Assembly: GCA_946631295.1 (NCBI GenBank)
Contig: CAMOZY010000004.1
Span: forward strand, 2,316-66,315
Length of the DNA: 64,000 nucleotides
DNA from: an uncultured Lachnospiraceae bacterium
GTDB lineage: Bacteria > Bacillota > Clostridia > Lachnospirales > Lachnospiraceae
Direction: 5' to 3'
This document shows, piece after piece, positions 1-64,000 of the stretch. Positions within the stretch are counted from its first letter, which is position 1. The number at the start of each line of letters is the position of its first letter. The notes beneath the pieces were generated by a model. That model saw only the letters and a program-made list of their open reading frames with translations, was not told the origin of the DNA and ran no database searches. Both the position numbers and the translations under genes were made by a program.

Positions 1-25
1 TTGTAAGTGATTTGATATCTCTCAT
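1..25 (-). CDS. rlmN: 5' fragment of probable dual-specificity RNA methyltransferase RlmN (runs off window edge)
   Basis: ATG at 25-23, 1 nt after the rsmB stop, reads MRDIKSLT, like the RlmN N-terminus. rsmB-rlmN is the usual clostridial order. Only 8 codons are visible. Confidence 0.55.
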
Positions 26-26
26 G

Positions 27-1355
27 TTATTTCTTCTTAAGAACGCAGTAAAAGAAGCCATCCTGCTCTGAATCATCCGGAAGGAGCTGAACCGGACCTT
101 CTTCTATTTCAAAACCATAGTTATTGGTTATATATAACACCTGCTCTTCGTTCTCGGCCCGTCTGATCGTACAGGTGGAATAAAGCAGTTTTCCACCCTT
201 ACGGACATAGGGAACACAGCCGTCTATTATTTTCTTCTGAAGCTCTGTCAGTGAATTCAGGCCTTCTTCGGAAAGGTTATATTTGATATCCCTTTTCTTA
301 CCGATGACACCAAGTCCGCTGCAGGGAACATCAAGGATCACACAGTCATATTTTTCCCTGTCCTCAGGAACATAAACAGAAGCATCCCTTACAAGAACCT
401 TTACATTATCTAAATGAAGCCTTGAGATGTTTTCACCGATCAGATCAGTTTTACTTTCAGATACATCACAGGACGTTACTGATCCTTCAGGTCCTGTCAG
501 TTCTGAAGCAAGTATTGTCTTGCCTCCCGGTGCCGCGCAGCAGTCAAGTATCTTATCTCCTTTCTGCACACCAAGAGCAAGAACAGCTTTGCAGGAGCTT
601 ACATCCTGAATAATGAAAAGTCCCTCTTCGTAACCAGGAAGTCTTCTTATATCGCCGGTTCCATGAGCGTGGTAAACATAGGGAATATCTGCACTCTGTC
701 TGAGAGTAACGCCTGCACCCTTTATATCATCTGCGGCTTTCCTAATCTCATCTTCAGAAAGATCACTTCTGAATCTTAGGGAAACATCCCTGGTTTTCAT
801 AAGGGCATCAAGTATGCTTTCACATCTGGTTCCATACTCATTTTTGAAAATGCCAACGATAAATTCAGGCATTGAGTACTTCAGACTTAAGATTTTTACG
901 TCATTTCCGTCTGTAGTTTCAGGTAAAAATGCAAGATATCTTTCATTTTCTGCCTGATCAAGTCCTTCAATTTCTCTTGCGATATTTCTGAGAACCCCGT
1001 TTACAAATCCTCCCAGCCCCTTAAATCCTCTTTTTCCGGCAAGGTTAACCGATTCCTTGCAAACCGCATATGCAGGTGCATCCGTAAAAAGAAGCTGATA
1101 AAGCCCCATTCTGAGGATGTTTCTTATAACCGGCTTCATCTTCTTAGTCTTTACGGAAGACTTTTTATCCAAAATAAAGTCCAGCGTAATACGGCGCTCT
1201 ACAGTTCCTTCAAAAAGGAGCTTGATGAACGCTTTATCACGCTGGTCCAGATAATCATATTTGTTAAGAACATTTGCGATCAGCTTACCTGAAGGAAAAG
1301 AGGAACTTTCAGCTTCCATCAGTGCATCCAGGGCAATCCCTCTGATATTATCCAT
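27..1355 (-). CDS. rsmB: 16S rRNA m5C967 methyltransferase RsmB/Sun
   Basis: NusB-like N-terminus, IQDVSS, DCCAAPGGKT SAM-binding motif, DVPCSGLG and YSTCT catalytic Cys motifs; follows fmt. Confidence 0.96.
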   Translation of the reverse strand: MDNIRGIALDALMEAESSSFPSGKLIANVLNKYDYLDQRDKAFIKLLFEGTVERRITLDFILDKKSSVKTKKMKPVIRNILRMGLYQLLFTDAPAYAVCKESVNLAGKRGFKGLGGFVNGVLRNIAREIEGLDQAENERYLAFLPETTDGNDVKILSLKYSMPEFIVGIFKNEYGTRCESILDALMKTRDVSLRFRSDLSEDEIRKAADDIKGAGVTLRQSADIPYVYHAHGTGDIRRLPGYEEGLFIIQDVSSCKAVLALGVQKGDKILDCCAAPGGKTILASELTGPEGSVTSCDVSESKTDLIGENISRLHLDNVKVLVRDASVYVPEDREKYDCVILDVPCSGLGVIGKKRDIKYNLSEEGLNSLTELQKKIIDGCVPYVRKGGKLLYSTCTIRRAENEEQVLYITNNYGFEIEEGPVQLLPDDSEQDGFFYCVLKKK

Positions 1356-1358
1356 AGT

Positions 1359-2282
1359 TTATCCCAGATGTTCTCCGATCTCAGTCTTGTTTCCGAGAAG
1401 AAATGCGGATGTTTCCATTTTCTTTTTGCCCTCAGGCTGAAGTGCAAGGATCTTCATTGCTCCATCACCGCACGCAACCGTAAAAGAGGACTTGTCAACA
1501 GCTATCACATCTCCCGCCTTGCCGGAAGCCTGCACAGGAACCGCATCCCAGATCTTCAGTATTTTGCCGCTTATATATGTGTAGGCACCAGGCCAGGGAT
1601 TGAACGCTCTGACCTGTGAATATATTCTGTCTGAAGGATTCTTCCAGTCAATAAGTCCATCCTCCTTTTTGATCAAAGGGGCATAACAGCTTAATGAATC
1701 GTCCTGTTTTACTGGAGTTATCTTTCCTTCTTCAATAAGCGGGAGTGCTTCAACAAGCGCCTCTCCGCCAAGATCCATCAGTCTGTCATGAAGAGTCTCA
1801 AAGGTCTCATCATCTGCAAGATCAAGGCTCTTACTGTACAGGATATCCCCCGTATCGAGCCCTTCGTTCATCTGCATGATAGTAATGCCGGTCTTCTTTT
1901 CACCGTCAAGGATAACCCTCTGAATGGGTGATGCACCGCGGTACTTAGGAAGAAGCGAAGCATGAACATTTATGCATCCATACTTTGGCTGATCGAGTAT
2001 CTCTTTTGACAGGATCTGACCAAAAGCAGCTATGACATAGATATCTGCGGGATATTCGAGCAGTCTGGCAGTTTCTTCAGGTCTTTTTATCCTTTCGGGC
2101 TGAAGCACGGGAATACCTGCCTCTACGGCCACTTCCTTGACAGGTGAAAACACGGGCTTTCCGCTGCGCCCTTTTGGTCTGTCCGGCTGTGTTACCACGG
2201 CACTTATCTCATATCCTGCATTTATAAGACTTTTAAGGCTTCCGGCAGCAAAATCCGGAGTTCCCATAAAAAGGATCTTCAT
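1359..2282 (-). CDS. fmt: Methionyl-tRNA formyltransferase
   Basis: MKILFMGTPDFA start, INVHASLLPKYRGASPI, MNEGLDTGD, RAFNPWPGA. Confidence 0.98.
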   Translation of the reverse strand: MKILFMGTPDFAAGSLKSLINAGYEISAVVTQPDRPKGRSGKPVFSPVKEVAVEAGIPVLQPERIKRPEETARLLEYPADIYVIAAFGQILSKEILDQPKYGCINVHASLLPKYRGASPIQRVILDGEKKTGITIMQMNEGLDTGDILYSKSLDLADDETFETLHDRLMDLGGEALVEALPLIEEGKITPVKQDDSLSCYAPLIKKEDGLIDWKNPSDRIYSQVRAFNPWPGAYTYISGKILKIWDAVPVQASGKAGDVIAVDKSSFTVACGDGAMKILALQPEGKKKMETSAFLLGNKTEIGEHLG

Positions 2283-2288
2283 CTTGTC

Positions 2289-2792
2289 TTATTCCTCTTC
2301 TGATTCCTCATCTTCTTCATCATCCATAAGGGATTCGGTATCCATCAGTTCACCCTCAAGATGTTCTGTATAGAGATGTCCGTCAAGATGCTCAAGTTCG
2401 TGACAGATGGCCCTCGCAAGAAGGCCTTCTCCTTCGACTTCAATAGGATTCATGTCCTTATCGAGAGCTTCACATTTTACATGATTGGGTCTTGTTACTA
2501 TACCTGTTTTACCGGGAAGACTTAAGCATCCTTCGTAGCCTGTCTGTTCGCCGTCTGTTTCAGTGATCCTGGGATTGATGAGAACAAGAGGATCCTCCCC
2601 TGTAGTGTCAATGACGACAATCCTTTTAAGAACTCCAACCTGAGGTGCTGCAAGTCCTACACCGTTCGCATCATACATAGTCTCGAACATATCCGCGATA
2701 AGTTCCTTATTTCTGTCTGTCATCTCCTTAACCTCAAGACAGACCTTGTTAAGAACGGGATCTCCGAATTCTCTTATGTTTCTGAGTGCCAT
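2289..2792 (-). CDS. def: Peptide deformylase (acidic C-terminal tail)
   Basis: GVGLAAPQVG, EGCLS and HELEHLDG motifs. Confidence 0.98.
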   Translation of the reverse strand: MALRNIREFGDPVLNKVCLEVKEMTDRNKELIADMFETMYDANGVGLAAPQVGVLKRIVVIDTTGEDPLVLINPRITETDGEQTGYEGCLSLPGKTGIVTRPNHVKCEALDKDMNPIEVEGEGLLARAICHELEHLDGHLYTEHLEGELMDTESLMDDEEDEESEEE

Positions 2793-2802
2793 AACAATCT
2801 CC

Positions 2803-5034
2803 TTAAATCTGATTTACCGGATCAAGATCGAACTGTACAAACATTCCGTTCATATCCGCATTTTCGAGGTATTCCTCGCTGACAGTGCGGATTCCGGTAA
2901 GTTCTGAAACTTCCGGGCTTTTTATATAAATAACATATCTGTAGTAGTCCTTGACCTTTGCGATATTCGCAGGTGCAGGACCGAGTACTTTTTTCGCTCC
3001 GTATGACTTTATCACATCACGCAGATCACTGGCAAGAAGTGAGGTCTTCTTTTCATCCTGGCCAAATAGCTGGAGCGCCAGAAGGTGCGTTGCGGGCGGA
3101 TAACCTGCTGACTCCCTGTATGCCATTTCCTCTTCGTAGAATTTCCCGTAATCCTGCTGTGCTGCACATACTATTGCATATGAATCCGGCTGGTATGTCT
3201 GTATCACGGCATTTCCCGGCTTGACTCCTCTTCCCGCTCTTCCCGCAGCCTGCGCAATGAGTTGGAAGGTTCTTTCCGATGCCCTGTAATCAGGAACTCC
3301 GAGTGAAAGATCAGCAACCAGTATTCCGACAAGCGTTACATTGGGGAAATCATGCCCCTTAACAATCATCTGTGTTCCGATAAGTATCTGGGCCTCTCCG
3401 TTTGAAAAAGAAGACAGTATCCTGTCATACGCTCCCTTTTCGGAGGTTGTATCCTTGTCCATTCTAAGAGTCTTCACATCGGGATACATTTTACGTATGC
3501 GATCCTCAACCTGCTCCGTACCTGCTTTTATCGCAGCCAGATACTTTGATCCGCACGAAGGACATGTATCAGGTTTTTCAGTAACTTCACCGCAATAATG
3601 GCATATGAGTCTTGAACCTGAATGGAGTGACATGGGAACCTCGCAGTGAGGACACATCATAACCTTGCCGCATTCCCTGCACGATATCTGTCCCGAGAAC
3701 CCCCTTCTGTTAAGAAAGAGCATGATCTGCTCGCCTTTGGATATCTTTTCATCCATAAGAGCTTTAAGGCGCCTTGAAAACATAGATCTGTTTCCCAAAG
3801 ATAATTCCTTTCTCAGATCTATGATCTCAGTCTGAGCAAGCTCACCTCCGCCGGCTCTTTCATTCAGTTCAAAGAGCTTTATCTCCCCCGAAAGTGCTGC
3901 CGTATAGCTTTCAAGCGAAGGCGTTGCCGAACCCATGACGAGGGATGCGCCCGATATCTCACATATCTTCTTTGCGACCTCTCTGGCATGATATTTGGGC
4001 GTACTCTCTGATTTATAACTTGCCTCATGCTCTTCATCCATGATAACAAGCCCCGTATTCGGAAAAGGAGTAAAAAGTGCAGAACGAGGACCGATTATTA
4101 TATCAATATCTCCGTTCTTTGCTCTTTCACACTGATCAAACCTTTCGCCCGGAGTCATTGAAGAATTCAGTACACTGACTCTGTCACCGAACTTCCCGTA
4201 AAATCTTGCAAGAGTCTGATATGTCAATGCTATCTCAGGGATAAGGAATATGACCTGTTTTCCCATGAGGAGGGTTTTCTGTGCAAGACGCAGGTAAACT
4301 TCCGTCTTTCCGCTGCCGGTAACCCCGTGTATCAGATATGTACCTCTGAGACCTGCATCAAGATCAGAGCAAATGGATGATACGATCCTGTTCTGACCGT
4401 CATTAAGCGATACAGGTTCTGATTCTCTGATATCTGCAATGGCAGGCTTTCTGTATTCCGAGGACGTTTCAAGATATGCGGCACCGCTCTTAACAACGGA
4501 TGCAACGGTCTGGGAGCTTACGCCAAGCTTGCCGGTGATCCAGCTGTTGGGGATCCTTTCATTTTCAGCAAGTGCCCTCAGGACCTTTTCCTTTGCAGTC
4601 TGTTTTCTGCGAAATGCTTCATCTGCAAGGGCAAGTATCTGTTCACGCTCCATCTTCCTGACAAGTGTCTTAAGCTCAATGGGCTTAGCCTTGGCCTTGG
4701 CCGGAATAACGACCTTAAGAGCCTGTGACAGGGTTCCGCCGTAGGTTTCCCTGATGTAGGAAGCAATTTCAAAGCTGACATCCTGTGCGGTGACACTGCC
4801 CTCAACTATCCCGAGGATATCCTTTATTTTATCCTCTTCCAGATCCACAGTGTCCCTTAATGCGGTGACATATCCCTTCTTTTCGGTATTTCCCGCACCA
4901 AAAGGGATCCTGACTCTGCTCCCTGCGCAAATAATACCGGATAGCCTCTCCGGTATCCGGTAACTGAATGGTCTGTCTAATTTATCAATACTGACATCTA
5001 TGATCACGTCAGCATATTTTGAGCCTTTTTCCAT
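2803..5034 (-). CDS. priA: Primosomal protein N' (PriA helicase); start likely 5034 rather than 5076
   Basis: Walker A GVTGSGKTEVY, DEEH box, zinc motifs CRECG/CPHC/CHYCG/CPSCG, QAAGRAGR. An extended -10 lies 7 nt upstream of the ATG at 5034. Confidence 0.96.
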   Translation of the reverse strand: MEKGSKYADVIIDVSIDKLDRPFSYRIPERLSGIICAGSRVRIPFGAGNTEKKGYVTALRDTVDLEEDKIKDILGIVEGSVTAQDVSFEIASYIRETYGGTLSQALKVVIPAKAKAKPIELKTLVRKMEREQILALADEAFRRKQTAKEKVLRALAENERIPNSWITGKLGVSSQTVASVVKSGAAYLETSSEYRKPAIADIRESEPVSLNDGQNRIVSSICSDLDAGLRGTYLIHGVTGSGKTEVYLRLAQKTLLMGKQVIFLIPEIALTYQTLARFYGKFGDRVSVLNSSMTPGERFDQCERAKNGDIDIIIGPRSALFTPFPNTGLVIMDEEHEASYKSESTPKYHAREVAKKICEISGASLVMGSATPSLESYTAALSGEIKLFELNERAGGGELAQTEIIDLRKELSLGNRSMFSRRLKALMDEKISKGEQIMLFLNRRGFSGQISCRECGKVMMCPHCEVPMSLHSGSRLICHYCGEVTEKPDTCPSCGSKYLAAIKAGTEQVEDRIRKMYPDVKTLRMDKDTTSEKGAYDRILSSFSNGEAQILIGTQMIVKGHDFPNVTLVGILVADLSLGVPDYRASERTFQLIAQAAGRAGRGVKPGNAVIQTYQPDSYAIVCAAQQDYGKFYEEEMAYRESAGYPPATHLLALQLFGQDEKKTSLLASDLRDVIKSYGAKKVLGPAPANIAKVKDYYRYVIYIKSPEVSELTGIRTVSEEYLENADMNGMFVQFDLDPVNQI

Positions 5035-5084
5035 ACAACAGATTATATCATATATTTTGCTGTTCGCCCTCTGCATATTAAGAC

Positions 5085-5170
5085 AACGAAAAAGAGCTCC
5101 GGACGAATCCGCAGCTCTTTTCCGTTTCTTATGAGGGGGGAGAATAACTAACTCTTATTAGTTATCTTGA
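5085..5170 (-). ncRNA. Candidate trans-acting small RNA (5' hairpin, C-rich anti-SD core, intrinsic terminator)
   Basis: -10 TATAGT (5180-5175); 8-bp stem ATAACTAA/TTAGTTAT (5144-5165); TCTCCCCCCTCAT; terminator AAAAGAGC...GCTCTTTTT; no ORF. Confidence 0.6.
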
Positions 5171-5174
5171 TATG

Positions 5175-5206
5175 ACTATAAAATAAAAATGTGTCATAAA
5201 TGTGTC
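5175..5206 (-). promoter_or_regulatory. Promoter with an 11-bp-period direct repeat (GACACATTT x2) in place of the -35; probable OmpR/PhoB-type regulator site
   Basis: GACACATTT at 5206-5198 and 5195-5187, then TATAGT at 5180-5175. Confidence 0.55.
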
Positions 5207-5278
5207 CGAACTCTGATAAAAAAATAAAAAGAATTAAGAAACTATAAACTAATTTTCAGTTTCCGTGAAAATCCCGTA

Positions 5279-7045
5279 TTATCGGTAATATCTGAGCCTG
5301 TAGTCTATGTATTCGTTTCCTTTGTAAACGTTAAGATTTAACTCATAACATATATCCAGATCGATTTTTCCGATTCCGGAGTAAACTTTTTCGGCCGTTC
5401 CGGGGCCGAATTTTGTGTCAATATACTTATCCAGAGCATCCATATCGCCAAAATATGTCACCTTAAAGCTTCTTCCTGAACTTACAGCTGTGAGATTTCC
5501 GTATTGTTTTTCTTTTCCCATACGGGATATGCCCTTAATGGTAACGGTTGTTGCAAACAAAGCTCCCGGATTGCCTGCACCCACAGGCTCCAGCTTTTCA
5601 AGATCTTTGACCAGCCTTACAGTTGCATATTCAAGAGGAACACGGGCATCAAATCTCACTTCCCTGTAAAGATCCTCATCCTGCAGTCCTGCGTTTTCAT
5701 TAAGCCTTCTCCTGAGTTCAGAAAGATTGCTTTCTTCAAGAGAAAAGCCCGCAGCCATTGCATGACCTCCAAACTTGGTAAAAAGTTCCTTAACCTCGGA
5801 CATTTTCTCGAACATATTATATGCGGGTATGGACCTGCCTGAACCCTTAAGGCCTTCCTCTCCTCTTGTCACGACCAGAACAGGCCGGTTATAGCTTTCC
5901 TTGATTTTGCCTGCAACAAGTCCGGCAATACTTTCATGGAGCTCCGGAAGATAGATGACCAGCACTTTTTCGGACAGCATGTTTTCGGATTCTATCATGG
6001 AAACAGCTTTTTTGGTGCCTGTAACAGTCATATTCTTCCGTGAATCATTAAGTTCTCTTATGCGAAGAGCATCAGCAAGACACTTATCATAATCTTCCGA
6101 AAGAAGCAGATTGACAGATTCACCCGCACTTTCAAGTCTTCCAGTAGAGTTTATGCATGGTCCTATGACAAAGGAAAGAGAATACGCGGACAGATGGGTT
6201 CCATCAAGTCTGTTGGCGTTCATAAGAGCCCTGATACCGCTGTTTTTGGTACTTTCCATCTGCCTGATGCCTTCCCGCACCATTACCCTGTTCTCATCAC
6301 AAAGATCCATGACATCACAGGCAGTGCCAAGTGCAGCAAACTGAATGCATTCCTCAAGGGCGTTTTTCAACGCTTGCGAAGGATATCTATCCAAAAGTGC
6401 AGACATGAACTTATATGCGACCATTGCACCGCATATTCCCTTGTAAGGATATGCACTTCCCTCCCTGTGAGGATCAACCACAGCTTCGCAGACAGGAAGG
6501 ATTTCATTTCTGTTACCGTTACCGTCATCCAAAAAATGAACCTGATGATGATCCGTAACAATAACCTTTATAGAGAGTTCATATGCAAGGGCAATCTGTG
6601 AAGCAGCCGCTATACCGTTATCACATGTGATGATAAGATCTATTCCGTCTTCAGCACATTCTCTCACAAGATCATCGTTTATTCCGTAGCCGTCCTTAAG
6701 TCTGTGAGGTATGGCATAGGAAACGATGCCTCCTGCTGCTTCTATACACTTTACGAGGATGTAGGTCGAAGTAACCCCGTCAACATCATAATCCCCGATG
6801 ATGCGGATCTTTTCACCGCCATCTATTGCTGATATAAGTTCTGCAACTGCTTTCTCCATATCAGGAAGAAGGAACGGATCATGAAACAGCTCTTTTCCGC
6901 CTTCAAGATATTTTCTTGCATCTTCAATATTTTCCGCACCGCGGTTTCTTATAATACGGGCAAGGAGAGGATCTATTCCCAGCTCTTCTCCCCATTTGAT
7001 GAAATCTCCGCCCTTTCTTATCTCAAGCCATCTGTCCATGTTCAA
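5279..7045 (-). CDS. recJ: Single-stranded-DNA exonuclease RecJ
   Basis: GDYDVDG, TCDNG, TDHH (DHH), GPCINSTGRL, KGSGRS, FGGHAMAAG. Confidence 0.96.
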   Translation of the reverse strand: MNMDRWLEIRKGGDFIKWGEELGIDPLLARIIRNRGAENIEDARKYLEGGKELFHDPFLLPDMEKAVAELISAIDGGEKIRIIGDYDVDGVTSTYILVKCIEAAGGIVSYAIPHRLKDGYGINDDLVRECAEDGIDLIITCDNGIAAASQIALAYELSIKVIVTDHHQVHFLDDGNGNRNEILPVCEAVVDPHREGSAYPYKGICGAMVAYKFMSALLDRYPSQALKNALEECIQFAALGTACDVMDLCDENRVMVREGIRQMESTKNSGIRALMNANRLDGTHLSAYSLSFVIGPCINSTGRLESAGESVNLLLSEDYDKCLADALRIRELNDSRKNMTVTGTKKAVSMIESENMLSEKVLVIYLPELHESIAGLVAGKIKESYNRPVLVVTRGEEGLKGSGRSIPAYNMFEKMSEVKELFTKFGGHAMAAGFSLEESNLSELRRRLNENAGLQDEDLYREVRFDARVPLEYATVRLVKDLEKLEPVGAGNPGALFATTVTIKGISRMGKEKQYGNLTAVSSGRSFKVTYFGDMDALDKYIDTKFGPGTAEKVYSGIGKIDLDICYELNLNVYKGNEYIDYRLRYYR

Positions 7046-7057
7046 ACCTCTGATATA

Positions 7058-7104
7058 AAAAGACGGTTCCTTATTTCACAAAGTGAATTTCGGGAACCGT
7101 CCGT
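7058..7104. terminator. Probable intrinsic terminator between secDF and recJ
   Basis: Inverted repeat GACGGTTCC...GGAACCGTC with an A-tract on the low-coordinate side. Confidence 0.55.
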
Positions 7105-7139
7105 TCATTAAACTCTATGATCTGCTCAGATCAATAGTT

Positions 7140-9410
7140 TCAGGCTTTCTTTTCCTTTGCAGGGAACTTCTTGGAAAGAATCACCCAGAATGCACCTGCA
7201 AGGCATACTGATGAATAGCATCCGCATCCGATACCGACCATAAGAGGAAGAGCGAAGTCCTTGATGCTCGATACTCCGAAGAAGTAAAGCAGTGCAACCA
7301 TTACGAATGTGGTAAGGGATGTAAAGATACTTCTTGAAAGTGTCTGTGTTACGCTCTTATTAACGATAGGAATGATATCTGTTCTTCCCGCGTTAGCCAT
7401 ATTCTCCCTGACACGGTCGAAAATAACGATAGTAGCATTGATCGAATAACCGACTATTGTAAGCATACAGGCAACGAAGGTGTTGCTTACAGATACCCTT
7501 GCTGCAGCATAGAATGCAAGTACTACGAGAACGTCGTGCATAAGTGCAAGTACGGATGAAACGCCGAAGCGGATATCCTTGAATCTGATCCTGATGTAGA
7601 TCAGCATGCAGACGATTGCAACGATAACTGCGATGATGGTATCTCTCTTCATCTCATTTGAGATGGTTGATGAAATAGTCTCTGTGGTGATGCTTGTAGG
7701 ATTTACTGCGAACTCGCTTACGAACATATTCTCAAGAGCACTTCTGATCTCTGAAGGAAGTGTTGATGTCTTGAAGATAACCTCGTTTGAATTCTGTACT
7801 GTCTGAACCTGAACAGTGCTTCCGGTTACAGCCTCGATTTTGGGAACAACGGTATCGTTAAGCTGCTGGAGTGTATAGCTTTCATTGAAATCAACTGTTG
7901 TTGCAGTTCCGCCTACGAAGTCAAGAGAGTAGTTAAGTGCTCCCTTACCCTGAGATCCATTGATTCCCATGAATACGAATCCGGCAATGATGACGATCAC
8001 TGAAAGTGCAATGAAGATTCCCTTCTTGCTGAGGAAGTCAACTGCCTTCTTATCCTTGCCCCTTCCGTAAAGAGAAACAGACTTAAGACCAAGTGCATAG
8101 AATGCCTTCATGAGCCACTTGGTAACAAAGAGTGCGGTAAACATTGAAACCACGATACCAAGTGCCAGTGTCTGAGCGAAGCCCTTAACATTTGAAGGTC
8201 CGAGGATCATGAGAACGAAAGCGGCGATAAGGGTTGTAACGTTACCGTCGATGATTGCAGAAAGAGCCTTGGCATAACCGGTGTTGATAGCGCTCTCTAC
8301 ACTGTCTCCCTTTCCAAGTTCTTCTCTGATACGTGCGAAGACGACAACGTTGGCATCAACTGCCATACCTATTGAAAGGATGATACCTGCAATACCGGGA
8401 AGGGTAAGAGTCAGGACATCATTAAATCCGATAAGAAGAAGGACGATAAGTGCTACATAGAAGCAAAGCGCAATTGCTGAAGCAAGTCCGGGAATGAAGT
8501 ATACGATGATCATGAATGCTGCAACTACTGCAAGGCCGATAGCACCTGCCTTCAGTGAAGTATTGATTGCATCTATACCAAGCTGAGCTCCGACAACCTT
8601 GGAGTGGAGTTCTTCAAGTTCAAGTGAAAGTCCACCGATTCTGATGGTGGAGGCAAGATTCTCTGCTTCTTCGTAAGTAAAGCTTCCGGAAATCGATGCA
8701 GATCCGTTTGCAATTACATCGTTAACCCTGGGAACGCTTACGAACTCTCCGTCATAATAGATACCGATGGTCTGATGTCCGTTTGAAACAGCTTTCTGGG
8801 TAGCTTCTGCAAATTTGGTTGAACCTTCTGGAGTAAGAGCAAGTGAAACCGCATATTCCATATTCTGCATGCTGTCTGACTGGGATACGGCTCTTGCATC
8901 GGAAACATCCGTACCTGTGATACATACGGAACCGTCAGCAATAAGTTCCTCAATAGACTTATTAAGGGTATATTTCTGACCATAGGTACCGTCTTCGTTC
9001 ATAACGGTATTGTATGAATAGTTGGCATTGCCGGATGCATCAGTTTCGCTGATGAAATAGAGAGCGCCGGGACGGCCGAGCTGTGCAAGGATCTCCTCCG
9101 CATCGGTAACACCGGGGATCTCAATTGCTATACGGTTCGAACCCTCCTGGTATACCTGAGCTTCAGTGGAGTAATTCGCAACTCTCTGCTGGAGCTTGTA
9201 AATGGTATCTGCCATATCGGTTTCGGAAGGATTCTCCTCTCCGACTACCTGATATGTGATGCTGACACCTCCTGCAAGATCAAGTCCGAGCTTGATATCC
9301 GATGCATTTCCGGTGCCGTTTCCGTCGTAGCCCCATATATCCATATAGCCCAGTCCGAGTGTCAGGAGCAGCACTACCAGGATAATGGCAAAAGCCTTAC
9401 TTTTTTTCAT
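7140..9410 (-). CDS. secDF: Fused protein translocase subunit SecDF
   Basis: IKLGLDLAGG, RIAIEIPG, AVDANVVVFARIREE (SecD); SLDFVGG, GYSINATIVIFDRVRE (SecF). Confidence 0.97.
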   Translation of the reverse strand: MKKSKAFAIILVVLLLTLGLGYMDIWGYDGNGTGNASDIKLGLDLAGGVSITYQVVGEENPSETDMADTIYKLQQRVANYSTEAQVYQEGSNRIAIEIPGVTDAEEILAQLGRPGALYFISETDASGNANYSYNTVMNEDGTYGQKYTLNKSIEELIADGSVCITGTDVSDARAVSQSDSMQNMEYAVSLALTPEGSTKFAEATQKAVSNGHQTIGIYYDGEFVSVPRVNDVIANGSASISGSFTYEEAENLASTIRIGGLSLELEELHSKVVGAQLGIDAINTSLKAGAIGLAVVAAFMIIVYFIPGLASAIALCFYVALIVLLLIGFNDVLTLTLPGIAGIILSIGMAVDANVVVFARIREELGKGDSVESAINTGYAKALSAIIDGNVTTLIAAFVLMILGPSNVKGFAQTLALGIVVSMFTALFVTKWLMKAFYALGLKSVSLYGRGKDKKAVDFLSKKGIFIALSVIVIIAGFVFMGINGSQGKGALNYSLDFVGGTATTVDFNESYTLQQLNDTVVPKIEAVTGSTVQVQTVQNSNEVIFKTSTLPSEIRSALENMFVSEFAVNPTSITTETISSTISNEMKRDTIIAVIVAIVCMLIYIRIRFKDIRFGVSSVLALMHDVLVVLAFYAAARVSVSNTFVACMLTIVGYSINATIVIFDRVRENMANAGRTDIIPIVNKSVTQTLSRSIFTSLTTFVMVALLYFFGVSSIKDFALPLMVGIGCGCYSSVCLAGAFWVILSKKFPAKEKKA

Positions 9411-9484
9411 GACTTAAAATTTCCTTTCAAATATAAGTACTTAAAAACCGAACAGAAAAATACTACTACCTATCACAAGAAAAA

Positions 9485-10912
9485 TCAATCTTGAGACTCT
9501 TTTTTACTGCTGTCTTCCATGGCTTCCGCCACCTTGAGCATGATCGCACATTCAACTCTCTTCTTCTGGAGTTCACAGCCGACCTCATAGGAGCTGGTAA
9601 TATCTCCGTGGAAATTATAGGAATTGGCCGCACAACCGCCACTGCAGTAGAATTTTGCAAAGCAGTCCTTGCATCCGGGCTTGGAATAGACATTACATGA
9701 AGCAAATTTCTCCCTGATCTCCGGCTTTTTGACTCCCTCATCCACATTTCCCATGAGGAATTTCTCATTTCCGACGAACTGATGGCAGGGATAGAGGTCT
9801 CCCCAGGGAGTAACTGCCATGTATTCACATCCGGCACCGCATCCTGACAATCTCTTATAGACACAGGGGCCGCCGGAAAGATCGATCATAAAGTGGAAGA
9901 AATTGAATGGTCTTCCGTCCTTTCTGCGAAGGATCATCTCGTGTGCGAGCTTATCATACTGATCCTTAAGGAAAGGAACATCCTCCATGGAAAGGGCATA
10001 ATCGTCAGTAGGCTGTGCAACAACAGGCTCAACAGAGATCTGCTCAAATCCGAGATCTGCAAGATGAAGAACATCTTCTGAAAAGTCCTTATTGAACTTC
10101 GTATAAGTGCCCCTTACGTAATAGTTCATCTGATTTCTGGATTCTGCAGCCTTGATGAACTTGGGGATTATGGTATCATAGCTTCCCTGTCCTCCTCTTG
10201 TGGGACGCATGCGGTCATTGACCTCCTTACGTCCGTCTATGGAAAGGACCATGTTGCTCATTTCCTTATTGGCAAATTCCTGTATATCGTCATTAAGAAG
10301 GACACCGTTTGTAGTAAGAGTAAAACGGAATTTCTTGTTGTGTTCTGCTTCAAGGCTTCTTCCGTAACGTACGATTTCCTTAACTACATCGAAATTAAGG
10401 GTGGGCTCTCCGCCAAAAAAATCAACCTCAAGATTCACATGGGAACCTGATTCTCTTACAAGGAAATCTATAGCCTTTTTGCCGACTTCGGCAGACATAA
10501 GACCGCGTGCACCGTTATATTCTCCTTCGCTTGCAAAACAGTACTTGCAGGCAAGGTTACAGTCATGTGCAATATGAAGACAGAGTGCCTTGACGTAAGC
10601 ACCTCTTTCCTTGAACTTGTCGATATAAGGCTCATAAACATCCTTTGAATAGAGTTTGCCTGCCTTGGCAAGTTCCATTATCTCTTCAACAGCTTCGTCG
10701 ACTTCCTCTTCGGATGCGGTCATATCTCCGGCAACATTGACAGCTGCCTTCATGGTATCCACATCGGTAACTCCGCCCTCGTAAATGGGCTCTACGACCT
10801 TGACCAGATCATAGACAAGATCATCAACCACATGGACGGAACCGCTGTTGACATCGAGAACAATATTATAGCCTTCACTTCTAAACTGATGGATCATAAA
10901 AACTCCTTGCAA
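9485..10912 (-). CDS. scfB: Thioether cross-link-forming SCIFF (ranthipeptide) radical SAM/SPASM maturase
   Basis: N-terminal RRE-like region, CNLACKYC, SPASM Cys (PC...GCGAG...PC...CKDC...CSGGC...C); directly downstream of the SCIFF peptide. Confidence 0.96.
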   Translation of the reverse strand: MQGVFMIHQFRSEGYNIVLDVNSGSVHVVDDLVYDLVKVVEPIYEGGVTDVDTMKAAVNVAGDMTASEEEVDEAVEEIMELAKAGKLYSKDVYEPYIDKFKERGAYVKALCLHIAHDCNLACKYCFASEGEYNGARGLMSAEVGKKAIDFLVRESGSHVNLEVDFFGGEPTLNFDVVKEIVRYGRSLEAEHNKKFRFTLTTNGVLLNDDIQEFANKEMSNMVLSIDGRKEVNDRMRPTRGGQGSYDTIIPKFIKAAESRNQMNYYVRGTYTKFNKDFSEDVLHLADLGFEQISVEPVVAQPTDDYALSMEDVPFLKDQYDKLAHEMILRRKDGRPFNFFHFMIDLSGGPCVYKRLSGCGAGCEYMAVTPWGDLYPCHQFVGNEKFLMGNVDEGVKKPEIREKFASCNVYSKPGCKDCFAKFYCSGGCAANSYNFHGDITSSYEVGCELQKKRVECAIMLKVAEAMEDSSKKESQD

Positions 10913-10930
10913 AAGAACTCTTTACAATAA

Positions 10931-10958
10931 AGAAGCAGTGTCTTCCAGACACTGCTCC
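10931..10958 (-). terminator. Hairpin between scfA and scfB (attenuating terminator or mRNA-stabilising stem)
   Basis: GCAGTGTC-TGGAA-GACACTGC followed by TTCTTTATT on the minus strand. Confidence 0.55.
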
Positions 10959-10995
10959 ATTTATCCGGGACACAGCCCGGCTGATATTTAATACA

Positions 10996-11142
10996 TTACT
11001 TCTTAAGCTGCTCGCAGGACTGGTTGCCTACGGTGCAGGAAGTCTTACATGCAGACTGGCAGGAGGTCTGGCACTCGCCACATCCACCCTTAACTGCAGA
11101 TTCCTTAAGATCTCTGGTCTCAATAGTCTTAATATGCTTCAT
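10996..11142 (-). CDS. scfA: SCIFF (six-cysteine-in-45) ranthipeptide precursor, 48 aa; not in the ORF track
   Basis: Translated by hand: MKHIKTIETRDLKESAVRGGCGECQTSCQSACKTSCTVGNQSCEQLKK, with SD AGGAGG. CGECQTSCQSACKTSC is the SCIFF signature. Confidence 0.97.
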   Translation of the reverse strand: MKHIKTIETRDLKESAVKGGCGECQTSCQSACKTSCTVGNQSCEQLKK

Positions 11143-11227
11143 AAAATCCTCCTAAATACACACATTCGTGTTATTTACTATATATTGGTAAAACTTCAAA
11201 TAACCTTGTAGATAATAGCATAAACGC

Positions 11228-12583
11228 CTAATCTTGGCAAGTAAGTGTTGAAACTTTGGCTTCCGATTCAGTTTCGGCATTCTCATCAGAAGCAGATTCC
11301 GATTCAGCCTTCTTGGCAATCTCTTCAAGTGCTGATTCCGACAGCGTAACCTCAACTTCTTCGATACGGTTCTGATCCATTCCCAGAACCTTAAGCGTGG
11401 TTCCATCCTCAAGAGTGACTTCTTCACCATCTTCAGGCATATGATCGAGACGTTCGATTATTATACCACCCATTGAATCATATTCTTCACTGGCAAGGGA
11501 TGTTCCTACAGCTTCATTGAAATCATCTATGCTGAGAGCACCCTCAACGATGTATTTTCCGTCTTCTTTTTTACGGATGAGCTCTTTTTCATCCTCATCG
11601 AACTCATCCCTGATCTCACCGACTATCTCTTCAAGAAGGTCCTCAAGAGTGATCATCCCCTCCATGGTTCCGTATTCGCTTAGGACAAATACGATATTGG
11701 AGGTTTCCTTACGCATCTGTGCGAGCAGGTCCTGTGTCTTTTTGAATTCATGTGTAAAGAGTGCTTCACGCATGATATCACGCACCTTGAAGTTCTCATG
11801 ATCCTCTAGACCTATGAATTCCTTCATATTAACGACACCGATTATGTTCTCCCTCTCCTCGTCGTAAACGGGAAGTCTGGTGTACATGCACTCCTTAAAG
11901 ACGGCAAGTACTTCATCATAGGTATTATCAACATCAATACATACCATGCGCACCTTGGGGATCATAATGTCCTTGGCTACATGATCCGTAAAGTCGAAGA
12001 GGTTATAGATCATATCACGCTCTTCGGGCTCTATCTCACCATCCTCATGGCTTACATCAACATATGTCTTGATTGCATCTTCCGTTATGGCATCAGGTTT
12101 ACCGTCGGCATCTATTCTCATTATGAAAAGAATAGCCTTGGCAACACCGTTAACAATGATTATGAACGGAGTAAAGATGATCATCAGAAGCTCTATGATA
12201 CCGCTGTAGGCAAGTGCCATCTTGTCAGCTGAAACAGTCGCCCAGGTCTTGGGTACCACTTCCCCGACGATAAGAATGACAAAAGTAAGTATACCCGTCA
12301 TTATACCTACGGATATGCCGAAATACTCTGTCGCGAGCATCGTGGAAATAGCTGAGGCGGTCAGATTGACGATATTATTGCCTATCAGCACTGTGCTGAG
12401 CAGTTTTGAACCTTTTTCGAGGATACGAAGGACTCTGGCGGCTTTCTTGTCGCCGTCATCAGCAAGACTCCTGATACGTGCCTTATTGCACGAAACAAAA
12501 GCCGTCTCCGCTGAAGAGAAGAAACCTGATAAGAATATAAGAATTATTAGTGTTACAACCTGTATGGGGCCCGGACTGTCCAT
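11228..12583 (-). CDS. HlyC/CorC (CNNM/DUF21 + CBS pair + CorC_HlyC) metal transporter family protein
   Basis: SGFFSSAETAF, LIGNNIVN, GEVVPK, DIMIP, YTRLPVY, TLEDLLEEIVGEIRDEFD. Confidence 0.93.
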   Translation of the reverse strand: MDSPGPIQVVTLIILIFLSGFFSSAETAFVSCNKARIRSLADDGDKKAARVLRILEKGSKLLSTVLIGNNIVNLTASAISTMLATEYFGISVGIMTGILTFVILIVGEVVPKTWATVSADKMALAYSGIIELLMIIFTPFIIIVNGVAKAILFIMRIDADGKPDAITEDAIKTYVDVSHEDGEIEPEERDMIYNLFDFTDHVAKDIMIPKVRMVCIDVDNTYDEVLAVFKECMYTRLPVYDEERENIIGVVNMKEFIGLEDHENFKVRDIMREALFTHEFKKTQDLLAQMRKETSNIVFVLSEYGTMEGMITLEDLLEEIVGEIRDEFDEDEKELIRKKEDGKYIVEGALSIDDFNEAVGTSLASEEYDSMGGIIIERLDHMPEDGEEVTLEDGTTLKVLGMDQNRIEEVEVTLSESALEEIAKKAESESASDENAETESEAKVSTLTCQD

Positions 12584-12600
12584 ATAAAGATAAAATTATT

Positions 12601-12712
12601 CCTCCTATTACGGGTTCCAGATTCTGCGGACGTCACCCATCCCGCCTGTGCAGGATAGTGCGTTTTTCCACATTTAGTTAATGATATTACAGAATGTCCA
12701 TGCTTTTGTCAA
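12601..12712 (-). promoter_or_regulatory. Sigma-A promoter plus structured 5' leader of the CorC-family gene (candidate cis-regulatory RNA)
   Basis: TTGACA (12712-12707), 17 nt, TAATAT (12689-12684); long stem 12625-12672; SD AGGAGG 12606-12601. Confidence 0.6.
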
Positions 12713-12713
12713 A

Positions 12714-15140
12714 TCACGCAGATTTTTCTTCAAAATACAGTGTGACTGCCTGCTGGATATCCGAGGCGATACGCTCTGCCTTCCTTCTGTGTGCCCTGCC
12801 GTCAGAAACAGTTTCAAGGACAATGGAGATTATATCCTCATCCGTAAAAGCAGGCTTATCAACGGAAAGAATGAAATTTGTATAGGCTTTTATCTCTTTT
12901 TCGGAAAGAAGAGGTATTTCAATGATCTCACCGCCATACATATACATCATACGTGACTCGGTATATGTACCGTCAGGGTTTTCATATTTTAATGCTTCAC
13001 CGCAGCTTGCAACTCTTTCTTCAAGCTCGCAGGCCCTGATCGGAAGATATCTGTTATCGCTATCTTCACCGGGCAGCAGCAGGATACGCATAAATTTCCA
13101 TGCCAAATCCTGAAGAGAAGAATCAGCTTTCAGTATATAGTTATCATAATAACTTACATATGATCCGTTGCCATCAGGTGAAGGAAAGCCCGTAAATACC
13201 GGTTTGTCGAACAATACAGAATATCCTGCATATAATGCATAAGCAGGATCAGTTATGGAGACCGGTTTTATACGGATACCTCCATCATAAACTGTCTGAT
13301 CATAGTATTTCCAATATTCGTATATTGTATCGTCAGAATAATCAATCTCTTCAGAAAGGGTAAGAGCATAATTCAAAAGAGATACAAATGCCGGATCTTC
13401 AAAATTACATGTTAATCCCTCAGGATCCACCCATGCCTCACCGCTCATAGTCATAAGGGTATTAAGGAATTCGGAACATGTCATATATCTGTCAAAGACA
13501 TTGCCGCCTTCTTCCCTGACGGCATCAGCATATTCAATGAATTCATCCACGGTCCAGTTCTCATACCCTTCAACAGTCCTGCTTCCGCCCATCATGGTGC
13601 TTACCGAAAAGTGAGGGATTATCTGATACAGTTTTCCGTCTATTCTTGCAGAATCGATCACTCCGCTGCAGAAATCGCTCATCTTCATATCAGGATCGGA
13701 GTCAATAAGCGATCCTATATCTGCAAGCATTCCCTTATCCGAAGCACTCCTTATATCGAGGTCATACATATGATCCAGACACACGATATCACACATATCT
13801 CCCTTGAAGATATCTTCGCTGAGCCTGGCGGCAGCATCGTCATAAATGCCATAGTCCTTTATCACAATCCTGCATCCGGATTCCGAAGTGTTGAATTCCA
13901 TTATCCTTTTCAGGAATTCTTCATCCAGCGACATGCATGCCATGGTGATAACGATCGAATCTTCTATCAGGTCCCGTTCAAGTCTGTCGCATACTACAAG
14001 TCTGGGAATATTATCAAAGTCATAATAACAGCAGAGGAATTTATCAAATCCGTTTACCGGAAGGATGCTGTATGCACTGCTTATCAGCAGATCCGAGTTG
14101 ATATAATCCATGAATTTCACTCCGGCCGAGCCTGCACTGCAGTACTGAAGTCCAAACAGACTGCCGAAAATAAGTTCATCATCCTCTGTGATTCCGAGGC
14201 ATTCGTACTGATTCCCTCCAATGGGGGATATTTCCTTTTCTCCCGTCAGGTTCAGGGTGTAAGGATTAAGTTTTCCAATGAGAGTTCCGGTACCTTCCAC
14301 ATCTGAGGGATGAAGAATGTATATACCGTCCTTCATGGAAATTGCATTTTCCAATGAAAAAACAGGCCTATCTTCGATTACCTGTCTCGAGATCAGTGCG
14401 CTTTTGGGAGAATTAGTCCTGTCCTCATCAAAGATTGCTGTTTTAAGTGTTCCGTCAGAAAGCCTGTAAACGATAAGAAGCGTATCGTCATCCGAAAAAA
14501 TATAATCATCCACACAGGCCACAGCTTCCTTATCTACAGGGAGCAGTCCCGTAAATACACACTCTCCCTTTTTATTCCATGTGATCTCAAAGGAATAGGT
14601 TACAGGATTCCTGCTCTCATTATAGCAATACACATCCATTAAACATTCAAGAATGCCGTTGCCATGATAATTAAATTCTGCATAATCAAAGCCTATGATA
14701 CTTTCATATTCGGCACCGGCTTCATCCAGAAGACTGTCCGCACTGTCAACTACAGGCAATTTAAGTTTGATCGTATCAGTGATCCTGCACTTATCATTTA
14801 CAAGGATCCATGAATATTCGTTCCTTGCACGATTGCCGGAATGACAGGCAACATAAAAAAAGCCCTCCTCAGTCCGTCCGCTGGAAGCAAACACGGTACC
14901 TTCGGTAAATTCATTACTTTCAAGCGGTGTGATATGATAAACGTTTTCTTTTGCAAGATCGGATGAAACATAAAGGGCAGGGTCTGTTTCAGGACAGGAT
15001 GAACTATCGTAAGTATCCGACACAGAATCCTGCTGAATCCCTGAAGTTGTGGAAAGATCACCTGCATATCCTGCACATGATGCAAGTGAAAAGATAAGTG
15101 TTATCGAGAGTATGATTGAAAAGAACCTGATCTTGAACAT
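12714..15140 (-). CDS. Large lipoprotein with a C-terminal extracellular solute-binding-protein-like domain (about 808 aa; start likely 15140)
   Basis: Signal peptide with lipobox FSLASC. The C-terminal half has SBP-like segments (CRIVIKDYG, DIVCL, WTVDEF, PVFTGFP, LAWKFMR). The N-terminal half is acidic and beta-rich. Confidence 0.65.
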   Translation of the reverse strand: MFKIRFFSIILSITLIFSLASCAGYAGDLSTTSGIQQDSVSDTYDSSSCPETDPALYVSSDLAKENVYHITPLESNEFTEGTVFASSGRTEEGFFYVACHSGNRARNEYSWILVNDKCRITDTIKLKLPVVDSADSLLDEAGAEYESIIGFDYAEFNYHGNGILECLMDVYCYNESRNPVTYSFEITWNKKGECVFTGLLPVDKEAVACVDDYIFSDDDTLLIVYRLSDGTLKTAIFDEDRTNSPKSALISRQVIEDRPVFSLENAISMKDGIYILHPSDVEGTGTLIGKLNPYTLNLTGEKEISPIGGNQYECLGITEDDELIFGSLFGLQYCSAGSAGVKFMDYINSDLLISSAYSILPVNGFDKFLCCYYDFDNIPRLVVCDRLERDLIEDSIVITMACMSLDEEFLKRIMEFNTSESGCRIVIKDYGIYDDAAARLSEDIFKGDMCDIVCLDHMYDLDIRSASDKGMLADIGSLIDSDPDMKMSDFCSGVIDSARIDGKLYQIIPHFSVSTMMGGSRTVEGYENWTVDEFIEYADAVREEGGNVFDRYMTCSEFLNTLMTMSGEAWVDPEGLTCNFEDPAFVSLLNYALTLSEEIDYSDDTIYEYWKYYDQTVYDGGIRIKPVSITDPAYALYAGYSVLFDKPVFTGFPSPDGNGSYVSYYDNYILKADSSLQDLAWKFMRILLLPGEDSDNRYLPIRACELEERVASCGEALKYENPDGTYTESRMMYMYGGEIIEIPLLSEKEIKAYTNFILSVDKPAFTDEDIISIVLETVSDGRAHRRKAERIASDIQQAVTLYFEEKSA

Positions 15141-15180
15141 TTTTATATTTCCGGTTATTTGATATTTTTCAGAAGTCAAA

Positions 15181-15720
15181 TCAGCTGACAACAATATTAG
15201 GAGCGGTAACCTGTCTGTCACAGTAGGGACATACGCCTGTTGTATTTGCTCTTATCTTGAGGTTTGCTCCGCACCCGGGACATGACATGCCTACAAACGG
15301 ACGATCCTTAACAGGATCCATGGACCTGAATCTGTCAGACAGGATGAATCTGTCACCCTGTGCATCATAAACAAGATTAACGAGTATTTTCTTTTTTTCC
15401 CCATATCTTCTGAGACGTGTCAATTTCTCAGGGGTCATATGAAGATATCCCGCAACATCCTTAACGGGAACCGATCCGTCGGAATCAGCTCTGAATACAT
15501 CCTCCATCGCCTTCAGTTTTCCAACATAGAACATAGTTTTCAGGTAATTAAGATTCAGAGCAAGAGCTATAAGAGTAAAGAGGATAAACACCGGGATAGT
15601 ATTTAAATCTCCGTATTCAATGGCAGTTCCTATAAAAACAATGATACCCGTAAAGGCAAAGACCTCTATGATCGACCATAAACCTAACTGAATGAAAAGT
15701 TTTGTACGATTGATATACAT
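15181..15720 (-). CDS. Membrane protein, two TM helices and a C-terminal zinc ribbon
   Basis: Two hydrophobic helices; CPGCG-x12-CPYC near the C-terminus. Confidence 0.75.
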   Translation of the reverse strand: MYINRTKLFIQLGLWSIIEVFAFTGIIVFIGTAIEYGDLNTIPVFILFTLIALALNLNYLKTMFYVGKLKAMEDVFRADSDGSVPVKDVAGYLHMTPEKLTRLRRYGEKKKILVNLVYDAQGDRFILSDRFRSMDPVKDRPFVGMSCPGCGANLKIRANTTGVCPYCDRQVTAPNIVVS

Positions 15721-15721
15721 A

Positions 15722-16276
15722 TCATGCCCCCGCTGATTCCGATCTCATATATGTTCCGCAGTGCTGGCATCTTGCCCCGCCATTAACTCTCATCGGAATC
15801 TGCGCCCCGCAGTTTGGACAATCTACACTGATGAAATCGCCCACTGTCTCGGATTTCATGATGATCATGGCGCCTTCCCATCCGTAAGTGATATTTCGCA
15901 GGATATTCTTCCCGGTCAGAATACGGATATCATCCCTTACTCTCCTGCCTGAAAAACCGGTAAGTCTTGAGAACACTTCATACGAAACCATTCCGTCAGT
16001 ATCTTCTTCAAAAATGCGGTTATATTTTTCAGCACGATACATTCTCCTCATCAGACTGATCGGAGGGAATGTCAGGGCAGATGCTATACCTCCGAAGAGT
16101 AAAAGTGCCATTGCCCCGGCCACAAAATAGACATACCCCTTATCAGGCTCTTTAAAAGCCAGGATAACGGTAAAGATCATAAACAGAATGGTTATAAACC
16201 AGACTATGCCTCCTATCAGGATCAGCATCTTACATATAGCCATTGTTGAAGCAATCTTCAGTTTGTTCAGATACAT
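15722..16276 (-). CDS. Membrane protein, two TM helices and a C-terminal zinc ribbon (paralog of neighbour)
   Basis: Two hydrophobic helices; CPNCG-x12-CQHC; SD AGGAG; 1 nt from the next gene. Confidence 0.75.
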   Translation of the reverse strand: MYLNKLKIASTMAICKMLILIGGIVWFITILFMIFTVILAFKEPDKGYVYFVAGAMALLLFGGIASALTFPPISLMRRMYRAEKYNRIFEEDTDGMVSYEVFSRLTGFSGRRVRDDIRILTGKNILRNITYGWEGAMIIMKSETVGDFISVDCPNCGAQIPMRVNGGARCQHCGTYMRSESAGA

Positions 16277-16327
16277 ATATATCTCCTGTTACAGGATGCA
16301 TCGGTTTCAAATACCTTTTTTATTCTG

Positions 16328-18079
16328 TCACGCGTCTGCATACTGTGCAGTATACAGGTCGTAATAGAACCCCTTTGATGCAAGCAGTGAATCATGGGTT
16401 CCTGTTTCGATAACATGTCCGTCCTTCATGACAAGGATAAGATCGGCTTCTCTGATCGTTGAAAGCCTGTGGGCTACGATGAAGCTTGTACGTCCCTTCA
16501 TGAGTTTTGCAAATGCACTCTGTATCTTAAGTTCAGTTCTTGTATCTATGGAACTCGTAGCTTCATCAAGAATGAGCATGGGAGGAAGCGCCAGCATTAC
16601 TCTTGAAATACAAAGCAGCTGCTTCTGTCCCTGTGACAGCCCTTCTCCATCCTCTCCTATCACGGTGTTATAGCCGTTTTCAAGTCTCTTGATAAATCCA
16701 TGTGCATGTGATGCCTTTGCAGCTTCTATAACCTCTTCATCTGAAGCACCGGGCTTACCCATACGGATATTATCCATTATTGTTCCGGATTTAAGCCATG
16801 TCTCCTGAAGGACCATTCCGTAGCAGTTACGAAGATCCTTTCTTGAGATTTCTCTGATATCCCTTCCGTCTACCTTAATACATCCTTTATCAGGCTCATA
16901 GAATCTCATCAGAAGATTTATGATGGTGGTCTTTCCGCATCCAGTAGGGCCTACAATCGCAATCCTCTGCCCGCTCTTAACATCCACATTCAGATTCTCG
17001 ATAAGAGGTCTGTCCGGAACATAACTGAAATCCACGCTGTCTATCTCTACATTTCCGCTTACTGAGTCCTTGGCAACAGGCTCTGCAGCTTCGGCAATGA
17101 CACTCTTTTCATCGATGAGTTCGAATATCCTTCCGGCACAGACAAGTGCGTTCTGGAACTCTGTAACAACTCCCGATATCTCGTTAAAAGGCTTCGTATA
17201 CTGGCTTGCATATCCGAGGAATGCGGTAAGACCGCCGACTGTTATTCCGCCGTTTATGGCATAAATCGCACCACCTATACCGACAAGTGCATATACACAT
17301 GAATTGACGAATCTCGTTGAGGGATTGGTAAGACTTGAGATAAAGATTGCCTTGAGTGATGCTTCACAAAGCCTGTCATCGGCCTGCCTGAAATTCTCTA
17401 TTGCTTCATCCTCGTATGAAAAGATCCTGACTGTTTTCTGGGATGAGATCATCTCTTCGGATAACTCAGTGAGGATTCCCCTTGCTTCAGACTGCGCCTT
17501 GAACATCGAGTGTGATCTTGTTGCGATGAACCTTGCAACAACAAGTGATAAAGGAGTTATACATACGACAAGGACTGCTATCAGCGGATTCAGACTGACC
17601 ATGAAGATAAGAGTTCCGATAATGGTCATAAGTCCCGTAAAGAGCTGGGTAAATCCCATCAATAAACCGTCTGCGAATGTATCCGCATCAGTGATCATCC
17701 TGCTAAGAATATCTCCGGTCCTGTGAGAATCCAGATACGAAATGGACAGCTCCTGAATCTTGGACATCGCATCATTTCTTATATCACGTACAACATTAAA
17801 GGTGATGTGATTTCCGAGCCTGCTCATAAGAAGCTGGAAAAAGGCAGATATAAGAGCCGCAATACCGACCTTGCCCGCAGCAATAAGCACCGCATGCATA
17901 TCTATACTTCCGGCGCCTGCACTGAGAAGATCCACGGCCCTTCCGGTAAGTACGGGAATATACAGAGAAAAAGCAACAGAAACGGCAGCAAAAATAAGAA
18001 CAAGCACCATTAACGGAATATACCTTCCGATATATTCCATAAGCCTTTTCATTGTTTTTTTGCTGCCTTTATTTTTCAT
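16328..18079 (-). CDS. ABC exporter half-transporter (TMD+NBD), consensus-site subunit; start likely 18079
   Basis: GPTGCGKTT, signature LSQGQKQLL, Walker B ILDEATSSID, AHRLSTI. Confidence 0.93.
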   Translation of the reverse strand: MKNKGSKKTMKRLMEYIGRYIPLMVLVLIFAAVSVAFSLYIPVLTGRAVDLLSAGAGSIDMHAVLIAAGKVGIAALISAFFQLLMSRLGNHITFNVVRDIRNDAMSKIQELSISYLDSHRTGDILSRMITDADTFADGLLMGFTQLFTGLMTIIGTLIFMVSLNPLIAVLVVCITPLSLVVARFIATRSHSMFKAQSEARGILTELSEEMISSQKTVRIFSYEDEAIENFRQADDRLCEASLKAIFISSLTNPSTRFVNSCVYALVGIGGAIYAINGGITVGGLTAFLGYASQYTKPFNEISGVVTEFQNALVCAGRIFELIDEKSVIAEAAEPVAKDSVSGNVEIDSVDFSYVPDRPLIENLNVDVKSGQRIAIVGPTGCGKTTIINLLMRFYEPDKGCIKVDGRDIREISRKDLRNCYGMVLQETWLKSGTIMDNIRMGKPGASDEEVIEAAKASHAHGFIKRLENGYNTVIGEDGEGLSQGQKQLLCISRVMLALPPMLILDEATSSIDTRTELKIQSAFAKLMKGRTSFIVAHRLSTIREADLILVMKDGHVIETGTHDSLLASKGFYYDLYTAQYADA

Positions 18080-18092
18080 CTGTTTTATTTCT

Positions 18093-18527
18093 TTAAAGCG
18101 TAGGTATATCATCCTGGGATACAACACGGATACCTGCTTTTGTAAGAGCTGCCTGTGCAGTCTTGTGATCGTTTACACGGAAAACCATGTATGCTTTATT
18201 TCCTGAGTTCTCGGCAGAAAGAGCATACATATATTCAAGATTGATCTTCTCGTCGGCAAATACCTTAAGTATCATGCTGAGACCACCGGGAATGTCAGGG
18301 ATTTCTGCAACAACCACACTGGTAAGCTTGTTGATATATCCGCCGTCCTTAAGAACGGTAGTAGCTTCATATACATCATCAACAATGATACGTACAATTC
18401 CGAAGCCCTCGGTCTCCGCAAGAGAAATACCTCTCATATTGATGCCGCGTTCAGCAAGAACTTCAGTCATCTCACACATTTTGCCTGGCTTGTTTTCCAA
18501 AAAGATAGAAATCTGTTTTACGCTCAT
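18093..18527 (-). CDS. Tandem ACT-domain protein associated with paaK
   Basis: QISIFLENKPG and AEIPDIPGGL ACT repeats; INLEYMYA. Confidence 0.88.
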   Translation of the reverse strand: MSVKQISIFLENKPGKMCEMTEVLAERGINMRGISLAETEGFGIVRIIVDDVYEATTVLKDGGYINKLTSVVVAEIPDIPGGLSMILKVFADEKINLEYMYALSAENSGNKAYMVFRVNDHKTAQAALTKAGIRVVSQDDIPTL

Positions 18528-18541
18528 ATGGCACCTCCTTA

Positions 18542-19843
18542 TCAGATCTTTCTCTTATCAATGACACGAACCGCTTTTCCTTCGCTTCTTGCAATCGACT
18601 GAGGAGCAACAAGTGTAACCTTGGCCTTTATTCCGAGCATATTTACAAGGCCGCTCATCAGTTCATTCTGAGCCTTGGTGATATCCGAAACATTATCGGT
18701 GAACATTTCAGGAGTCATCTCTACCTGGATATCGAATGTATCGGTGTTGTTGACACGGTCAACAATGATCTGATAGTTAGCCTGATATCCATGCTCAAGA
18801 AGTACAGTTTCGATCTGTGAAGGGAATACATTGACCCCACGGATGATGAGCATATCATCGCTTCTTCCCATGGGCTTAGCCATTCTGATAAATGTTCTTC
18901 CGCAGCTGCACTTCTCCTTGGAAAGTCTGCAGATATCCTTGGTACGGTATCTCATCATGGGAAATGCTTTCTTGTCGATAGCCGTGAAAACAAGTTCACC
19001 CTGAGATCCGTCGGGAAGTACCTCAAGAGTATCGGGATCGATTATCTCTGCAATGAAATGATCTTCGTTGATATGCATTCCGTGCTGTTCACTGCACTCA
19101 TATGCAACACCGGGGCCGGAAAGTTCTGTAAGCCCATAGATATCATATGCTTTGATTCCGAGAGTGGCTTCGATGCTCTTTCTCATCTCCTCACTCCATG
19201 CCTCTGCTCCGAATATTCCCGCTTTTAGGGGGATGTCATCCGGACCGAGTCCCATCTCCTTCATGGATTCTCCAAGATATGCGGCATATGAAGGTGTGCA
19301 GCAGATAACAGACGCATTCAGATCCTGAATAAACATTATCTGACGCTCCGTATTACCCGAAGACATGGGAACAGTCATGCATCCGACCTTCTGGCTTCCG
19401 CCATGAACTCCCATACCTCCGGTAAAAAGACCATATCCGTATGAAACCTGCACTACATCTTCATTGGTAGCTCCTGCCGCAACAAGTGCTCTTGCACAAC
19501 AGGTTTCCCACATATCAAGATCTTCCTTGGAATAATAAGCAATAACTCTTTTTCCGGTGGTTCCTGATGTGGAATGGATCCTTACGACGTCCTTCTTAGG
19601 CACACCGAGAAGACCGTCAGGATATGTTTCTCTAAGGTCTGCCTTGGACATAAAGGGAAGCTTATGAAGATCTTCGATGGACTTGATGTCATCGGGAGTA
19701 ACTCCGGCCTTCTCCATTTTCTTACGGTAATAGGGAACATTATCCCATACATGCTTTACCTGCTCGATGAGCTTCTCATTCTGGATCTTGGTGATCTCTT
19801 CTCTGGAAGCGCATTCTATTTCCTGCTGAAAATACCTTTCCAT
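18542..19843 (-). CDS. paaK: Phenylacetate--CoA ligase family protein
   Basis: HSTSGTTG, YGYGLFTGG, YDIYGLTE, RYRTKD, GRSDDMLIIRGVNVFPSQIE. Confidence 0.92.
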   Translation of the reverse strand: MERYFQQEIECASREEITKIQNEKLIEQVKHVWDNVPYYRKKMEKAGVTPDDIKSIEDLHKLPFMSKADLRETYPDGLLGVPKKDVVRIHSTSGTTGKRVIAYYSKEDLDMWETCCARALVAAGATNEDVVQVSYGYGLFTGGMGVHGGSQKVGCMTVPMSSGNTERQIMFIQDLNASVICCTPSYAAYLGESMKEMGLGPDDIPLKAGIFGAEAWSEEMRKSIEATLGIKAYDIYGLTELSGPGVAYECSEQHGMHINEDHFIAEIIDPDTLEVLPDGSQGELVFTAIDKKAFPMMRYRTKDICRLSKEKCSCGRTFIRMAKPMGRSDDMLIIRGVNVFPSQIETVLLEHGYQANYQIIVDRVNNTDTFDIQVEMTPEMFTDNVSDITKAQNELMSGLVNMLGIKAKVTLVAPQSIARSEGKAVRVIDKRKI

Positions 19844-19882
19844 CTTTTACCCCCTATACGGATAATGGTTATATGATTCCTG

Positions 19883-20455
19883 TCACGCGTTCTTTCCGAG
19901 TTCAAATGCTTTCTTGTTCATTTCAAGGAACTTGGCGGGAACAATTGCTTCCATCGCTTTCATCCATGCCTCTTCAGGCATGTCAAAATAGTGTGAAAGG
20001 CGTCCCATAAGGACTATATTAACTGCCTTGGATGAACCTGCCTCCTCGGCAAGTGCAAGACAGTCAAGTGCATCAACCTTTGCTCCTGCAGCCTTCATCT
20101 TCTCTACAAGATCATCAGGATACTGCATGGCACCGGTGATGACGGGCATGGGATCTATCTGCTGGATGTTGGTAACTATCTGACCATCCTTCTTAAGGAA
20201 AGGAAGCCATCTTGCAGCTTCAAGAAGCTCAAATGATACGATAACATCTGCCTCTCCCTTATCGATAACGGGTGAATATACATGCTCTCCGTATCTAACA
20301 TAGGTAACAACACTTCCGCCTCTCTGGCTCATTCCGTGAACTTCCGAAACCTTAACATCATATCCTTCATCAAGCAGGAGACGTCCGAGCAGTTTACTTG
20401 CAAGGAGTGAACCCTGGCCTCCTACGCCTACGATCATTACATTCTTTGTACTCAT
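19883..20455 (-). CDS. iorB: Indolepyruvate:ferredoxin oxidoreductase beta subunit
   Basis: GVGGQG, SEVHGMSQRGGSV, AVNIVLMG; adjacent to iorA. Confidence 0.93.
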   Translation of the reverse strand: MSTKNVMIVGVGGQGSLLASKLLGRLLLDEGYDVKVSEVHGMSQRGGSVVTYVRYGEHVYSPVIDKGEADVIVSFELLEAARWLPFLKKDGQIVTNIQQIDPMPVITGAMQYPDDLVEKMKAAGAKVDALDCLALAEEAGSSKAVNIVLMGRLSHYFDMPEEAWMKAMEAIVPAKFLEMNKKAFELGKNA

Positions 20456-20457
20456 CT

Positions 20458-22236
20458 TCAATCCTCCTTCTGGCAGGATTCAAATGCTCCCACCGGGCAA
20501 AGCTGCTCACAGATTCCGCAACCGACGCACAGAGTATTGTCGATATGTGCTTTTCCGTCCTTCATGGAGATTGCGGGACATCCTATCTTCATGCAGGACT
20601 TGCAGCCTACACATTTATCCCTGTTAACACGAAGAGGAGGATTATGCTTTACATTCTTAAGCAGTGCGCAGGGTCTTCTTGAAATGATGACTGAAGGAGC
20701 CTTTACAGCAAGCTCTTCCTTAATAGCCTCATCACATGCCTTAAGATCATAAGGATCCACAACCCTTACACGCTCAAATCCCATCGAACGGCACAGAGCT
20801 TCAAGGTCGATCTTTCCTGCGGGATCTCCCTTGATGTTAAGTCCGGTTGTAGGATTCTGCTGGTGTCCTGTCATTCCGGTAATGGAATTGTCAAGAATGA
20901 TCACTGTTGAATCAGACTGGTTATAGGCAATATTTGCAAGACCTGTCATTCCTGAATGCATGAAGGTCGAATCGCCGATAACTGCAACAGTCTTTCCTGC
21001 ATTCTCGCCATCACTTGCTTTGTTAAATCCGTGTATCGCACTGACAGATGCGCCCATGCAAAGGGTCATATCCATTGCGGAAAGAGGTGCGACTGCTCCG
21101 AGAGTATAGCATCCGATATCACCAAGTACGGTGCACTTATTCTTGCTGAGAGTATAGAAAAGTCCTCTGTGAGGGCAGCCTGCACACATAACGGGAGGTC
21201 TGTTCGGAATGTCATCTGATACAGCTGTAACATCCTCGCCGCTGTACTCTTCTCCTGTAACAATGGGAGAAAGATATTTCTTAAGAAGATTCTGTGAAAA
21301 TTCGCCGCAGATGGGAAGTACATCCTTACCATAGACGTTAAGTCCGAGTGCTCTGCAGTGAGTCTCAATGATGGGATCAAGCTCTTCTGCAACGATAAGG
21401 GTATCAACCCTGGAGGCAAAATCCTTAATAAGATCAACAGGAAGAGGATTGACCATACCGAGCTTAAGTACGGATACGGTATTTCCGAATGCTTCCCTTA
21501 CATACTGATAGGTTGTGGAACAGGTGATGATACCTACATGCTTGCCCGAAGCAGATGCATCTCTCATCTCCACTCTGTTAAAAGAAGCCGTCTCTGCAAG
21601 TGTGCGGAGCTTTGCGGTTCTTTCCTCAACAAAAGGATGTCTTTTGATCGCATTTCCCGGCATCATGACATTCTTGGGAATGTTCTTTTCATAAGGCTTA
21701 CGCTCTATCCTGGCCCTTTCTCCAAGAGTTACAACCGACTGTGAATGTGCAACACGTGTACACATCTTAACAATGACAGGAGTGTCATATTCTTCGGAAA
21801 GATCATATGCAAGCTTAACAAAGGAAAGAGCTTCTTCTGAATCTGAAGGCTCAAGCATGGGAACCTTGGATGCGATCGCATGATGTCTTGAATCCTGCTC
21901 ATTCTGTGATGAATGCATTCCGGCATCATCGGCAACGCAGATAACGATACCTCCGTTTACACCTGTGTAGGACATGGTATAAAGAGGATCTGCAGCAACA
22001 TTAAGTCCTACATGCTTCATTCCGCAGTAGCTTCGTGCGCCCGCAAGTGATGCACCGAAAGCAGCCTCCATTGCCACCTTCTCATTGGGTGCCCACTCAC
22101 AATAGATCTCATCATACTTTACGGCCTCTTCCGTAACCTCGGTACTGGGCGTGCCGGGATAACTGGAAACAAAACTGCAGCCCGCTTCGTAAAGTCCACG
22201 CGCAAAAGCCTTATTTCCGAGCATTAACTCCTTCAT
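20458..22236 (-). CDS. iorA: Indolepyruvate:ferredoxin oxidoreductase alpha subunit; start likely 22236
   Basis: YPGTPSTE, NEKVA, MKHVGLNVAAD, CAGCPH, GDIGC, GDSTF, C-terminal 2x[4Fe-4S] motifs; SD AGGAGG. Confidence 0.95.
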   Translation of the reverse strand: MKELMLGNKAFARGLYEAGCSFVSSYPGTPSTEVTEEAVKYDEIYCEWAPNEKVAMEAAFGASLAGARSYCGMKHVGLNVAADPLYTMSYTGVNGGIVICVADDAGMHSSQNEQDSRHHAIASKVPMLEPSDSEEALSFVKLAYDLSEEYDTPVIVKMCTRVAHSQSVVTLGERARIERKPYEKNIPKNVMMPGNAIKRHPFVEERTAKLRTLAETASFNRVEMRDASASGKHVGIITCSTTYQYVREAFGNTVSVLKLGMVNPLPVDLIKDFASRVDTLIVAEELDPIIETHCRALGLNVYGKDVLPICGEFSQNLLKKYLSPIVTGEEYSGEDVTAVSDDIPNRPPVMCAGCPHRGLFYTLSKNKCTVLGDIGCYTLGAVAPLSAMDMTLCMGASVSAIHGFNKASDGENAGKTVAVIGDSTFMHSGMTGLANIAYNQSDSTVIILDNSITGMTGHQQNPTTGLNIKGDPAGKIDLEALCRSMGFERVRVVDPYDLKACDEAIKEELAVKAPSVIISRRPCALLKNVKHNPPLRVNRDKCVGCKSCMKIGCPAISMKDGKAHIDNTLCVGCGICEQLCPVGAFESCQKED

Positions 22237-22278
22237 TCTTACTTCTCCTCCTGCTGTTTTTTTACACAAACCTAAAAT

Positions 22279-22307
22279 ATTATAAACCTCAAAGGGTTAT
22301 AAGTAAC
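22279..22307 (-). promoter_or_regulatory. Probable iorA promoter overlapped by a TTATAA-N11-TTATAA inverted repeat
   Basis: TATAAT at 22284-22279; TTATAA at 22280-22285 and 22297-22302; weak -35. Confidence 0.4.
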
Positions 22308-22326
22308 TGTTCAAACTACGCATAGA

Positions 22327-24108
22327 TCAGGACTTTCTTTCAAACTGTGAGTAATAGATTTCTTCATAAACCTCACATCCTGCAAGAAGTTCATCATGAG
22401 TTCCCATTCCGGCTATCCGTCCGTCATCAAGAACGATTATCATATCAGCATTCATAACTGAGGATGCCCTCTGTGAAACGATGAATACTGTCGTGTCCTC
22501 TATCCTTGCTATCTCTTCCCTGATACTCTTTTCCGTAAGGAAGTCCAGCGCCGATGTCGAATCATCAAGTATCAGGATCTCAGGCTTTCTAACAAGTGCC
22601 CTTGCAATCGTAAGACGCTGCCTCTGGCCTCCGGAAAAGTTCTTTCCGTTTTGAAGGACCTCTGCATCAAGCCCGCCCTTTTCTGAAACAAAATCATAAG
22701 CCTGTGCTTTCTTAAGGCATTCGATCATCTCATCATCCGTGGCATTTCCGCCGCCTATCTGCATATTGCTGCGGATATTTCCCTTAAAAAGAACAGCCTT
22801 CTGGGGAACAACTCCGATCCTTTCACGAAGCTTAACCTTATCAGTACTAGATACGTCCTCCCCCATCACTATGACCTTACCGGAAGCTGCCTCATACATC
22901 CCCGGAATAAGATTGACGAGAGAACTCTTACCGGAACCTGTACCTCCGATAACACCGACAGTCATTCCCTTCCTTACGGAAAAAGAAATCCCGGTGAGTG
23001 CTTCTTCGGAACCAGATGAATACTTAAGCGAAACGTTATCAAAAACTATATATCCGTCTGCAGTCTTGGAAGCGGTTCCTCCGGTTACAGCTTTCTCTTC
23101 ACTCTGCTTTGTATCATCAATTGCTCTCTGAGGCTGTCCGTCTGCGCTTTCCGAATTACCATTACTGTTCTTACCATAAAGCACATCAGATACTCTCTGC
23201 GCAGAAGCAAGGGATTTGGTGATCGTAACGATCAGATTGGTAAGCTTAAGGAGCTCAACCAGTATCTGACTCATGTAATTAAGTATGGCAACTGCCTGAC
23301 CCTGTGATATCGCACCGATATTGACCCTGATCGCACCCTTGTAGATAAGGAACATCGTTGCCGCATTGACTATTATGAATGTCAGGGGATTCGTAAGAGC
23401 TGTAAAATTCGAGGACCTTATCTGTTCATTCTTAAGATGGTCATTCTTTTCAGTGAACGCCTTCTTTTCATCATCCTGAAGATTGAATGCCCTAATAACC
23501 CTGACACCTGTCAGATTCTCCCTGGACGAAAGCATAACCTTGTCAAGAAGCTTCTGAACACCTGAAAACATCGGAATGCTGAAACGTGTTATCCCGATAA
23601 CAACAAATGCAAGGATGGGAACACTAACGCAGAACACAAGTGCAGACGGAACATCGATCGTAAATGCCATTATCATTGCACCGAAAACAATGATGGGACT
23701 TCTGAGAAGAAGGCGCAGTGACATATTGATGCCGGTCTGTACCTGATTGATATCCGAGGTCATTCTTGTTATGAGTGTTGATGTACCGTTCTTATCAACC
23801 TCGGAAGCTTCCATCTGCATGATACGGGAAAAGAGGCTCTTTCTGAGCATTCCCGAAACACCAACTGCGGCTTTTGCCGCAAAATACTGCGCAGTGATGG
23901 CAACAATGAGTCCTGCAGCGGCAAGAAGAATAAGCACTCCGCCCTTCAAAAGTATGTAGCGTGTATCACCGCCCGCAATACCCTTATCGATTATATCCGC
24001 CATAACAAGAGGTACAAAGAGTTCGAAGCAGGCTTCGGTCAACTTAAAAAAAGGGGCAAAGAATGCCTCTTTTTTATAGTTTTTTAACCACGACAAAACC
24101 GTCTTCAT
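22327..24108 (-). CDS. ABC exporter half-transporter (TMD+NBD), degenerate-site subunit
   Basis: GGTGSGKSS, FSGGQRQRL, Walker B ILDDSTSALD (Asp for the catalytic Glu), SQR in place of the H-loop His. Confidence 0.93.
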   Translation of the reverse strand: MKTVLSWLKNYKKEAFFAPFFKLTEACFELFVPLVMADIIDKGIAGGDTRYILLKGGVLILLAAAGLIVAITAQYFAAKAAVGVSGMLRKSLFSRIMQMEASEVDKNGTSTLITRMTSDINQVQTGINMSLRLLLRSPIIVFGAMIMAFTIDVPSALVFCVSVPILAFVVIGITRFSIPMFSGVQKLLDKVMLSSRENLTGVRVIRAFNLQDDEKKAFTEKNDHLKNEQIRSSNFTALTNPLTFIIVNAATMFLIYKGAIRVNIGAISQGQAVAILNYMSQILVELLKLTNLIVTITKSLASAQRVSDVLYGKNSNGNSESADGQPQRAIDDTKQSEEKAVTGGTASKTADGYIVFDNVSLKYSSGSEEALTGISFSVRKGMTVGVIGGTGSGKSSLVNLIPGMYEAASGKVIVMGEDVSSTDKVKLRERIGVVPQKAVLFKGNIRSNMQIGGGNATDDEMIECLKKAQAYDFVSEKGGLDAEVLQNGKNFSGGQRQRLTIARALVRKPEILILDDSTSALDFLTEKSIREEIARIEDTTVFIVSQRASSVMNADMIIVLDDGRIAGMGTHDELLAGCEVYEEIYYSQFERKS

Positions 24109-24166
24109 AAGTACCTCTTAAAAGTAATATCATCCGAACGAACTGACTGTATTTCTTAAAATCCGA

Positions 24167-24868
24167 TCACGACAGCTTTTCACATACACAGAGCGCATAT
24201 CCTTCAGGAGAATAGTTCTCGCTCCACATATAGAATCTTGAAAGTCCCTTACTGATATCGGAAAAATCCCTCTGCATCGCGGGAACCAGTCCGCCACCTT
24301 CACACTTACCCCAGGCTTCCTTTCTTGCCCAGATCGTAAAGAAAAGATTGGGATCCTTGTGGATCAGATTTGCTTCCTTTTCGGTAAAAAACCTTTTTGC
24401 AATCTTCTCGGTATTAAGGCCTTTTCTCTGCTGTATGTCAATACCGATCTCATAATATGAAAGTGCCAGTACAACATATCGTCCCGAATGTGAGATGGAT
24501 ATGAACGGTATACCCAGCTCTCCTGCCGGTATCTTAAGTCCCGGCTCCAGATATGGCTTTCCGCTGTTTTCGATACTGTAGGCAAGCTTTATAACCTCAC
24601 CGTTTCTTTCCAGTATCCTTATTGCTTCCTCAGCAGTAAGTGCGATCGGAATACCCTTGGCAGCTCTTGAAACATCCTCAACATATCCTCTGGCTGCAAG
24701 CTGAAGCGCAAGCCCGACTCCGAGAGCAGAGCCCTGTGAAGAACTGTTCTTACACTGCTCAGCCTTGGAGCGCCTGTAGTCATCTATCAGCAGGCGGGCT
24801 CTGCCTGAAAGGGCCTCACCTGCTTTTTCATCCTGTAATTGTTCTACATCCAGAAGATATATTCTCAT
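24167..24868 (-). CDS. Sfp-type 4'-phosphopantetheinyl transferase
   Basis: GKPY, FISISHSG, IGIDIQ, WARKEAWGKC. Confidence 0.88.
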   Translation of the reverse strand: MRIYLLDVEQLQDEKAGEALSGRARLLIDDYRRSKAEQCKNSSSQGSALGVGLALQLAARGYVEDVSRAAKGIPIALTAEEAIRILERNGEVIKLAYSIENSGKPYLEPGLKIPAGELGIPFISISHSGRYVVLALSYYEIGIDIQQRKGLNTEKIAKRFFTEKEANLIHKDPNLFFTIWARKEAWGKCEGGGLVPAMQRDFSDISKGLSRFYMWSENYSPEGYALCVCEKLS

Positions 24869-24939
24869 AAGAGCGATTTATCCTGCAAAAGGCCTGTTCT
24901 CACCGATTAAAGCGGTGAACGAAGGAACCGTGCCACTGC

Positions 24940-26715
24940 TTACTCTTCAGCGGGAACGCACTTTAAATGGAGTTCATCCAGTTGCTTCTGTGATACTGCC
25001 GAAGGAGCATCCATCATGACATCCTGTGCATTCTTGTTCATAGGGAATGTAATAACTTCTCTGATGGATTCTTCGCCTGTAAGAAGCATTATCATTCTGT
25101 CCACTCCCGGTGCTGCTCCTGCGTGAGGAGGTGCTCCGTAGGTGAAGGCGTTGTACATTGCAGGGAACTTAGCCTTAACTTCAGCCTCTCCGAGACGTAC
25201 AAGTTCGAATGCCTTGACCATGATCTCGGGATCATGATTTCTTACCGCACCTGATGCGGACTCATAACCATTGATAACAAGGTCATACTGATTAGCCATT
25301 ATATCAAGAGGATCCATCTCTCCTCTTTCTGCTTTTTCAAGTGTCTCAAGTCCGCCTACAGGCATTGAGAAAGGATTGTGGCAGAACTCAAGCTCTCCGG
25401 ATTCCTCACCGATCTCATACATCGGGAAGTCTACGATCCAGCAGAATTGATACTGTTCCTTATCCATGTGCTCCGGACAAAGCACACCAAGCTTGGTACG
25501 GAGAACTCCTGCTGTCTTAAGAGCTGCTGCCTTAGGACCTGCAGCAAGTCCTACGAAGCATCCCTTTTCAAGATTCATCTTACTGATGACTTCATCCTTG
25601 ATGGGCTGAAGGAACTTTGCAATACCGCCTACGATCTCACCATTTTCATCTACTCTGAACCAGCAGGTTTTTCTTGCTGTCTGAACTTCAACGTCAGCGA
25701 CAAGCTGATCTATCTGCTTTCTTGTTGCATTAAATCCTGTTACAACTACAGCTTCGATGCACTGTCCCTTGAAAGGCTCAAAATTGATTCCGCCAAGAAC
25801 GTCGGTAACATCCGTAAGCTCAAGGTCAATTCTCAGATCAGGCTTATCAGAACCATATTTCTCCATAGCCTCTCTGAAAGGAATTCTCTTGAAAGGTGCG
25901 GGAGTTATACGGTCATAGATTCCGTATTTTTCGAAGACGGGAACAAGTACCTTCTCAAGCACTCCGAGAACATCGTCCTGAGTAGCAAATGCCATCTCCA
26001 TATCCATCTGATAGAACTCACCGGGAGTACGGTCACCACGGGCATCCTCGTCTCTGAAGCAAGGGGCGATCTGGAAATAACGGTCGAATCCCGAAGTCAT
26101 AAGGAGCTGCTTAAACTGCTGGGGTGCCTGAGGAAGTGCATAGAACTTTCCCGGATGTTTTCTTGCAGGTACAAGGTAATCTCTTGCGCCTTCGGGAGAT
26201 GATGCTGTGAGAATGGGCGTCGTGATCTCAAGGAATCCCTCTTCGATCATTGCTGCTCTGAGTGCAGCAACGACATTACATCTGAGGACTATATTCTTCT
26301 TGACCTCAGGATTTCTGAGATCAAGATATCTGTACTTAAGTCTTGTAGCTTCATCAGCTTCCTTTGATCTGTTTATCTCGAAAGGAAGCTCTGAATTTCT
26401 GTTCTTTCCGAGGATCTTAACATCTGAAGGAACAACCTCAATATCACCTGTAGGGATCTTGTCATTCTTATTGCTTCTGACCCTTACATTGCCGGTCACC
26501 TGAACAGTGGACTCCTTGGTTATGGCCTTAAACTTTGCGACCATTTCCTCACTCTCTGCAACAAGCTGGGTAGTTCCGTAAAAATCCCTCAGTATGATGA
26601 ATGAAAGATTTCCTCCTACCTCACGGACATTTTCCACCCATCCGCAGAGCGTTACTTCCTTTCCCTCATCACTGCTTCTGAGTTCTCCGCATGTATGTGT
26701 TCTGGACTGTATCAT
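24940..26715 (-). CDS. aspS: Aspartate--tRNA ligase
   Basis: RTHTCGELR, RLKYRYLDLR, ALPQAPQQFKQ, FRDEDAR, PPHAGAAPGVDR, FPMNK. Confidence 0.97.
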   Translation of the reverse strand: MIQSRTHTCGELRSSDEGKEVTLCGWVENVREVGGNLSFIILRDFYGTTQLVAESEEMVAKFKAITKESTVQVTGNVRVRSNKNDKIPTGDIEVVPSDVKILGKNRNSELPFEINRSKEADEATRLKYRYLDLRNPEVKKNIVLRCNVVAALRAAMIEEGFLEITTPILTASSPEGARDYLVPARKHPGKFYALPQAPQQFKQLLMTSGFDRYFQIAPCFRDEDARGDRTPGEFYQMDMEMAFATQDDVLGVLEKVLVPVFEKYGIYDRITPAPFKRIPFREAMEKYGSDKPDLRIDLELTDVTDVLGGINFEPFKGQCIEAVVVTGFNATRKQIDQLVADVEVQTARKTCWFRVDENGEIVGGIAKFLQPIKDEVISKMNLEKGCFVGLAAGPKAAALKTAGVLRTKLGVLCPEHMDKEQYQFCWIVDFPMYEIGEESGELEFCHNPFSMPVGGLETLEKAERGEMDPLDIMANQYDLVINGYESASGAVRNHDPEIMVKAFELVRLGEAEVKAKFPAMYNAFTYGAPPHAGAAPGVDRMIMLLTGEESIREVITFPMNKNAQDVMMDAPSAVSQKQLDELHLKCVPAEE

Positions 26716-27971
26716 TTCAGTGCCTCCTTATAGAAGTCTTCAAATTCTGTATATCCGGCTTTTTCAAGCTGTTCCTTCTGGAATTTCTTGTTCTTGTTCA
26801 TCCTTACGGTAAGGATCTTCTTACCTGTTTTTCTTTCTTCGTTTGCCTTGGCAAGTATCTCCTGAAGCCTGTCACCGGTAATTCCTTTTTCAATAAGATA
26901 TGCCTTGGCGCTTCCGCTTCCCGGAACCTTGAAGCCCCTTTCCATCAGGAGCATGATGATTCTTTCAAAGCCTATCGAGAATCCGCATGCGGGAACGCTC
27001 TGTCCGGTAAACTTTTCAACCATTCCATCATACCTTCCGCCACCGCCGCAGCTTCCGCCGTACTCAGGCATTGCAATCTCGAAGATGGTTCCGGTATAGT
27101 AGGACATTCCCCTTACAAGCGTAGGATCGAAAACCATCTTAAAATCTGCCGATTTTGAAGCATCAACGGAAGAGATTATGGTATCGAGATTATCGCTTAC
27201 TTCAACCGGAAGTGCATCGCCAAGCGTTTCCTTGATGCAGATAAGTGCTTCATCAGAAGTTGTTGCCTTATCAAGAAGTTCGGTGTACTTATCAACTACA
27301 GCTGCATCAAATCCGTTCTCAAGAAGCTCAGCCTTAACGCCGTCAATTCCGATCTTATCAAGCTTATCTATCGTGATGAAAACAGAATCATAATCCTTCT
27401 CTTCAAAACCTGCCCATCCGGCCATTGCCTTCAGCAGTCTTCTGTCATTGATCCTTATCTCAAACCCCTTAAAATCAAGCTTTCCGAGAGTTGAGGTTGT
27501 AGCAAGTATAAGCTCTATCTCCGCAAGATTATCGCTTTCGCCGAGTATATCGATATCACACTGCATGAACTGACGAAATCTTCCTCTCTGAGGCCTGTCA
27601 GCTCTCCATACATTTCCCATCTGTACTGCCTTGAAAGGTGCGGGAAGAACAGATGAATTGTTTGAATAATATCTTACAAGCGGAACAGTAAGATCATATC
27701 TGAGGCCGGAATCAACAAGATCATCCTGGGTCCTTGCAGTCTCAAGATTAAGCTTTTCACCTCTCTTAAGGATCCTGAAAATCAGCTTCTCATTATCTCC
27801 GCCTGACTTGGATGTCAGATTTTCTATAGTCTCAACGCAGGGAGTCTCAATCCTTGTAAAACCGTATCCTGCATATGTTTCACTTATAACTCTCTGGACA
27901 TATTCCCTTATCTCCATCTCCTCTGGAAGGATATCCTTCATTCCGGTAACGGGTTTTTTATTCAGTGCCAT
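26712..27971 (-). CDS. hisS: Histidine--tRNA ligase
   Basis: GMKDILP, LRYDLTVP, RGRFRQFMQCD, LVRGMSYYTG, GGGRYD, GFSIGFER; 4-nt overlap with aspS. Confidence 0.97.
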   Translation of the reverse strand: MALNKKPVTGMKDILPEEMEIREYVQRVISETYAGYGFTRIETPCVETIENLTSKSGGDNEKLIFRILKRGEKLNLETARTQDDLVDSGLRYDLTVPLVRYYSNNSSVLPAPFKAVQMGNVWRADRPQRGRFRQFMQCDIDILGESDNLAEIELILATTSTLGKLDFKGFEIRINDRRLLKAMAGWAGFEEKDYDSVFITIDKLDKIGIDGVKAELLENGFDAAVVDKYTELLDKATTSDEALICIKETLGDALPVEVSDNLDTIISSVDASKSADFKMVFDPTLVRGMSYYTGTIFEIAMPEYGGSCGGGGRYDGMVEKFTGQSVPACGFSIGFERIIMLLMERGFKVPGSGSAKAYLIEKGITGDRLQEILAKANEERKTGKKILTVRMNKNKKFQKEQLEKAGYTEFEDFYKEALK

Positions 27972-28095
27972 GATAACCTCTTTCGTATGTTCGATGCCCT
28001 TTTAAGGTCACCTGAAACATTATTTCTTTAATTTATTGTTTTAAACGTCAAAATCCATAGAATAATAGCACAAATACCGCATTCTTGCAACGAAA

Positions 28096-28134
28096 ACGGC
28101 CCCCTGCGGACAAATCATTTCCGCAGGAGGCCGT
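28096..28134. terminator. Intrinsic terminator after hemZ
   Basis: ACGGCC(C)CCTGCGGA...TCCGCAGG(A)GGCCGT stem; T-tract on the minus strand. Confidence 0.7.
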
Positions 28135-28143
28135 CATAAAAAA

Positions 28144-29769
28144 TCATCTTCCGAAAAGTTCCTTTTTTCTTGATACAAGTTCGGGGATTCTTTCCGTATA
28201 ATCCTTAACATCCTTGAAGTTTTCACATCTTGTGATATCAAGATTCATGGATCCGCCGGATGCAAGGATTTCAGCAAGGCTTTTATGTGCGATATCGCCG
28301 GAACCGGTACCCGCACCTAAGCGATCCTCAGAAGCGGTAACCTTCTTGGTAATTGTTCCTGCCCCGAATCCAAGGATACTCTGAACCTCCTCCATCATCG
28401 CGACATTATATACGCATTCTTTTCCGGGAAGGGAATATCCGACATTCTCGAATCCTCCGGACATATCCTTCTGTCTGTACAGGTAATACGGTTTAAGCCC
28501 TATGCTTTCCGCACCGCATCTTGCAATTTCCTGAACCTCTTCGGTATTTGTTATCGCTGAATAACCGTTCTTTTCAAGCCACTCTCCCATGGCGGATGCA
28601 CGTTTTAATGCAAGCGAATGAACAGTCAGTGAATCAGGCTTAAGCTTCATGATAACATCCATGGTATGACTCACCTCGGCTGCTCCTTCTCCCGGAAGTC
28701 CAAGTATGATGTCCATGTTGATATTGTCAAATCCAAGTTCCCTTGCCAGTTCGAATGCCCTTACCGTATCATCTGCCCCCGCCTTTCTTCCGATAATGTC
28801 GAGAGTCTTCTGGTTGAAGGTCTGGGGATTTACAGAAATCCTTGATATTCCGTGCTTTCTGAGGACTCGTAATTTTTCTTCCGTTATCGAATCCGCACGT
28901 CCCGCTTCTACCGTAAATTCAATTCCGGGTCCCGTAAAATACAGATCTTCCGCAGCAGAGATTATACGGTCAAGCTGAACAGCAGAAAGAGCCGTAGGCG
29001 TTCCGCCACCCATATATACACTGTCAGGAGCGATTCCCGGGATCAGTCCCGTGCACTCCTTCATTTCCCTGATAAGTGCTTCCACATATCCGTCGCCTCT
29101 GTCCTTAACAGATGAAAGCGGATAAGCGGTAAATGAACAGTACAGGCATCTCGTAGGACAGAAAGGTATCCCGATATAAAGAGAATATCCTCCTGTATAC
29201 CCGCGCACATCACCTGTAGCAGATTTCTCCCTGTGCTCACTCTGTGATAAGACATTCAGTTCCGTTACAGCTATATCCCAGGAGGCCTTAATCTTTTCAT
29301 CCGTAACAAGGTATTCGGATTTGTAATAATCCTGTGCTTCGTGCCTTCCTCTTCCCTCAAAAGCACAGACAAATGCAGGCTTTGTCGGACGGACGCCATT
29401 CATCATTCCCCACGGAAGTTCACGCCCTGTATCTTCCCGGAAAAGAGAATAAAGCTTCCTGCAAAGAGCCTTCTTGTGAACGGTAAAATCATCAGCTTTA
29501 AGATCATCAGTTTTTGTGGCAGCGTTTTTAAACAGATCACAGGCTGCATATTTGTATGTGTTTCCCCTGAAGCTCACTTCAGCACTTCCGTCATTCAAAA
29601 CCTTAACGCTGAAGAAATAACCCAGACTTTCGGCTTCAGCCTTAACATCATCTCTGCTTTCAGGCACTACGGGTTTAATGTCGTTTTCCGCATAAAAAGA
29701 CCGAAGAAGGGCCAATACATCCATAAGGTACTTCTCCGGTTCTATATACACATAAGTCTTATTATTCAT
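28144..29769 (-). CDS. hemZ: HemZ-type radical SAM protein (coproporphyrinogen dehydrogenase-like family)
   Basis: LPWG...GVRPTK, YIGIPFCPTRCLYCSF, TVEAGRADS, PYYLYRQK, ENVGY. Confidence 0.92.
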   Translation of the reverse strand: MNNKTYVYIEPEKYLMDVLALLRSFYAENDIKPVVPESRDDVKAEAESLGYFFSVKVLNDGSAEVSFRGNTYKYAACDLFKNAATKTDDLKADDFTVHKKALCRKLYSLFREDTGRELPWGMMNGVRPTKPAFVCAFEGRGRHEAQDYYKSEYLVTDEKIKASWDIAVTELNVLSQSEHREKSATGDVRGYTGGYSLYIGIPFCPTRCLYCSFTAYPLSSVKDRGDGYVEALIREMKECTGLIPGIAPDSVYMGGGTPTALSAVQLDRIISAAEDLYFTGPGIEFTVEAGRADSITEEKLRVLRKHGISRISVNPQTFNQKTLDIIGRKAGADDTVRAFELARELGFDNINMDIILGLPGEGAAEVSHTMDVIMKLKPDSLTVHSLALKRASAMGEWLEKNGYSAITNTEEVQEIARCGAESIGLKPYYLYRQKDMSGGFENVGYSLPGKECVYNVAMMEEVQSILGFGAGTITKKVTASEDRLGAGTGSGDIAHKSLAEILASGGSMNLDITRCENFKDVKDYTERIPELVSRKKELFGR

Positions 29770-29787
29770 CAGTACTCTCTTTTATCA

Positions 29788-30879
29788 TCAATCCCTGAAA
29801 TGGACCTTTCTTCCGGTTTTATCCATTTCCGCCTTTATCTTAGCCTTGTCTTCATACATGAGTTCATCGGCTTTTTTGATCATATCTTCAAGGCTTCCTT
29901 CTTCCGAAAAACCGAACGCACATGAATAGCCGGCTTCATCAACAGCTTTTCTCATAGCCTCAACTCTCCCGGCTATGTCCCGGCTTCCTTTTTTACTGCA
30001 AAGAACCATGAACTCGTCGCCGCCGATACGGTATACCTTATCCTGGACCGATACGTTTTCCTTAAAGCACTTTGACACAGCGGTAATGCCTTTATCTCCT
30101 GCTGCATGCCCGTATGTGTCGTTGAGCCATTTAAGCTCATTCATATCTATTGAAATAACACCGGAGATGCCATCGGAATTTTTTTCAAGATGGCTGTAAT
30201 ACGATTGTCTGTTCAGAAGTCCGGTAAGAGCATCTCTTTTTGTAAACTGCGAATAAGTATACAGATAATACATCGTAAGTGAGGTACCGAATGTATAATT
30301 CACAAGAGTGTTATTTTGATATCCAAGCATGCCAAACGCGGCAGTTCCCACAGCAGCTATGGCCATAACAAAGACCACAAAACTCTCTTCAATGGAATGA
30401 TCAGATACAACTCTTATTGAAATAACAACAAGTGCCACTAAATAAAAAGCACTGACAATGTATGGGGTATAACCGAGAGGACCTCTCTGAAAATGATTAT
30501 CTTCATCAAAGTAAAATACAATTTTGGAAAAAAAACACGTAAAAGACAAAATGGCATTTATAGCAGCCGGAATAGTAAGCAGTCTGCTGGAGTTATCATA
30601 AACGATAAAGACCATCATCATTATTATGATCGGACGCAGACTGTAACAGAGTGCGGAAAAAGCAAAGCGCCATGGGGTAGGATAAGGCAGATTGCCATAA
30701 TATGCCTCGATACTGTCAAAGACAGAAAGAAATAAGATCATAACTATCGTCATACGAAATTCAAAGATCATATCCTTCCTGAGAAAAACATCATATGCAG
30801 ACAAAGCAAGCATGCCGAGCAGCATGAATACCAGAACATAATTATCAAGTAAGTAATTGTCGATAAAATCCATTATCAT
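29788..30879 (-). CDS. Membrane-bound diguanylate cyclase (about 7 TM + GGDEF)
   Basis: DALTGLLNR, DMNELKWLNDTYGHAAGD, intact RIGGDEF; no RxxD I-site (SVQD). Confidence 0.92.
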   Translation of the reverse strand: MIMDFIDNYLLDNYVLVFMLLGMLALSAYDVFLRKDMIFEFRMTIVMILFLSVFDSIEAYYGNLPYPTPWRFAFSALCYSLRPIIIMMMVFIVYDNSSRLLTIPAAINAILSFTCFFSKIVFYFDEDNHFQRGPLGYTPYIVSAFYLVALVVISIRVVSDHSIEESFVVFVMAIAAVGTAAFGMLGYQNNTLVNYTFGTSLTMYYLYTYSQFTKRDALTGLLNRQSYYSHLEKNSDGISGVISIDMNELKWLNDTYGHAAGDKGITAVSKCFKENVSVQDKVYRIGGDEFMVLCSKKGSRDIAGRVEAMRKAVDEAGYSCAFGFSEEGSLEDMIKKADELMYEDKAKIKAEMDKTGRKVHFRD

Positions 30880-30923
30880 CCCTCGTCATAAGATGTTTTC
30901 ACCGATAGAACTGCCTGTATCAT

Positions 30924-31586
30924 TCAGGCAAAAAAGGGATTGTATCTCTTCTCGTGTCCTATGGTAGTGGAACCACCGTGACCTGGATAAACTTCGGTCT
31001 CATCCGGAAGAGTAAAGAGCTTTTCCGTAATGCTCTTTTCCATAACAGAAGCGCTTCCGCCCTTAAAATCTGTTCTTCCTACAGATTCTTCAAAAAGCGT
31101 ATCTCCCGAAATGAGGAATCCGGCCTCTTCGATATAATAGGATGCGCTGCCGGGAGTATGTCCGGGGGTGAAAATAACTTTTATCCTAATTCCGGCTATC
31201 TCAATCTCCTGACCATCCTCCACCCAGACATTTGGCCTGAGCGTCATGGGAGTTCCAAACTGTGCGGTCATGTTATATCCGGAATCGGAAAGCATTTCTT
31301 CTTCCGATGAAGGAGCATAGATCTTAACAGCTTCCTCTCCTCTTGAATTAGCAAGACTTCCGGCTGACAGCCTTACATCCTGCGCACCCATGATATGATC
31401 AAAATGGCCGTGTGTAAGGAAAAGAGCCCTTACATGAAATCCTGCGCCTTCGATACGTCTTACTATTTCTTTTCCGGTATCGGGAGCATCAAATACTATA
31501 CAGTCAGGCGAGCCTTCTCTGTACACAAAATAGCAGTTGGTCTGAACCGCACCTATGACCATTCCGCCGATCTTTATATCTCCCAT
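30924..31586 (-). CDS. MBL-fold metallo-hydrolase (glyoxalase II-like)
   Basis: THGHFDH, TPGHT, SGDTLF, YPGHG. Confidence 0.92.
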   Translation of the reverse strand: MGDIKIGGMVIGAVQTNCYFVYREGSPDCIVFDAPDTGKEIVRRIEGAGFHVRALFLTHGHFDHIMGAQDVRLSAGSLANSRGEEAVKIYAPSSEEEMLSDSGYNMTAQFGTPMTLRPNVWVEDGQEIEIAGIRIKVIFTPGHTPGSASYYIEEAGFLISGDTLFEESVGRTDFKGGSASVMEKSITEKLFTLPDETEVYPGHGGSTTIGHEKRYNPFFA

Positions 31587-31597
31587 AATAAATCTCC

Positions 31598-33913
31598 TCA
31601 GCCGCTCGCTCTTTCAATATCAACCACACCGGGAACAGAACGTATCTTGTCGCATATTGACTCAAGTTCTTCCCTTCCGTGTATTTCGAATGTAAGCATG
31701 ATCGTTGCAATCTGCTGCTTATTTACACGGGTGTTGACTCCGATAAGAGAAATGTTCTTCTCTGTAAATATCCTTGAAATATCCGCAAGAAGACCGCTTC
31801 TGTCATTTGCATAGATCCTGATCTCAACCTCATAGCTTCCGCTCTGTGAATCAAGAGATCCTGGTGCCCATGAAGCCTCGATAAGTCTCGATCTTTCATC
31901 GGAGGGAAGTGCAAGGATATTGATACAGTCCGTTCTGTGTATCGATATTCCTCTTCCTCTTGTTACGAATCCGACTATCTCATCGCCGGGAACAGGCGAA
32001 CAGCACCTTGAAAATCTTACGGACAGATCCGTAATTCCCTTGACGGTGATACCGCCGTTATTGCCGTGTGAATGTCTGACCTGCGCGTTCTGATTATTCT
32101 CTGCGATCTGTGCGATAACTTCCTCATTGGAAAGTATCGTGGGATGATCCTTCTCGTAAAGAGCTTCAAGTCTTCCGAGGACCTGTCCCTCTTTAAGCGC
32201 TCCTCTTCCCACAGCAGCAAGTATCGAACTCCAGTCCTGATAACAGTACTTGGATGCAATATCCTGCTGGTAATCCGGAGTCATGATCGCATAGATATCA
32301 ACTCCGCGTGCCTTGGCATAGCTCAGGAGCATATCCTTTCCCTTGGCGATATTGTCGTCCTTGGATACGTTCTTGAACCACTGGTTTATCTTATTCTTGG
32401 CCTGTGTGCTCTTGACTATGTTCAGCCAGTCAGCACTGGGCCCCTTTATATTTCCGCTGGTGATTATCTCTATTCTGTCACCGTTTTTGATACGGTAATC
32501 GATGGGAACCAGCTTTCCGTTGACTCTCGCACCTACCATTCGGTTTCCGACAGCGGAATGGATTGCATATGCAAAATCTATAGGACATGAGCCCGAAGGA
32601 AGATTCTTGACCTCACCGGTCGGTGTAAAACAGTAAACCGAATCGGAAAAAAGATCCAGGTCATTCTTCAGCAGGTTCATGAATTCCCTGTTATCGGTCA
32701 TATCCTGCTGCCACTCAAGGATCTGTCTGAGCCAGGTCAGCTTCTCTTCTTCTCCGACCTCAGGACTCTTTCCGTCCGAAACTTCCTTATATTTCCAGTG
32801 AGCCGCAATACCGTATTCAGCAGCCTTATGCATCTCAAAGGTTCTGATCTGGATCTCAAAAGGCTGTCCATCCTTACCGATGAGAGTGGTATGCAGTGAC
32901 TGGTACATGTTCTCCTTCGGCATGGCAATATAATCCTTGAATCTGCCGGGGATTGGTTTGTAATTCTCGTGCATGACTCCGAGAGCTGCATAACAATCCA
33001 TTACGGAATCAACGATTATCCTTACCGCAAAGAGATCATATATCTGATCCAGAGTCTTGCCCTGGTTTTTCATCTTTTTATAAATTGAAAAGAAGTGCTT
33101 AACCCTGCCGTTAACCTTGGCATGGATGCCTGCTTCGTCTATATAGCCCTTTACTTCTTTTACGATGGATTCGATATAAGCTTCACGCTCTGTTTTCTTT
33201 TCCGCGATAGCGTTCTTCAGGTCGTTATACGCCTGGGGCTCGAGATATTTAAGAGACAGATCGTCAAGTTCAACCTTGATCCTGCTGATACCAAGACGCT
33301 GTGCGATCGGACAGTAGATATCCAGAGTTTCTCTTGCAATACGTATCTGGCTTGCAGGAGGCTGGTACTGGAGCGTACGCATATTGTGAAGGCGGTCCGC
33401 AAGCTTGATCATTATGACTCTGATGTCACGTGCCATGGCATAGAACATCTTACGAAGATTCTCTGCCTGCATCTCAAATCTTTCTTCAGTCTTGTCCGAA
33501 ACATGCGTAAGAGGTATGCTCTCGAGCTTGGTAACACCCGATACAAGAAGCGTTACTTCGTCTCCGAATTCCTGTCTGAGCTTCATCTCGGAGACATCGG
33601 TATCTTCGAGAACATCATGAAGAAGTCCCGCTGCTATGGTCTCCTTGTCCATTTCAAGTTCTGACAGGATTATTGAAACATTCAACGGATGGATTATATA
33701 GGGTTCACCTGATTTTCTGACCTGTCCTTCATGCGCTTTGCTGGCAAGAGCATAGGCCTTCTCGATCATGGAGATATCATCACTGGGATGATATTTGCGG
33801 ACATTAAGAGTAAGCTCCTTGTAAAGGAGCTCAGGATCCGTGAAATCTACATTTTGACATATGCCGCCCCTTTCGGTGACGGCACAATCTTTTATATCAC
33901 TTATATCCTTCAT
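31598..33913 (-). CDS. rel: Bifunctional (p)ppGpp synthetase/hydrolase Rel
   Basis: HD motif LLHDVLED, KLADRLHNMRTL, DLFAVR, YQSLHTT, TGS (DFAYAIHS), ZFD Cys, C-terminal ACT. Confidence 0.97.
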   Translation of the reverse strand: MKDISDIKDCAVTERGGICQNVDFTDPELLYKELTLNVRKYHPSDDISMIEKAYALASKAHEGQVRKSGEPYIIHPLNVSIILSELEMDKETIAAGLLHDVLEDTDVSEMKLRQEFGDEVTLLVSGVTKLESIPLTHVSDKTEERFEMQAENLRKMFYAMARDIRVIMIKLADRLHNMRTLQYQPPASQIRIARETLDIYCPIAQRLGISRIKVELDDLSLKYLEPQAYNDLKNAIAEKKTEREAYIESIVKEVKGYIDEAGIHAKVNGRVKHFFSIYKKMKNQGKTLDQIYDLFAVRIIVDSVMDCYAALGVMHENYKPIPGRFKDYIAMPKENMYQSLHTTLIGKDGQPFEIQIRTFEMHKAAEYGIAAHWKYKEVSDGKSPEVGEEEKLTWLRQILEWQQDMTDNREFMNLLKNDLDLFSDSVYCFTPTGEVKNLPSGSCPIDFAYAIHSAVGNRMVGARVNGKLVPIDYRIKNGDRIEIITSGNIKGPSADWLNIVKSTQAKNKINQWFKNVSKDDNIAKGKDMLLSYAKARGVDIYAIMTPDYQQDIASKYCYQDWSSILAAVGRGALKEGQVLGRLEALYEKDHPTILSNEEVIAQIAENNQNAQVRHSHGNNGGITVKGITDLSVRFSRCCSPVPGDEIVGFVTRGRGISIHRTDCINILALPSDERSRLIEASWAPGSLDSQSGSYEVEIRIYANDRSGLLADISRIFTEKNISLIGVNTRVNKQQIATIMLTFEIHGREELESICDKIRSVPGVVDIERASG

Positions 33914-33982
33914 AACTCTTAATCTTTAAGCAGCATCAGACAGCAACCCTTTTCACTGCCTTCATCGCAGCAGCTTTCTTAA

Positions 33983-34507
33983 TTACTTTCCGGGATAAAT
34001 GATACAGGAATTAAGTCTGTAATCACCTATCTTCTTACGTCCCTCTAATCCCGCAAGTTCCATAACCACGGAAACGCCTACAACCTCGCCGCCAAGCTCT
34101 TCGATAAGCTCGATCATGGCCTTGGTTGTTCCGCCGGTTGCGATAAGATCATCGACAATAAGAACCTTCTGTCCGGGCTTGATCGAATCCTTGTGCATCT
34201 CGATCGTAGCGGTGCCGTACTCAAGATCATATGTCTTCTCAACAGTTTCTCTGGGAAGCTTTCCCTTTTTTCTGATGAGAACAAAAGGCTTATGAAGATT
34301 GTATGCTATGGGCATTCCGAAGATAAAGCCTCTTGATTCGGGCCCTACGACAATATCAAAATCAAGATCCTTAATCTGTTCCTGCATTGTGTCGATAGCA
34401 AGCTTAAGGCCGTCAGCATCCTGAAGAACCGATGTGATGTCCCTGAACATGATACCCTTCTCAGGAAAATCGGGAATAGTTGTTACATAATCTTCAAGTT
34501 TTTTCAT
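33983..34507 (-). CDS. apt: Adenine phosphoribosyltransferase; start likely 34507 (TAATG overlap)
   Basis: PDFPEKGIMFRDIT, ESRGFIFG, RKKGKLP, LEYG, VDDLIATGGT. Confidence 0.97.
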   Translation of the reverse strand: MKKLEDYVTTIPDFPEKGIMFRDITSVLQDADGLKLAIDTMQEQIKDLDFDIVVGPESRGFIFGMPIAYNLHKPFVLIRKKGKLPRETVEKTYDLEYGTATIEMHKDSIKPGQKVLIVDDLIATGGTTKAMIELIEELGGEVVGVSVVMELAGLEGRKKIGDYRLNSCIIYPGK

Positions 34508-35025
34508 TATTTTGCCTTTCCGCAGCACTTCTTGTACTTCTTGCCGCTTCCGCAGGGGCAGGGATCGTTGGGATATACCTTCTTGCCTTCGCGCTTAACG
34601 GTTCCTGCAATCTTTTCTTCATGATAGAGCTCTTTTCTCTTAGCCTCATCGAAGATGGAATTCCACTCGGGAAGGTTATAGAGCCAGTCTGCTCCGGCAC
34701 CAACCATGTTCTTGTAAAGAAGTTCCTTATCGAACGCAAGAGAAACCTCTGTATCTTCAGTCATCTCTTCGATGGGATTCTGAACCTTAAGGCTGTCATT
34801 GATTCCATCAAGGAATCCGGTCATATACATAAGATCAATGCCATACTTAGCGGCAAGATCCTTAACTGTTCCTTTTACCTCTTCATCGGGATTCTTCAGA
34901 AGTTCTGCGTAGATATCCCTCTCTTTTGCAAAATAGTCACTCCAGAGTCTCTGCATCTGACCTCTGTCGGTCTTCTCGTTATATGCAAGTGCTCTCCAAT
35001 CATCAAGTAATGCCATATCGGTCAT
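34507..35025 (-). CDS. SEC-C motif domain protein
   Basis: C-terminal [19 protein letters not shown]; SD GAAAGGAG. Confidence 0.9.
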
Positions 35026-35189
35026 ACTCCTTTCGGTTTCAAAAAAATCAACGTTAATTATATAACAAAACCCTTATATAAACAATATTTTAAGGTTTTT
35101 TAGCCTTTATTTTCCGCCCTCTTGCGGAAAAATAAAATGGACGGCCTTTATTACTAAAAGCCGCCCAAATAAATCATTTACAATCCTGA

Positions 35190-36170
35190 TCAGTCATCAT
35201 AAGGATGAATGGTCTCAATGGTTCCGTCCTCTGAGATATTAAGTTTGGTGTACTTTACACATCTTTCATGAGTGATACCCTTTGAAAGCTCACAGTCATG
35301 ATAGAAAATGTACCACTCTCCGTCTATCTCAAGGATTGAGTGATGGGTAGTCCATCCGAGAACAGGCTCCATTATCCTTCCCTTATAAGTGAAAGGTCCC
35401 TCGGGCTTATCTCCCTCTGCATAGCACAGATAATGGGTTGTGCCTGTAGAATAAGAGAAATAATACTTTCCGTTATACTTGTAAACCCAGGGATCTTCGA
35501 AATATCTGCGGTCCTCATCACAAGCCTTGATGGGATCTCCGTTTTCATCAAGGATCTCGATGTGCTTAGGAGCAGATACAAATCCTGTCATATCCTGCTT
35601 AAACTCTGCAAAAAGAGGTCCGAGTGCGGGAACTTCTCCCTCAGGTCTGGGCTCATCGGGATTAAACTCTCCTGACTGCCACATCTCAAGCTGTCCGCCC
35701 CAGAGTCCGCCGTTATAGCAGTAGATTCTTCCGTCATCGTCAACAAGAACAGCGGGATCGATGCTGTAGCTGCCTTCGATGAAATTCTCCTGAGGCTTGA
35801 AGGGTCCGACAGGGCTGTCTGACTCTGCAACACCTATACGGAACTTGCCTTCGTGATCCTTTGCAGGAAAAACGAGATAGTACTTTCCGTTTACTTTAAT
35901 GCAATCGGGAGCCCACATCTGCTGCTTAACCCAGGGAATATCCTTATAATTGATCGCAACTCCGTTATCAACGCAGGGAGAATCCAGATTATCCATTGAA
36001 AGCACATGATAATCTTCCATCATGTACTGTGCTCCGTCATCATCGTCGGGAACATCCAGCTCAATGTCATGTGAAGGATAGATATAGATCTTTCCGTCAA
36101 AAACATGAGCGGAAGGATCTGCGGTAAACATATGTGTTACCAGAGGTTTTCTTTCATTAGGTCTTCTCAT
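35190..36170 (-). CDS. GH43 beta-xylosidase/arabinofuranosidase (GH43_1-like, no signal peptide)
   Basis: TADPSAH, YPSHD, WAPD, SIDPAV, YFEDPW, WTTHHSI. Confidence 0.92.
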   Translation of the reverse strand: MRRPNERKPLVTHMFTADPSAHVFDGKIYIYPSHDIELDVPDDDDGAQYMMEDYHVLSMDNLDSPCVDNGVAINYKDIPWVKQQMWAPDCIKVNGKYYLVFPAKDHEGKFRIGVAESDSPVGPFKPQENFIEGSYSIDPAVLVDDDGRIYCYNGGLWGGQLEMWQSGEFNPDEPRPEGEVPALGPLFAEFKQDMTGFVSAPKHIEILDENGDPIKACDEDRRYFEDPWVYKYNGKYYFSYSTGTTHYLCYAEGDKPEGPFTYKGRIMEPVLGWTTHHSILEIDGEWYIFYHDCELSKGITHERCVKYTKLNISEDGTIETIHPYDD

Positions 36171-36311
36171 AGTATATTTCCCTTTCAGAAAATAATAATC
36201 GTTACAGATATATATTATTCACAAAGGGAAAAAATAACTCTTCAAAACTTGCCATGTATTGGTTAATTATTTTCAGTATGTACGTATCACCCGCATTTTT
36301 ATGCATCTTCA

Positions 36312-36395
36312 ATGACAGGAATATTAATCCTTCATATAACGATTTCGTTCGGTTTGGGATATACCATCGGACGCAATAATATTACACGAAAATAG
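36312..36395 (+). CDS. 27-aa hydrophobic micro-ORF, type I toxin-like (possibly a degenerate remnant)
   Basis: MTGILILHITISFGLGYTIGRNNITRK; the stop lies inside the stem of a bidirectional terminator; no clear SD. Confidence 0.45.
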   Translation: MTGILILHITISFGLGYTIGRNNITRK

Positions 36396-36476
36396 CCGCC
36401 CCGGTCAGCAAACTTGAGCGGCTAATTCGTTAGCTATTTTCGAGAAGGACTGGCCGTTGCCGGTGGCATCCTTTCT
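36388..36476 (-). ncRNA. Candidate antisense/antitoxin small RNA
   Basis: TTGACA-17-TAATAT promoter with TGn extension (36510-36482), no ORF, ends in TAGCCGC...GCGGCTA-TTTT. Confidence 0.6.
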
Positions 36477-36481
36477 TGATT

Positions 36482-36510
36482 ATATTAACATCCCATATGT
36501 ATTATGTCAA
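36482..36510 (-). promoter_or_regulatory. Near-consensus sigma-A promoter driving the candidate sRNA
   Basis: TTGACA 36510-36505, 17-nt spacer ending TGT, TAATAT 36487-36482. Confidence 0.75.
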
Positions 36511-36574
36511 AAATAATAAGTGACAGGTACGTTTATATATAATCCCACCGATATTATCTGATTTTCCCGCCGAA

Positions 36575-36756
36575 CCGACCGAGTGATGCGCATGCGCATC
36601 ACGAGATATGAACCCACACGGGTTCAACGGAGCCGTTGCGCGGAAGGCGGGGCGCATGACGTCCGGTGGACGTCAGAATTGCGCCGACCGAGGGGCACTC
36701 CCCAGTGCCCCGAGATATGAACCCGGCGGGGATCACGGAACGCCCTCGGCGTTCCG
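36575..36756. repeat. GC-rich two-unit structured repeat (109-nt period) with multiple hairpins
   Basis: CCGACCGAG-[20-nt hairpin]-GAGATATGAACCC-N4-GGG(T/A)TCA at 36575 and 36684; further hairpins at 36651-36685 and 36736-36756. Confidence 0.8.
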
Positions 36757-36804
36757 AAATAGAAAAATCCACTTGAGGAATTTCCTCAAGTGGATTTTCT
36801 ATTT
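36757..36804 (-). terminator. Long near-perfect inverted repeat terminating the tRNA
   Basis: AAATAGAAAAATCCACTTGAGGAA / TTTCCTCAAGTGGATTTTCTATTT. Confidence 0.8.
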
Positions 36805-36808
36805 GGAA

Positions 36809-36892
36809 TGCGGAAGGCGGGACTTGAACCCGCACGACCTTGCAGCCACAAGAACCTTAATCTTGCTTGTCTACCAATTCCAACACTTCCGC
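36809..36892 (-). tRNA. tRNA-Leu(AAG), 84 nt, long variable arm, CCA not encoded
   Basis: GCGGAAG acceptor stem, D-loop GGAATTGGTAGAC, anticodon arm CAAGA-TT AAG GT-TCTTG (anticodon 36858-36856), T-loop GGTTCAAGTCC, discriminator A. Confidence 0.95.
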
Positions 36893-36903
36893 GAACAGTA
36901 GAT

Positions 36904-36932
36904 AATTTATCAGAATTACACTGACTTGTCAA
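36904..36932 (-). promoter_or_regulatory. tRNA promoter
   Basis: TTGACA 36932-36927, 17-nt spacer ending TGA, TAAATT 36909-36904. Confidence 0.75.
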
Positions 36933-36978
36933 CAACTTTTTATATTTATTTTTTTAGTTTTTTCTTGCTTATTTTTTT

Positions 36979-37010
36979 AATGCGGGTTACGGGCTGAAAC
37001 CCGCATTTTT
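36979..37010. terminator. Bidirectional terminator-like hairpin after the CPBP gene
   Basis: AATGCGGG...CCCGCATT with flanking T-tracts. Confidence 0.6.
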
Positions 37011-37033
37011 ACTGTATTTTTTAGACTCAATAA

Positions 37034-38008
37034 TCAGAACAGCGGCTCAGTTTTTTCCGGTCTTTTTATGGTCTTCATCTGTCCGAGAATGATTATTGCT
37101 ACACATGCTACAGCAAGAATGATGACGGCAAAGGTTGTTCCCTCTATTCCAAAGCCGACATTATAAAAGAAACTGTCGCGTGCAGTTGAGGCATCCAGCT
37201 TTAACAATGAATAAGGGAATACCTGTCCGCTGTTTGGAAGTCCGAACAAAATGCTCTGGCAAAAGTTCCATCCTGCATGACCTGCCATAGCAAATGCCAT
37301 ACTTCCCGTATAGTGAATGATAAGTGAAAACAATACTCCACACAGAAAAACATTCAGAAGTGACAGTATCGTAACACCGGGATTACCTGCATGGAGCAAA
37401 GTAAAGAATAGTGAATTGAATATTATCGCAACTGCAGGACAGTATGTCTTCTCAATCCTTCTGTACATAAAACCTCGGCAAAGAATCTCCTCCGCTCCTG
37501 ACTGGATAAATACGGCTACGAACAGGAACACAAGAGGAATGATATCAAAGCTGCCATAATAAAGTGATATATCTCCGTTACTCTTAGCCATAAGGATACA
37601 AAGCAGGTTCATCCCACCCACTATGATACATCCGAGTATCCATGCTATTACAGCGGTTCTGTTAATCTTTCCAAAGATCTTGTGAAGGTATGGACTGTCA
37701 TTTTTAAACAGAAGTATGTATCCGATAACAAATCCCCATACCCCAATGAATGCCAGATACGTGGCCGCAGTAACGATAACAGGATGATCATCCGTCATGA
37801 GTCCTATAAGACGAAAAGGGACCTGCACTATCAAAATTCCAAACATTGATCCGACATACATCATGATCAGACCGAACAGATAAGTTGATAATATTCCATG
37901 GAGGAAATACTTAAGAAAACCTGTCTGCTCTTTCTTTTCTTCCTCAGCCTGATCAGCACCCTCAGTCTGATTCTCCGTGGTTGTTACTTTCTCTTCCGCT
38001 TCGCTCAT
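37034..38008 (-). CDS. CPBP (CAAX protease/Abi) family intramembrane glutamic endopeptidase; start likely 38008
   Basis: QSGAEEILCRG, FTLLHAGN, AGHAGWN motifs; multiple TM helices; SD GAGGAG. Confidence 0.9.
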   Translation of the reverse strand: MSEAEEKVTTTENQTEGADQAEEEKKEQTGFLKYFLHGILSTYLFGLIMMYVGSMFGILIVQVPFRLIGLMTDDHPVIVTAATYLAFIGVWGFVIGYILLFKNDSPYLHKIFGKINRTAVIAWILGCIIVGGMNLLCILMAKSNGDISLYYGSFDIIPLVFLFVAVFIQSGAEEILCRGFMYRRIEKTYCPAVAIIFNSLFFTLLHAGNPGVTILSLLNVFLCGVLFSLIIHYTGSMAFAMAGHAGWNFCQSILFGLPNSGQVFPYSLLKLDASTARDSFFYNVGFGIEGTTFAVIILAVACVAIIILGQMKTIKRPEKTEPLF

Positions 38009-38074
38009 TTCAATTCTCCTCTCACAAGTAATACAAACTTTATACATATTATCATAAAAGCCGTAAATAGAAAA

Positions 38075-38098
38075 ACACGGGCCATTAATGGCCCGTGA
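38075..38098 (-). terminator. Intrinsic terminator
   Basis: CACGGGCC-ATTAAT-GGCCCGTG followed by TTTT on the minus strand. Confidence 0.7.
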
Positions 38099-38105
38099 TA
38101 ATGAA

Positions 38106-38804
38106 TCAGTGTCCTATTATAAGCGTCATTCCCTTTGCCCACATTGCTGCAAAAAGAAGTATCTCCGCCCACAGCACCATGATCTGCGGCGTTCGTTCTT
38201 CCTCCACTCTCATTTTGTTCCAGCAGTCGGAAATGATCATAACCATGATAAGTGACATTCCGTACTTGCACATGTTAATGGTCCCTTCAAAGACATAGAC
38301 CATAAGCACAAGAACTATGAGACATATAAAGAGGATCTTGTACCACTTGGGGAACTTGTCATGAACCGTGGCTCCTATCATAAGAAGCATCATTGGAACC
38401 AGTATCCTCAGATGCTCAGACAGGTCGGAAGCCCACAGAACCAGTGAACCTTCCCACTTGGCGCTGAAGCTGTGATCTCTGATATCAAAAGCATAGGACA
38501 GATCGGTCAGCCTCTGCAGATACGATATTTTCAGATGAGGGACGAATGCTATGTATAGGATCATAAAGCGCACATACGAACCTACGCTCTTGGATCCCGA
38601 AACATAGGAAGTTATCAACGTCACAAGTGCAAAAAGCGCCGCTCCCACCAGTCCGTTAGACAGAGAGAATCTACCCTGGTCGGTACCGAACTGATAGAAC
38701 TTCAGAATGAAATTAAGCACAAGGACAGAATTGATTACAGGCATCCAGACCTTGGCAAATAATTCCTTAGGTATATTCTTGTCAAATGAAGAGATCTTCA
38801 TCAC
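38106..38804 (-). CDS. Hypothetical multi-pass membrane protein
   Basis: 232 aa, about 7 hydrophobic segments; ATGA overlap with the upstream gene. Confidence 0.7.
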   Translation of the reverse strand: MMKISSFDKNIPKELFAKVWMPVINSVLVLNFILKFYQFGTDQGRFSLSNGLVGAALFALVTLITSYVSGSKSVGSYVRFMILYIAFVPHLKISYLQRLTDLSYAFDIRDHSFSAKWEGSLVLWASDLSEHLRILVPMMLLMIGATVHDKFPKWYKILFICLIVLVLMVYVFEGTINMCKYGMSLIMVMIISDCWNKMRVEEERTPQIMVLWAEILLFAAMWAKGMTLIIGH

Positions 38805-39895
38805 TCGACTCCAAGCTGTGATTCAAGGATCACGAATACATCATACAAAAGAGTTATCGCACAAAGCACATAGGCATAGATGCGATATCTTGTAACAATC
38901 TTGTTAAGCGAATAAAAAAGCGAGCAGAACGTTGCGATGCCCAGTATCATGGTACACAGAAGCGCACCATTGGGAGATGCGGGAAGGATCAGTACACAAA
39001 GAAGAGAAACTCCCACACTAACCATCATCACCCAGCACATAAGATACTGTGAAGGTTTAAGCTTTCCGCCCATCTTGAGGAAAATCGCAAGCACTAAAAG
39101 AGCAAATACTACCGAAGGGTATACATCCGCACTTATATAGTCTGTAAAAAGAACGGAGCCTTCGGCATAATTACCGGGGCAGACCAGATAAAGGAATACT
39201 CCCAGTATTGAGAAAAACAGTGCCACTACAAAGCCTGTGGACTTAAGTCTTGTTTCATGATGTGATCTTACCCATACCACACCGCCGAGAGCTGTAGCAC
39301 AGATAACTCCGTATGCAGGCGCCCATGCTCCGGCAACAAATCCGGCAAGTGCAAGGACTATGGTCTTTCCCGTGCCAAGTCTGGTGTTTTCCTCGGGATC
39401 GTCGATGATATTTGAACAGATCTTGAGAACCAGAAGCATCAGCAGTGAAGGATAAAAGAAATTCACTGCACCGAACTGCCTGAAATAGGAATTGTTCCAG
39501 TCGGCATTAAGGCAGATCAGAAGAAGAAATGCGTAAACATTAAAAAAGATCCTCTGATGAGACGCCTTGGCAGGGGCAAAAATAAGATATGCGCATGCGA
39601 TCATTACAAGCAGGTTTAATACATCGGCAACATATCCGCCTGCCATCAGGATCATCTGAAGTACAAATCCTCCGATAAGGCTTCCGCCCTTCCAGAAATA
39701 GATGCATCCCAGGCTCTGTTCAACATCAGCGAATGATTCAAGTGGTCCTCCCGTAACGAGGTTTCTTGCATAATCCAGATCCTCGAGCATAAACGGAACC
39801 TTGATCTGCTGGAAGAAGATTATGAGTACCATCGCCACAAAAGCGGCCAGCATAAGAAACTTTATTAAATTTGGTGTTCTTATCTCTTTTTTCAT
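38801..39895 (-). CDS. Polytopic membrane protein resembling DUF6056/GT-C-type glycopolymer-modifying proteins
   Basis: N-terminal EDLDY acidic motif after TM1, about 11 TMs, YLVCPGN motif. Family assignment is by resemblance only. Confidence 0.55.
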   Translation of the reverse strand: MKKEIRTPNLIKFLMLAAFVAMVLIIFFQQIKVPFMLEDLDYARNLVTGGPLESFADVEQSLGCIYFWKGGSLIGGFVLQMILMAGGYVADVLNLLVMIACAYLIFAPAKASHQRIFFNVYAFLLLICLNADWNNSYFRQFGAVNFFYPSLLMLLVLKICSNIIDDPEENTRLGTGKTIVLALAGFVAGAWAPAYGVICATALGGVVWVRSHHETRLKSTGFVVALFFSILGVFLYLVCPGNYAEGSVLFTDYISADVYPSVVFALLVLAIFLKMGGKLKPSQYLMCWVMMVSVGVSLLCVLILPASPNGALLCTMILGIATFCSLFYSLNKIVTRYRIYAYVLCAITLLYDVFVILESQLGVE

Positions 39896-39915
39896 AAGAG
39901 AAAACAATCCTCAAA

Positions 39916-39948
39916 AACAGGCCCATCCGTTTATTCGGAGGGGCCTGT
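39916..39948 (-). terminator. Intrinsic terminator after kdgK
   Basis: ACAGGCCC...GGGCCTGT with TTTT on the minus strand. Confidence 0.7.
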
Positions 39949-39987
39949 AAATTATATTTCCTGTACAAAAATATGTCAAATCGACTC

Positions 39988-41019
39988 TTATCTCTGTACT
40001 CTTCCGGAAGCATCACCGCCTGCAAGAGTCTCAACCTCTTTACGTGTTACAAGGTTGAAATCGCCGGGAATGGTATGCTTGAGAGCTGAAGCAGCAACGC
40101 CAAACTCAAGAGCAGCCTTGAAATCCTTGCCGTCAAGAAGACCACAGATAACTCCGCCTGCAAATGAATCTCCTCCACCGACTCTGTCAACGATAGGATG
40201 GATGGAGTACTCCTTGGAATGATAGAATTCCTTGGTGTCTCTTGAATAGATACATGCTGACCAGCCGTTATCGGAAGCTGAGTGGCTTACTCTGAGTGAT
40301 GAGATGCAATACTCGAAATTATAGTCAGCAACCATCTGCTCAAATATGCTCTTGTATCCTGCAAGCTCAAGTTCTCCGCTGGTAACATCGGTATTTCCGG
40401 GCTTGTATCCGAGAACGAGGTTTGCATCCTCTTCGTTTCCGATACATACGTCAACATACTGCATAAGATTCTTCATGACCTTCTGTGCCTTCTCAGAGCT
40501 CCAGAGCTTCTTACGGAAGTTGAGGTCACATGAAACCTTAACACCGTGTGCCTTGGCAGCCTTGAGAGCTTCCTCGGTAAGAACTGCAGCACTGTCTGAA
40601 ACAGCGGGAGTGATTCCGGTAAAGTGGAACCAGTCAGCACCTTCAAAGATCTTATCAAAATCGAAATCTGCTGCTGTAGCGGTTGAGATTGAAGAATGAG
40701 CTCTGTCATAAACAACCTTGGAAGGTCTCATTGAGCTTCCGGACTCAAGATAATAGATTCCGAGTCTCTCACCGCATCTTGCGATATTGTCGGTCTTTAC
40801 ACCGTACTTTCTGAGAGCTGCGACCGCACAATCGCCGAGTTCATTCTCGGGAAGTGCAGTAACATACTCTGCATCATGTCCGTAGTTTGCAAGTGAAACT
40901 GCTACATTAGCCTCACCGCCGCCGTAATTGATGTCGAACTCATCAGCCTGGATGAACTTCTCGTTATTGGGAGTTGAAAGGCGGAGCATTATCTCGCCCA
41001 TAGTGATTACTTTTGCCAT
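39988..41019 (-). CDS. kdgK: 2-dehydro-3-deoxygluconokinase (PfkB family)
   Basis: MGEIMLRL, GGGEANVA, DLNFRKKLW, VDRVGGGDSF, KHTIPGD; inside the pectin locus. Confidence 0.9.
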   Translation of the reverse strand: MAKVITMGEIMLRLSTPNNEKFIQADEFDINYGGGEANVAVSLANYGHDAEYVTALPENELGDCAVAALRKYGVKTDNIARCGERLGIYYLESGSSMRPSKVVYDRAHSSISTATAADFDFDKIFEGADWFHFTGITPAVSDSAAVLTEEALKAAKAHGVKVSCDLNFRKKLWSSEKAQKVMKNLMQYVDVCIGNEEDANLVLGYKPGNTDVTSGELELAGYKSIFEQMVADYNFEYCISSLRVSHSASDNGWSACIYSRDTKEFYHSKEYSIHPIVDRVGGGDSFAGGVICGLLDGKDFKAALEFGVAASALKHTIPGDFNLVTRKEVETLAGGDASGRVQR

Positions 41020-41045
41020 TGTTTTTACCCTCGTATAAACTAAAA

Positions 41046-42011
41046 TTATTTATTTACAAGATGAACGGCAAATCCGCCGATCTCCTCTTTCATATAGATT
41101 GCCTTGAGCGCTCCCTTGGCATCTCTCTTTGCAGAAGACTCATCAAATTCAACACCAAGAACTGTGCTGAGATAATTGACTGCTCTCTCGATGTAATTGG
41201 TTCTGATAGCGATGTGGCCGTTCTTTCCGAGATAGGGCTCTTTCATGAACTCAACTGCAGAACCTGCGAATACTGAACTGTTACCATTCTTAACGGGCAT
41301 TCCGAAGATAAATCCGAAACGCTCTGCAGCCTTGACCGCGTCAGCTTCAGAAGCGGTATTTACGCCTACATGAGCGATCTCAAATCCGAGCATGGTCTTA
41401 ACAGCTTCTCTGGTAAGTTCCTCAATCTTGTCGAATTCGCCGTTTGCGATAAGATCACCGGGAACCATCCATGATCCGCCACATGCGATAACCTTCGGGA
41501 AATCAAGATAAGAGATAAGATTCTTAGCATTGATACCGCCTGTAGGCATGAATTTCATATTTACATAGGGAGCTGCCATTGCCTTGATCTTGGCAATACC
41601 GCCGCTCTGCTCTGCAGGGAAGAACTTTACGACCTCAAGTCCGAACTCGATTGCTGTCTCGATCTCTGAAGGTGAGTTGGTACCGGGTGTGATAGGGATG
41701 TTCTTATCAACACAGTACTTTACAACCTTGGGATTAAGTCCGGGGCTTACAATGAACTTTGCACCGGCTTCCACTGCCTGGTCTACCTGATCGGTAGTAA
41801 GAACAGTTCCTGCTCCGACAACCATATCGGGATGAGCCTTTGTCATAATTGAAATAGCCTCTGCTGCAGCTGCTGTTCTGAATGTAACCTCAGCGCAGGG
41901 AAGTCCTCCTTTGCAGAGAGCATCTGCAAGAGGTGCTGCGTCCTTAGCATCGTCCAGCTTAACGACCGGAACTATTCCGATCTTACTGATTGTCTCAAGA
42001 ATAGGTAACAT
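41046..42011 (-). CDS. eda: KDPG/KHG aldolase with about 110-aa C-terminal VOC-like extension
   Basis: EVTFRT, VGAGTVL, FIVSPG, VKFFPAE, MPTGGI, ACGGSW; extra C-terminal domain. Confidence 0.92.
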   Translation of the reverse strand: MLPILETISKIGIVPVVKLDDAKDAAPLADALCKGGLPCAEVTFRTAAAAEAISIMTKAHPDMVVGAGTVLTTDQVDQAVEAGAKFIVSPGLNPKVVKYCVDKNIPITPGTNSPSEIETAIEFGLEVVKFFPAEQSGGIAKIKAMAAPYVNMKFMPTGGINAKNLISYLDFPKVIACGGSWMVPGDLIANGEFDKIEELTREAVKTMLGFEIAHVGVNTASEADAVKAAERFGFIFGMPVKNGNSSVFAGSAVEFMKEPYLGKNGHIAIRTNYIERAVNYLSTVLGVEFDESSAKRDAKGALKAIYMKEEIGGFAVHLVNK

Positions 42012-42111
42012 TTTTCATTTCTCCTCTTTATACAAAACCGCCTGGCGGCACTACTTGTATATTAGTATATCACATAAATTTTTAAGTGTCACTTATTTAT
42101 GTCTATGCCGG

Positions 42112-42134
42112 GCCGGAGCTAATATCCGGCCCGA
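42112..42134. terminator. Hairpin after the dehydrogenase gene
   Basis: GGGCCGGA-GCTAATA-TCCGGCCC. Confidence 0.55.
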
Positions 42135-42143
42135 AGATCAACA

Positions 42144-43130
42144 TTATTTTTGGGAAGTTTTCTTTGCAGCAGGCTTCTTGGCGGTGCTGTTTTTTGCAGA
42201 AGACTTCTTATCTGCAGCCTTTGTTTTCTTTACATCAGCAGTCTTCTTTGCGGAACATTTTTTTGCGCCTGTCTTTTTAAGAGTTTCCTTATCCTTATGC
42301 TGTGCGAACTTGGAAGCATCGAGATTTGAAGGATCCTGTCCGATATAAGCAAGGATTCCGCCGTCTATATAGACAACCTGTCCGTTGATAAAGTCTGAAG
42401 CAGGCGATGCAAGGAATACTGCAAGACCCATGAGGTCTTCTGTCTCTCCCCAGCGCTGTGCAGGAGTCTTTGAACGGATGAATCTGTCGAAGGGATGGAG
42501 CGAACCGTCTGCCTGAAGTTCACGAAGAGGCGCGGTCTGAGGTGTTGCGATATATCCGGGTCCGATGGCGTTGCACTGAATATTGTACTGACCATATTCT
42601 GAACAGATATTCTTAGTGAGCATCTTAAGTCCGCCCTTTGCTGCAGCATAAGCGGATACAGTCTCTCTTCCGAGCTCGCTCATCATTGAACATGCATTGA
42701 TTATCTTACCGCCGCCGCGCTTTACCATTGAAGGGATAACGGCCTTGGAACAGATGAAAGGACCGGTAAGATCAACATTGATCACGGCGTTCCATTCATT
42801 AAGAGTCATCTCTGTCATGGGGATTCTCTTGATGATACCTGCATTATTAACAAGGATATCGATGGGACCGACTTTCTTCTCAACATCACTTACGAATTTA
42901 GCTACCTGCTTTTCATTGGTAACATCACATACAGCTCCGTAAACATCGATACCAAGCTTCTTGTACTCTGCAAGACCTCTGTCAACGAGTTCCTGATTTA
43001 TATCGTTAAAAACAACCTTGGCACCTGCCTCAGCATACGCCTGTGCATATGCAAGTCCGAGTCCGTATGATGCACCCGTGATCCATGCAACCTTGCCTGT
43101 AAGTTTGAACTTATCCAATACTCCTGCCAT
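42144..43130 (-). CDS. Gluconate 5-dehydrogenase / KduD-like SDR with a Lys/Ala-rich C-terminal tail; start likely 43130
   Basis: TGASYGLG, NNAG, catalytic YAAAK, IGPGYIAT, DGGILA; follows kduI; SD AGGAGG. Confidence 0.88.
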   Translation of the reverse strand: MAGVLDKFKLTGKVAWITGASYGLGLAYAQAYAEAGAKVVFNDINQELVDRGLAEYKKLGIDVYGAVCDVTNEKQVAKFVSDVEKKVGPIDILVNNAGIIKRIPMTEMTLNEWNAVINVDLTGPFICSKAVIPSMVKRGGGKIINACSMMSELGRETVSAYAAAKGGLKMLTKNICSEYGQYNIQCNAIGPGYIATPQTAPLRELQADGSLHPFDRFIRSKTPAQRWGETEDLMGLAVFLASPASDFINGQVVYIDGGILAYIGQDPSNLDASKFAQHKDKETLKKTGAKKCSAKKTADVKKTKAADKKSSAKNSTAKKPAAKKTSQK

Positions 43131-43199
43131 GTTTTTTCCTCCTGTCATGGACAATCTGTTTTATATTCAATCGTGAAGCGAAAAAAATGATTCCCTGTA

Positions 43200-44063
43200 T
43201 TAAAGCAGATCCTGATTCCTTACATCGTCCATATCATCAAAGTCCTGATTTTCTCCGACCATTCCCCAGATGAATGTATATGCTCTGGAACCGCATCCCG
43301 AGTGGATAGACCAGCTGGGAGAAATTACGGCCTGTTCATTTCTCATGATGATATGTCTTGTTTCCTGAGGTTCTCCCATAAAGTGCATTACGAAAGCATC
43401 CTCGGGAATATCGAAGTAAAGATATACCTCCATACGTCTGTCATGTGTATGACAGGGCATTGTATTCCAGACGCTTCCGGGCTGCAGGCAGGTCATGCCC
43501 ATCTCAAGCTGGCAGCTCTCCACCTGTCCGGGAAGAATGTATTTATTGATAACGCGATGATTGGATTCTTCCATTGAACCGAGTTCTTTCTTATTCTCGG
43601 GCTTAATGACAACCTCGCCCTCCCCTGCTTCTCCGTCTCTTTTGATGAGGACTGTGGGACAGGTTCTGTGAGCGGGTGCTGAATTTAAATAGAATTTTGC
43701 GGGATTCGAAGGATCATCTGATTCAAAAGAGATCTCCTTTGTGCCCATTCCGATATATGCACCATCTCTTGATACAACATGGATTCTTCTTCCGTCGGCA
43801 ACAATCGTACCGTCTCCGCCGATATTGATAACACCGAGTTCTCTTCTGTCGCAGAAATGAGGAACTCTAAGTTCTTCTCCTGCAGTAAGCTGAAGAGATC
43901 CTTTTACGGGAACCGCCGAACCGGTAATGATACGATCGATATGACTGTAGACAAGTTTGATCTCATCAGGCTTAAAAAGATCTCCGATGAAAAATTCCTC
44001 TCTAAGACGCTCTGTGGTGTAATACTTCATATCTCTGGGTGATGATGCTGTTCTGAGTTCCAA
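43200..44063 (-). CDS. kduI: 4-deoxy-L-threo-5-hexosulose-uronate ketol-isomerase
   Basis: [54 protein letters not shown]. Confidence 0.97.
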
Positions 44064-44110
44064 TTTATGCCTCGCTTTCGTTTATCAACAGTTTTATGTC
44101 ATGTAAGACA

Positions 44111-44171
44111 ATAAAACGCTTACATCGGAAATTATAATAGCATATCATCAGAAATTATGAAAGCCCTTACA
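44111..44171. promoter_or_regulatory. kduI promoter with two cre/LacI-like palindromic sites
   Basis: -10 TATAAT 44136-44131; TGAAAGCCCTTACA 44158-44171; weaker TGTAAGCGTTTTAT (minus strand) 44124-44111. Confidence 0.55.
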
Positions 44172-44181
44172 TGATGATTTT

Positions 44182-45315
44182 TTAAACTTTTTTCGATACT
44201 TTTTTACTTATTTCCCCGTAGTGATATTCCGCCTCTTCGCGGGACATTTTTTTCACAAAAGAGGCCCTCTTTCCGGAAGCGCCCGGCCCCGACGAATCAC
44301 ATTCAGCATAAAAAATACTTTCATGAGCATCCGTCTTGCCCCAGTCATTAAATCCTTCTTCCCTGATATGCTCATCAATATAACAATCGATCAGTTCCGT
44401 GCGTGCATGCTCTCTCCACGGTCTTCCGAGGTATACGCTCCTCTCCGGGCATCCGTCATTCAGGAATCGGCAGTCTTTAAAAACATATCCGTATTCAAGT
44501 CCTTCATATGTTGAAGCTGCGGTGCAGTATCCGTAAACCCTTTCCGGATCATCTGTATGCCTGCCTTTGAAATCCGTCTTTTCTGTCTTATTTATATTGC
44601 TTTCAGGATTGGCTGAGTATCCTGCATTATCTGTACATGCATATGCATATCTGTTTCTAGATATGATGTCGCAGTCTTCGAAAAGACAGGTCGCACTTCC
44701 GAAGATAAAATCAACATCTCCGCTGATACTGCATTTTTTGTAATGCTGAATACATGGGATCCTCTCATCAGATTCCGTAGGCCCCCTGAATCCTCCGGGC
44801 TCCTTTTCTTTATATGGCAGCGGTCCTGTAAATAGAGTATCCTGGAAGCTTTCAAGCACCACTCCTTGCGCCTCAATATCACCCTCTGCAAAAAGTGCTA
44901 TCGCCTGTCCCGCAGCATCCCCCGGAAAAGAAGTATTTTCTATGGTCAGATTCTTAAGGCTGTTTCCGTTTCCCTTTATAAAAAAAGTATATGATCTGAA
45001 AGTTCCGCGCTTAATACCGTCAGGCATTATCTCATAGGCATAGTCACCCCATTCGATCTTCACATCATCAGCTGAAGATCCGGTCCCTTCCACAGTCACT
45101 CCGTCACGTCTTATAAAAACCTTCTCTTTATACACTCCCGGATGAAGACGTAATAAAACAGCGCCTTCAGGTGCTGAAGACGCCGCATTGCTTATACTCA
45201 TTCCGGGATACAGATCTGTTATTGTCATTCTCTTCCCGTTAATGTCAGTTCCCGTCTGCATTAAGCACAGATAATCTGACATATCCTTTCTTATTTCCTT
45301 AAACACCTGACTCAA
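44182..45315 (-). CDS. Pectin methylesterase (CE8); true start may be further downstream
   Basis: GVYKE, QAIAL, FQDTL, GDVDFIFG, YLGRPW catalytic motifs. Confidence 0.92.
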   Translation of the reverse strand: MSQVFKEIRKDMSDYLCLMQTGTDINGKRMTITDLYPGMSISNAASSAPEGAVLLRLHPGVYKEKVFIRRDGVTVEGTGSSADDVKIEWGDYAYEIMPDGIKRGTFRSYTFFIKGNGNSLKNLTIENTSFPGDAAGQAIALFAEGDIEAQGVVLESFQDTLFTGPLPYKEKEPGGFRGPTESDERIPCIQHYKKCSISGDVDFIFGSATCLFEDCDIISRNRYAYACTDNAGYSANPESNINKTEKTDFKGRHTDDPERVYGYCTAASTYEGLEYGYVFKDCRFLNDGCPERSVYLGRPWREHARTELIDCYIDEHIREEGFNDWGKTDAHESIFYAECDSSGPGASGKRASFVKKMSREEAEYHYGEISKKVSKKV

Positions 45316-45459
45316 ACTTTTTCAAGTGACATTTTACAAATGAAGTAATATATTAAAAGTGCCGGTTCCGGGAGGACGTAAGCGGAGGTGTCCAGTTGCA
45401 ATCACATGACAATCCCTGAGAACACGCTCCGGCCGGCATTATAATATTTTATTCATCTG

Positions 45460-47040
45460 TTATTCCTCAATCTCATCGACATCAACTGCGATGATGCTCT
45501 TTCCTTCACAGCCTGTTATATTCACATTCCGAAATTCAAGCTTTTTTATATTTCTTGCAAAGATTCCTTTCTTACTGCACTTTTCCACACCTTCGCTCAT
45601 GGCGGGTACACCCTCTTTTGCATCAGTGGCAAAAGAGATATCGACATTCTTCATGACGATGTGATCTATCTTCTCCTCGGGAAGCCCATCAAAATGAGCT
45701 GCGGCAACATGACAATCCGTAGCACTGATATCTTCGAAAGCAAGTCTTCCGATACGGGGCGTTCTGTCATCAACAGGGAATTTCTCTCTTGACTGAACAT
45801 ATTCCGTCTTCCCGTCAGGATCGCAGAAATAGAACGAGTTGACTACAAACGGTGTCATAACGTTTCTCATCTCAATATGCTTAAATGAAATGTCGTCTAT
45901 GACAGCATCCCTTCCTCTTCCGCGTCTTGTCTTGATCCTGAGCCCTCTGTCGGTATTTCTGAACAGACAGTCCTCAATCCTGACATTCCTTACACCGCCG
46001 GCCATCTCGCTTCCGACAGTCACCGCACCATGCCCGTTTTCCATCAGACACTGACGCACGCTTATATTCTCTGAAGGCTTCTTGTATTTCCTTCCCATGT
46101 ATATCTTGCCGGACTTGATCGCTATGCAGTCATCGCCAAGCGAAAACTTAACGCCTTCTATAGCGATACCGGAACAGCTCTCCGGATCCACACCGTCAGT
46201 ATTAGGTGCATCCTGAGGATTTTCAATAGTAAGATTATAAAATCCCAGCTCATCCGAAAAATAGGGATGAAGCGTCCATGAAGGTGAATTACAAAGCTTT
46301 ATTCCCTGTATCATGATGTTACGGCAATGACTCAGGAAGATCAGTCTTGGCCTGAAGGCAATGTTCATTACCTTACAGTTCTTCCACCAGTTTTCATATG
46401 ACGCCTGTCCGTCGATACAGCCCTCACCATATATGCAGACATTCTCGACATTCATGCCGGTGATTATTCCCGTGAACATCGGAAGCGGATTTCCTTCCCA
46501 GGTTCCCAGATTATATTCTCCGGTCTCGTCATAGCTTTGTATAAGTCCGGGAAGTGCGGGGTAATGCATTCTGTCGGTATCCGCAATGATCACTGCACCC
46601 TTTGCAAGTTCAATGTTGATACCGCTTTTCAAAAATACCGAAGTGATCAGATATCTTCCCTCAGGTATTAAAACCCTGCTTCCTTCGGGACAAAGAGAGA
46701 TTGCAGACTGTAAAAAGACAGTATCGTCCGATGTTCCGTCGCCCTTTGCACCAAGAGACTTAACATCTATGGTTACAAATTCATCAGGAGTTTTAAAGGA
46801 AATCGATGCCAGACTATCAACCGAAGATACTTCCTCACATCCTGATGCTTCATGGAAGATCTCAAATGTATATTCGGTTCCGGGCTTTAATCCGAACACC
46901 GAAGTGACAATCGTGTCACATACCTTTGTATCATGTCCGTTTACGAACAGATGATAGCTTTCAAGTGTGTAATATATGCCGCCATCTGCTATCTCTATAA
47001 CGGCACTTCTTGCGGTTTTTGTTAAGAGTTTAAGTTCCAT
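45460..47040 (-). CDS. GH28 polygalacturonase with an N-terminal FN3-like module; start likely 47040
   Basis: GAKGDG, NTDG, GDDCIAIKSG, GHG, RIKT motifs. Confidence 0.94.
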   Translation of the reverse strand: MELKLLTKTARSAVIEIADGGIYYTLESYHLFVNGHDTKVCDTIVTSVFGLKPGTEYTFEIFHEASGCEEVSSVDSLASISFKTPDEFVTIDVKSLGAKGDGTSDDTVFLQSAISLCPEGSRVLIPEGRYLITSVFLKSGINIELAKGAVIIADTDRMHYPALPGLIQSYDETGEYNLGTWEGNPLPMFTGIITGMNVENVCIYGEGCIDGQASYENWWKNCKVMNIAFRPRLIFLSHCRNIMIQGIKLCNSPSWTLHPYFSDELGFYNLTIENPQDAPNTDGVDPESCSGIAIEGVKFSLGDDCIAIKSGKIYMGRKYKKPSENISVRQCLMENGHGAVTVGSEMAGGVRNVRIEDCLFRNTDRGLRIKTRRGRGRDAVIDDISFKHIEMRNVMTPFVVNSFYFCDPDGKTEYVQSREKFPVDDRTPRIGRLAFEDISATDCHVAAAHFDGLPEEKIDHIVMKNVDISFATDAKEGVPAMSEGVEKCSKKGIFARNIKKLEFRNVNITGCEGKSIIAVDVDEIEE

Positions 47041-47047
47041 TACGGTT

Positions 47048-48151
47048 TCAATCCATCTTGAGATATTCCGAATATGCCATGAAGAAAGGGCCGACTCCCT
47101 TGGAATCATCACTTACGATCTTCTCTGACAGATAGTATTCAACGCTTCCGTCACGGACAGGATTGTCCTGAGGTCCGAGACCTGCAACCTGACAGATACC
47201 CGTAAGCTCGGTTTTACCGTTTTCGGTAATGAGCTTATCATTTATAAGTCCTTCAACGATCCTGCATCCGATAGGGGCATATTTTTCCCTGAGAAGCACT
47301 CCCTTGCGGCAGCCCTTAAGTATCGCATATGCGACCATCGAACTTCCTGAAGTCTCCAGATAATTACCCTCAACATCAGGTCTGTCAATGACCTGTCTGA
47401 AAAGTCCTGTTTCCGGATCCTGATACTTAAGTATTCCCGTGATATGCTCCCTGAAAATATCCCTCAGATATGCATACTGCTCGAATATCTCCTCACTCAT
47501 GACATCCATGACATCTATCAGTGCCATCAGATACCATCCCATGCTGCGGAGCCAGAAATTAGCAGAGCATCCGGTTTCCTTATCTGCCCAGAAAGCTGTC
47601 TTTGAAATATCGCAGGCATGATAGTTAAGGCTCTTTTCCTTATTGCCAAGATATTTTTCAACATTTCTGAACTGATCTATTATGTCGTTATATTTCTCCT
47701 TGCCGTCATATCTGGTCTCATATTCCATATAGAAGGGCTGTCCCATATAAAGACCGTCAAGCCAGATCTGATCGGGATAGATCTTCTTGTGGAAGAAATT
47801 GCCTGTAGAGCACCTCGGATGGCTTCTGAGCTGATTCATAAGAAGCTCAATGGCCTTCCTGTATTTCTCCTCACCGGTTCTGTCATACATAAAATACAGT
47901 ATCCTTCCGGGGAGGATATTATCGATATTATACTTATCAATACTGTAGTTAAGTATATCTCCGTCTTCCGTTATGAAACCCTTCAGATATCTTTCAATAA
48001 AATCAACATATTTTTCATCGCCCGTAGCCTCATACAGATACCTTGAACCTATGAGCACGCAGCCGTCCTCATAGTTCCAGCAGTCCTTATAATTCTTGTA
48101 TCCGGCTAAGAATCCGTCAATGTAATCCATCACTCTCTGATCAGGTTTCAT
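47048..48151 (-). CDS. GH105 (GH88/105 clan) unsaturated rhamnogalacturonyl/galacturonyl hydrolase
   Basis: WNYEDG, IDNI, WLDGLYMGQPF, WLRSMGW, YLETSGS, DSKGVGP. Confidence 0.92.
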   Translation of the reverse strand: MKPDQRVMDYIDGFLAGYKNYKDCWNYEDGCVLIGSRYLYEATGDEKYVDFIERYLKGFITEDGDILNYSIDKYNIDNILPGRILYFMYDRTGEEKYRKAIELLMNQLRSHPRCSTGNFFHKKIYPDQIWLDGLYMGQPFYMEYETRYDGKEKYNDIIDQFRNVEKYLGNKEKSLNYHACDISKTAFWADKETGCSANFWLRSMGWYLMALIDVMDVMSEEIFEQYAYLRDIFREHITGILKYQDPETGLFRQVIDRPDVEGNYLETSGSSMVAYAILKGCRKGVLLREKYAPIGCRIVEGLINDKLITENGKTELTGICQVAGLGPQDNPVRDGSVEYYLSEKIVSDDSKGVGPFFMAYSEYLKMD

Positions 48152-48155
48152 TTGG

Positions 48156-48169
48156 TGTAAGCCCTTTCA
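48156..48169. promoter_or_regulatory. cre/LacI-like palindrome overlapping the GH105 ribosome-binding region
   Basis: TGTAAGCCCTTTCA, between a TTGACC-18-TATAAT promoter and the ATG. Confidence 0.5.
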
Positions 48170-48238
48170 TAAAAAATTAAAAAAAATAAAAAATCCTAGT
48201 TAATTATAATTGAAAACAATGTAAACGGTCAAGGCGTG

Positions 48239-48272
48239 AAAAAAGACGATACCTTAAAGCACCGTCTTTTTT
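48239..48272. terminator. Bidirectional terminator after the hybrid kinase
   Basis: AAAAAGACG...CGTCTTTTTT. Confidence 0.6.
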
Positions 48273-48330
48273 ACACTTGATCAGTAAATCAGCCGGATCC
48301 TTTACAGACCCAAATCATTTACAGACCGGA

Positions 48331-50610
48331 TCATTTGATGATATCAAGGATCAGCTCGGGGGGAAGATTCTTCTTTACGCTGTCTTCCAGTTCGTAGGGA
48401 TCGACCGGCTTAGCAAGATATCCGTCGAAGCCTGCTTCCAGATACTTCTCCATACTGCCCTGCACTGCATTGGCGGTGAGTGCGATCTGAGGCGTGCTCC
48501 TGTTCGGATTGTTTTCATCTCCGCGGATGATCTGCATTGTCTCTATTCCGTCGGGGCTTGGCATCATATGATCCATAAAGATCACATCATACTTCTTTCT
48601 CTTAGACAGATCTATCGCTTCATTTCCACCCGGAGCCTTATCTATCTGTACCTTGGTACCCTTGAGAAGATTTACGAATACCGTAAGGTTCATTTCATTG
48701 TCATCAACTATAAGTATCTTAGCATCCGGTGCAGTGAAGGAAGCTTCATACTTCCTGCGTCTTCCCTTCTCCTTATCCTTCTTCAGTTTGATTGCTCCGA
48801 CAAGCGTATTATCTGCGATCTTCTGAGGTATCTTGACGGTAAATACGGAGCCTTCACCATAACGGCTTGAAACCTTGATCTCTCCGCCCATTCCCTCACA
48901 AAGCTTCTTCGTTATCGCAAGTCCGAGTCCTGTTCCTTCGATGTGGCGGTTTCTTTGAATATCCGCTCTTGAAAAACTGTCAAAGATATGACCTATATCC
49001 TCGTTTCTTATTCCGATTCCGGTATCACTGACAGTTACCAGAAGATCATATCCGTCCGCCTTATAATCTCCTGTAACGGAGATCCTTACATATCCGATAT
49101 TTGTGTATTTAACTGCATTAGTGATGAGATTGATAAGTATCTGTTCAATCTTGCCCTCATCTCCTGTAAGAACTGAAGGCATTCCGGGATCCACATCAAG
49201 TGAGATCCTGAGGTTCTTTTCCGCAGCCCTCTTTTCAAGCATATTTCCGCAGTTCTGAACAAGTTCCATTACGGAATAATCCTTTTCATCAAGCTCGAAA
49301 TTGCCGGCTTCTATCTTGGAAAAATCGAGAACGTCATTGATGAGGTTAAGAAGCATGTGTCCTGCTTTTTCAACATCTCTGGAATATCCCAGAATAACCA
49401 GATCATGGGATTCTCTGGTGATCATCTCATTCATGCCAAGGATCGTATTAATGGGAGTTCTGATCTCATGTGACATGGATGAAAGGAAACTGCTCTTTGC
49501 ATTGGAAGCTTCAAGAGCACGCTTTTCCGCGATGGCGAGCTTCTCATTCTTATCCTCGATGGAGGAAATATATTCGCTTTCTTTTGTGACATCATAAAAC
49601 TCGATCAGATAGCCGATCATGTCATCGCTGTCACGGTGCAGGAACTTCTTTTTACGAAGATACTTGACCTCACTTCTCAGAACGTGGCCGGAACGTCTCA
49701 GTGTCTTATGATATACGGATCTGGTGCCCTCTCCGTCTTCTTTTACCATAGCTGAAAACTGTTCGAGAAGTTCAGTAACCTCCTTAAGGTCACCATTCAG
49801 CTTCCTGTCTATCTCCTGCTTTTCAAGAGCATCAAAATACTGTCTTGCCAATGCATTGGAGCCAAGATACTGCTTCTTTTTGTCGAATACGATATACGCA
49901 TACTCCTCCATCTTCTCCCAGGTACGCATGACGTTATAAGACATGTCATACATTTCAACCCTGTTGAAAACAAGAAGTATGATGATCTCCGTAATCAGAT
50001 ATCCAACGCTGTTCCATTCAAAATCGACCTTGAACATTCTGTCCAGTGCATAGATAAGGACATTGACAATGAGGAAAACGGAATACATTACCGTGGTTTT
50101 ATAGGATACGATATTCCTTCTCCTGATCGCTTTTGCACAGATAACACCGCAGCCGACAATATAAAATGCCAGCATAAGAACATGAGTGATATGTAACGGT
50201 CCGTACTCTTTTACGAGGACCGTATATCCGCCCGCATCCGCAATATCTATGCTTTTGTAGTAAATGGGTAGACGGCCTATGGTAAAAGTAAAACCAATGA
50301 CCACCGAAGAACATAAGAAAGTAAGAAAACGGACAAGATGAGGGATACGTATCTTGGTAACATCAGCACCTATGCAGAAAACGAAGAAAGGAAGATAGCA
50401 TCCGCCAAAATATATGCAGCAGTTTCCAAGTATCGCCGCATCGAGAGTTTTTGCAATGGAAACGGCCAGATATCCGCCATTTGAAACAATAATGGCGCAC
50501 ATCAGCAAAACCGTATATATATTTGGTCTGACACCGGATTCAACCAGTAACAGAATATTAAATACGGCGAAAATAAACGCGATGAGATATACGAGCGTAA
50601 CAATGTTCAA
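48331..50610 (-). CDS. Hybrid sensor histidine kinase/response regulator with a 7TM N-terminus
   Basis: H-box MSHEIRTP, N-box NLITNAVKY, DTGIG, GTGLGL, REC domain IFMDHMMP and AKP. Confidence 0.94.
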   Translation of the reverse strand: MNIVTLVYLIAFIFAVFNILLLVESGVRPNIYTVLLMCAIIVSNGGYLAVSIAKTLDAAILGNCCIYFGGCYLPFFVFCIGADVTKIRIPHLVRFLTFLCSSVVIGFTFTIGRLPIYYKSIDIADAGGYTVLVKEYGPLHITHVLMLAFYIVGCGVICAKAIRRRNIVSYKTTVMYSVFLIVNVLIYALDRMFKVDFEWNSVGYLITEIIILLVFNRVEMYDMSYNVMRTWEKMEEYAYIVFDKKKQYLGSNALARQYFDALEKQEIDRKLNGDLKEVTELLEQFSAMVKEDGEGTRSVYHKTLRRSGHVLRSEVKYLRKKKFLHRDSDDMIGYLIEFYDVTKESEYISSIEDKNEKLAIAEKRALEASNAKSSFLSSMSHEIRTPINTILGMNEMITRESHDLVILGYSRDVEKAGHMLLNLINDVLDFSKIEAGNFELDEKDYSVMELVQNCGNMLEKRAAEKNLRISLDVDPGMPSVLTGDEGKIEQILINLITNAVKYTNIGYVRISVTGDYKADGYDLLVTVSDTGIGIRNEDIGHIFDSFSRADIQRNRHIEGTGLGLAITKKLCEGMGGEIKVSSRYGEGSVFTVKIPQKIADNTLVGAIKLKKDKEKGRRRKYEASFTAPDAKILIVDDNEMNLTVFVNLLKGTKVQIDKAPGGNEAIDLSKRKKYDVIFMDHMMPSPDGIETMQIIRGDENNPNRSTPQIALTANAVQGSMEKYLEAGFDGYLAKPVDPYELEDSVKKNLPPELILDIIK

Positions 50611-52565
50611 GATTTACTCTGCCCCATAAACTCTACGTACTCCGCTTCGCTCATAGGCTTGGCGTAGTAGAAACCCTGAATGAAATCACAGCCCTGCTCT
50701 TCGAACCAGTCCGATACTTCCTTGGACTCAACACCTTCAACAACGATATGTGCACCCATGCTCTTAATGAGATTGATCGCCTCGCCGAGAATTCTTCTCT
50801 TGGCGGGGTCGACAGCTTCATCTGTAAGAGTCTTATCAAGCTTGATGACCTTATAAGGGAAGGACATGACCCTGTGAAGGTTGGAATAACCCGATCCGTA
50901 ATCATCAAGTGAAAACTTAAGTCCTTCCGCCGACATTGCGTTCATTGTCTCAAGAACTCTCTCATACGCTCCGTCTGCGGCAGTCTCGGTTATCTCGAAA
51001 TTGATCCAGCTCGACTCGATCCTGTATTCCTTCATGTAATACTTGATCTTTTCGGCCATATCAGCCTGCATGCACTGGATGATCGAAAGGTTGACCTCTA
51101 TATAATCCACCCCGAGGTCCTCAGGAGTATGTTCTGACAGGAATCTGCATACATCCTTTATTACAAAATCACCGATGTTGACGATCCTTCCGGTCTTCTC
51201 TGCCGCGGGAATGAATACTGCGGGAGGTATGGATCCGAACTCAGGTGAATTAAGTCTGATAAGTGCTTCGGCACATTTGTATTTCTTTTCCTTGAGGGAA
51301 TAGATCGGCTGGTAATACATCTCGAACCTGTCATGCTTGATGGCATCTTCAATGATGTTGTCGATCGAATTGAGTATTACGAATTCCCTGTCAAAAGAAA
51401 TCTCGGAATATACAACAGGCTTGCCGGGTTCGATCAGATTCTGTATGCGCTCTGAGAACTTGAGAAGCTCATCCTTGGACGCTATGTCCTTTGGAATATC
51501 AACTGAGCATACACACATCTCAAGCTGAAGATCGAATCCGTCTTCGGAAAAGCCTTGGGAATATCTCCTGTTCAGCTTCTCCATCTGCTTGAGGACAAGA
51601 TTCCTGTCGAAACGTCCCTGCACGATCATCGCATAAAGTCCGCCTCTTAAGTAATACAGATCGGTCGATGCAAGGAGTCCTTTGTATCTTTCCTTTACGA
51701 GAGTATCACCTGCGGAATGAAGAACTCTGCGGTATACTCTGATGTCGGTAAGGCTTCTGATCTCCGAATCATTGGAGATCTTCGCAAAAACGATCATCGC
51801 GTTTCTCTTGCTGAGGATGATGTTCTCGACATCGTTTTCAAAGGGTATATACGATGAAAGTCCTGTTTCAATGTCTATTGATTCGTCAGGTCTGAATACG
51901 AAGAAGGCAAGTATCAGCATTGAAAGGGATGCGCCGAACATTGCCGTCATCAGTTCGGGATACATGTCCTGGATAAGTATGGCCGCAACATTCACGGGAT
52001 AAACCAGGAGCATGGAAAGGAACTTCTCTACGCTGAGCCTCTTCCTGATCACAAAGAGCTGGACAAGGCTGAAGATCATGAAGTAGAAACCGAAATAATC
52101 ATATACGGTCATCAGATCACCGCGTACATAGCACACGGAATCGTCGGTAAGAGTATAGTAAAAGATCCTCTGGGTAAAGAAATTCGAGTAACAGAATCCA
52201 AGGAATGCGATGAGCGGTCCGAAATAAAGAATTGCAAGCTTAGGGTCAGATTTGATCCTGCTCCAGCTTCCGCTCATCAGAGCATAGATCCTTATAAGGA
52301 TCGGCATCTGTATCGCTCTGAGGAATATGAAGATATATCCCATAATGAACTTGAACAGAACAGATGTCTCAAGAGCCGTACCGGTATACGGAAGTGCCCT
52401 CAGTATATCAAAAACACAGCTTAGGATAAGAACTATCCCCAGCTGTAAGAATGCCCTGTTAAGCCTGCCGCGGTGCATCTTGCGAAGAAGCATCGAAACA
52501 AGTATCGCAAGGAGCATACATATACTGCAAATATCAAAATAAATCACGCGGTCCACTATCTGCAC
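50607..52565 (-). CDS. Membrane c-di-GMP phosphodiesterase (7TM + degenerate GGDEF + EAL)
   Basis: EALIRL, EITE, DDYGSGYS, EGVE, QGFYY intact; GGDEF position degenerate (LRGGLY); GTG start; 4-nt overlap with the kinase. Confidence 0.9.
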   Translation of the reverse strand: MQIVDRVIYFDICSICMLLAILVSMLLRKMHRGRLNRAFLQLGIVLILSCVFDILRALPYTGTALETSVLFKFIMGYIFIFLRAIQMPILIRIYALMSGSWSRIKSDPKLAILYFGPLIAFLGFCYSNFFTQRIFYYTLTDDSVCYVRGDLMTVYDYFGFYFMIFSLVQLFVIRKRLSVEKFLSMLLVYPVNVAAILIQDMYPELMTAMFGASLSMLILAFFVFRPDESIDIETGLSSYIPFENDVENIILSKRNAMIVFAKISNDSEIRSLTDIRVYRRVLHSAGDTLVKERYKGLLASTDLYYLRGGLYAMIVQGRFDRNLVLKQMEKLNRRYSQGFSEDGFDLQLEMCVCSVDIPKDIASKDELLKFSERIQNLIEPGKPVVYSEISFDREFVILNSIDNIIEDAIKHDRFEMYYQPIYSLKEKKYKCAEALIRLNSPEFGSIPPAVFIPAAEKTGRIVNIGDFVIKDVCRFLSEHTPEDLGVDYIEVNLSIIQCMQADMAEKIKYYMKEYRIESSWINFEITETAADGAYERVLETMNAMSAEGLKFSLDDYGSGYSNLHRVMSFPYKVIKLDKTLTDEAVDPAKRRILGEAINLIKSMGAHIVVEGVESKEVSDWFEEQGCDFIQGFYYAKPMSEAEYVEFMGQSKS

Positions 52566-52689
52566 CTTGACCGAAACGCTCCCTTCTGCTCATTCATAGT
52601 TATTATATCAGCACTTTCATGCTTTAAACAACCGAAAAAAGCAAAGAAAAAGGCTAAAAATTGTTAATTTCAGCATATAGGAAGCTTTT

Positions 52690-53802
52690 TCAGAACAGAA
52701 TGTCCTTAAAACAGATAAGCGGCTTATTATTTTCATAGTCAAAGCTGTGATGAGCTCCGCCGGCACACCACTTTTCATACTCACATTCCATGCAGTTTTT
52801 GTTGCGAAGTGAAAGATGCTTTCTGAAGGTTTCGAACCTGTTTTTCCATATATCCGAAAAAAGATCGTTATTTACATTGCCGAATATGACCTCATCATTA
52901 GGCATGATATCCAGGCATGCTGTAATACTTCCGTCCGATCTTATGCTTGCCGTAAAAACTCCGGCATTGCACAAAAACATCCTCTTTCTTACATTTCCTT
53001 CGATATCCGGTCCGAGGAAATGAGAGCAGCCGTATTCGACCGGATATCCCTGTCTTCTTTTATCAATGATAAAAGAAAACATCCTTCTCTGGTCTTCAGG
53101 CGTAAGGAGCATATCGGGCCTTTCCAGCGCACGGCCGATAGGCTCTATGCCGATCACTCTCCAGGAATCCACATCCATACCGTTAACTATTTCAAAGAGC
53201 TCATCAAGCTCTGAGATATTCTTGTGGTTCACCACAGTCGTGATCTGTATTGCATGGAATCCGCCTTCATCTATGAGATTCTGTATTCCTCTCATAGCGA
53301 GTGCATATCCGCCCCTAAGTCCTCTCTGGGCATCGTGAGTCTCTTCAAGTCCGTCTATGCTGACAGATATCGTCTTCATACCGGCTTCACGAAGCTTATG
53401 AGCAGCCTCTTTTGTGATAAGCGTTGCATTTGAAGTCATGCCCCATGCGAATCCCTTATCGTTTATCATGTTCACGATATCAAAGAAATCGCTTCTTATC
53501 ATCGGCTCACCGCCGGTTATGCAGATAAGGATCCTGCGCTTATCGAAATTTGCATCCACATCGTCAAGGATCTGCGCATACTTTTCGAGGGACAATCCCG
53601 AGATCTGACCGGGCTCGCATCCGGATCCGCAGTGAAAACATCTCTCGTTACACTTAAGTGTAAGTTCAAAAAAAAGATGTCTGAGGTCGGGCTTTACATA
53701 AAGAGACTCCCTGACCTCAGACCTTCTGTCCAAAATCTGTTCCTTAACCTTTATGAGAGCAGGATCTTCTACAGCATATGCTTTGAATTCCTTAAGATCC
53801 AT
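52690..53802 (-). CDS. Radical SAM/SPASM peptide- or protein-modifying enzyme
   Basis: C51-x3-C55-x2-C58 (CNERCFHC), ITGGEP, SIDG; SPASM-type Cys in YGC, LCNAG, TAC, CMEC, WCAGG, LICF. Confidence 0.92.
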   Translation of the reverse strand: MDLKEFKAYAVEDPALIKVKEQILDRRSEVRESLYVKPDLRHLFFELTLKCNERCFHCGSGCEPGQISGLSLEKYAQILDDVDANFDKRRILICITGGEPMIRSDFFDIVNMINDKGFAWGMTSNATLITKEAAHKLREAGMKTISVSIDGLEETHDAQRGLRGGYALAMRGIQNLIDEGGFHAIQITTVVNHKNISELDELFEIVNGMDVDSWRVIGIEPIGRALERPDMLLTPEDQRRMFSFIIDKRRQGYPVEYGCSHFLGPDIEGNVRKRMFLCNAGVFTASIRSDGSITACLDIMPNDEVIFGNVNNDLFSDIWKNRFETFRKHLSLRNKNCMECEYEKWCAGGAHHSFDYENNKPLICFKDILF

Positions 53803-54263
53803 TAATCCTCTCCTTGCTTATTACTGTCATTACTGCCATTTTCAGTATCTTCAAAATATTCAGGCGGTCCGTAAACCGGTACTGAAGGCTCACCGGAGCC
53901 CTCAGTATCAAACCATTCCGGAGGCCCGTAAACCACCACTGAAGGACCATCAAAATCTTCGTCCTCAAAAAACTCGGGAGGCCCGTATACATCCTCCATC
54001 GGACCATCTTCTTCACCTTCATCCTCTTCAAACCAGTCGGGCGGTCCGTATACGGTATTAATGGGACCATCCTGATCATCGTCATCTATGGCAGGAGGAG
54101 GACCGTAAACAGGATCCTGGGGACCGACTATATCCTCGGGCGGCCCATATACATCAGGGGCAGGATCATTAACCGAGCCAAAGCTGCAACCCGTAAGGCT
54201 TAACATGGCTCCGAGTGTTGTGACGGCTGCCGTAAAAGTAAGCTTTTTGTCATTCTTTTTCAT
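53802..54263 (-). CDS. Acidic lipoprotein with six VYGPP repeats; probable substrate of the adjacent radical SAM enzyme
   Basis: Basic N-terminus, hydrophobic core, lipobox LTGC (Cys26); VYGPP with Tyr at 39, 53, 72, 93, 112 and 131; SD GAGAGGG; stop overlaps the rSAM start (TAATG). Confidence 0.85.
   Translation of the reverse strand: MKKNDKKLTFTAAVTTLGAMLSLTGCSFGSVNDPAPDVYGPPEDIVGPQDPVYGPPPAIDDDDQDGPINTVYGPPDWFEEDEGEEDGPMEDVYGPPEFFEDEDFDGPSVVVYGPPEWFDTEGSGEPSVPVYGPPEYFEDTENGSNDSNKQGED
53853..54152 (-). repeat. Six intragenic VYGPP repeats with synonymous codon variation
   Basis: GT(A/T)TA(C/T)GG(G/A/T)CC cores at roughly 42-63 nt spacing. Confidence 0.9.
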
Positions 54264-54286
54264 ATGGCACCCTCTCTGATAAGTTC

Positions 54287-55975
54287 CTAGATGTATTCAA
54301 GACCCTTTTCATGATAATCGGGTGTAAGAAGCACCTTCTCAAATTCTTCCCTTGGAAGAGGCTTGTCAAAATAATATCCCTGACCGTGATAGCATCCGTA
54401 TTTCTTCAGGAGTTTGATATGATCGGTTGTCTCAACTCCCTCCGCAATGGTGGACATATCAAGATCCGAAGCGATGGAAATGATATGCTTCATCATCACC
54501 ATATCACGTTTACTGATGTCCGCGTTATCAAGGAAGCTCTTATCTATCTTGATCTCGCTGAAGGGAATATCCTTGATCATGCTCATCGATGAATAGCCGA
54601 CACCGAAATCATCGACAGACACCTCAAATCCCTGCTCCGCAAATTCATCCACGAGCTTGTGAAGTCTGATCATATCCGCTTCCGAAGTCGTCTCGGTAAC
54701 CTCAATTACAATAAGAGAATGAGGTATGTTATGCTTGTCGACTATCTCCGTAATTTCCTTTACGAAATTCGGATTGCTGAGGTGTTTTCTTGAAAAGTTT
54801 GAAGAGATCCTGACCGGCTGTTTTCCTTCAGACATCCATCTTGCAAGATCTGCACATACATGGTCGAGTATATAAAAATCAAGAACACAGATGCGCTTGC
54901 TTCTTTCAAGAATGGGAATGAACTGATCAGGCATCACCTGCTTTCCGCCTCTGAACCATCTGCAGAGAGCCTCAGCACCTACGAGCTTGAAGTTGGCAAG
55001 ATTAACCTTGGGCTGATAGAAGGCCTTGAATTCCTCATTGCGTATGGCAGCCTTGAAGGTGGATTCGATCTGCCTTGTATTGGTCATCATATCGATCATC
55101 TTCTGATCGAAATACTGGATCTGACTGTTTCTCGTATGCTTTGCATTCAGCATGGTAGCCTGCGCATTATCAAGGCACTCGTTAAAGCTCTTCTCCTTAC
55201 CGGTGCAGTGATAAACTCCGCAGTATGCTCCGAGCTTGACAACAGATACCTCTCCCGCATCTACATTGATATGGATTCCCTCGAGGATCTCAAGGATCTT
55301 TTCTGTCTTTTCCTGCCTTGTCAGGATACAGAAATTATCACCGCCCATCCTGCAGAGGCATTCCGGCGATTCAAGCATATCCGATACGGTTCCTGTGAAT
55401 TTAAGCATGACCTGATCGGTCATTTTTCTGCCGAGCAGCGAATTAAGACCAGAAAGATTTACGAGATTGAAAAATATGATGGTGTATTCGGACATGCGTT
55501 CAAGCTTCATGACCATCCCCATCATTCTGGTGAGGTAAAAGGCATTAAAATAACCAAGCTCCATCTCATGGAATATAGCATAATCGATATATTCCTTCAT
55601 CCTGATACGGCTCTTGATAGTTGAAAGTATGAGGAGAAAACCTCTGACATGTTCCTTCTCTTCATCGGTCCAGAAATGACCGATAGTCGGATAAACGCTG
55701 AGCTTGACAACTGCACCGTTGGAAATGACCATACGGTTTATGACACAGTCGTCATCATTGATGGAATATGAATCATAATAAACCATCTGCTTGGACGGCT
55801 CATCGCGAAGTTCTGCGTTCATATCGGGATACTCTGTATAATTAACGCGGCCGATGCTCAGAATGCTTACAAGCTCACGCGAATACTCGTCATCCCTGTC
55901 GCTGTCATAGGCGATGACCCCGGCTTCCTTGCAGAAGTAATCATACAGTTTTGCTTTGATCTTATCTGTTTCCAT
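54287..55975 (-). CDS. Cytoplasmic GGDEF(GGDNF)-EAL protein; start likely 55975
   Basis: RMGGDNF; EALCRW, EVTE, DDFGVGYS, EGVE; no TM; TTGTCT-17-TAAAAT promoter upstream. Confidence 0.9.
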   Translation of the reverse strand: METDKIKAKLYDYFCKEAGVIAYDSDRDDEYSRELVSILSIGRVNYTEYPDMNAELRDEPSKQMVYYDSYSINDDDCVINRMVISNGAVVKLSVYPTIGHFWTDEEKEHVRGFLLILSTIKSRIRMKEYIDYAIFHEMELGYFNAFYLTRMMGMVMKLERMSEYTIIFFNLVNLSGLNSLLGRKMTDQVMLKFTGTVSDMLESPECLCRMGGDNFCILTRQEKTEKILEILEGIHINVDAGEVSVVKLGAYCGVYHCTGKEKSFNECLDNAQATMLNAKHTRNSQIQYFDQKMIDMMTNTRQIESTFKAAIRNEEFKAFYQPKVNLANFKLVGAEALCRWFRGGKQVMPDQFIPILERSKRICVLDFYILDHVCADLARWMSEGKQPVRISSNFSRKHLSNPNFVKEITEIVDKHNIPHSLIVIEVTETTSEADMIRLHKLVDEFAEQGFEVSVDDFGVGYSSMSMIKDIPFSEIKIDKSFLDNADISKRDMVMMKHIISIASDLDMSTIAEGVETTDHIKLLKKYGCYHGQGYYFDKPLPREEFEKVLLTPDYHEKGLEYI

Positions 55976-56057
55976 CAAATTCCCCGATTTAGTAAATTTT
56001 ATCACAAAACAGTCATTCAGACAAAAAGAATATCAAATAATTCCCGTCAAAAAACAA

Positions 56058-56071
56058 TGAAATCCCTTACA
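56058..56071. promoter_or_regulatory. cre/LacI-like palindrome upstream of the GGDEF-EAL gene
   Basis: TGAAATCCCTTACA, 13/14 identical to the site at 44158. Confidence 0.5.
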
Positions 56072-56116
56072 AAAACATCATGTATTTCCTTTCGAAACAG
56101 ACATGAATTTTATAGT

Positions 56117-56146
56117 GAAAACAGGTCGCCGCAGCAACCTGTTTTC
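56117..56146. terminator. Intrinsic terminator after GH3
   Basis: GAAAACAGGT...ACCTGTTTTC perfect 10-bp stem. Confidence 0.75.
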
Positions 56147-56176
56147 TGAGTATCAATATTTACGTTCCTTCCGTTA

Positions 56177-58306
56177 TCAGGGAAGTTCGATCTCAAGTAG
56201 TGAAACCTTTCTGCCAAGAAGCTGTTCACTTCTTGCATCGGGCTGCTGTCCTCCGACATACACCACAGCCTTGCCTGAAGGAATGACGAACTTTCCTTCA
56301 GTATCAAAGAGTCCGAAGCTTTCCTTTGAAAGTTTAACGGAAACCTTCTGAGTCTCACCAGCCTTAAGAGAAACCTTCTTAAATGCCTTCAGCTGATATT
56401 TGGGAGCATTCTCAACGCCGCTAACCTTAACATAGATCTGAACAGTTTCTCTTCCGTCAAATTTTCCGGTATTGGTAACAACAAATTCAACGGTGATACC
56501 GTCATCATCAAGTACTGTCTTATCAGCCATGACATTTGAATATTCGTAAGAGGTATAGGAAAGTCCGTATCCAAAGGGATAAAGAGCTTCATTCGTCATG
56601 TATCTGTAGGTTCTTCCCTTCATTGCATAATCCGTAAAATCGGGAAGTTCCGCAGTGCTCTTATAGAATGTAACAGGAAGCTTTCCTTCAAAATTCCTGT
56701 CTCCGAATACCGTTTCAGCTATAGCTCTTCCACCCATTGCACCGGGATACCAGCACTGGATGACTGCATTAATATCGGTATCATCGATTGCAAGAGCGCT
56801 TCCGACAAGAAGAAGGAGAATTACGGGCTTACCGCTCTTTACAGCTGTTTCAAGGATCTCACCCTGAAGGCCGGGAAGCTTAAGGTCTATCTTATCTCCG
56901 CTGGCAAACTCATTACCTGCGTCGCCTTCCTCACCCTCGATACCGGCATCAAGTCCAAGAGCCATGAAGATAACATCGCTGTCCTCGCACACGCTTTTAA
57001 CTTCCGATATTCTGTCATCACCCTTGGAAAGACCGCTGATCCTGTCTCTTACAAGATCACAGCCTTCCGAATATCTGAATGTGACATCTTCGCCGAGATA
57101 ATCCTCAAGGCCTTCAAGAACCGTAACATATCTGGATGCAGTTCCTTCATAGTTTCCAACAAGAGCACGTCTTGAATCTGCATTAGGTCCGATCACGCCG
57201 ACAGTTTTGATCTTGTTTTTATCGAGAGGAAGAATACCGTCATTCTTGAGAAGAACAAGGCTCTTTGCAGAGGTGTTAAGGTTCAGGGCCTTGTGCTCTT
57301 TGCTGTCAACCTCAGCCATTGTTATGCCATCGAAAGCAGTCTTTTCTCCATCCATCATTCCGAGCTTCATCCTGGTGGTAAAGAGATTAACGAGTGCCTC
57401 ATCAAGTCTGGACTCTTTTACCTTGCCCTGCTCTACAGCATCCTTAAGATAAACGAAAAGATCACCGCAGTTAAGATCGCATCCGTTGTTCATTGCAAGA
57501 CTTACGGACTCAACTTCATCGGAAGTCACCATATGTCCGGTATGGAAATCCTTGATAGCCCAGCAGTCCGAGACAACATGTCCCTTGAATCCCCACTCAT
57601 CTCTCAGAATGTCCTTAAGGAGAGTCTTAGAACCGCAGCAAGGCTCGCCGTTAGTACGGTTATATGCACCCATGATAGTTTCAACATCAGCCTCCTGAAC
57701 ACAGGCCTTGAAAGCAGGAAGATAGGTTTCCCTCATATCCTGCACGGAAGCAACCGCATTGAAATGATGTCTCTCAGGCTCGGGACCTGAGTGAACCGCA
57801 AAGTGCTTTGCGCAGGCAGCAGCCTTCATATGATTCTCATCATGGCCCTGAAGTCCCTTGATATATCTGACTCCGAGTCTTGAGGTAAGATAAGGATCCT
57901 CACCGTATGTCTCCTGTCCTCTTCCCCACCTGGGATCACGGAAGATATTGACATTGGGAGCCCAGAATGTAAGTCCCTTATAAATATCTGTATCCGAAAA
58001 TTTCTGCTGGATATTAAACTTGGCACGTCCCTCAGTGGAAACAACATCTCCGAGTTCTTCCATAAGATCCTCATCAAATGTTGCAGCAAGACCTATTGCC
58101 TGAGGGAAAACAGTAGCCGTACCTGCTCTTGCAACTCCATGGAGTGCCTCATTCCACCAGTCATAAGCCTTGATTCCGAGATGTTCAATAGCAGGAGCAT
58201 GATTCAGGGTCTGTGATACTTTTTCTTCGAGGGTCATCTTCGAAACAAGTTCCTCAGCTTTCCTGCGAAACTCTTCGATCTTAGCCTGATTTTTTACAAG
58301 ATCCAT
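56177..58306 (-). CDS. GH3 beta-xylosidase/beta-glucosidase (no signal peptide)
   Basis: WWNEALHG, PRWGRGQETYGEDP, KHFAVH, VSDCWA nucleophile, EGEEGD, C-terminal FN3-like domain. Confidence 0.94.
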   Translation of the reverse strand: MDLVKNQAKIEEFRRKAEELVSKMTLEEKVSQTLNHAPAIEHLGIKAYDWWNEALHGVARAGTATVFPQAIGLAATFDEDLMEELGDVVSTEGRAKFNIQQKFSDTDIYKGLTFWAPNVNIFRDPRWGRGQETYGEDPYLTSRLGVRYIKGLQGHDENHMKAAACAKHFAVHSGPEPERHHFNAVASVQDMRETYLPAFKACVQEADVETIMGAYNRTNGEPCCGSKTLLKDILRDEWGFKGHVVSDCWAIKDFHTGHMVTSDEVESVSLAMNNGCDLNCGDLFVYLKDAVEQGKVKESRLDEALVNLFTTRMKLGMMDGEKTAFDGITMAEVDSKEHKALNLNTSAKSLVLLKNDGILPLDKNKIKTVGVIGPNADSRRALVGNYEGTASRYVTVLEGLEDYLGEDVTFRYSEGCDLVRDRISGLSKGDDRISEVKSVCEDSDVIFMALGLDAGIEGEEGDAGNEFASGDKIDLKLPGLQGEILETAVKSGKPVILLLLVGSALAIDDTDINAVIQCWYPGAMGGRAIAETVFGDRNFEGKLPVTFYKSTAELPDFTDYAMKGRTYRYMTNEALYPFGYGLSYTSYEYSNVMADKTVLDDDGITVEFVVTNTGKFDGRETVQIYVKVSGVENAPKYQLKAFKKVSLKAGETQKVSVKLSKESFGLFDTEGKFVIPSGKAVVYVGGQQPDARSEQLLGRKVSLLEIELP

Positions 58307-58401
58307 ATTTTTTCTCCTTATAAATCCATGTAAAATTGGGTATTTTTGTTAAGAATACGTTTTCATCGTATCTTTTCGATTTTTTCTAATCTAACTTAAT
58401 A

Positions 58402-58426
58402 TTGCTGATTAGTTTTCACATTTTGC
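58402..58426 (-). promoter_or_regulatory. Possible AraC-type direct-repeat site in the GH3/AraC divergent region
   Basis: GCAA(A/T)AT repeated 21 nt apart (58426 and 58405); short and AT-rich, so weak. Confidence 0.3.
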
Positions 58427-58500
58427 TTTTAATTTTTTCCAAATGGAATTAAAATCAAGAAGGATCAGTATTTGTTGATTACTTAAAGAGAGAGGTTCAT

Positions 58501-59400
58501 ATGCTCCCTGTTTTGGAACACGGCCGTGAAACCGTGAAATATGAAGAGATTCAGGGTGTAAGGCTTTATCATAACGATATTGCCGAGGATTATCCCCTTC
58601 ACTGGCACACCGCCACGGAGATCATCGCACCCATTGAAAATGATTATACTGTAGAAGTCGGAACAGAGAAATTTACCATATGTCCCGGTGATGTTGCAGT
58701 GATCATGTCAGGTACCCTGCACAGGCTCTATGCCCCCGAAAACGGCAAGAGACTGATCATCATGTTCGACTATAACCTGATCGGCAACGTTACTTCACTC
58801 AACAGTCTTCTTCACTCCCTCGGTGAATGTATTATCATCAGAAAGAGTGAGAACCCCGAGCTATCCGATAAGCTTAAGTATTATCTGGATCAGACCAGAA
58901 AAGAATACGAAGGCAAACAGCCTTATGCCGGAGCTGCCATCTATTCTCTTCTTATCCGTTTCATGGTGGATGTCGGAAGAAGCTGCATGGAAGAAAGAGT
59001 TCCCCAGCACGGAAGATCGTCTGCGAAAAATAAAGAATACATCGGAAGATTCATGGATGTATGTAATTATATATCCGAGCACTGCACCGAAGATATCGAT
59101 ATGGATGCACTTGCGGAGATGGCAGGATTTTCAAGATTCCATTTTGCAAGACTGTTCAAGGAATTTGCACATGTATCCTGTTATGAATATCTGACTCAGA
59201 AAAGAATACTTCTCGCAGAGATGTATCTGAACCAGCCGGATCTTTCGATACTGGATGTGGCACTTCAGTCCGGATTCAAATCACTCTCTACTTTTAACAG
59301 AGTGTTTAAATCCTATAAGAACTGCACACCTTCAGAGTACAGGAAGATGAACAGGCGCTATACTCCTAAGCCCGCACTCACACCGATTGAGGAAGAATAA
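58501..59400 (+). CDS. AraC family transcriptional regulator (cupin + double HTH)
   Basis: PLHWH cupin, GFSRFHFARLFK, VALQSGFKSLSTFNRVFK...TPSEYR; the only long plus-strand gene. Confidence 0.95.
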   Translation: MLPVLEHGRETVKYEEIQGVRLYHNDIAEDYPLHWHTATEIIAPIENDYTVEVGTEKFTICPGDVAVIMSGTLHRLYAPENGKRLIIMFDYNLIGNVTSLNSLLHSLGECIIIRKSENPELSDKLKYYLDQTRKEYEGKQPYAGAAIYSLLIRFMVDVGRSCMEERVPQHGRSSAKNKEYIGRFMDVCNYISEHCTEDIDMDALAEMAGFSRFHFARLFKEFAHVSCYEYLTQKRILLAEMYLNQPDLSILDVALQSGFKSLSTFNRVFKSYKNCTPSEYRKMNRRYTPKPALTPIEEE

Positions 59401-59403
59401 ACA

Positions 59404-59432
59404 AATAGTCCCCGGCAATCGCCGGGGACTTG
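59404..59432. terminator. Bidirectional terminator between the AraC gene and GH2
   Basis: AGTCCCCGGC-AATC-GCCGGGGACT. Confidence 0.8.
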
Positions 59433-59478
59433 TCATTTTAGAATAATCATTTTTACGAAATGCTTTCAGGAATATCCA

Positions 59479-62400
59479 TCACGAAAATCTGAAGCTTTCA
59501 AAGTCAAAGCAGCTTCCGGGCAGGAATACGAATGTAATGTTCTGCACGCCGGTAACCTTCTCAAATTCAAAAGTCTGCTCGCATGTCTCGTCTGACTGTC
59601 TGAATTCGATTATGTTCTTGATCTCATTTACTCCATCATTAAATCTCACATGAATGGTATTATCATTCTTTAATGCTCTTCCCTTTACGGTAAGCCTTGT
59701 TGTACCCTCTTCTCCAAAATCCATGCCTGAGAATTCTATGGATACGTTATTACCTATTCCCTCGACTCTCCCACCGTTTACAGTAAAGTCATCTCCGTAA
59801 ATTTCATCAGCAGATGAAGCATCAAGTGTCATGAATGCTTTTGAATACTTTTTGAATGAGAATCCCTTGACATGCATCTTATCGGAAAACTCAAAGTACA
59901 GACTGCAAATGCCCTTAAGAGGCTTTTCAAATTTCCATGTATCTTCCTGATATGTATTCCAGATAGAAGGCTTCTGATATACAAATTCTCCTATCAGCTC
60001 TCCTTCTTTTCCGGGAACGCCGTTATAAACCTTGAACGGATATGCATCACCGTTAAGTGTAAAGATCGGCATTGTGATCTCATCAGATCCGGCCTGTCCG
60101 AAATCAATTTTTTCAAATCCTACAACAGATCTTGCATTTCTGTCAGAGGCAAATCCCATTTCATTTCCTGCACCTATTTCGCCTTCCGTATATGTATAGG
60201 CACTTCCGTAAATGAAATCATAAGGATCAAGGAATGCGGGGCCGACTCCCGAAACAGAAAATTCAAGTTCGGATATAACTCTTACCGATCTGCTTCCGGA
60301 TTTCGACATGCATTTTAATCTGAACTCTCCGTCACCGAGCGCTTCAATCCTGACTCCGCCCTCTTCGGGATAAAGCTTAACAAAATTAACAGGAACTCCC
60401 TTGTCGGATACTGCACTGTAAATGACATCCCTGTCGGTCGCATTATCAGGAAGTATCTTCACACCTGCAAAGACCTCTTTATTATCCGGTGTAAGATTTC
60501 TGTTATCCGCATTTATCTCAAGCTTTCTTACCGGTATCTCTTCATCAGATCCAAGGTGAGTTTTGCGTGAAATATTTTTTTCGAGGTAAATTTCTGCACC
60601 TTTATCAAAAGGCGAATCATTAGCAAAACCATCAGCAGGCTTATCCATATCATCTGAGATACACTTAAGGCTCACTTCACAGTCCATAAGACCTTCTGAT
60701 GAAACCTTAAGACTCACATCACCTGCATCTGAAGAAGGTGCAATGATCGCAAGGAGCTTACCGTTAAACAATCTTCTTGAAACAGCCTTATATGAATCCT
60801 CGTCTGTGCTGTCTCCGTTATCAAGTCCTACCAGCCTTCCGGCTCCCGTAACTTCAACCTTCATTCTGTTGCATGCATTCATTACAGGATTGCCGTCTTC
60901 ATCCAATACGGACACTTCTGCAAAAATAAGATCATCTGTTCCTGCACGCATTGTCTCACAGTCAGTATCAATCTCTATCGATGCTGCTTCACCAAATGAA
61001 CTTACCGTATCTCTTGCGGTGATATTACCTGACTTATCGTAAGCTACAGCTTCAAGTTCACCTGCTTCATAGGACACACGGTAATCTGCGATTATATGAT
61101 CTCCCGAACCGGGAGCATGTGTCAGTTTCTGTTTTCCGAGACTCTTTCCGTTAAGGAAAAGCTCGACAGTATCCTCATTGGAGCATACTCTTACATCGAT
61201 CATCTGACCGGGATTAAAATCCCAGTAAGGGAAAATATGAACCATAGGATCTTTTGAAGGATCAGTCCATGCGGATCTGAAGACATAGTAATAATCCTTC
61301 GGAAAACCTGCAGTATCGATATTTCCGAAATATGAATTCTTGGTGTGATATGGAGTGGGCTCACCTATATAATCAAATCCTGTCCAGAGGAACTGACCTG
61401 CGGAAAAGTCCATATCCCTGTCCTGACAGATACATGCTTCAACGCTCTTTGCTCCCCAGCTTGTATTGCAGTTTCCAAGCGAAGAACACTGTTCATCGAC
61501 ATCCGAAAGCTTCGTTACTGAAAGAGGGAATTTATAAACGCCTCTGCTGTTTACAAGTGATTCAGTTTCACTTCCGTAGATTATCCAGTCGGGATATTTT
61601 GCATGATGTTCCCTGTAGAGATTCTCCGCATAGTTATATCCTGCAAGTTTAAGGACATCAGCGCATTTTTGTCCGCCCTCCCATGCAAGATAATTTGATG
61701 CAAATGTGCAGACTCCGTTTTCATAGGGATCGTGCTTTTTAACTTCATCCATGAGATGCTTAACTGTCTCTGGTGCATTTGCATCTGCATGTACATCATA
61801 GATCTCGTTTCCTATGCTCCACATTATGACGGAGGGATGATTGCGGTCCTGTCTTACCCAGCTTCTTATATCCCTCTCATGCCAGTCCCTGAAAAATCTC
61901 GCATAGTCATAATCGGTCTTTTGCCTGTACCACATATCAAAGGCTTCACTCATGACGACAATTCCCATCTCGTCAGCAAGTTCCAGCACCTCAGGAGCGG
62001 GCATGTTATGTGATGTTCTCAGTGCATTAACTCCCATGCTCTTCAGCATCACGAATTTTCTTCTCATGGCAGACTTATTAAATGCAGCCCCAAGAGATCC
62101 GAGATCATGATGTTCACATACACCGTTCAGTTTTACTTTACGTCCGTTTAAAAGAAATCCCTTTTCAGGTTCAAAGGAAATATCGCGCAGTCCAAAGCGT
62201 ATCGTTTCTTCATCAGCATCTCCGGCCGCAGACATTTTTACGGTAAGAGTATAAAGGTAAGGATCATTAATATCCCAGAGATGAGGATCTGATATCTCGT
62301 AATCATTATCATTTATCTTATTAATGGCAACGGAATTCCCGGCCGTATCCTTAACAGCATATTCAAGCAGTGCATCTGCCCCGGCAGCACCTTCAATCTC

Positions 62401-62904
62401 CGTTTCTATATGAATGATCCTCTTTCCGTTTTCACTGCGTGAGGAAACGTAGATACCGTCTTTAGCGATATAAGTCTCATCGGTATTTCTGATATAGACA
62501 TTCCTGTATATACCTGCACCTGAATACCATCTGCTGTTTGGTGAGATATGCGTAACACTGACTGCGATGAGATTTTCTCCCTCTTTCAGCTGATCTGTGA
62601 TATCACAGTCAAATGCGGAATAACCGTATTTCCATTCACATACTTTTACTCCGTTAACAAATACTGCGCTGTCCATATAGACACCGTCGAATTCGAGGAA
62701 ATATCTTCCCTTCTTCTCATCAAGGATCAGCTTTCTTACATACCATCCTCTTCCTGTCCTGTACAGATCAGTAGAATCATAAATGAGCCAGTCGTGAGGA
62801 ATCTGGACGCTCTTAAATTCTCCAAGCTTTCCCAGCATCTCTTCATATTCAGTTTCTACGCCTGTCTCTAAAAACTTCCAGCCTTTATTGAACCCGTATC
62901 TCAT
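59479..62904 (-). CDS. GH2 glycoside hydrolase (beta-galactosidase-like, multi-domain, C-terminal CBM-like modules)
   Basis: FDGVY, RWYSGAGIYR, GVCEHHDLG, RTSHN, WSIGNE acid/base, WTGFDYIGEP, DTAGFPKD. Confidence 0.93.
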   Translation of the reverse strand: MRYGFNKGWKFLETGVETEYEEMLGKLGEFKSVQIPHDWLIYDSTDLYRTGRGWYVRKLILDEKKGRYFLEFDGVYMDSAVFVNGVKVCEWKYGYSAFDCDITDQLKEGENLIAVSVTHISPNSRWYSGAGIYRNVYIRNTDETYIAKDGIYVSSRSENGKRIIHIETEIEGAAGADALLEYAVKDTAGNSVAINKINDNDYEISDPHLWDINDPYLYTLTVKMSAAGDADEETIRFGLRDISFEPEKGFLLNGRKVKLNGVCEHHDLGSLGAAFNKSAMRRKFVMLKSMGVNALRTSHNMPAPEVLELADEMGIVVMSEAFDMWYRQKTDYDYARFFRDWHERDIRSWVRQDRNHPSVIMWSIGNEIYDVHADANAPETVKHLMDEVKKHDPYENGVCTFASNYLAWEGGQKCADVLKLAGYNYAENLYREHHAKYPDWIIYGSETESLVNSRGVYKFPLSVTKLSDVDEQCSSLGNCNTSWGAKSVEACICQDRDMDFSAGQFLWTGFDYIGEPTPYHTKNSYFGNIDTAGFPKDYYYVFRSAWTDPSKDPMVHIFPYWDFNPGQMIDVRVCSNEDTVELFLNGKSLGKQKLTHAPGSGDHIIADYRVSYEAGELEAVAYDKSGNITARDTVSSFGEAASIEIDTDCETMRAGTDDLIFAEVSVLDEDGNPVMNACNRMKVEVTGAGRLVGLDNGDSTDEDSYKAVSRRLFNGKLLAIIAPSSDAGDVSLKVSSEGLMDCEVSLKCISDDMDKPADGFANDSPFDKGAEIYLEKNISRKTHLGSDEEIPVRKLEINADNRNLTPDNKEVFAGVKILPDNATDRDVIYSAVSDKGVPVNFVKLYPEEGGVRIEALGDGEFRLKCMSKSGSRSVRVISELEFSVSGVGPAFLDPYDFIYGSAYTYTEGEIGAGNEMGFASDRNARSVVGFEKIDFGQAGSDEITMPIFTLNGDAYPFKVYNGVPGKEGELIGEFVYQKPSIWNTYQEDTWKFEKPLKGICSLYFEFSDKMHVKGFSFKKYSKAFMTLDASSADEIYGDDFTVNGGRVEGIGNNVSIEFSGMDFGEEGTTRLTVKGRALKNDNTIHVRFNDGVNEIKNIIEFRQSDETCEQTFEFEKVTGVQNITFVFLPGSCFDFESFRFS

Positions 62905-62936
62905 AAAACCCCCGAAAAAATTATCAGTTTATAGAA

Positions 62937-62970
62937 AAATCACGGGGCCGGAAAATGGTCCCGTGATTTA
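62937..62970. terminator. Intrinsic terminator between the esterase and GH2
   Basis: AAATCACGGG...CCCGTGATTT. Confidence 0.7.
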
Positions 62971-63001
62971 AAGTTAATTAATTTTTCAGATTAAATCAAT
63001 A

Positions 63002-64000
63002 TTAAATTTTCATGATGAAAGGAGCCATGAGCTTGCAGGGTTTCTTTTCACCGGATACTGATGAAGTATTATATATCATCTCACCAATGTAGGTACTCCT
63101 CTGCAGATACCTTATTCCATCAGGTTTTTCAGCGGAATCTGTTATGATCCTTATATGACTGTCATCCGTAAGACATGCTTCAACAGGAGTGATCTTATCA
63201 CCACAGACTACGGAGAAATCTCTTATTGCGCCTCTCTTTTTCTTATCAGGTGAAAAAGCAGCAGCTCCTTCTCCGACATTTGAAAGGCTCATAACAATCT
63301 CGTATCTGCCGTTCTTTTCCTCACAAGTAACACAGCTTACAACAGGTCCCTGCGAAGGATAGCTGATAGTTCCGGGATAAACAACATCAAGAGCAATATC
63401 TGCAAGTCTTGTTCCGACATTATATTTATTCATGGGATGAAGATCGTTGTCTTCACCTGAATCCATATTTACAGTCATATATGTTCCGGGAACAACCTCT
63501 GTGATCTTCCTTTGTGCTTCCCTGAACTCATCCCATCCGCCATGACTTCCGTCTTCCGAAGGTGCCAGTCCATCGGTAAAGTTAGGGAGCTGTGCAAGTA
63601 TATAGGGGAGCTTTTCATCATTCCAGAGTCTGCGATACCCTTCAACCTGAAGTCTTGTATATTCAACATACTCATCGGTCATGAATGCATCGGATTCACC
63701 CTGATACCAGAGAACGCCTTCGATCGGATACGGAGTACAGGGAGCTGTCATTGCATTGAAAAGTCCCATGGGATGCCAGTTGATAAAGTCAATTTCGGGA
63801 GCTGTCTTATCCATGATACATCCGATGGCGTATTTCCACTCGCCGGACAGATCGATGGCGCCTGCAGGAAGTTCATCACTCCATGGATCTGCCTTGCACT
63901 CATCATTAAATATCATCAGGCGCTTTCCCGGAGTTACTCTTCCAAATCCGCCGTCCACTCTGATCCTGAGAACAACAGAGTTCTCACCCTCTCTTATAAC
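63002..64000 (-). CDS. Sialate O-acetylesterase-family (SGNH) carbohydrate acetylesterase, 5' end beyond the window
   Basis: LFNAM, GVLWYQGESD, QLPNF, REAQ, DLHP. The frame stays open to 64000 (VIREGENSVVLRIRVDGG), so the track's start at 63958 is an internal GTG. Confidence 0.88.
   Translation of the reverse strand, partial: VIREGENSVVLRIRVDGGFGRVTPGKRLMIFNDECKADPWSDELPAGAIDLSGEWKYAIGCIMDKTAPEIDFINWHPMGLFNAMTAPCTPYPIEGVLWYQGESDAFMTDEYVEYTRLQVEGYRRLWNDEKLPYILAQLPNFTDGLAPSEDGSHGGWDEFREAQRKITEVVPGTYMTVNMDSGEDNDLHPMNKYNVGTRLADIALDVVYPGTISYPSQGPVVSCVTCEEKNGRYEIVMSLSNVGEGAAAFSPDKKKRGAIRDFSVVCGDKITPVEACLTDDSHIRIITDSAEKPDGIRYLQRSTYIGEMIYNTSSVSGEKKPCKLMAPFIMKI

What the first reader, a model, noticed from the sequence alone, without database searches (positions are those of the whole stretch)
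5085..5206. Unannotated small RNA with an exposed anti-Shine-Dalgarno core, under a direct-repeat (response regulator) promoter
Seen: on the minus strand between recJ and priA are GACACATTT twice at an 11-nt period, TATAGT, and then an ORF-less unit of about 85 nt: hairpin ATAACTAA-TAAGAG-TTAGTTAT, single-stranded UCUCCCCCCUCAU, and a terminator with a U-tract. Known: this layout matches streptococcal CiaR-dependent csRNAs (direct-repeat promoter, anti-SD loops) and C-rich staphylococcal sRNAs. Inference: a two-component-controlled sRNA that blocks G-rich RBSs. G-rich RBSs do occur in this window (paaK GGGGG, GH2 GGGGG, GGDEF-EAL GGGG).
Basis: partly seen in the sequence, partly recalled or inferred. 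Interest (0 to 1): 0.7.

Follow-up and report, generated by a model that had tools for sequence, protein, structure and literature searches.

The report
Envelope-stress small RNA gene, Lachnospiraceae family
The flagged stretch is very probably a real ~83-base small-RNA gene from a large, uncatalogued family of gut and rumen Lachnospiraceae, whose promoter carries the same regulator box as the stress protease gene htrA, so it is probably the RNA arm of an envelope-stress response.

Summary
Comparative data show it is a gene. The unit is a hairpin, an invariant single-stranded CUCCCCCCUCAUAAG tract and a terminator. It recurs in 87 distinct sequences from named Lachnospiraceae and in 107 of 401 genera sampled. 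The hairpin shows compensatory changes, and every copy has its own terminator.

The family has a short form (~85 nt, as here) and a long multicopy form (~150 nt). Neither matches Rfam 15, and I found no paper describing them.

The direct repeat is conserved in 85 of 87 promoters (consensus ggACACA-N4-ggACACA). It lies about 9 nt upstream of the -10 box, and no -35 box is present.

The same box lies upstream of htrA in 28 of 30 sRNA-bearing genera and upstream of VTC-DUF4956-CotH operons. It resembles the Bacillus CssR box TTTTCACA.

Blocking of ribosome-binding sites remains an inference. The best predicted target in this genome is not conserved in relatives.

This is a new family of a known kind of regulator. 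Other agents of this scan had already noted the long form.

The parts
5187..5207 (-). Two direct repeats, (G)GACACATTT and GACACATTT, with an 11-nt period. They occupy about -39 to -22 relative to the predicted start. This is the putative response-regulator box and takes the place of a -35 element.
   Evidence: Sequence. CAYA-N7-CAYA is present at this position in 85 of 87 unique family promoters. The same box lies upstream of htrA in 28 of 30 genera.
5175..5180 (-). -10 box TATAGT. The hexamer 17 nt upstream reads ACATTT, so there is no -35 match.
   Evidence: Sequence. The family consensus is TAtnaT about 9 nt after the proximal ACACA. The simple sigma-70 scan finds no full promoter here.
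5086..5168 (-). Predicted sRNA transcript, about 83 nt. Both ends are inferred from the -10 box and the terminator, not mapped.
   Evidence: Homologues appear. No Rfam 15 family matches.
5143..5166 (-). 5' hairpin (10 bp, loop AAGA).
   Evidence: Fold. All 87 homologues fold a 5' stem-loop in this segment, in 39 distinct sequences; a minority of the single-sequence folds pair differently. Over the six basal pairs, 99.4% of cells are paired. There are 22 cells with changes on both sides, against 3.0 in shuffles. Four of 6 pairs show compensatory change.
5127..5142 (-). Single-stranded C-rich core CUCCCCCCUCAUAAGA. It is complementary to GAGG/GGGG-type Shine-Dalgarno sequences and, through CAU, to AUG.
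   Evidence: Unpaired in both the MFE and centroid folds. CCCCCCTCATAAGAA is invariant in the 87- and 60-sequence alignments, though those sequences were fetched by an exact pattern containing this core. The independent covariance-model hits also keep CUCCCCCC(C)UCAUAA.
5085..5126 (-). Intrinsic terminator: an 18-bp interrupted stem, then a U-tract.
   Evidence: Fold. Every homologue has a terminator hairpin of -15 to -47 kcal/mol with a different sequence.
5232..5264 (-). Upstream conserved AT-rich element GGAAACTGAAAATTAGTTTATAGTTTCTTAATT. It may be an UP element or a second operator. Whether it belongs to the unit is uncertain.
   Evidence: Conserved in the same-genus loci L009-L019. Other genera have TTTTAGA/TTAAGA-rich sequence at the same place. 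Not analysed further.

Best explanation
Window 5168-5086 (minus strand) is a stand-alone gene for an ~83-nt trans-acting small RNA. It is the short form of a large Lachnospiraceae sRNA family.

How it is switched on (inferred). Transcription starts at a promoter with a -10 box but no -35 box. It therefore depends on an activator bound to two CACA-core direct repeats, 11 bp apart, that overlap the -35 position. This is the geometry of OmpR/PhoB-family response regulators. The same box heads htrA, the extracytoplasmic quality-control protease, in most genera that carry the sRNA. It resembles the Bacillus subtilis CssR box TTTTCACA. The activator is therefore most likely a CssR/CiaR/LisR-like envelope or secretion-stress response regulator.

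How it acts (inferred). Once made, the RNA presents the invariant tract CUCCCCCCUCAUAAG between a protective 5' hairpin and the terminator. The tract most likely pairs with G-rich ribosome-binding and start regions of mRNAs and lowers their translation.

Shown here: the gene structure, its conservation and covariation, the conserved box and its presence at htrA and VTC operon promoters.

Inferred only: the identity of the regulator, the inducing signal, the pairing mechanism and the targets.
For: Anatomy and fold:
-.

Conservation:
- About 17 of 24 same-genus genomes carry it.
- About 92 real loci were found in named Lachnospiraceae, including Acetatifactor, Eisenbergiella, Waltera and isolates P6A3 and AC2028.
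- 107 of 401 genera match the covariance model, often with 2-4 copies.
- At order level, 13 of 14 hits fall in the same family.

Structure:
- 39 distinct hairpin sequences with compensatory changes.
- All copies have terminators.

Independence from neighbouring genes:
- RecJ is upstream on the same strand in 47 loci and downstream on the opposite strand in 11.
- Long-form copies sit among unrelated genes.

Promoter box:
- 85 of 87 promoters carry it. Consensus: tttggACACAnttTggACACAtTTtt-N4-TAtnaT.
- Of 139 matrix hits (score >= 17) in 983 kb of fetched loci, 137 are sRNA promoters.

Regulon:
- In 28 of 30 htrA loci the best same-strand hit lies 62-203 nt upstream of the start codon. Consensus: atCACA-N7-CACAatT-N6-TAnAcT.
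- At least 10 of 30 VTC operons carry TTCACA/ACACA repeats at an 11-nt period.
- Five of these operons lie next to an OmpR-type two-component system.
- The canonical CssR box is TTTTCACA (PMC6749698).

Pairing potential:
- The best target in the genome scores -30.3 kcal/mol. Sixteen shuffled sRNAs give -24.9 +/- 1.6, lowest -28.3.
Against: - There is no expression evidence.
- In the window's own genome the box occurs strongly at only one other place, a VTC gene remnant.
- The genome's HtrA-like gene shows no obvious CACA direct repeat on reading its upstream sequence, and the genome-wide matrix scan lists no hit there. None of nine OmpR-type regulator genes has a box upstream.
- No two-component system is linked to the sRNA gene.
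- The best predicted target, an Rce1/CPBP-like membrane protease gene, loses the complementarity even in the closest relative: -16.4 kcal/mol in G001 and none in the others.
- An 18-nt tract invariant across more than 100 genera is more conserved than most sRNA seeds. That would also fit a protein-binding site.
Confidence: 0.6

Rival explanations
1. The RNA is real but does not act by pairing with mRNAs. In this reading the invariant C-rich tract, with the sequence-conserved base of the hairpin (GAUAG/CUAUC), is a binding site that titrates or recruits a protein. Candidates are a KH-domain or other poly-C-binding protein, or Rho. Alternatively it pairs with one universally conserved RNA.
For: - The ~15-18 nt from CUAUCU to CAUAA(G) are almost unchanged across 107 genera. 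That is stronger conservation than is usual for sRNA seeds.
- Part of the hairpin stem never varies (pairs 12-36 and 13-35).
- No conserved mRNA target was found.
Against: - Known C-rich Firmicute sRNAs (RsaE/RoxS, LhrC, csRNAs) all act by pairing with RBS regions. This rests on general knowledge and on papers listed.
- The long form carries a second CU-rich single-stranded tract, CUCUCAUUCCUUU, typical of multi-seed pairing sRNAs.
- No candidate protein partner was identified.
Confidence: 0.17
2. The direct repeats are not a response-regulator site. They would be recognised by another kind of transcription factor or by an alternative sigma factor, or the promoter would be constitutive with the repeats acting as a repressor operator.
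For: - The regulator was not identified.
- No regulator gene in the own genome has the box upstream.
- No two-component system is linked to the sRNA genes.
Against: - Head-to-tail repeats with an 11-bp period that end 9-10 bp before the -10 box and replace the -35 box are the classic OmpR/PhoB class II activator layout (established knowledge).
- The box resembles the CssR box.
- It heads htrA, a hallmark target of CssR, CiaR and LisR.
- It lies between an OmpR-type two-component system and the VTC operon in several genera.
- It does not fit the SigD, sigma-54, sporulation-sigma or Spo0A consensus sequences. I compared these by eye from memory.
Confidence: 0.12
3. The unit is a cis-acting feature of its neighbours: a long structured 3' UTR and terminator of recJ, or a leader or attenuator of priA.
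For: - It lies 110 nt after the recJ stop codon and about 10-50 nt before priA, on the same strand.
- The recJ-sRNA-priA order is widespread.
Against: - In 11 loci the unit is inverted relative to recJ and priA.
- Many copies lie elsewhere among unrelated genes.
- It has its own conserved regulated promoter.
- It has a strong terminator, and priA has its own TATAAT box after it.
- Multicopy and tandem copies exist.
Confidence: 0.03

Closest known systems
csRNAs (cia-dependent small RNAs, ccnA-E) of Streptococcus, under the CiaRH two-component system
   Same: - Short, ORF-less RNAs with their own terminator.
- The promoter has a direct repeat at an 11-bp period about 10 bp upstream of the -10 box and no -35 box.
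- They occur in several copies per genome.
- They are co-regulated with htrA.
- The single-stranded region is complementary to SD sequences and to AUG.
   Different: - There is no sequence or structure homology: no Rfam match at E <= 10.
- The box is nCACA-N7-CACA, not TTTAAG-N5-TTTAAG.
- The core is a C6-7 run.
- The host family is Lachnospiraceae (Clostridia).
- The regulator is not identified.
LhrC1-5 of Listeria monocytogenes (Rfam RF00616), under the LisRK envelope-stress system
   Same: - Multicopy sRNAs, partly in tandem, with exposed CU-rich (UCCC) motifs.
- They are induced by an OmpR-family envelope-stress two-component system that also controls htrA.
- They repress mRNAs of surface and secreted proteins at the RBS.
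   Different: - No Rfam match.
- The architecture differs: here one C-run (two CU tracts in the long form) lies between hairpins, whereas LhrC has three UCCC motifs.
- Targets are unknown here.
CssRS secretion-stress regulon of Bacillus subtilis (htrA, htrB; CssR box TTTTCACA)
   Same: - The box has a CACA core, repeated, at htrA promoters.
- The regulator is of the OmpR family.
   Different: - To my knowledge no sRNA is a known member of the CssRS regulon.
- Orthology of the Lachnospiraceae regulator to CssR was not shown. NCBIfam gave only generic OmpR-family matches.
RsaE/RoxS (Rfam RF01820) of Bacillales
   Same: A C-rich single-stranded motif that pairs with G-rich SD sequences. The RNA is conserved at family level and controlled through a two-component system (ResDE/SrrAB).
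   Different: - No Rfam match.
- Different regulators (ResD, Rex) and different boxes.
- RsaE has several UCCC motifs and a metabolic regulon.

Membership tests
csRNA (CiaR-dependent sRNAs, Streptococcus) | Match to the Rfam csRNA covariance model | tested here: not met
   No match at the gathering score. No match among hits up to E = 10 on 4950-5350.
csRNA (CiaR-dependent sRNAs, Streptococcus) | CiaR box TTTAAG-N5-TTTAAG about 10 bp upstream of the -10 box | tested here: not met
   The box is GACACA-N5-GACACA (family consensus ggACACA-N4-ggACACA). Geometry is the same but the sequence differs.
csRNA (CiaR-dependent sRNAs, Streptococcus) | Shares its promoter box with htrA (same regulon) | tested here: met
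   Met at family level: 28 of 30 htrA loci carry the box 62-203 nt upstream. Not met in the window's own genome.
LhrC (RF00616) | Match to the Rfam model; three UCCC motifs in loops or single strands | tested here: not met
   No Rfam match. The RNA has one C6 run (short form), or a C-run plus CUCAUUCCUUU (long form).
RsaE/RoxS (RF01820) | Match to the Rfam model | tested here: not met
   No match up to E = 10. The best sub-threshold hit was sau-5971, 23 bits against a gathering score of 90, driven mainly by the terminator.
Trans-acting base-pairing sRNA (general class) | Independent transcription unit (own promoter and terminator, no ORF), conserved regardless of neighbours | tested here: met
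Trans-acting base-pairing sRNA (general class) | Detected transcript of the predicted size | not testable with these tools
Trans-acting base-pairing sRNA (general class) | Conserved complementarity to target mRNAs | tested here: inconclusive
   The best target scores -30.3 kcal/mol, beyond all 16 shuffles, but it is not conserved in relatives. No multi-genome prediction was possible.
OmpR/PhoB-type response-regulator-dependent promoter | Tandem direct repeats at a 10-11 bp period overlapping or replacing the -35 box | tested here: met
OmpR/PhoB-type response-regulator-dependent promoter | Identified cognate regulator binding the box | not testable with these tools
   Only circumstantial evidence exists. 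The box lies next to an OmpR-type two-component system at VTC operons in 5 genera. The closest homologue in the own genome is at C6:27632-29590.
Pho regulon (PhoP/PhoB box) | Same box as pstS promoters | tested here: not met
   pstS promoters of the family carry TTTACA-N5-TTTACA and score <= 8 with the sRNA-box matrix.

The most novel reading that the evidence does not exclude
The 15-18-nt tract CUAUCUCCCCCCUCAUAA is nearly invariant across more than 100 genera. It may not be tuned to individual mRNAs. Instead it may act as a stress-induced anti-Shine-Dalgarno in trans, or as a decoy for a conserved C-rich-RNA-binding protein. When the CssR-like sensor detects misfolded exported proteins, this would globally slow translation initiation of a class of G-rich-RBS mRNAs, for example those of exported or membrane proteins. 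That would make the family the main post-transcriptional arm of the Lachnospiraceae envelope-stress response, alongside HtrA and the unexplained VTC-DUF4956-CotH operon.
Probability: 0.15. Interest if true: 0.8.

Novelty: new member of a known kind. Interest (0 to 1): 0.6.

Why it matters
Lachnospiraceae are among the most abundant gut and rumen bacteria, yet in the searches made here I found no paper describing a small RNA of this family. This family occurs in about a quarter of genera, often in several copies. It comes with a readable regulatory logic: the same box sits at htrA, at the sRNA genes and at VTC-DUF4956-CotH operons.

That gives three things that can be tested directly:
- an envelope or secretion-stress regulon for the family;
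- a candidate sensor system;
- a first functional handle on the enigmatic bacterial VTC/DUF4956/CotH gene cluster.

The family would also extend the arrangement 'envelope-stress two-component system + htrA + multicopy C-rich sRNAs', known from Streptococcus (CiaRH) and Listeria (LisRK), to Clostridia. That would suggest either convergence or an ancient Firmicute design.

Tried and rejected
1. PhoP/Pho-box hypothesis. It was prompted by TTCACA repeats at VTC operons. I rejected it because pstS promoters carry a distinct TTTACA-N5-TTTACA box and score low with the sRNA-box matrix.

2. Spo0A (reverse 0A box TTCGACA), SigD, sigma-54 and sporulation sigma factors. I compared these by eye. The conserved bases (ACACA) do not coincide with their critical bases.

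3. A second sRNA at own-genome C53:12883, the only other strong box in the genome. It turned out to be the 39-codon remnant of a VTC-domain gene that is intact in relative G022.

4. A linked two-component system next to sRNA copies. None was found.

5. Autoregulated regulator genes in the own genome. No box lies upstream of any of nine OmpR-type genes.

6. The CPBP/Rce1-like gene as a conserved target. It is not conserved.

7. An over-strict pattern search (GGACACA twice, exact) gave zero hits and wasted one search.

8. NCBIfam naming of the VTC-linked regulators gave only generic OmpR-family hits, the best being RppA below its cut-off.

9. Text searches for the core sequences and for Lachnospiraceae sRNAs found nothing relevant.

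10. MAFFT/RNAalifold could not align the terminators. I therefore assessed them one sequence at a time.

Full report
**Observation.**
- GACACATTT at 5206-5198 and 5195-5187, an 11-nt period;
- TATAGT at 5180-5175;
- a 10-bp hairpin at 5166-5143;
- a single-stranded CUCCCCCCUCAUAAGA at 5142-5127;
- a long terminator hairpin with a U-tract at 5126-5085.

The 91-nt stretch folds at -34.5 kcal/mol. Shuffles give -15.2 +/- 2.8, so z = -6.8. There is no ORF of 30 aa or more on that strand. The hexamer 17 nt upstream of the -10 box reads ACATTT, and the sigma-70 scan finds no full promoter. The promoter therefore lacks a -35 element.

**It is a conserved gene.**
- The unit is single-copy in its own genome.
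- BLAST finds it in about 17 of 24 genomes of the same genus.
- An exact-pattern scan of 185,579 species for the core (CTCCCCCC-N0-1-TCATAAGAARC) returned 100 loci. About 92 have the full architecture, and almost all of these are labelled Lachnospiraceae or its genera: Acetatifactor, Eisenbergiella, Waltera intestinalis and W. hominis, Lachnoclostridium sp., and the rumen isolates P6A3 and AC2028. The few real loci under broader or other labels include two bins labelled Bacteroidales. Eight hits are chance matches in other phyla.
- Among 87 distinct sequences, every one folds a 5' stem-loop, in 39 different sequences, and a terminator of -15 to -47 kcal/mol.
- The six basal pairs of the hairpin are paired in 99.4% of cells. 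There are 22 cells with changes on both sides, against 3.0 +/- 1.6 in shuffles, and at most 54% of cells pair when partners are slid. RNAalifold finds compensatory change at 4 of 6 pairs.
- The core C6-TCATAAGAA is invariant in these alignments, but those sequences were fetched by an exact pattern containing that core. The covariance-model hits, which did not require it, also keep CUCCCCCC(C)UCAUAA.

**Distribution and forms.** A covariance model of hairpin plus core hits 107 of 401 Lachnospiraceae genera, often with 2-4 copies that are sometimes clustered. In a sample of 301 genomes drawn from the order, 13 of 14 hits are in the same family.

The family has two forms:
- The short form (~85 nt) is the one in the window.
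- The long form (~150 nt) is multicopy. After the C-run it has a second hairpin closed by AGUAAAG/CACUUUACU. A second single-stranded CU-rich tract, CUCUCAUUCCUUUAGAUAAC, and a terminator follow.

Neither form matches any Rfam 15 family. Text searches found no description of it. Earlier agents of this scan independently noted the long form in other genomes. I treated those notes as leads only.

**It is an independent unit, not a cis element.** A RecJ homologue lies within 4 kb in 57 of 94 loci. It is upstream on the same strand in 47 and downstream on the opposite strand in 11. The RNA gene therefore sits in the recJ-priA gap in either orientation. Other copies lie among unrelated genes, including AsnC, a metallo-beta-lactamase, DUF1538, GH25, a methyltransferase and EamA. 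One locus has two tandem copies.

**The promoter.**
- CAYA-N7-CAYA occurs at the expected place in 85 of 87 promoters.
- The consensus is tttggACACAnttTggACACAtTTtt-N4-TAtnaT. The repeats occupy roughly -39 to -22.
- A weight matrix built from 70 distinct boxes gave 139 hits (score >= 17) in 983 kb of fetched loci. Of these, 137 are sRNA promoters.

Tandem repeats at an 11-bp period that end 9-10 bp before the -10 box and replace the -35 box are the layout of OmpR/PhoB-type class II activation (established knowledge).

**The regulon.** In the own genome the only other strong box with a -10 box is at contig C53:12883. It heads a 39-codon remnant of a VTC-domain gene. In relative G022 the same box heads an intact VTC-DUF4956-CotH operon (Pfam).

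Of 30 VTC orthologues fetched from other genera, about 10 have their best-in-locus box 80-135 nt upstream of the start codon. Many show 2-5 TTCACA/TACACA repeats at an 11-nt period. In five genera an OmpR-type regulator and kinase pair lies directly beside this promoter.

I first suspected PhoP. However, pstS promoters of the family carry a different box, TTTACA-N5-TTTACA, so I rejected that idea.

A note from an earlier agent said the long form shares its promoter signature with htrA. I tested this. For the Trypsin_2/HtrA genes of 30 sRNA-bearing genera, the best same-strand matrix hit in the 3.4-kb locus lies 62-203 nt upstream of the htrA start in 28 of 30 cases. The htrA consensus is T.atCACA.ttt.aaCACAatT-N6-TAnAcT. 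It has the same core and spacing as the sRNA box.

The canonical CssR box of Bacillus subtilis is TTTTCACA (PMC6749698). CssRS, CiaRH and LisRK are the Firmicute envelope and secretion-stress systems that control htrA. CiaRH and LisRK also control multicopy C/U-rich sRNAs (csRNAs and LhrC). That last point rests on established knowledge.

The most economical reading is that this RNA family belongs to the regulon of a CssR/CiaR/LisR-like system.

**Limits in the window's own genome.** Its HtrA-like gene (Trypsin_2 + PDZ) shows no obvious CACA direct repeat on reading its upstream sequence, and the genome-wide matrix scan lists no hit there. None of its nine OmpR-type regulator genes has one upstream.

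The closest homologue of the VTC-linked regulators is at C6:27632-29590. It is 45-49% identical to them, against 30-34% for its paralogues. It lies downstream of a second VTC/DUF4956 pair, whose promoter has a different repeat, TTAAGGTTC twice. The cognate regulator therefore remains unidentified.

**Mechanism.** The exposed tract contains CCUC and C6, which are complementary to GAGG/GGGG-type Shine-Dalgarno sequences. It also contains CAU, which is complementary to AUG.

I scanned 9,360 candidate start regions of the genome. The best duplex is with the 5' region of an Rce1/CPBP-like membrane protease gene (Pfam).
- It scores -30.3 kcal/mol. The scan mean is -9.4 +/- 3.4. The minima of 16 shuffled sRNAs average -24.9 +/- 1.6, with the lowest at -28.3.
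- It uses both UCAUAAGAAA and UAUUCUCCC.
- The pairing decays to -16.4 kcal/mol in the nearest relative and is absent in the others.

Other candidates include a LacI-family regulator with GGGGGGAGAAUAC at its RBS. G6 runs at RBS positions are rare: 14 in the genome.

Translational repression by RBS occlusion is thus the best-supported mechanism by analogy. It is not shown, and the extreme invariance of the tract leaves room for a protein-binding role.

**Verdict.** The element is a new family of a known kind: an envelope-stress, response-regulator-dependent, C-rich small RNA. It works like csRNAs and LhrC but is a member of neither family.

Noticed in passing
L136:170-365 (own genome C53:12869-13064, outside the window): This is the only other strong copy of the CACA direct-repeat box with a -10 box in the genome. 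It heads a 39-codon remnant of a VTC-domain gene that runs into a terminator. The intact VTC-DUF4956-CotH operon with the same box is in relative G022 (L138, L244).
   Followed up: yes
L169-L178 (other Lachnospiraceae genera): The long (~150 nt) multicopy form of the same RNA family. It has a second hairpin and a second CU-rich single-stranded tract, CUCUCAUUCCUUUAGAUAAC. There are up to 3-4 copies per genome, some within a few kb of each other.
   Followed up: partly
L179-L208 and L239-L243: VTC-DUF4956-CotH operons of many genera carry 2-5 TTCACA/TACACA repeats at an 11-nt period in their promoters. In five genera they lie directly beside an OmpR-type regulator and kinase pair. This is a possible first regulatory handle on this unexplained gene cluster.
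   Followed up: partly
own genome C6:24790-24840 (outside the window): A second VTC/DUF4956 pair lies upstream of a two-component system (C6:27632-29590). Its promoter has a different direct repeat, TTAAGGTTC twice at an 11-nt period, 8-10 nt before TATACT. This resembles the streptococcal CiaR box TTTAAG-N5-TTTAAG.
   Followed up: no
window 5232-5264 (minus strand): Conserved AT-rich element GGAAACTGAAAATTAGTTTATAGTTTCTTAATT, about 25 nt upstream of the direct repeats. It is conserved across the genus. Other genera have TTTTAGA/TTAAGA-rich sequence there. It could be an UP element or a second operator.
   Followed up: no
window 5030-5076 (minus strand): The longest priA ORF starts at 5076, inside the tail of the sRNA terminator. 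An in-frame ATG at 5034 lies only 7 nt after a TATAAT box (5047-5042), which suggests a very short or absent leader for priA.
   Followed up: no
L209-L238: pstS promoters of Lachnospiraceae carry clear Pho boxes, TTTACA-N5-TTTACA, sometimes in 3-4 repeats. The window's own genome gave no PstS (TIGR02136) match.
   Followed up: partly
L087, L105: Two contigs with typical Waltera-type copies of the sRNA come from bins labelled Bacteroidales and Odoribacter splanchnicus. They are probably mis-binned Lachnospiraceae contigs.
   Followed up: no
L025, L026, L042, L064, L079, L116: A subgroup of the short form has promoters with GTTCATAAA-type repeats (up to four at an 11-nt period) mixed with AGACACA. 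These resemble the HssR/TorR-type half-site GTTCATA. This is either drift of the same box or a change of regulator.
   Followed up: no

What the first reader, a model, noticed from the sequence alone, without database searches (positions are those of the whole stretch)
36312..36510. Hidden type I toxin-antitoxin-like module: 27-aa hydrophobic ORF convergent with a strongly promoted antisense RNA
Seen: the plus-strand ORF MTGILILHITISFGLGYTIGRNNITRK (hydrophobic core, basic tail) stops at 36395 inside the hairpin TAGCCGC...GCGGCTA. On the minus strand a TTGACA-17-TAATAT promoter with TGn drives an ORF-less RNA of about 90 nt ending at the same hairpin, so the transcripts would overlap at their 3' ends. 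Known: this is the geometry of Firmicute type I TA loci (TxpA/RatA, Fst/RNAII, C. difficile RCd loci). Inference: the ORF lacks a clear SD, so it may be a decayed toxin with an orphaned antitoxin. It lies next to a tRNA, a typical integration hotspot.
Basis: partly seen in the sequence, partly recalled or inferred. Interest (0 to 1): 0.65.

Follow-up and report, generated by a model that had tools for sequence, protein, structure and literature searches.

The report
Orphan antitoxin RNA beside toxin remnant
This stretch is a half-decayed copy of a common but unnamed "toxin peptide plus antisense RNA" gene pair of gut and rumen Lachnospiraceae: the small-RNA gene is intact, while only the last 15-16 codons of the peptide gene survive, so it is an ordinary relic of an interesting, uncatalogued family.

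Summary

Comparison with relatives shows what it is.
- The ~90-nt minus-strand RNA belongs to a structured sRNA family. It was found in 86 of 300 Lachnospiraceae genera sampled and in some other Clostridia. It is absent from Rfam.
- In about 70% of 77 loci examined, this sRNA is convergent with an intact 28-41 aa hydrophobic peptide gene that has a strong SD. The peptide's stop codon almost always ends 10 nt inside the sRNA 3' end.
- Most of these peptides form an uncurated "GYxxG" family. Public databases list them only as hypothetical proteins, for example in Blautia.
- A minority are Pfam Hol_Tox type I toxins. That tie links the RNA scaffold to known type I toxin-antitoxin biology.

In this window only the last 15-16 codons of the peptide gene are homologous. 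Its promoter, 5' UTR, SD and N-terminal half are gone. The sRNA gene and its promoter are intact.

About 30% of loci are similarly degenerate, and their sRNA promoters are on average weaker.

The parts
36482..36510 (-). sRNA promoter: -35 TTGACA (36510-36505), 17-nt spacer, extended -10 TGtTAATAT (-10 at 36487-36482)
   Evidence: 10 of 12 plus TG. The same layout is conserved upstream of the sRNA in relatives. It scores 11 of 13 on my promoter measure, equal to the median of loci with an intact toxin.
36386..36477 (-). Antisense sRNA gene of about 90 nt (candidate antitoxin), intact
   Evidence: Covariance model R1 hit at 36386-36479, 97.4 bits (the window sequence is part of the model's seed). 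Fold. Family structure: 91.8% of cells paired and 15 of 22 pairs with compensatory changes, against 30-53% paired for slid controls.
36446..36473 (-). sRNA 5' hairpin (GGAUGCCACCGGCAACGGCCAGUCC). Its complement plus the T-run (36453-36477, + strand) is the terminator that the toxin mRNA would have used.
   Evidence: The core GGATGCCACCGGCAACGG is identical in all five copies found by BLAST in the genus.
36386..36425 (-). sRNA terminator: 9-bp G+C-rich stem (36425-36417 with 36402-36393), then UAUUUUCGU
   Evidence: G-U pairs on this strand (columns 89/121 and 90/119 of A6) would be A-C mismatches on the other strand.
36346..36395 (+). Remnant of the toxin gene: the last 15-16 codons (S)FGLGYTIGRNNITRK plus the stop
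   Evidence: BLAST homology to relatives ends at 36346. The C-terminus matches the G021 peptide ...FGLGYAIGRNNITRK. tblastn against the own genome is.
36312..36345 (+). Non-homologous 5' part of the 27-aa ORF (ATG plus 11 codons). It has no SD, no toxin promoter and no 5' UTR upstream.
   Evidence: Local alignment of 36180-36347 to six intact toxin genes scores no better than shuffles: 14-18 against a control mean of about 16. No SD is present.
36283..36683 (.). Approximate extent of the roughly 400-nt segment (module plus one GC-rich repeat unit) that is absent at the syntenic site of relative G012
   Evidence: Alignment A5. G012 goes from the GH43 upstream region straight to one GC-rich unit, the tRNA terminator and tRNA-Leu(AAG).

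Best explanation
The locus is a degenerate copy of a type I toxin-antitoxin-like module.

How intact copies are built (relatives):
- A promoter drives a toxin mRNA of about 300 nt. It has a roughly 110-150-nt structured 5' UTR, a strong SD and a 30-35 aa single-helix membrane peptide with a basic tail.
- A strong convergent promoter drives a roughly 90-nt sRNA. The sRNA is fully complementary to the toxin mRNA's last codons and its 3' UTR.
- The sRNA's 5' hairpin is the toxin's terminator, and the sRNA's terminator covers the toxin's stop codon.

How intact copies probably work (inferred):
- The toxin mRNA is closed by a long helix between its 5' end and its 3' end.
- The sRNA pairs with that 3' end, giving a duplex of about 90 bp that would be an RNase III substrate.
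- This frees the 5' arm, which then pairs with the SD. The sRNA would therefore both destabilise the mRNA and block its translation.

What is left in this window:
- The toxin promoter, 5' UTR, SD and N-terminal half have been lost.
- The 27-aa ORF is a chance fusion of unrelated sequence to the last 15-16 codons and is most likely not expressed.
- The sRNA gene keeps its promoter and both hairpins, so it is probably still transcribed. It has no cognate target in this genome.
- It is therefore an orphan antitoxin, most likely a neutral relic on its way to decay.
For: Shown by tools:
- Homology. The sRNA region 36512-36346 is about 80% identical to copies in G021, G005 (two copies) and G013. All of those have an intact convergent peptide gene with SD GGAGAGGAGGGG or GAAAGGAGGG.
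- Family size. R1 hits 86 of 300 Lachnospiraceae genera, often 2-4 copies per genome, and 22 of about 290 other Clostridia genomes.
- Pairing with peptides. Of 77 assessable loci, 46 have an intact GYxxG peptide and 8 have another small hydrophobic peptide. The stop codon ends 10 nt inside the sRNA 3' end in all but two of them (11 and 12 nt).
- Link to known toxins. Two of the five alternative peptides scanned pass the Pfam Hol_Tox (PF16935) cut-off: 25.1 and 27.6 bits against 23.3.
- sRNA structure. It is supported by covariation.
- End-to-end pairing. The toxin mRNA 5' end pairs with its own 3' end at -38 to -52 kcal/mol, against -18 to -33 for shuffles, in 22 of 25 loci.
- SD accessibility. 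Masking the sRNA-binding 3' region lowers the predicted probability that the SD is unpaired from 0.28 to 0.14 on average, with a fall in 22 of 25 loci.
- Truncation here. There is no homology upstream of 36346 and no SD.
- Degenerate loci in general. 23 of 77 loci are degenerate, through 5' truncation, frameshift or internal deletion. Their hairpins are as stable as in intact loci, but their promoters are weaker: 9.4 against 10.7 of 13, Mann-Whitney p = 0.001.
- No target here. The only other family member in this genome (contig C74) is too divergent for the window sRNA to pair with: -46 kcal/mol against -49 for shuffles.
Against:
- No member of the GYxxG peptide family has been tested for toxicity.
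- The peptides match no curated toxin family.
- The window's sRNA promoter is as good as those at intact loci (11 of 13). Decay of the sRNA itself is not visible here, so a retained function cannot be excluded.
- The switch model rests on thermodynamic predictions for related loci that are not phylogenetically independent.
- The genome is a 91%-complete MAG, so a cognate intact copy could lie in the missing 9%.
Confidence: 0.78

Rival explanations
1. The orphan sRNA is kept because it is useful. It could act as an anti-addiction or immunity element that neutralises toxin mRNAs of incoming modules of the same subfamily. Alternatively it could have acquired other targets in trans.
For: - The promoter and both hairpins are intact here.
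- 15 of 23 degenerate loci keep a near-consensus sRNA promoter.
- The window sRNA retains about 65-70% of the cognate duplex energy (-125 to -139 against about -195 kcal/mol) with toxin mRNAs of its own subfamily. The perfect complementary blocks are 16-21 nt long.
Against: - sRNA promoters at degenerate loci are significantly weaker than at intact loci, which is the pattern of relaxed selection.
- Losing the toxin first is the only viable order of decay, so orphans are expected without any function.
- No module of this subfamily was found in the phage or plasmid collections.
- There is no complementarity to the other module in this genome.
Confidence: 0.17
2. The locus is a complete, functional type I TA pair whose toxin is the 27-aa ORF at 36312-36395.
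For: The ORF is open, hydrophobic with a basic tail, and ends at the canonical position inside the sRNA terminator.
Against: - It has no SD.
- The conserved toxin promoter and 5' UTR are absent, although both are present in the intact relatives whose upstream sequence is available.
- The N-terminal 12 codons are not homologous to the family.
- The conserved N-terminal motif ML(T)xE/DxLIAV is absent.
- All neighbouring genes are on the other strand, so nothing reads through on the + strand.
Confidence: 0.03
3. The minus-strand RNA is a 5' leader or attenuator of the downstream GH43 gene (start at 36170), not an independent sRNA.
For: It has the same orientation as the GH43 gene and lies about 215 nt upstream of it. 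The terminator has an interrupted U-run, so some read-through is possible.
Against: - The same RNA occurs in many unrelated contexts, always opposite a small peptide gene.
- The GH43 upstream region (36279-36170) is conserved in relatives that lack the RNA (G001, G012, G009, G014, G018).
- There is no Rfam cis-regulatory match.
Confidence: 0.03

Closest known systems
bsrG/SR4 of Bacillus subtilis SPbeta, together with bsrE/SR5, txpA/RatA and yonT/SR6 (type I TA with 3'-overlapping convergent RNAs; Jahn and Brantl 2013, PMC3834814)
   Same: - It has a small hydrophobic peptide and a convergent antisense RNA overlapping the toxin mRNA's 3' end.
- The antitoxin's terminator region lies in the overlap.
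- The predicted action is dual: duplex-mediated decay plus a remote refolding that tightens SD sequestration. PMC3834814 showed this experimentally for SR4.
- Some loci with this same sRNA scaffold encode Pfam Hol_Tox peptides.
   Different: - The sRNA matches no Rfam family. BsrG (RF01412) reaches only 19 bits, E = 0.6, at one locus.
- The main peptide family (GYxxG) has no Pfam or NCBIfam hit.
- The sRNA is shorter and is wholly contained in the toxin's 3' UTR plus its last codons.
- The toxin mRNA is predicted to be closed by a 5'-3' helix.
- In this window the toxin half is destroyed.
hok/sok of plasmid R1 (fold-back inhibition: 5'-3' pairing of the full-length toxin mRNA)
   Same: A long-range helix between the two ends of the toxin mRNA is predicted in 22 of 25 intact relatives.
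   Different: - In hok/sok the antisense RNA binds the 5' leader, not the 3' end.
- hok/sok has a leader ORF (mok) and belongs to Gram-negative bacteria.
- There is no sequence relationship.
par (fst RNA I / RNA II) of Enterococcus faecalis pAD1
   Same: The genes are convergent and share a bidirectional terminator. The toxin is a small membrane peptide.
   Different: - In par the decisive pairing is between repeats at the toxin's 5' end and the antitoxin. This is from my own knowledge, supported by the family summary in PMC8594479.
- Here the sRNA's 5' part resembles the toxin's 5' end rather than complementing it.
- The peptides have no Fst_toxin hit in Pfam.
Clostridioides difficile type I TA (CD2517.1-RCd8 and others; PMC5961336, PMC6563280)
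   Same: It is a clostridial-class organism with a 30-56 aa hydrophobic peptide that has a Lys-rich tail and an overlapping antisense RNA.
   Different: There is no detectable sequence relationship and the host family is different. The 2019 review reports that searches for known type I toxins were negative in most clostridial species (PMC6563280).

Membership tests
Type I toxin-antitoxin systems (the general kind) | Small (<60 aa) hydrophobic, membrane-type peptide gene | tested here: not met
   In the window only the last 15-16 codons are homologous, and the gene has no SD, promoter or N-terminus. The feature is met in 54 of 77 related loci.
Type I toxin-antitoxin systems (the general kind) | Antisense RNA gene whose transcript overlaps the toxin mRNA | tested here: met
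   The feature is met by sequence. The evidence is the consensus promoter, the terminator and fold, and a conserved, covarying structure. The overlap covers the stop codon and the whole 3' UTR.
Type I toxin-antitoxin systems (the general kind) | Peptide is toxic when expressed, and the RNA neutralises it | not testable with these tools
   No experiment was possible. No paper on this family was found.
Type I toxin-antitoxin systems (the general kind) | Toxin mRNA folded so that translation is restrained (SD sequestration) | tested here: inconclusive
   This is prediction only, on relatives. The mean probability that the SD is unpaired is 0.28, falling to 0.14 when the sRNA site is masked. The window has no 5' UTR left.
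Pfam Hol_Tox (PF16935), the only known toxin family matched here; weak sub-threshold NCBIfam hits to PepG1 and ComI | Peptide scores above the Pfam gathering cut-off | tested here: not met
   The GYxxG peptides, including the window ORF, give no Hol_Tox hit at E <= 10. Among the alternative peptides at other loci with the same sRNA, two pass the cut-off (25.1 and 27.6 bits against 23.3) and one is just below it (23.2).
Fst/Ldr toxins (Pfam Fst_toxin) | Peptide matches the family profile | tested here: not met
   No hit in Pfam-A or NCBIfam for any of the 25 peptides.
Rfam antitoxin and antisense RNA families (RatA, SR4/BsrG, par RNAII, SprF and others) | sRNA reaches a family's gathering score | tested here: not met
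   Apart from the tRNA, nothing reached a gathering score in the window or in 8 related loci.

The most novel reading that the evidence does not exclude
Orphan antitoxin sRNAs of this family may be kept in Lachnospiraceae chromosomes as heritable immunity against incoming modules of the same subfamily (anti-addiction).
- About 30% of the loci examined are orphans.
- The window copy could still form a duplex of -125 to -139 kcal/mol with subfamily toxin mRNAs.
- More broadly, the family would work through a three-way RNA switch not described for any studied type I system. The toxin mRNA's 5' end and the sRNA's 5' domain are near-identical competitors for the toxin's 3' end, and the displaced 5' arm then silences the SD.
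Probability: 0.15. Interest if true: 0.65.

Novelty: new member of a known kind. Interest (0 to 1): 0.42.

Why it matters
The window copy itself is a relic and matters little for this organism. Its value is as a pointer.

- It belongs to a very common RNA-peptide module of gut and rumen Lachnospiraceae that has no entry in Rfam, Pfam or NCBIfam. Blautia, Allocoprococcus comes, [Ruminococcus] torques and Oribacterium all carry it, and single peptide variants are seen on about 1000 or more contigs. No paper on it turned up in the library searched.
- The literature says type I toxins are hardly detectable in Clostridia outside C. difficile (PMC6563280). This family would fill that gap.
- One sRNA scaffold serves at least two unrelated peptide families.
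- The many half-decayed copies give a natural series for studying how TA modules die: the toxin goes first, then the antitoxin promoter.
- For annotation, these roughly 400-nt units are currently blank intergenic space or lone 'hypothetical proteins'.

Tried and rejected
- **Genome-contig scan.** An exact scan of genome contigs with the 18-mer GGATGCCACCGGCAACGG was too unspecific. Most of the 120 hits were chance matches in G+C-rich genomes. It did bring in Oribacterium sp. NK2B42, Lachnospiraceae RGIG4306 and one other locus, L108.
- **Metagenome scans.** Two exact scans, one for the breakpoint 24-mer and one for a window-specific sRNA 20-mer, gave nothing relevant.
- **Peptide searches.** The search for homologous proteins refuses queries under 40 aa. 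A 41-aa relative found only 3 proteins.
- **Mobile elements.** The phage and plasmid collections gave no DNA match for the module and only insignificant peptide hits.
- **Full-length but diverged ORF.** I considered that the 27-aa ORF is a full-length diverged toxin, because GGA..TTAATC resembles the EGLIA codons. I rejected this because local alignments of 36180-36347 to six intact genes score no better than shuffles.
- **Clustered breakpoints.** Truncation breakpoints seemed to cluster at 15-22 retained codons in the first 10 cases. With 23 cases the spread runs from 0 to 28 codons, so I make no such claim.
- **Promoter at the breakpoint.** I considered that a promoter at the breakpoint drives a non-coding remnant RNA. 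Only the window (ATGACA-17-TATAAC) and L141 (TTGAAA-17-TATAAT) have such a promoter, so it is not general.
- **Cross-regulation within the genome.** I tested whether the window sRNA could regulate the genome's other module on contig C74. There is no complementarity above shuffles, and model R1 does not even detect that sRNA.
- **GH43 leader or riboswitch.** Rejected; see the rival explanations.

Full report
**1. The observation**

- The + strand ORF at 36312..36395 reads MTGILILHITISFGLGYTIGRNNITRK.
- Its TAG stop (36393-36395) opens the hairpin at 36393-36425.
- On the minus strand, TTGACA (36510-36505), a 17-nt spacer and TAATAT (36487-36482) preceded by TG form one of the two best promoter matches in a 3.2-kb scan. 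The other is the promoter of the neighbouring tRNA-Leu.
- From a start near 36476 the RNA runs about 90 nt to a 9-bp G+C-rich hairpin followed by UAUUUUCGU. It folds into two hairpins at -34.8 kcal/mol, z = -2.9.
- The complement of its 5' hairpin plus a T-run is itself called as a + strand terminator at 36453-36467. A + strand transcript would therefore overlap the whole sRNA.
- No SD precedes the ORF.
- Rfam finds only the tRNA at 36809-36892.

**2. What it is**

A BLAST of the region against relatives split it into two independently conserved pieces.
- Positions 36279-36170 match the region upstream of the GH43 gene in genomes that lack the RNA. The GH43 assignment is Pfam PF04616, 104 bits.
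- Positions 36512-36346 match four places in three other species of the same genus (G021, G005 twice in tandem, G013), in other contexts.

In those relatives the homology continues beyond the hairpin into an intact convergent gene. That gene encodes M(Q/P)MLTLEGLIAVISLVLTAFGLGYAIG(RNNITRK / CSRNARK / CNKNARK), sits behind GGAGAGGAGGGG or GAAAGGAGGG, and has a 5' UTR of about 140 nt and its own promoter. The window shares only the C-terminal FGLGYTIGRNNITRK. Upstream of 36346, local alignments to six intact genes score no better than shuffled sequence.

The 27-aa ORF is therefore a chance fusion of unrelated sequence to the last 15-16 codons of a toxin-type gene. That gene has lost its promoter, 5' UTR, SD and N-terminal half. 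At the syntenic site of relative G012, the GH43 upstream region is followed directly by one GC-rich unit and tRNA-Leu, so about 400 nt including the module are present here and absent there. No integrase is nearby.

**3. The family**

- **Spread.** A covariance model of the sRNA (R1) finds full-length matches in 86 of 300 genera of the family, often 2-4 per genome. Record titles of matching contigs show the family is Lachnospiraceae. It also hits 22 of about 290 genomes of other families of the class.
- **RNA structure.** On 42 sequences the two-hairpin structure has 91.8% of cells paired and 15 of 22 pairs with compensatory changes. Slid controls reach 30-53%. This alignment was fitted to the model. 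G-U pairs in the terminator favour folding on the sRNA strand.
- **Partners.** I inspected 78 loci, of which 77 could be assessed.
  - 46 have an intact peptide with the invariant GYxxG motif and an SD.
  - 8 have a different small hydrophobic peptide.
  - 23 are degenerate.
  - The peptide's stop codon ends 10 nt inside the sRNA 3' end at all but two of these loci (11 and 12 nt).
- **Peptide annotation.** The GYxxG peptides have no significant hit in Pfam, NCBIfam or PHROGs. Public databases list them only as 'hypothetical' or 'uncharacterised' proteins of Blautia, Allocoprococcus comes, [Ruminococcus] torques and others. Single variants are seen on about 1000 or more contigs.
- **Link to known toxins.** Two of the five alternative peptides scanned pass the Pfam Hol_Tox cut-off: 25.1 and 27.6 bits against 23.3. 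This ties the RNA scaffold to a recognised type I toxin family.
- **Other checks.** No Rfam family matches the sRNA in eight further loci. No paper on the family was found, and a 2019 review states that known type I toxins are hardly found in clostridial species other than C. difficile.

**4. How intact copies probably work (inference from predictions)**

- In 22 of 25 intact loci the first 35 nt or so of the toxin mRNA pair with its last 40 nt or so. That 3' stretch is the complement of the sRNA's 5' hairpin. The energies are -38 to -52 kcal/mol, against -18 to -33 for shuffled tails.
- The two arms differ between subfamilies yet stay complementary within each. The sRNA's 5' domain is thus nearly the same sequence as the toxin's 5' end, and both compete for the toxin's 3' end.
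- When the sRNA-binding 3' region is masked, the freed 5' arm (for example UUAGUCCUUC) pairs with the SD region (GGAGGGCUAA). The predicted probability that the SD is unpaired falls from 0.28 to 0.14 on average, with a fall in 22 of 25 loci.
- This resembles the dual action shown experimentally for SR4 on bsrG mRNA (PMC3834814), but the geometry is different.
- None of this machinery is left on the toxin side in the window.

**5. What the orphan sRNA does here**

- The own genome (a 91%-complete MAG) has no other R1 match.
- tblastn found one divergent intact module on contig C74, encoding MTLLDLIALSSFAIAIFQLGYMLGNAKKKS with its own convergent sRNA.
- The window sRNA has no specific complementarity to that mRNA, and R1 does not detect that sRNA. 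The window sRNA therefore has no cognate target in the assembled genome.
- Across the family, degenerate loci arose in several ways: 5' truncation, frameshifts (L148, L248), an internal deletion (L258), and loss of the SD only (L154, L238).
- Their hairpins are as stable as at intact loci, but their promoters are weaker: 9.4 against 10.7 of 13, p = 0.001. The loci are not phylogenetically independent.
- This is the pattern expected if the toxin must die first and the antitoxin then drifts.
- The window copy, with a promoter of 11 of 13, looks like a young relic.
- A retained role cannot be excluded. The window sRNA would still form duplexes of -125 to -139 kcal/mol, with 16-21-nt perfect blocks, with toxin mRNAs of its own subfamily. 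It could therefore blunt an incoming module.

**6. Rivals**

- A GH43 leader or attenuator is unlikely. The RNA travels with peptide genes in many contexts, and the GH43 upstream region is conserved without it.
- A functional 27-aa toxin is unlikely. There is no SD, promoter or 5' UTR, the N-terminus is not homologous, and all neighbouring genes are on the other strand.
- Chance is excluded by the conservation.

**7. Limits**

- Toxicity is untested for the whole GYxxG family.
- E-values of R1 are rough.
- Notes from earlier agents of this scan describe what appear to be the same or sister families. I used them as leads only, and I re-tested the end-to-end pairing claim myself.

**8. Verdict**

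The object is a decayed member of a widespread, uncatalogued family of a known kind (type I TA with 3'-overlapping convergent RNAs). The locus itself is of modest interest. The family, and the natural decay series it offers, deserve an experiment in cultured Blautia or Oribacterium.

Noticed in passing
L174 (own genome, contig C74) 5440-5745: This is a second, intact and divergent module of the same architecture in the same genome. The peptide MTLLDLIALSSFAIAIFQLGYMLGNAKKKS lies at 5553-5645 (+) behind GAAAGGAGGG. Its 5' UTR carries CCCUCC anti-SD elements. A convergent sRNA starts from TTGACT-17-TATTAT. Model R1 does not detect this sRNA, so the family is wider than R1 reaches.
   Followed up: partly
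window 36540-36760: Two GC-rich repeat units, each CCGACCGAG followed by a hairpin and GAGATATGAACCC..., lie between the sRNA promoter and the tRNA-Leu terminator. Relative G012 has a single such unit at the same place. The extra unit and the TA remnant together make up the roughly 400-nt difference.
   Followed up: partly
window 36312-36340 (+) and L141: A promoter-like ATGACA-17-TATAAC sits exactly at the breakpoint and would start a + strand RNA about 51 nt before the stop. Orphan locus L141 has TTGAAA-17-TATAAT (with TG) at the same distance. Other orphans have nothing comparable, so this is probably coincidence.
   Followed up: yes
L144, L228, L230, L232, L245, L252, L254, L164: The same sRNA scaffold (R1 hits) is paired with 28-34 aa peptides of the Hol_Tox type (MVTYxELFQFGLLIVAIVGLVYKISHKK, MSDYEILSLV...) instead of GYxxG peptides. 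The toxin cassette appears to have been swapped under one antitoxin architecture.
   Followed up: partly
L003 (G005 contig, = L027) 1500-2350: Two complete modules lie in tandem, 476 nt apart. They are nearly identical in the toxin mRNA but differ in the middle of the sRNA. The peptide tails are CSRNARK and CNKNARK.
   Followed up: no
L161, L172, L255: In these loci the sRNA carries an extra 5' hairpin of about 25 nt (for example GGACACCUGCUGGUAACAGGUGUCC) ahead of the conserved ACCGAUAGACGGU hairpin. This gives a longer sRNA variant.
   Followed up: no
L072 (Oribacterium sp. NK2B42, NZ_KE384187.1): A cultured rumen isolate has the same state as the window. Its sRNA is intact, with TTGACA-17-TAAGAT about 15 nt further upstream. 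Its toxin gene is cut down to ...SLALTAFGLGYAIGRNSKNTRE without a start codon or SD. It is a practical organism for testing orphan sRNA expression.
   Followed up: partly

Follow-up and report, generated by a model that had tools for sequence, protein, structure and literature searches.

A putative radical SAM/SPASM maturation system for a VYGPP-repeat lipoprotein in Lachnospiraceae and other anaerobes

Results

Organisation of the locus

The window, i.e. the whole stretch of 64,000 nucleotides that was analysed, carries on its minus strand the gene of a 153-aa lipoprotein and, immediately downstream, the gene of a 370-aa radical SAM/SPASM enzyme (Table 1). The two genes are translationally coupled: as described in the original prediction, which was made from the sequence of the window, the stop of the first and the start of the second overlap, and a Shine-Dalgarno sequence (AAGGAGAGG) lies just 5' of the TAATG. 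The neighbouring genes encode a GGDEF-EAL protein, an EAL membrane protein, a hybrid histidine kinase and a GH3 glycosidase. The host had been called a Firmicute, which is correct because the closest relatives are rumen Lachnospiraceae.

Table 1. Features of the lipoprotein/enzyme locus (positions in the window).
Feature	Coordinates	Strand	Basis
Radical SAM/SPASM enzyme gene (370 aa), TIGR04133-like putative maturase	52690..53802	-	Pfam, NCBIfam, AlphaFold
C51-x3-C55-x2-C58, radical SAM [4Fe-4S] cluster motif	53629..53652	-	Invariant in alignments A1 and A2
SPASM region, residues 259-364; Cys 259, 278, 296, 337, 340, 346, 364	52711..53028	-	Sequence
TAATG overlap, lipoprotein stop/enzyme start, translational coupling	53800..53804	-	Junction AAGGAGAGGATTAATGGATC
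Acidic Pro/Gly-rich lipoprotein gene (153 aa), putative substrate	53802..54263	-	ORF and translation
Lipoprotein signal peptide, residues 1-26: MKKNDKK n-region, hydrophobic core, lipobox L-T-G-C26	54186..54263	-	Read from sequence
VYGPP motif 1, residues 38-42	54138..54152	-	Sequence
VYGPP motif 2, residues 52-56	54096..54110	-	Sequence
VYGPP motif 3, residues 71-75, frame P-x3-VYGPP-D-W-F-E	54039..54053	-	Sequence and relatives
VYGPP motif 4, residues 92-96	53976..53990	-	Sequence and relatives
VYGPP motif 5, residues 111-115	53919..53933	-	Sequence and relatives
VYGPP motif 6, residues 130-134	53862..53876	-	Sequence and relatives

The lipoprotein and its VYGPP motifs

The N-terminus of the 153-aa protein (MKKNDKKLTFTAAVTTLGAMLSLTG-C26) has the three elements that define a substrate of Lgt and Lsp, i.e. 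a positively charged n-region, a hydrophobic core and a lipobox [LVI][ASTVI][GAS]C, in the order MKKNDKK-LTFTAAVTTLGAMLS-LTG-C26. Cys26 is the sole Cys of the protein, as had been noted, and is presumably lipidated. A signal of the type MKKxxKKLTF...GC also occurs in close relatives. The mature part is indeed acidic and rich in Pro and Gly (Asp+Glu 29%, Pro 17%, Gly 13%). Neither Pfam nor NCBIfam gave a match to this protein, TIGR04134 included, even with NCBIfam searched down to E <= 10.

The six exact VYGPP motifs reported originally are all present. Copies 3 to 6 share the frame P-x3-VYGPP-(D/E)-(W/F/Y)-F-(D/E), and the codons diverge among the six copies (GTA/GTT, TAT/TAC, GGG/GGT/GGA, CCG/CCT and CCC/CCT/CCG for the five successive residues), both as first described. 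At least two VYGPP were obtained in none of 200,000 shuffles of the mature lipoprotein. The motif had been thought to be under selection, and the close relatives agree with this: VYGPP is kept while spacers, indels and copy number (5-8 motifs) vary, the spacers being acidic, aromatic and poorly conserved.

The radical SAM/SPASM enzyme

Pfam recognises in the enzyme both a Radical_SAM domain (PF04055, 73.5 bits for a cut-off of 29.5) and a SPASM domain (PF13186, 35 bits for a cut-off of 21.5); an RRE domain was not found in it. The SPASM region lacks the full seven/eight-Cys pattern and reads C337-x2-C340-x5-C346-x3-A350, the fourth position being an Ala. The WCAGGAHH sequence in place of C-x3-C, and the late Cys in PLIC364F, had both been spotted in the original prediction. 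At the same fourth position three related enzymes have a Ser (P0125, P0140 and P0274, read by eye). C278, C296, C337, C340, C346, H352 and C364 are invariant among relatives down to 31% identity, and these SPASM-region residues would act as cluster ligands.

The AlphaFold model of the enzyme has a pLDDT of 85. Its fold matches best those of anSME, SkfB, SuiB, ChlB and CteB (TM 0.6-0.7, 18-22% identity), anSME (PDB 4K36-4K39) being the first of them (Foldseek E 2e-14, TM 0.68-0.70, 18-19% identity). These are protein- and peptide-modifying SPASM enzymes, yet such matches are generic for SPASM proteins.

TIGR04133 and TIGR04134 are hypothetical equivalogs of NCBIfam/TIGRFAMs that were defined computationally. 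TIGR04133 (rSAM_w_lipo) is the top NCBIfam match of the enzyme (277.6 bits, E 1.2e-82, residues 27-366 of 370), but this score is below the curated cut-off of 425. The suspected link to the two families stands as regards the top match of the enzyme; it does not extend to membership of the enzyme, nor to the lipoprotein. All 10 sampled representatives of the wider enzyme clade also match TIGR04133 best. The wider TIGR04133-like group extends beyond Bacteroidetes, where the original prediction had placed the rSAM/lipoprotein pair: relatives in Clostridium match TIGR04133 best, below the cut-off. The homologues of these Clostridium enzymes include a deltaproteobacterial and a Methanocella enzyme, the TIGR04133 scores being those of the Clostridium relatives.

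The other models score lower. AhbD comes next with 149 bits, TIGR04103 (spliceases) reaches 127.3 bits over residues 41-361 for a cut-off of 725, MftC 126.6 bits over its full length for a cut-off of 265, PqqE stays below its cut-off of 381, and the anSME profile gives 48.5 bits. We take IPR026482 to be the same family as TIGR04103, and the mapping of spliceases to TIGR04103 depends on this. PlpX is assigned to IPR026482 (PMC11002830). The TIGR04103 score equals that of MftC and is below that of AhbD; it therefore indicates no specific kinship with spliceases. For anSME the resemblance is at the level of the fold only, the motif (C/S)-x-(P/A)-x-R being absent from the lipoprotein. A cofactor-biosynthesis enzyme of the AhbD/NirJ type was also considered and rejected: these models match mainly the core domain and score about half as high as TIGR04133. 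Genes of heme or cofactor pathways were not seen nearby, either by Pfam on the six neighbours in the window or among the neighbour-protein clusters of 80 related loci. On sequence grounds the window pair is a divergent branch of a catalogued, uncharacterised rSAM/lipoprotein system, because TIGR04133 is the best match but below cut-off, the lipoprotein is unmatched and TIGR04103 is far below its cut-off. Our literature search found no experimental study of an rSAM/YGPP-lipoprotein or TIGR04133/TIGR04134 system.

Pairing of enzyme and motif protein

We examined relatives of the enzyme at 54-88% identity in Clostridia, Erysipelotrichia and Coriobacteriia, which gave 79 informative loci. In 77 of them an ORF with a signal peptide and Cys, and with YG(P/A)P, lies directly upstream on the same strand; at the remaining two (L067 and L077) no motif gene was found within 4 kb of the enzyme. 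Cultured carriers include Lachnospiraceae bacterium AC2028 (L005), [Eubacterium] cellulosolvens LD2006 (L016) and the Ruminococcaceae bacteria YAD3003, AB4001 and YRB3002 (L021, L025, L029). The partner proteins carry 1-7 motifs, and in most paired loci the two reading frames abut or overlap. Elsewhere in the six-frame translation of these loci (about 700 kb) YG(P/A)P occurs as single copies only. Across 80 related loci the pair is the only conserved neighbourhood, the other neighbours varying by lineage. That lipoprotein and enzyme form a functional pair, as first proposed, is thus supported. The absence of a protease or exporter beside the window pair was verified, and none is conserved in any clade; a conserved third gene, a PlpY/RRE gene or a PqqD-type partner were likewise not found among the neighbour clusters of the 80 loci.

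The motifs of the partner proteins (n=239) have invariant Tyr and Gly, Pro at +2 in 99% and Val at -1 in 92%, Y, G and the +3 Pro being preset by the search pattern. Gly follows 74% of all Tyr in these proteins, and Pro or Ala follows 283 of the 286 Tyr-Gly. The residue before Y-G varies across clades (V, K, L, I, M, E). Many partners have just one or two motifs, frequently located immediately C-terminal to the lipid-anchor Cys.

A metagenome scan for two in-frame YGPP gave 120 matches, most of them in unrelated Gly/Pro/Tyr-rich low-complexity proteins (of the PGYGPPPGYGPPP type). Six were acidic lipoproteins, and three of these six, an unbiased sample too small to fix a frequency, have no adjoining enzyme gene. 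The association that had been predicted holds from the side of the enzyme, as the 77 paired loci indicate, and from the side of the lipoprotein it fails in three of the six sampled cases. The enzyme may act in trans on unpaired lipoproteins, or YGPP may have a function independent of it.

Distant relatives and fusions

The wider enzyme clade comprises 267 clusters (50% identity, E <= 1e-30), in Firmicutes, Actinobacteria, Deltaproteobacteria and methanogenic Archaea, and the co-occurrence of enzyme and Y-G-P protein is very strong across phyla. Enzymes about 35% identical or less also adjoin such proteins: Clostridium swellfunianum (cultured; locus L081) has two KYGPP lipoproteins upstream of the enzyme, in a deltaproteobacterium a downstream gene encodes a lipoprotein with about nine (L/M)YGP repeats, in Methanocella a downstream gene encodes a membrane protein with KYGPPP/KYGAP, and locus L083 has an LYGPR lipoprotein. 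The partners of these distant relatives gave no TIGR04134 match either. Model NF058595 ('lipo-invert C-terminal anchoring domain') was discarded for the Clostridium KYGPP lipoproteins, with 17 bits for a cut-off of 37 and no recurrence in other partners.

In two enzymes (P0125 and P0140) the motif, (I/L)YGPP(E/P)M, is part of the enzyme's own C-terminal zinc-ribbon tail, and a separate motif gene was not found nearby. In the AlphaFold model of the P0125 fusion the YGPP tail has a pLDDT of 36-49, about 49 at the motif, and is placed with low confidence. A GNAT-rSAM fusion is overlapped by a zinc-ribbon gene with IYGPMPE, and some partners of related enzymes are cytoplasmic zinc-ribbon proteins. 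In a sister clade (P0142 and others) a C-terminal extension of about 200 aa resembles by eye a JAMM peptidase motif, but Pfam did not return this assignment and it was set aside. The original prediction of a surface protein therefore fits the window partner, with its lipobox, and is not universal, since relatives have cytoplasmic zinc-ribbon partners or an enzyme tail. Because some partners are cytoplasmic, surface display is not the general function.

Discussion

An enzyme-substrate relation between the radical SAM enzyme and the lipoprotein is well supported, and the enzyme very probably modifies the VYGPP motif, because the pairing recurs across many anaerobes. We consider it likely, from the sequences, that the two genes form a maturation cassette in which the enzyme would react at the Tyr of each VYGPP before the lipoprotein is exported and displayed. 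The cytoplasmic enzyme would recognise each V-Y-G-P-P on the newly made lipoprotein, the motif itself being the recognition unit, and the radical reaction would be centred on its Tyr. In a first step the 5'-deoxyadenosyl radical would abstract the Tyr C-beta hydrogen, the Gly-Pro turn presenting the Tyr and the auxiliary clusters accepting the electron. The lipoprotein, modified and still unfolded, would next leave the cytoplasm, receive its lipid at Cys26 and present up to six modified sites at the cell surface. VYGPP as the site of action, modification before export and the atom attacked are what we infer from this arrangement. The lack of a conserved protease or exporter in every clade fits modification at the protein level, as originally proposed, rather than release of a classical RiPP.

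The pair resembles the TIGR04133/TIGR04134 system in that a radical SAM/SPASM enzyme adjoins a small lipoprotein. It differs by its partner, a long acidic protein with six VYGPP (TIGR04134 being compared through its profile model), and by its hosts, the present clade being found in rumen and gut Clostridia, Erysipelotrichia and Coriobacteriia. As to anSME, this cytoplasmic SPASM enzyme modifies (C/S)-x-(P/A)-x-R in sulfatases before their export. The +2 position of the present motif family is likewise Pro, occasionally Ala; in contrast the putative target is a Tyr instead of a Cys or Ser, and in the window enzyme Ala350 stands where C-x2-C-x5-C-x3-C has its fourth Cys, an invariant His352 being present instead. 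MftC and PqqE are Tyr-directed SPASM enzymes, acting on Val-Tyr in MftA and Glu...Tyr in PqqA; MftC requires a C-terminal Tyr and both require a PqqD-type partner. The putative Tyr target is thus shared with them, unlike the PqqD-type partner, which was not found here.

For the chemistry itself, a small Tyr-centred cross-link or oxidation that leaves the backbone intact is plausible, though short of likely. Such a change would make the disordered tether stiffer and shield it from proteases. One candidate cross-link is a three-residue cyclophane from the Tyr ring to the +2 Pro, as in triceptides; for oxidation, the Tyr C-beta could give dehydro-, hydroxy- or quinone-methide-derived species. Y-G-P is essentially invariant in all three residues, as expected of one ring or turn, and repeated aromatic-x-x motifs such as this one are typical of cyclophane-forming SPASM enzymes. 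The best fold match, anSME, oxidises a C-beta within its (C/S)-x-(P/A)-x-R turn, and the auxiliary-cluster Cys needed for electron removal are conserved. However, the fold matches are SPASM-generic, triceptide and other cross-linking families score poorly in NCBIfam, and we know of no precedent for Pro as the acceptor of a cross-link.

Splicing of the backbone is possible and should be regarded as doubtful. A tyramine equivalent (-135.07 Da) would be cut from each V-Y-G, leaving alpha-keto-beta-valine and thereby a lipid-anchored array of up to six ketoamides, possibly a surface protease trap. The six V-Y-G are exact X-Y-G splicease sites, in which Tyr and Gly are constant and X differs from clade to clade, and the TIGR04103 alignment is full-length. 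Against this, the invariant +2 Pro (or Ala) is to our knowledge not part of the splicease motif. PlpX, PcpX and RhaX act at X-Tyr-Gly, on repeated sites and on whole proteins (PMC11414181, PMC9811515, PMC11626197), and binary systems of these SPASM enzymes without a Y-protein exist (PMC11414181, PMC9811515). Scott et al. 2022, as summarised in PMC10849128, recorded rSAM-SPASM enzymes with YG-rich neighbours in 189 genera, which is also in favour of splicing. Like the spliceases, the window enzyme is a SPASM radical SAM protein facing repeated X-Tyr-Gly; unlike in their systems, no NHLP/Nif11 leader, no evident activating leader helix and no PlpY/RRE gene were found, the motif is extended by Pro and the putative substrate is an exported lipoprotein. 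With a TIGR04103 score at the level of MftC (127 bits, cut-off 725) and below AhbD (149), the splicease reading of the original prediction reduces to the X-Y-G resemblance.

It is improbable that the lipoprotein is a multi-core precursor from which extracellular proteases, cutting in the acidic spacers, would free modified peptides as in fungal repeat-core RiPPs. The variable copy number (1-7), the acidic, aromatic and poorly conserved spacers and the export signal would suit such a precursor. The lack of a conserved protease or exporter in 80 loci does not, nor do the many partners with no more than two motifs, often immediately behind the lipid-anchor Cys, and those that are membrane or cytoplasmic zinc-ribbon proteins. 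Still less probable is the absence of any enzyme-substrate relation, YGPP being structural or binding (a polyproline-II linker or a ligand) and the co-regulated enzyme acting elsewhere: YGPP-type repeats are common among unrelated Gly/Pro/Tyr-rich proteins, some true-type lipoproteins lack an adjacent enzyme and the next-best families are AhbD/NirJ-type cofactor enzymes. Against this reading, the two genes stay adjacent from phylum to phylum and share no other neighbour, their reading frames frequently overlap, two lineages have the motif within the enzyme itself, and heme or cofactor genes were not seen nearby.

Returning to the modification of VYGPP by its partner enzyme, we tentatively propose, from sequence comparison, that x-Tyr-Gly-Pro could be a short, portable tag read by a very large radical SAM/SPASM clade, which would carry out a new Tyr-centred modification of whole proteins. 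Such reading would cover lipoproteins, membrane proteins, cytoplasmic zinc-ribbon proteins and sometimes the tail of the enzyme itself. If it is true, the window lipoprotein would display six modified sites, lipid-anchored at the surface.

Radical SAM maturases have been studied mostly on small released peptides. Here the evidence points to a modification that is directed by a motif and acts on whole proteins, many of which are exported. Among anaerobes of the rumen and gut the system is abundant, and related pairs reach Deltaproteobacteria and Archaea. The cassette consists of only two genes with a sharply defined target, Tyr-Gly-Pro, and a short tag that is sufficient by itself would be of use in protein engineering. 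Depending on its chemistry, the cassette would either carry backbone editing of the splicease type over to surface proteins or represent a new modification of Tyr. If the product were a ketoamide, the lipoprotein would be the first case in nature of protease-reactive warheads arrayed on a protein at the surface of a bacterium. In either case a function would be named for thousands of 'radical SAM protein' annotations.

The lipoprotein gene and the enzyme gene

The two genes overlap as TAATG on the minus strand. The lipoprotein opens with a signal of the classical type (MKKNDKK / LTFTAAVTTLGAMLS / LTG-C26), Cys26 being its sole cysteine, and the mature part that follows is acidic and abundant in Pro and Gly. 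Six exact VYGPP copies start at residues 38, 52, 71, 92, 111 and 130; copies 3–6 share the frame P-x3-VYGPP-(D/E)-(W/F/Y)-F-(D/E), and the codons differ from copy to copy. Two or more VYGPP appeared in 0/200,000 shuffles of the mature part. For the enzyme, both Pfam domains (radical SAM and SPASM) score above their cut-offs, the cluster motif is C51-x3-C55-x2-C58, and the SPASM cysteines lie at 259, 278, 296, 337, 340, 346 and 364. Thus the ORFs, lipobox, six VYGPP, TAATG and Cys motifs bear out in full the original prediction's description of the two genes.

Ala350 replaces the usual fourth Cys of C-x2-C-x5-C-x3-C, which, read by eye, is likewise missing in three other relatives. In an alignment of relatives down to 31% identity C278, C296, C337, C340, C346, H352 and C364 are invariant. 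From these residues we infer that at the first auxiliary cluster one coordination site may be open or occupied by a ligand other than Cys (His?). A profile search gave no close solved structure, the top matches being SkfB (79 bits) and CteB (77). The AlphaFold model (pLDDT 85) best matches anSME (TM 0.68–0.70), then SkfB, SuiB, ChlB and CteB; as modelled, the fold is the generic SPASM fold of protein and peptide modifiers. The ~45 residues ahead of the cluster motif, mainly one helix in the model (residues 14–36), would seem to leave too little room for an RRE domain.

Coordinates of the features in the window and in related loci
Feature	Position	Strand	Remark
Lipoprotein gene, 153 aa	window 53802..54263	minus	ORF read from sequence
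Radical SAM/SPASM enzyme gene, 370 aa	window 52690..53802	minus	ORF and Pfam domains
GGDEF-EAL protein gene	window 54287-56005	minus	23 nt upstream of lipoprotein gene
Membrane EAL protein gene	window 50607-52565	minus	same-strand run with the pair
7TM hybrid histidine kinase gene	window 48331-50610	minus	same-strand run with the pair
Same-strand run around the pair	window 48331-56005	minus	
Partner of 634 aa	L026:2098-4002		seven YGPP motifs
Enzyme P0125	L086:3266-4636		motif in own tail
Enzyme P0140	L087:4001-5368		motif in own tail
GNAT-enzyme fusion	L208:1050-3204		
Acidic YGPP lipoprotein	L150:2360-2617		no enzyme gene in fetched flanks
Acidic YGPP lipoprotein	L158:4663-4914		no enzyme gene in fetched flanks
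Acidic YGPP lipoprotein	L181:6618-7463		no enzyme gene in fetched flanks

The top NCBIfam match of the enzyme is TIGR04133 (277.6 bits, cut-off 425), followed by AhbD (149, cut-off 500), TIGR04053 (129, cut-off 395), TIGR04103 (nif11-class maturase 3, which we take to be the splicease family; 127, cut-off 725) and MftC (127, cut-off 265). The link once proposed with TIGR04133 holds in rank but not in score: the pair falls under the curated thresholds of both TIGR04133 and its lipoprotein model TIGR04134, and the enzyme's partner is distinct and repeat-rich. The pair belongs to a wider clade around this 'rSAM/lipoprotein system', which to our knowledge is catalogued but uncharacterised. No experimental work on the pair was found in the literature searched; the survey of Scott et al. 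2022 may include it.

Conservation of the pairing

We aligned 20 relatives and took 80 loci from species-representative genomes, chiefly of rumen origin (Lachnospiraceae, Oscillospiraceae/Saccharofermentans, Erysipelotrichaceae and Coriobacteriia), with enzymes 54–88% identical to that of the window. An ORF on the same strand directly upstream of the enzyme carries 1–7 YG(P/A)P (median 4) in 77 of the 79 loci with upstream sequence; elsewhere in the 80 loci only scattered single matches occur. In 70 of these 77 partners the signal elements (charged n-region, hydrophobic stretch, Cys) were recognised automatically. Across 239 partner motifs Pro occupies +2 in 99% and Val −1 in 92%; Tyr, Gly and Pro at +3 are invariant, but all three are fixed by the search pattern. 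Free of this bias, Gly follows 74% of all Tyr in the partner proteins, and Pro or Ala comes next in 283/286 Tyr-Gly. The nine closest relatives vary in their spacers, in indels and in the number of motifs (5–8); some copies have decayed, the remaining motifs being kept. Clustering of all neighbour proteins revealed no further gene conserved across the set, be it for a protease, an exporter or an RRE-like protein.

Two Lachnospiraceae enzymes (L067 and L077, 54–55% identical to the window enzyme) lack any Y-G-P gene in the surrounding 4 kb, the upstream place being taken by what is, by eye, a cation-diffusion-facilitator-like gene; they look like orphans and may act in trans.

Partners also differ in their anchors. 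Those of Coriobacteriia and one other lineage have twin-arginine type lipoprotein signals, e.g. MKKLTRRGFTAAGILAALG...GC (L040, L049, L056, L059, L064, L074 and L075), and those of Firmicutes Sec-type signals (MKK..KLTF). For Saccharofermentans/Oscillospiraceae (L021, L023–L025, L027, L030, L031, L033, L036, L039, L041, L042, L044, L050, L053, L061, L062 and L069) the first motif directly follows the anchor Cys (...AVEG-C-VYGPPP) of an atypical lipobox with Glu at −2, and later motifs often have an extra Cys at −2 (CVYGPP; 44/239 motifs). The L026 partner has, by eye, an apparent bacterial Ig-like (Big_2-like) domain before its repeats, so the motif region can be attached to larger surface proteins.

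In the window the pair stands in the order GH3, GGDEF-EAL, lipoprotein, enzyme, EAL, hybrid kinase, which is restricted to the closest Lachnospiraceae. The same-strand run from GGDEF-EAL to the kinase is maintained in L001–L007, and in L012 and L016 too the pair has a GGDEF-EAL gene ahead of it. Such synteny may point to co-regulation with cyclic-di-GMP signalling, limited to this lineage.

Distant relatives and the carrier of the motif

An exhaustive search with the enzyme yielded 267 clusters (50% identity) with E ≤ 1e-30. TIGR04133 was the best match of 10/10 sampled representatives (194–391 bits, all under its cut-off). Distant neighbourhoods were inspected for enzymes ~35% or less identical to that of the window. 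Upstream of the enzyme Clostridium swellfunianum has two small lipoproteins, each with two KYGPP. Downstream of it lie, in a deltaproteobacterial MAG, a lipoprotein with about nine (L/M/E)YGP(P/M/Q) and, in Methanocella, a membrane protein with KYGPPP and KYGAP. A JGI contig labelled 'rSAM/lipoprotein system' encodes a lipoprotein with LYGPR. P0125 and P0140 carry one (I/L)YGPP(E/P)M in the enzyme's own C-terminal tail, between zinc ribbons, with no separate motif gene nearby; AlphaFold confidence is low for the P0125 tail. In L208 a GNAT acetyltransferase is fused N-terminally to the enzyme, and the overlapping gene encodes a cytoplasmic protein of 183 aa that has multiple zinc ribbons and contains IYGPMPE (EPYDNAIYCIYGPMPE). 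Since lipoproteins, membrane proteins, zinc-ribbon proteins and the enzyme's own tail all carry the motif, the conserved feature of the partner is x-Tyr-Gly-Pro and not its lipoprotein nature.

Other architectures were observed. P0118 (58% identical to the window enzyme) has a GNAT domain at its C-terminal end. A sister clade (P0142, P0144, P0145, P0148, P0155 and similar; 37–39% identical, 531–560 aa) ends in a conserved extension, ~200 aa long and unmatched in Pfam, whose HSHP...S..D string recalls, by eye and unconfirmed, JAMM peptidases.

Motif lipoproteins without the enzyme

For the reverse question we scanned metagenomes for proteins with two YGPP. Matches were mostly unrelated Gly/Pro/Tyr-rich proteins, and six were of the acidic lipoprotein type. 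The enzyme adjoins three of them (L124, L130 and L153) and is absent beside the other three, with at least 650 bases downstream available. The original prediction took VYGPP lipoproteins common without the enzyme as evidence against it; this small sample is evenly divided. Set against the 77/79 enzyme loci with a motif gene, it makes the association asymmetric, near-obligate from the enzyme side and looser from the motif side. The asymmetry fits an enzyme working in trans on several tagged proteins, and also leaves room for a separate role of the motif. L150 and L158 have the appearance of Bacteroidetes loci, with glycoside-hydrolase-like or LD-carboxypeptidase-like neighbours by eye.

Proposed reaction and product

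Because it depends on SAM and on reduced Fe-S clusters, the enzyme must act in the cytoplasm, before export. Likewise anSME modifies sulfatases before their export; its target, (C/S)-x-(P/A)-x-R, is a turn motif, and +2 of the YGP motif is similarly Pro, occasionally Ala. By analogy with this precedent, each V-Y-G-P-P would be bound as a turn, H would be abstracted from Tyr C-beta, and the electron would be handled by the auxiliary clusters.

A cross-link or an oxidation is a possible, if tentative, outcome: the invariance of all three Y-G-P residues suits a three-residue ring or C-beta oxidation. Splicing at X-Tyr-Gly, the splicease site (PMC11414181, PMC9811515, PMC11626197), is a nearly as likely, equally tentative outcome: VYGPP contains X-Tyr-Gly, but the enzyme, first likened to PlpX (assigned to IPR026482; PMC11002830), lies outside the splicease family by its TIGR04103 score and lacks that family's accessory features. 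The remaining probability falls to other outcomes.

In the window the reaction would give an acidic and disordered surface protein, lipid-anchored and modified at as many as six sites, which could serve in trapping proteases, in resisting them or in adhesion.
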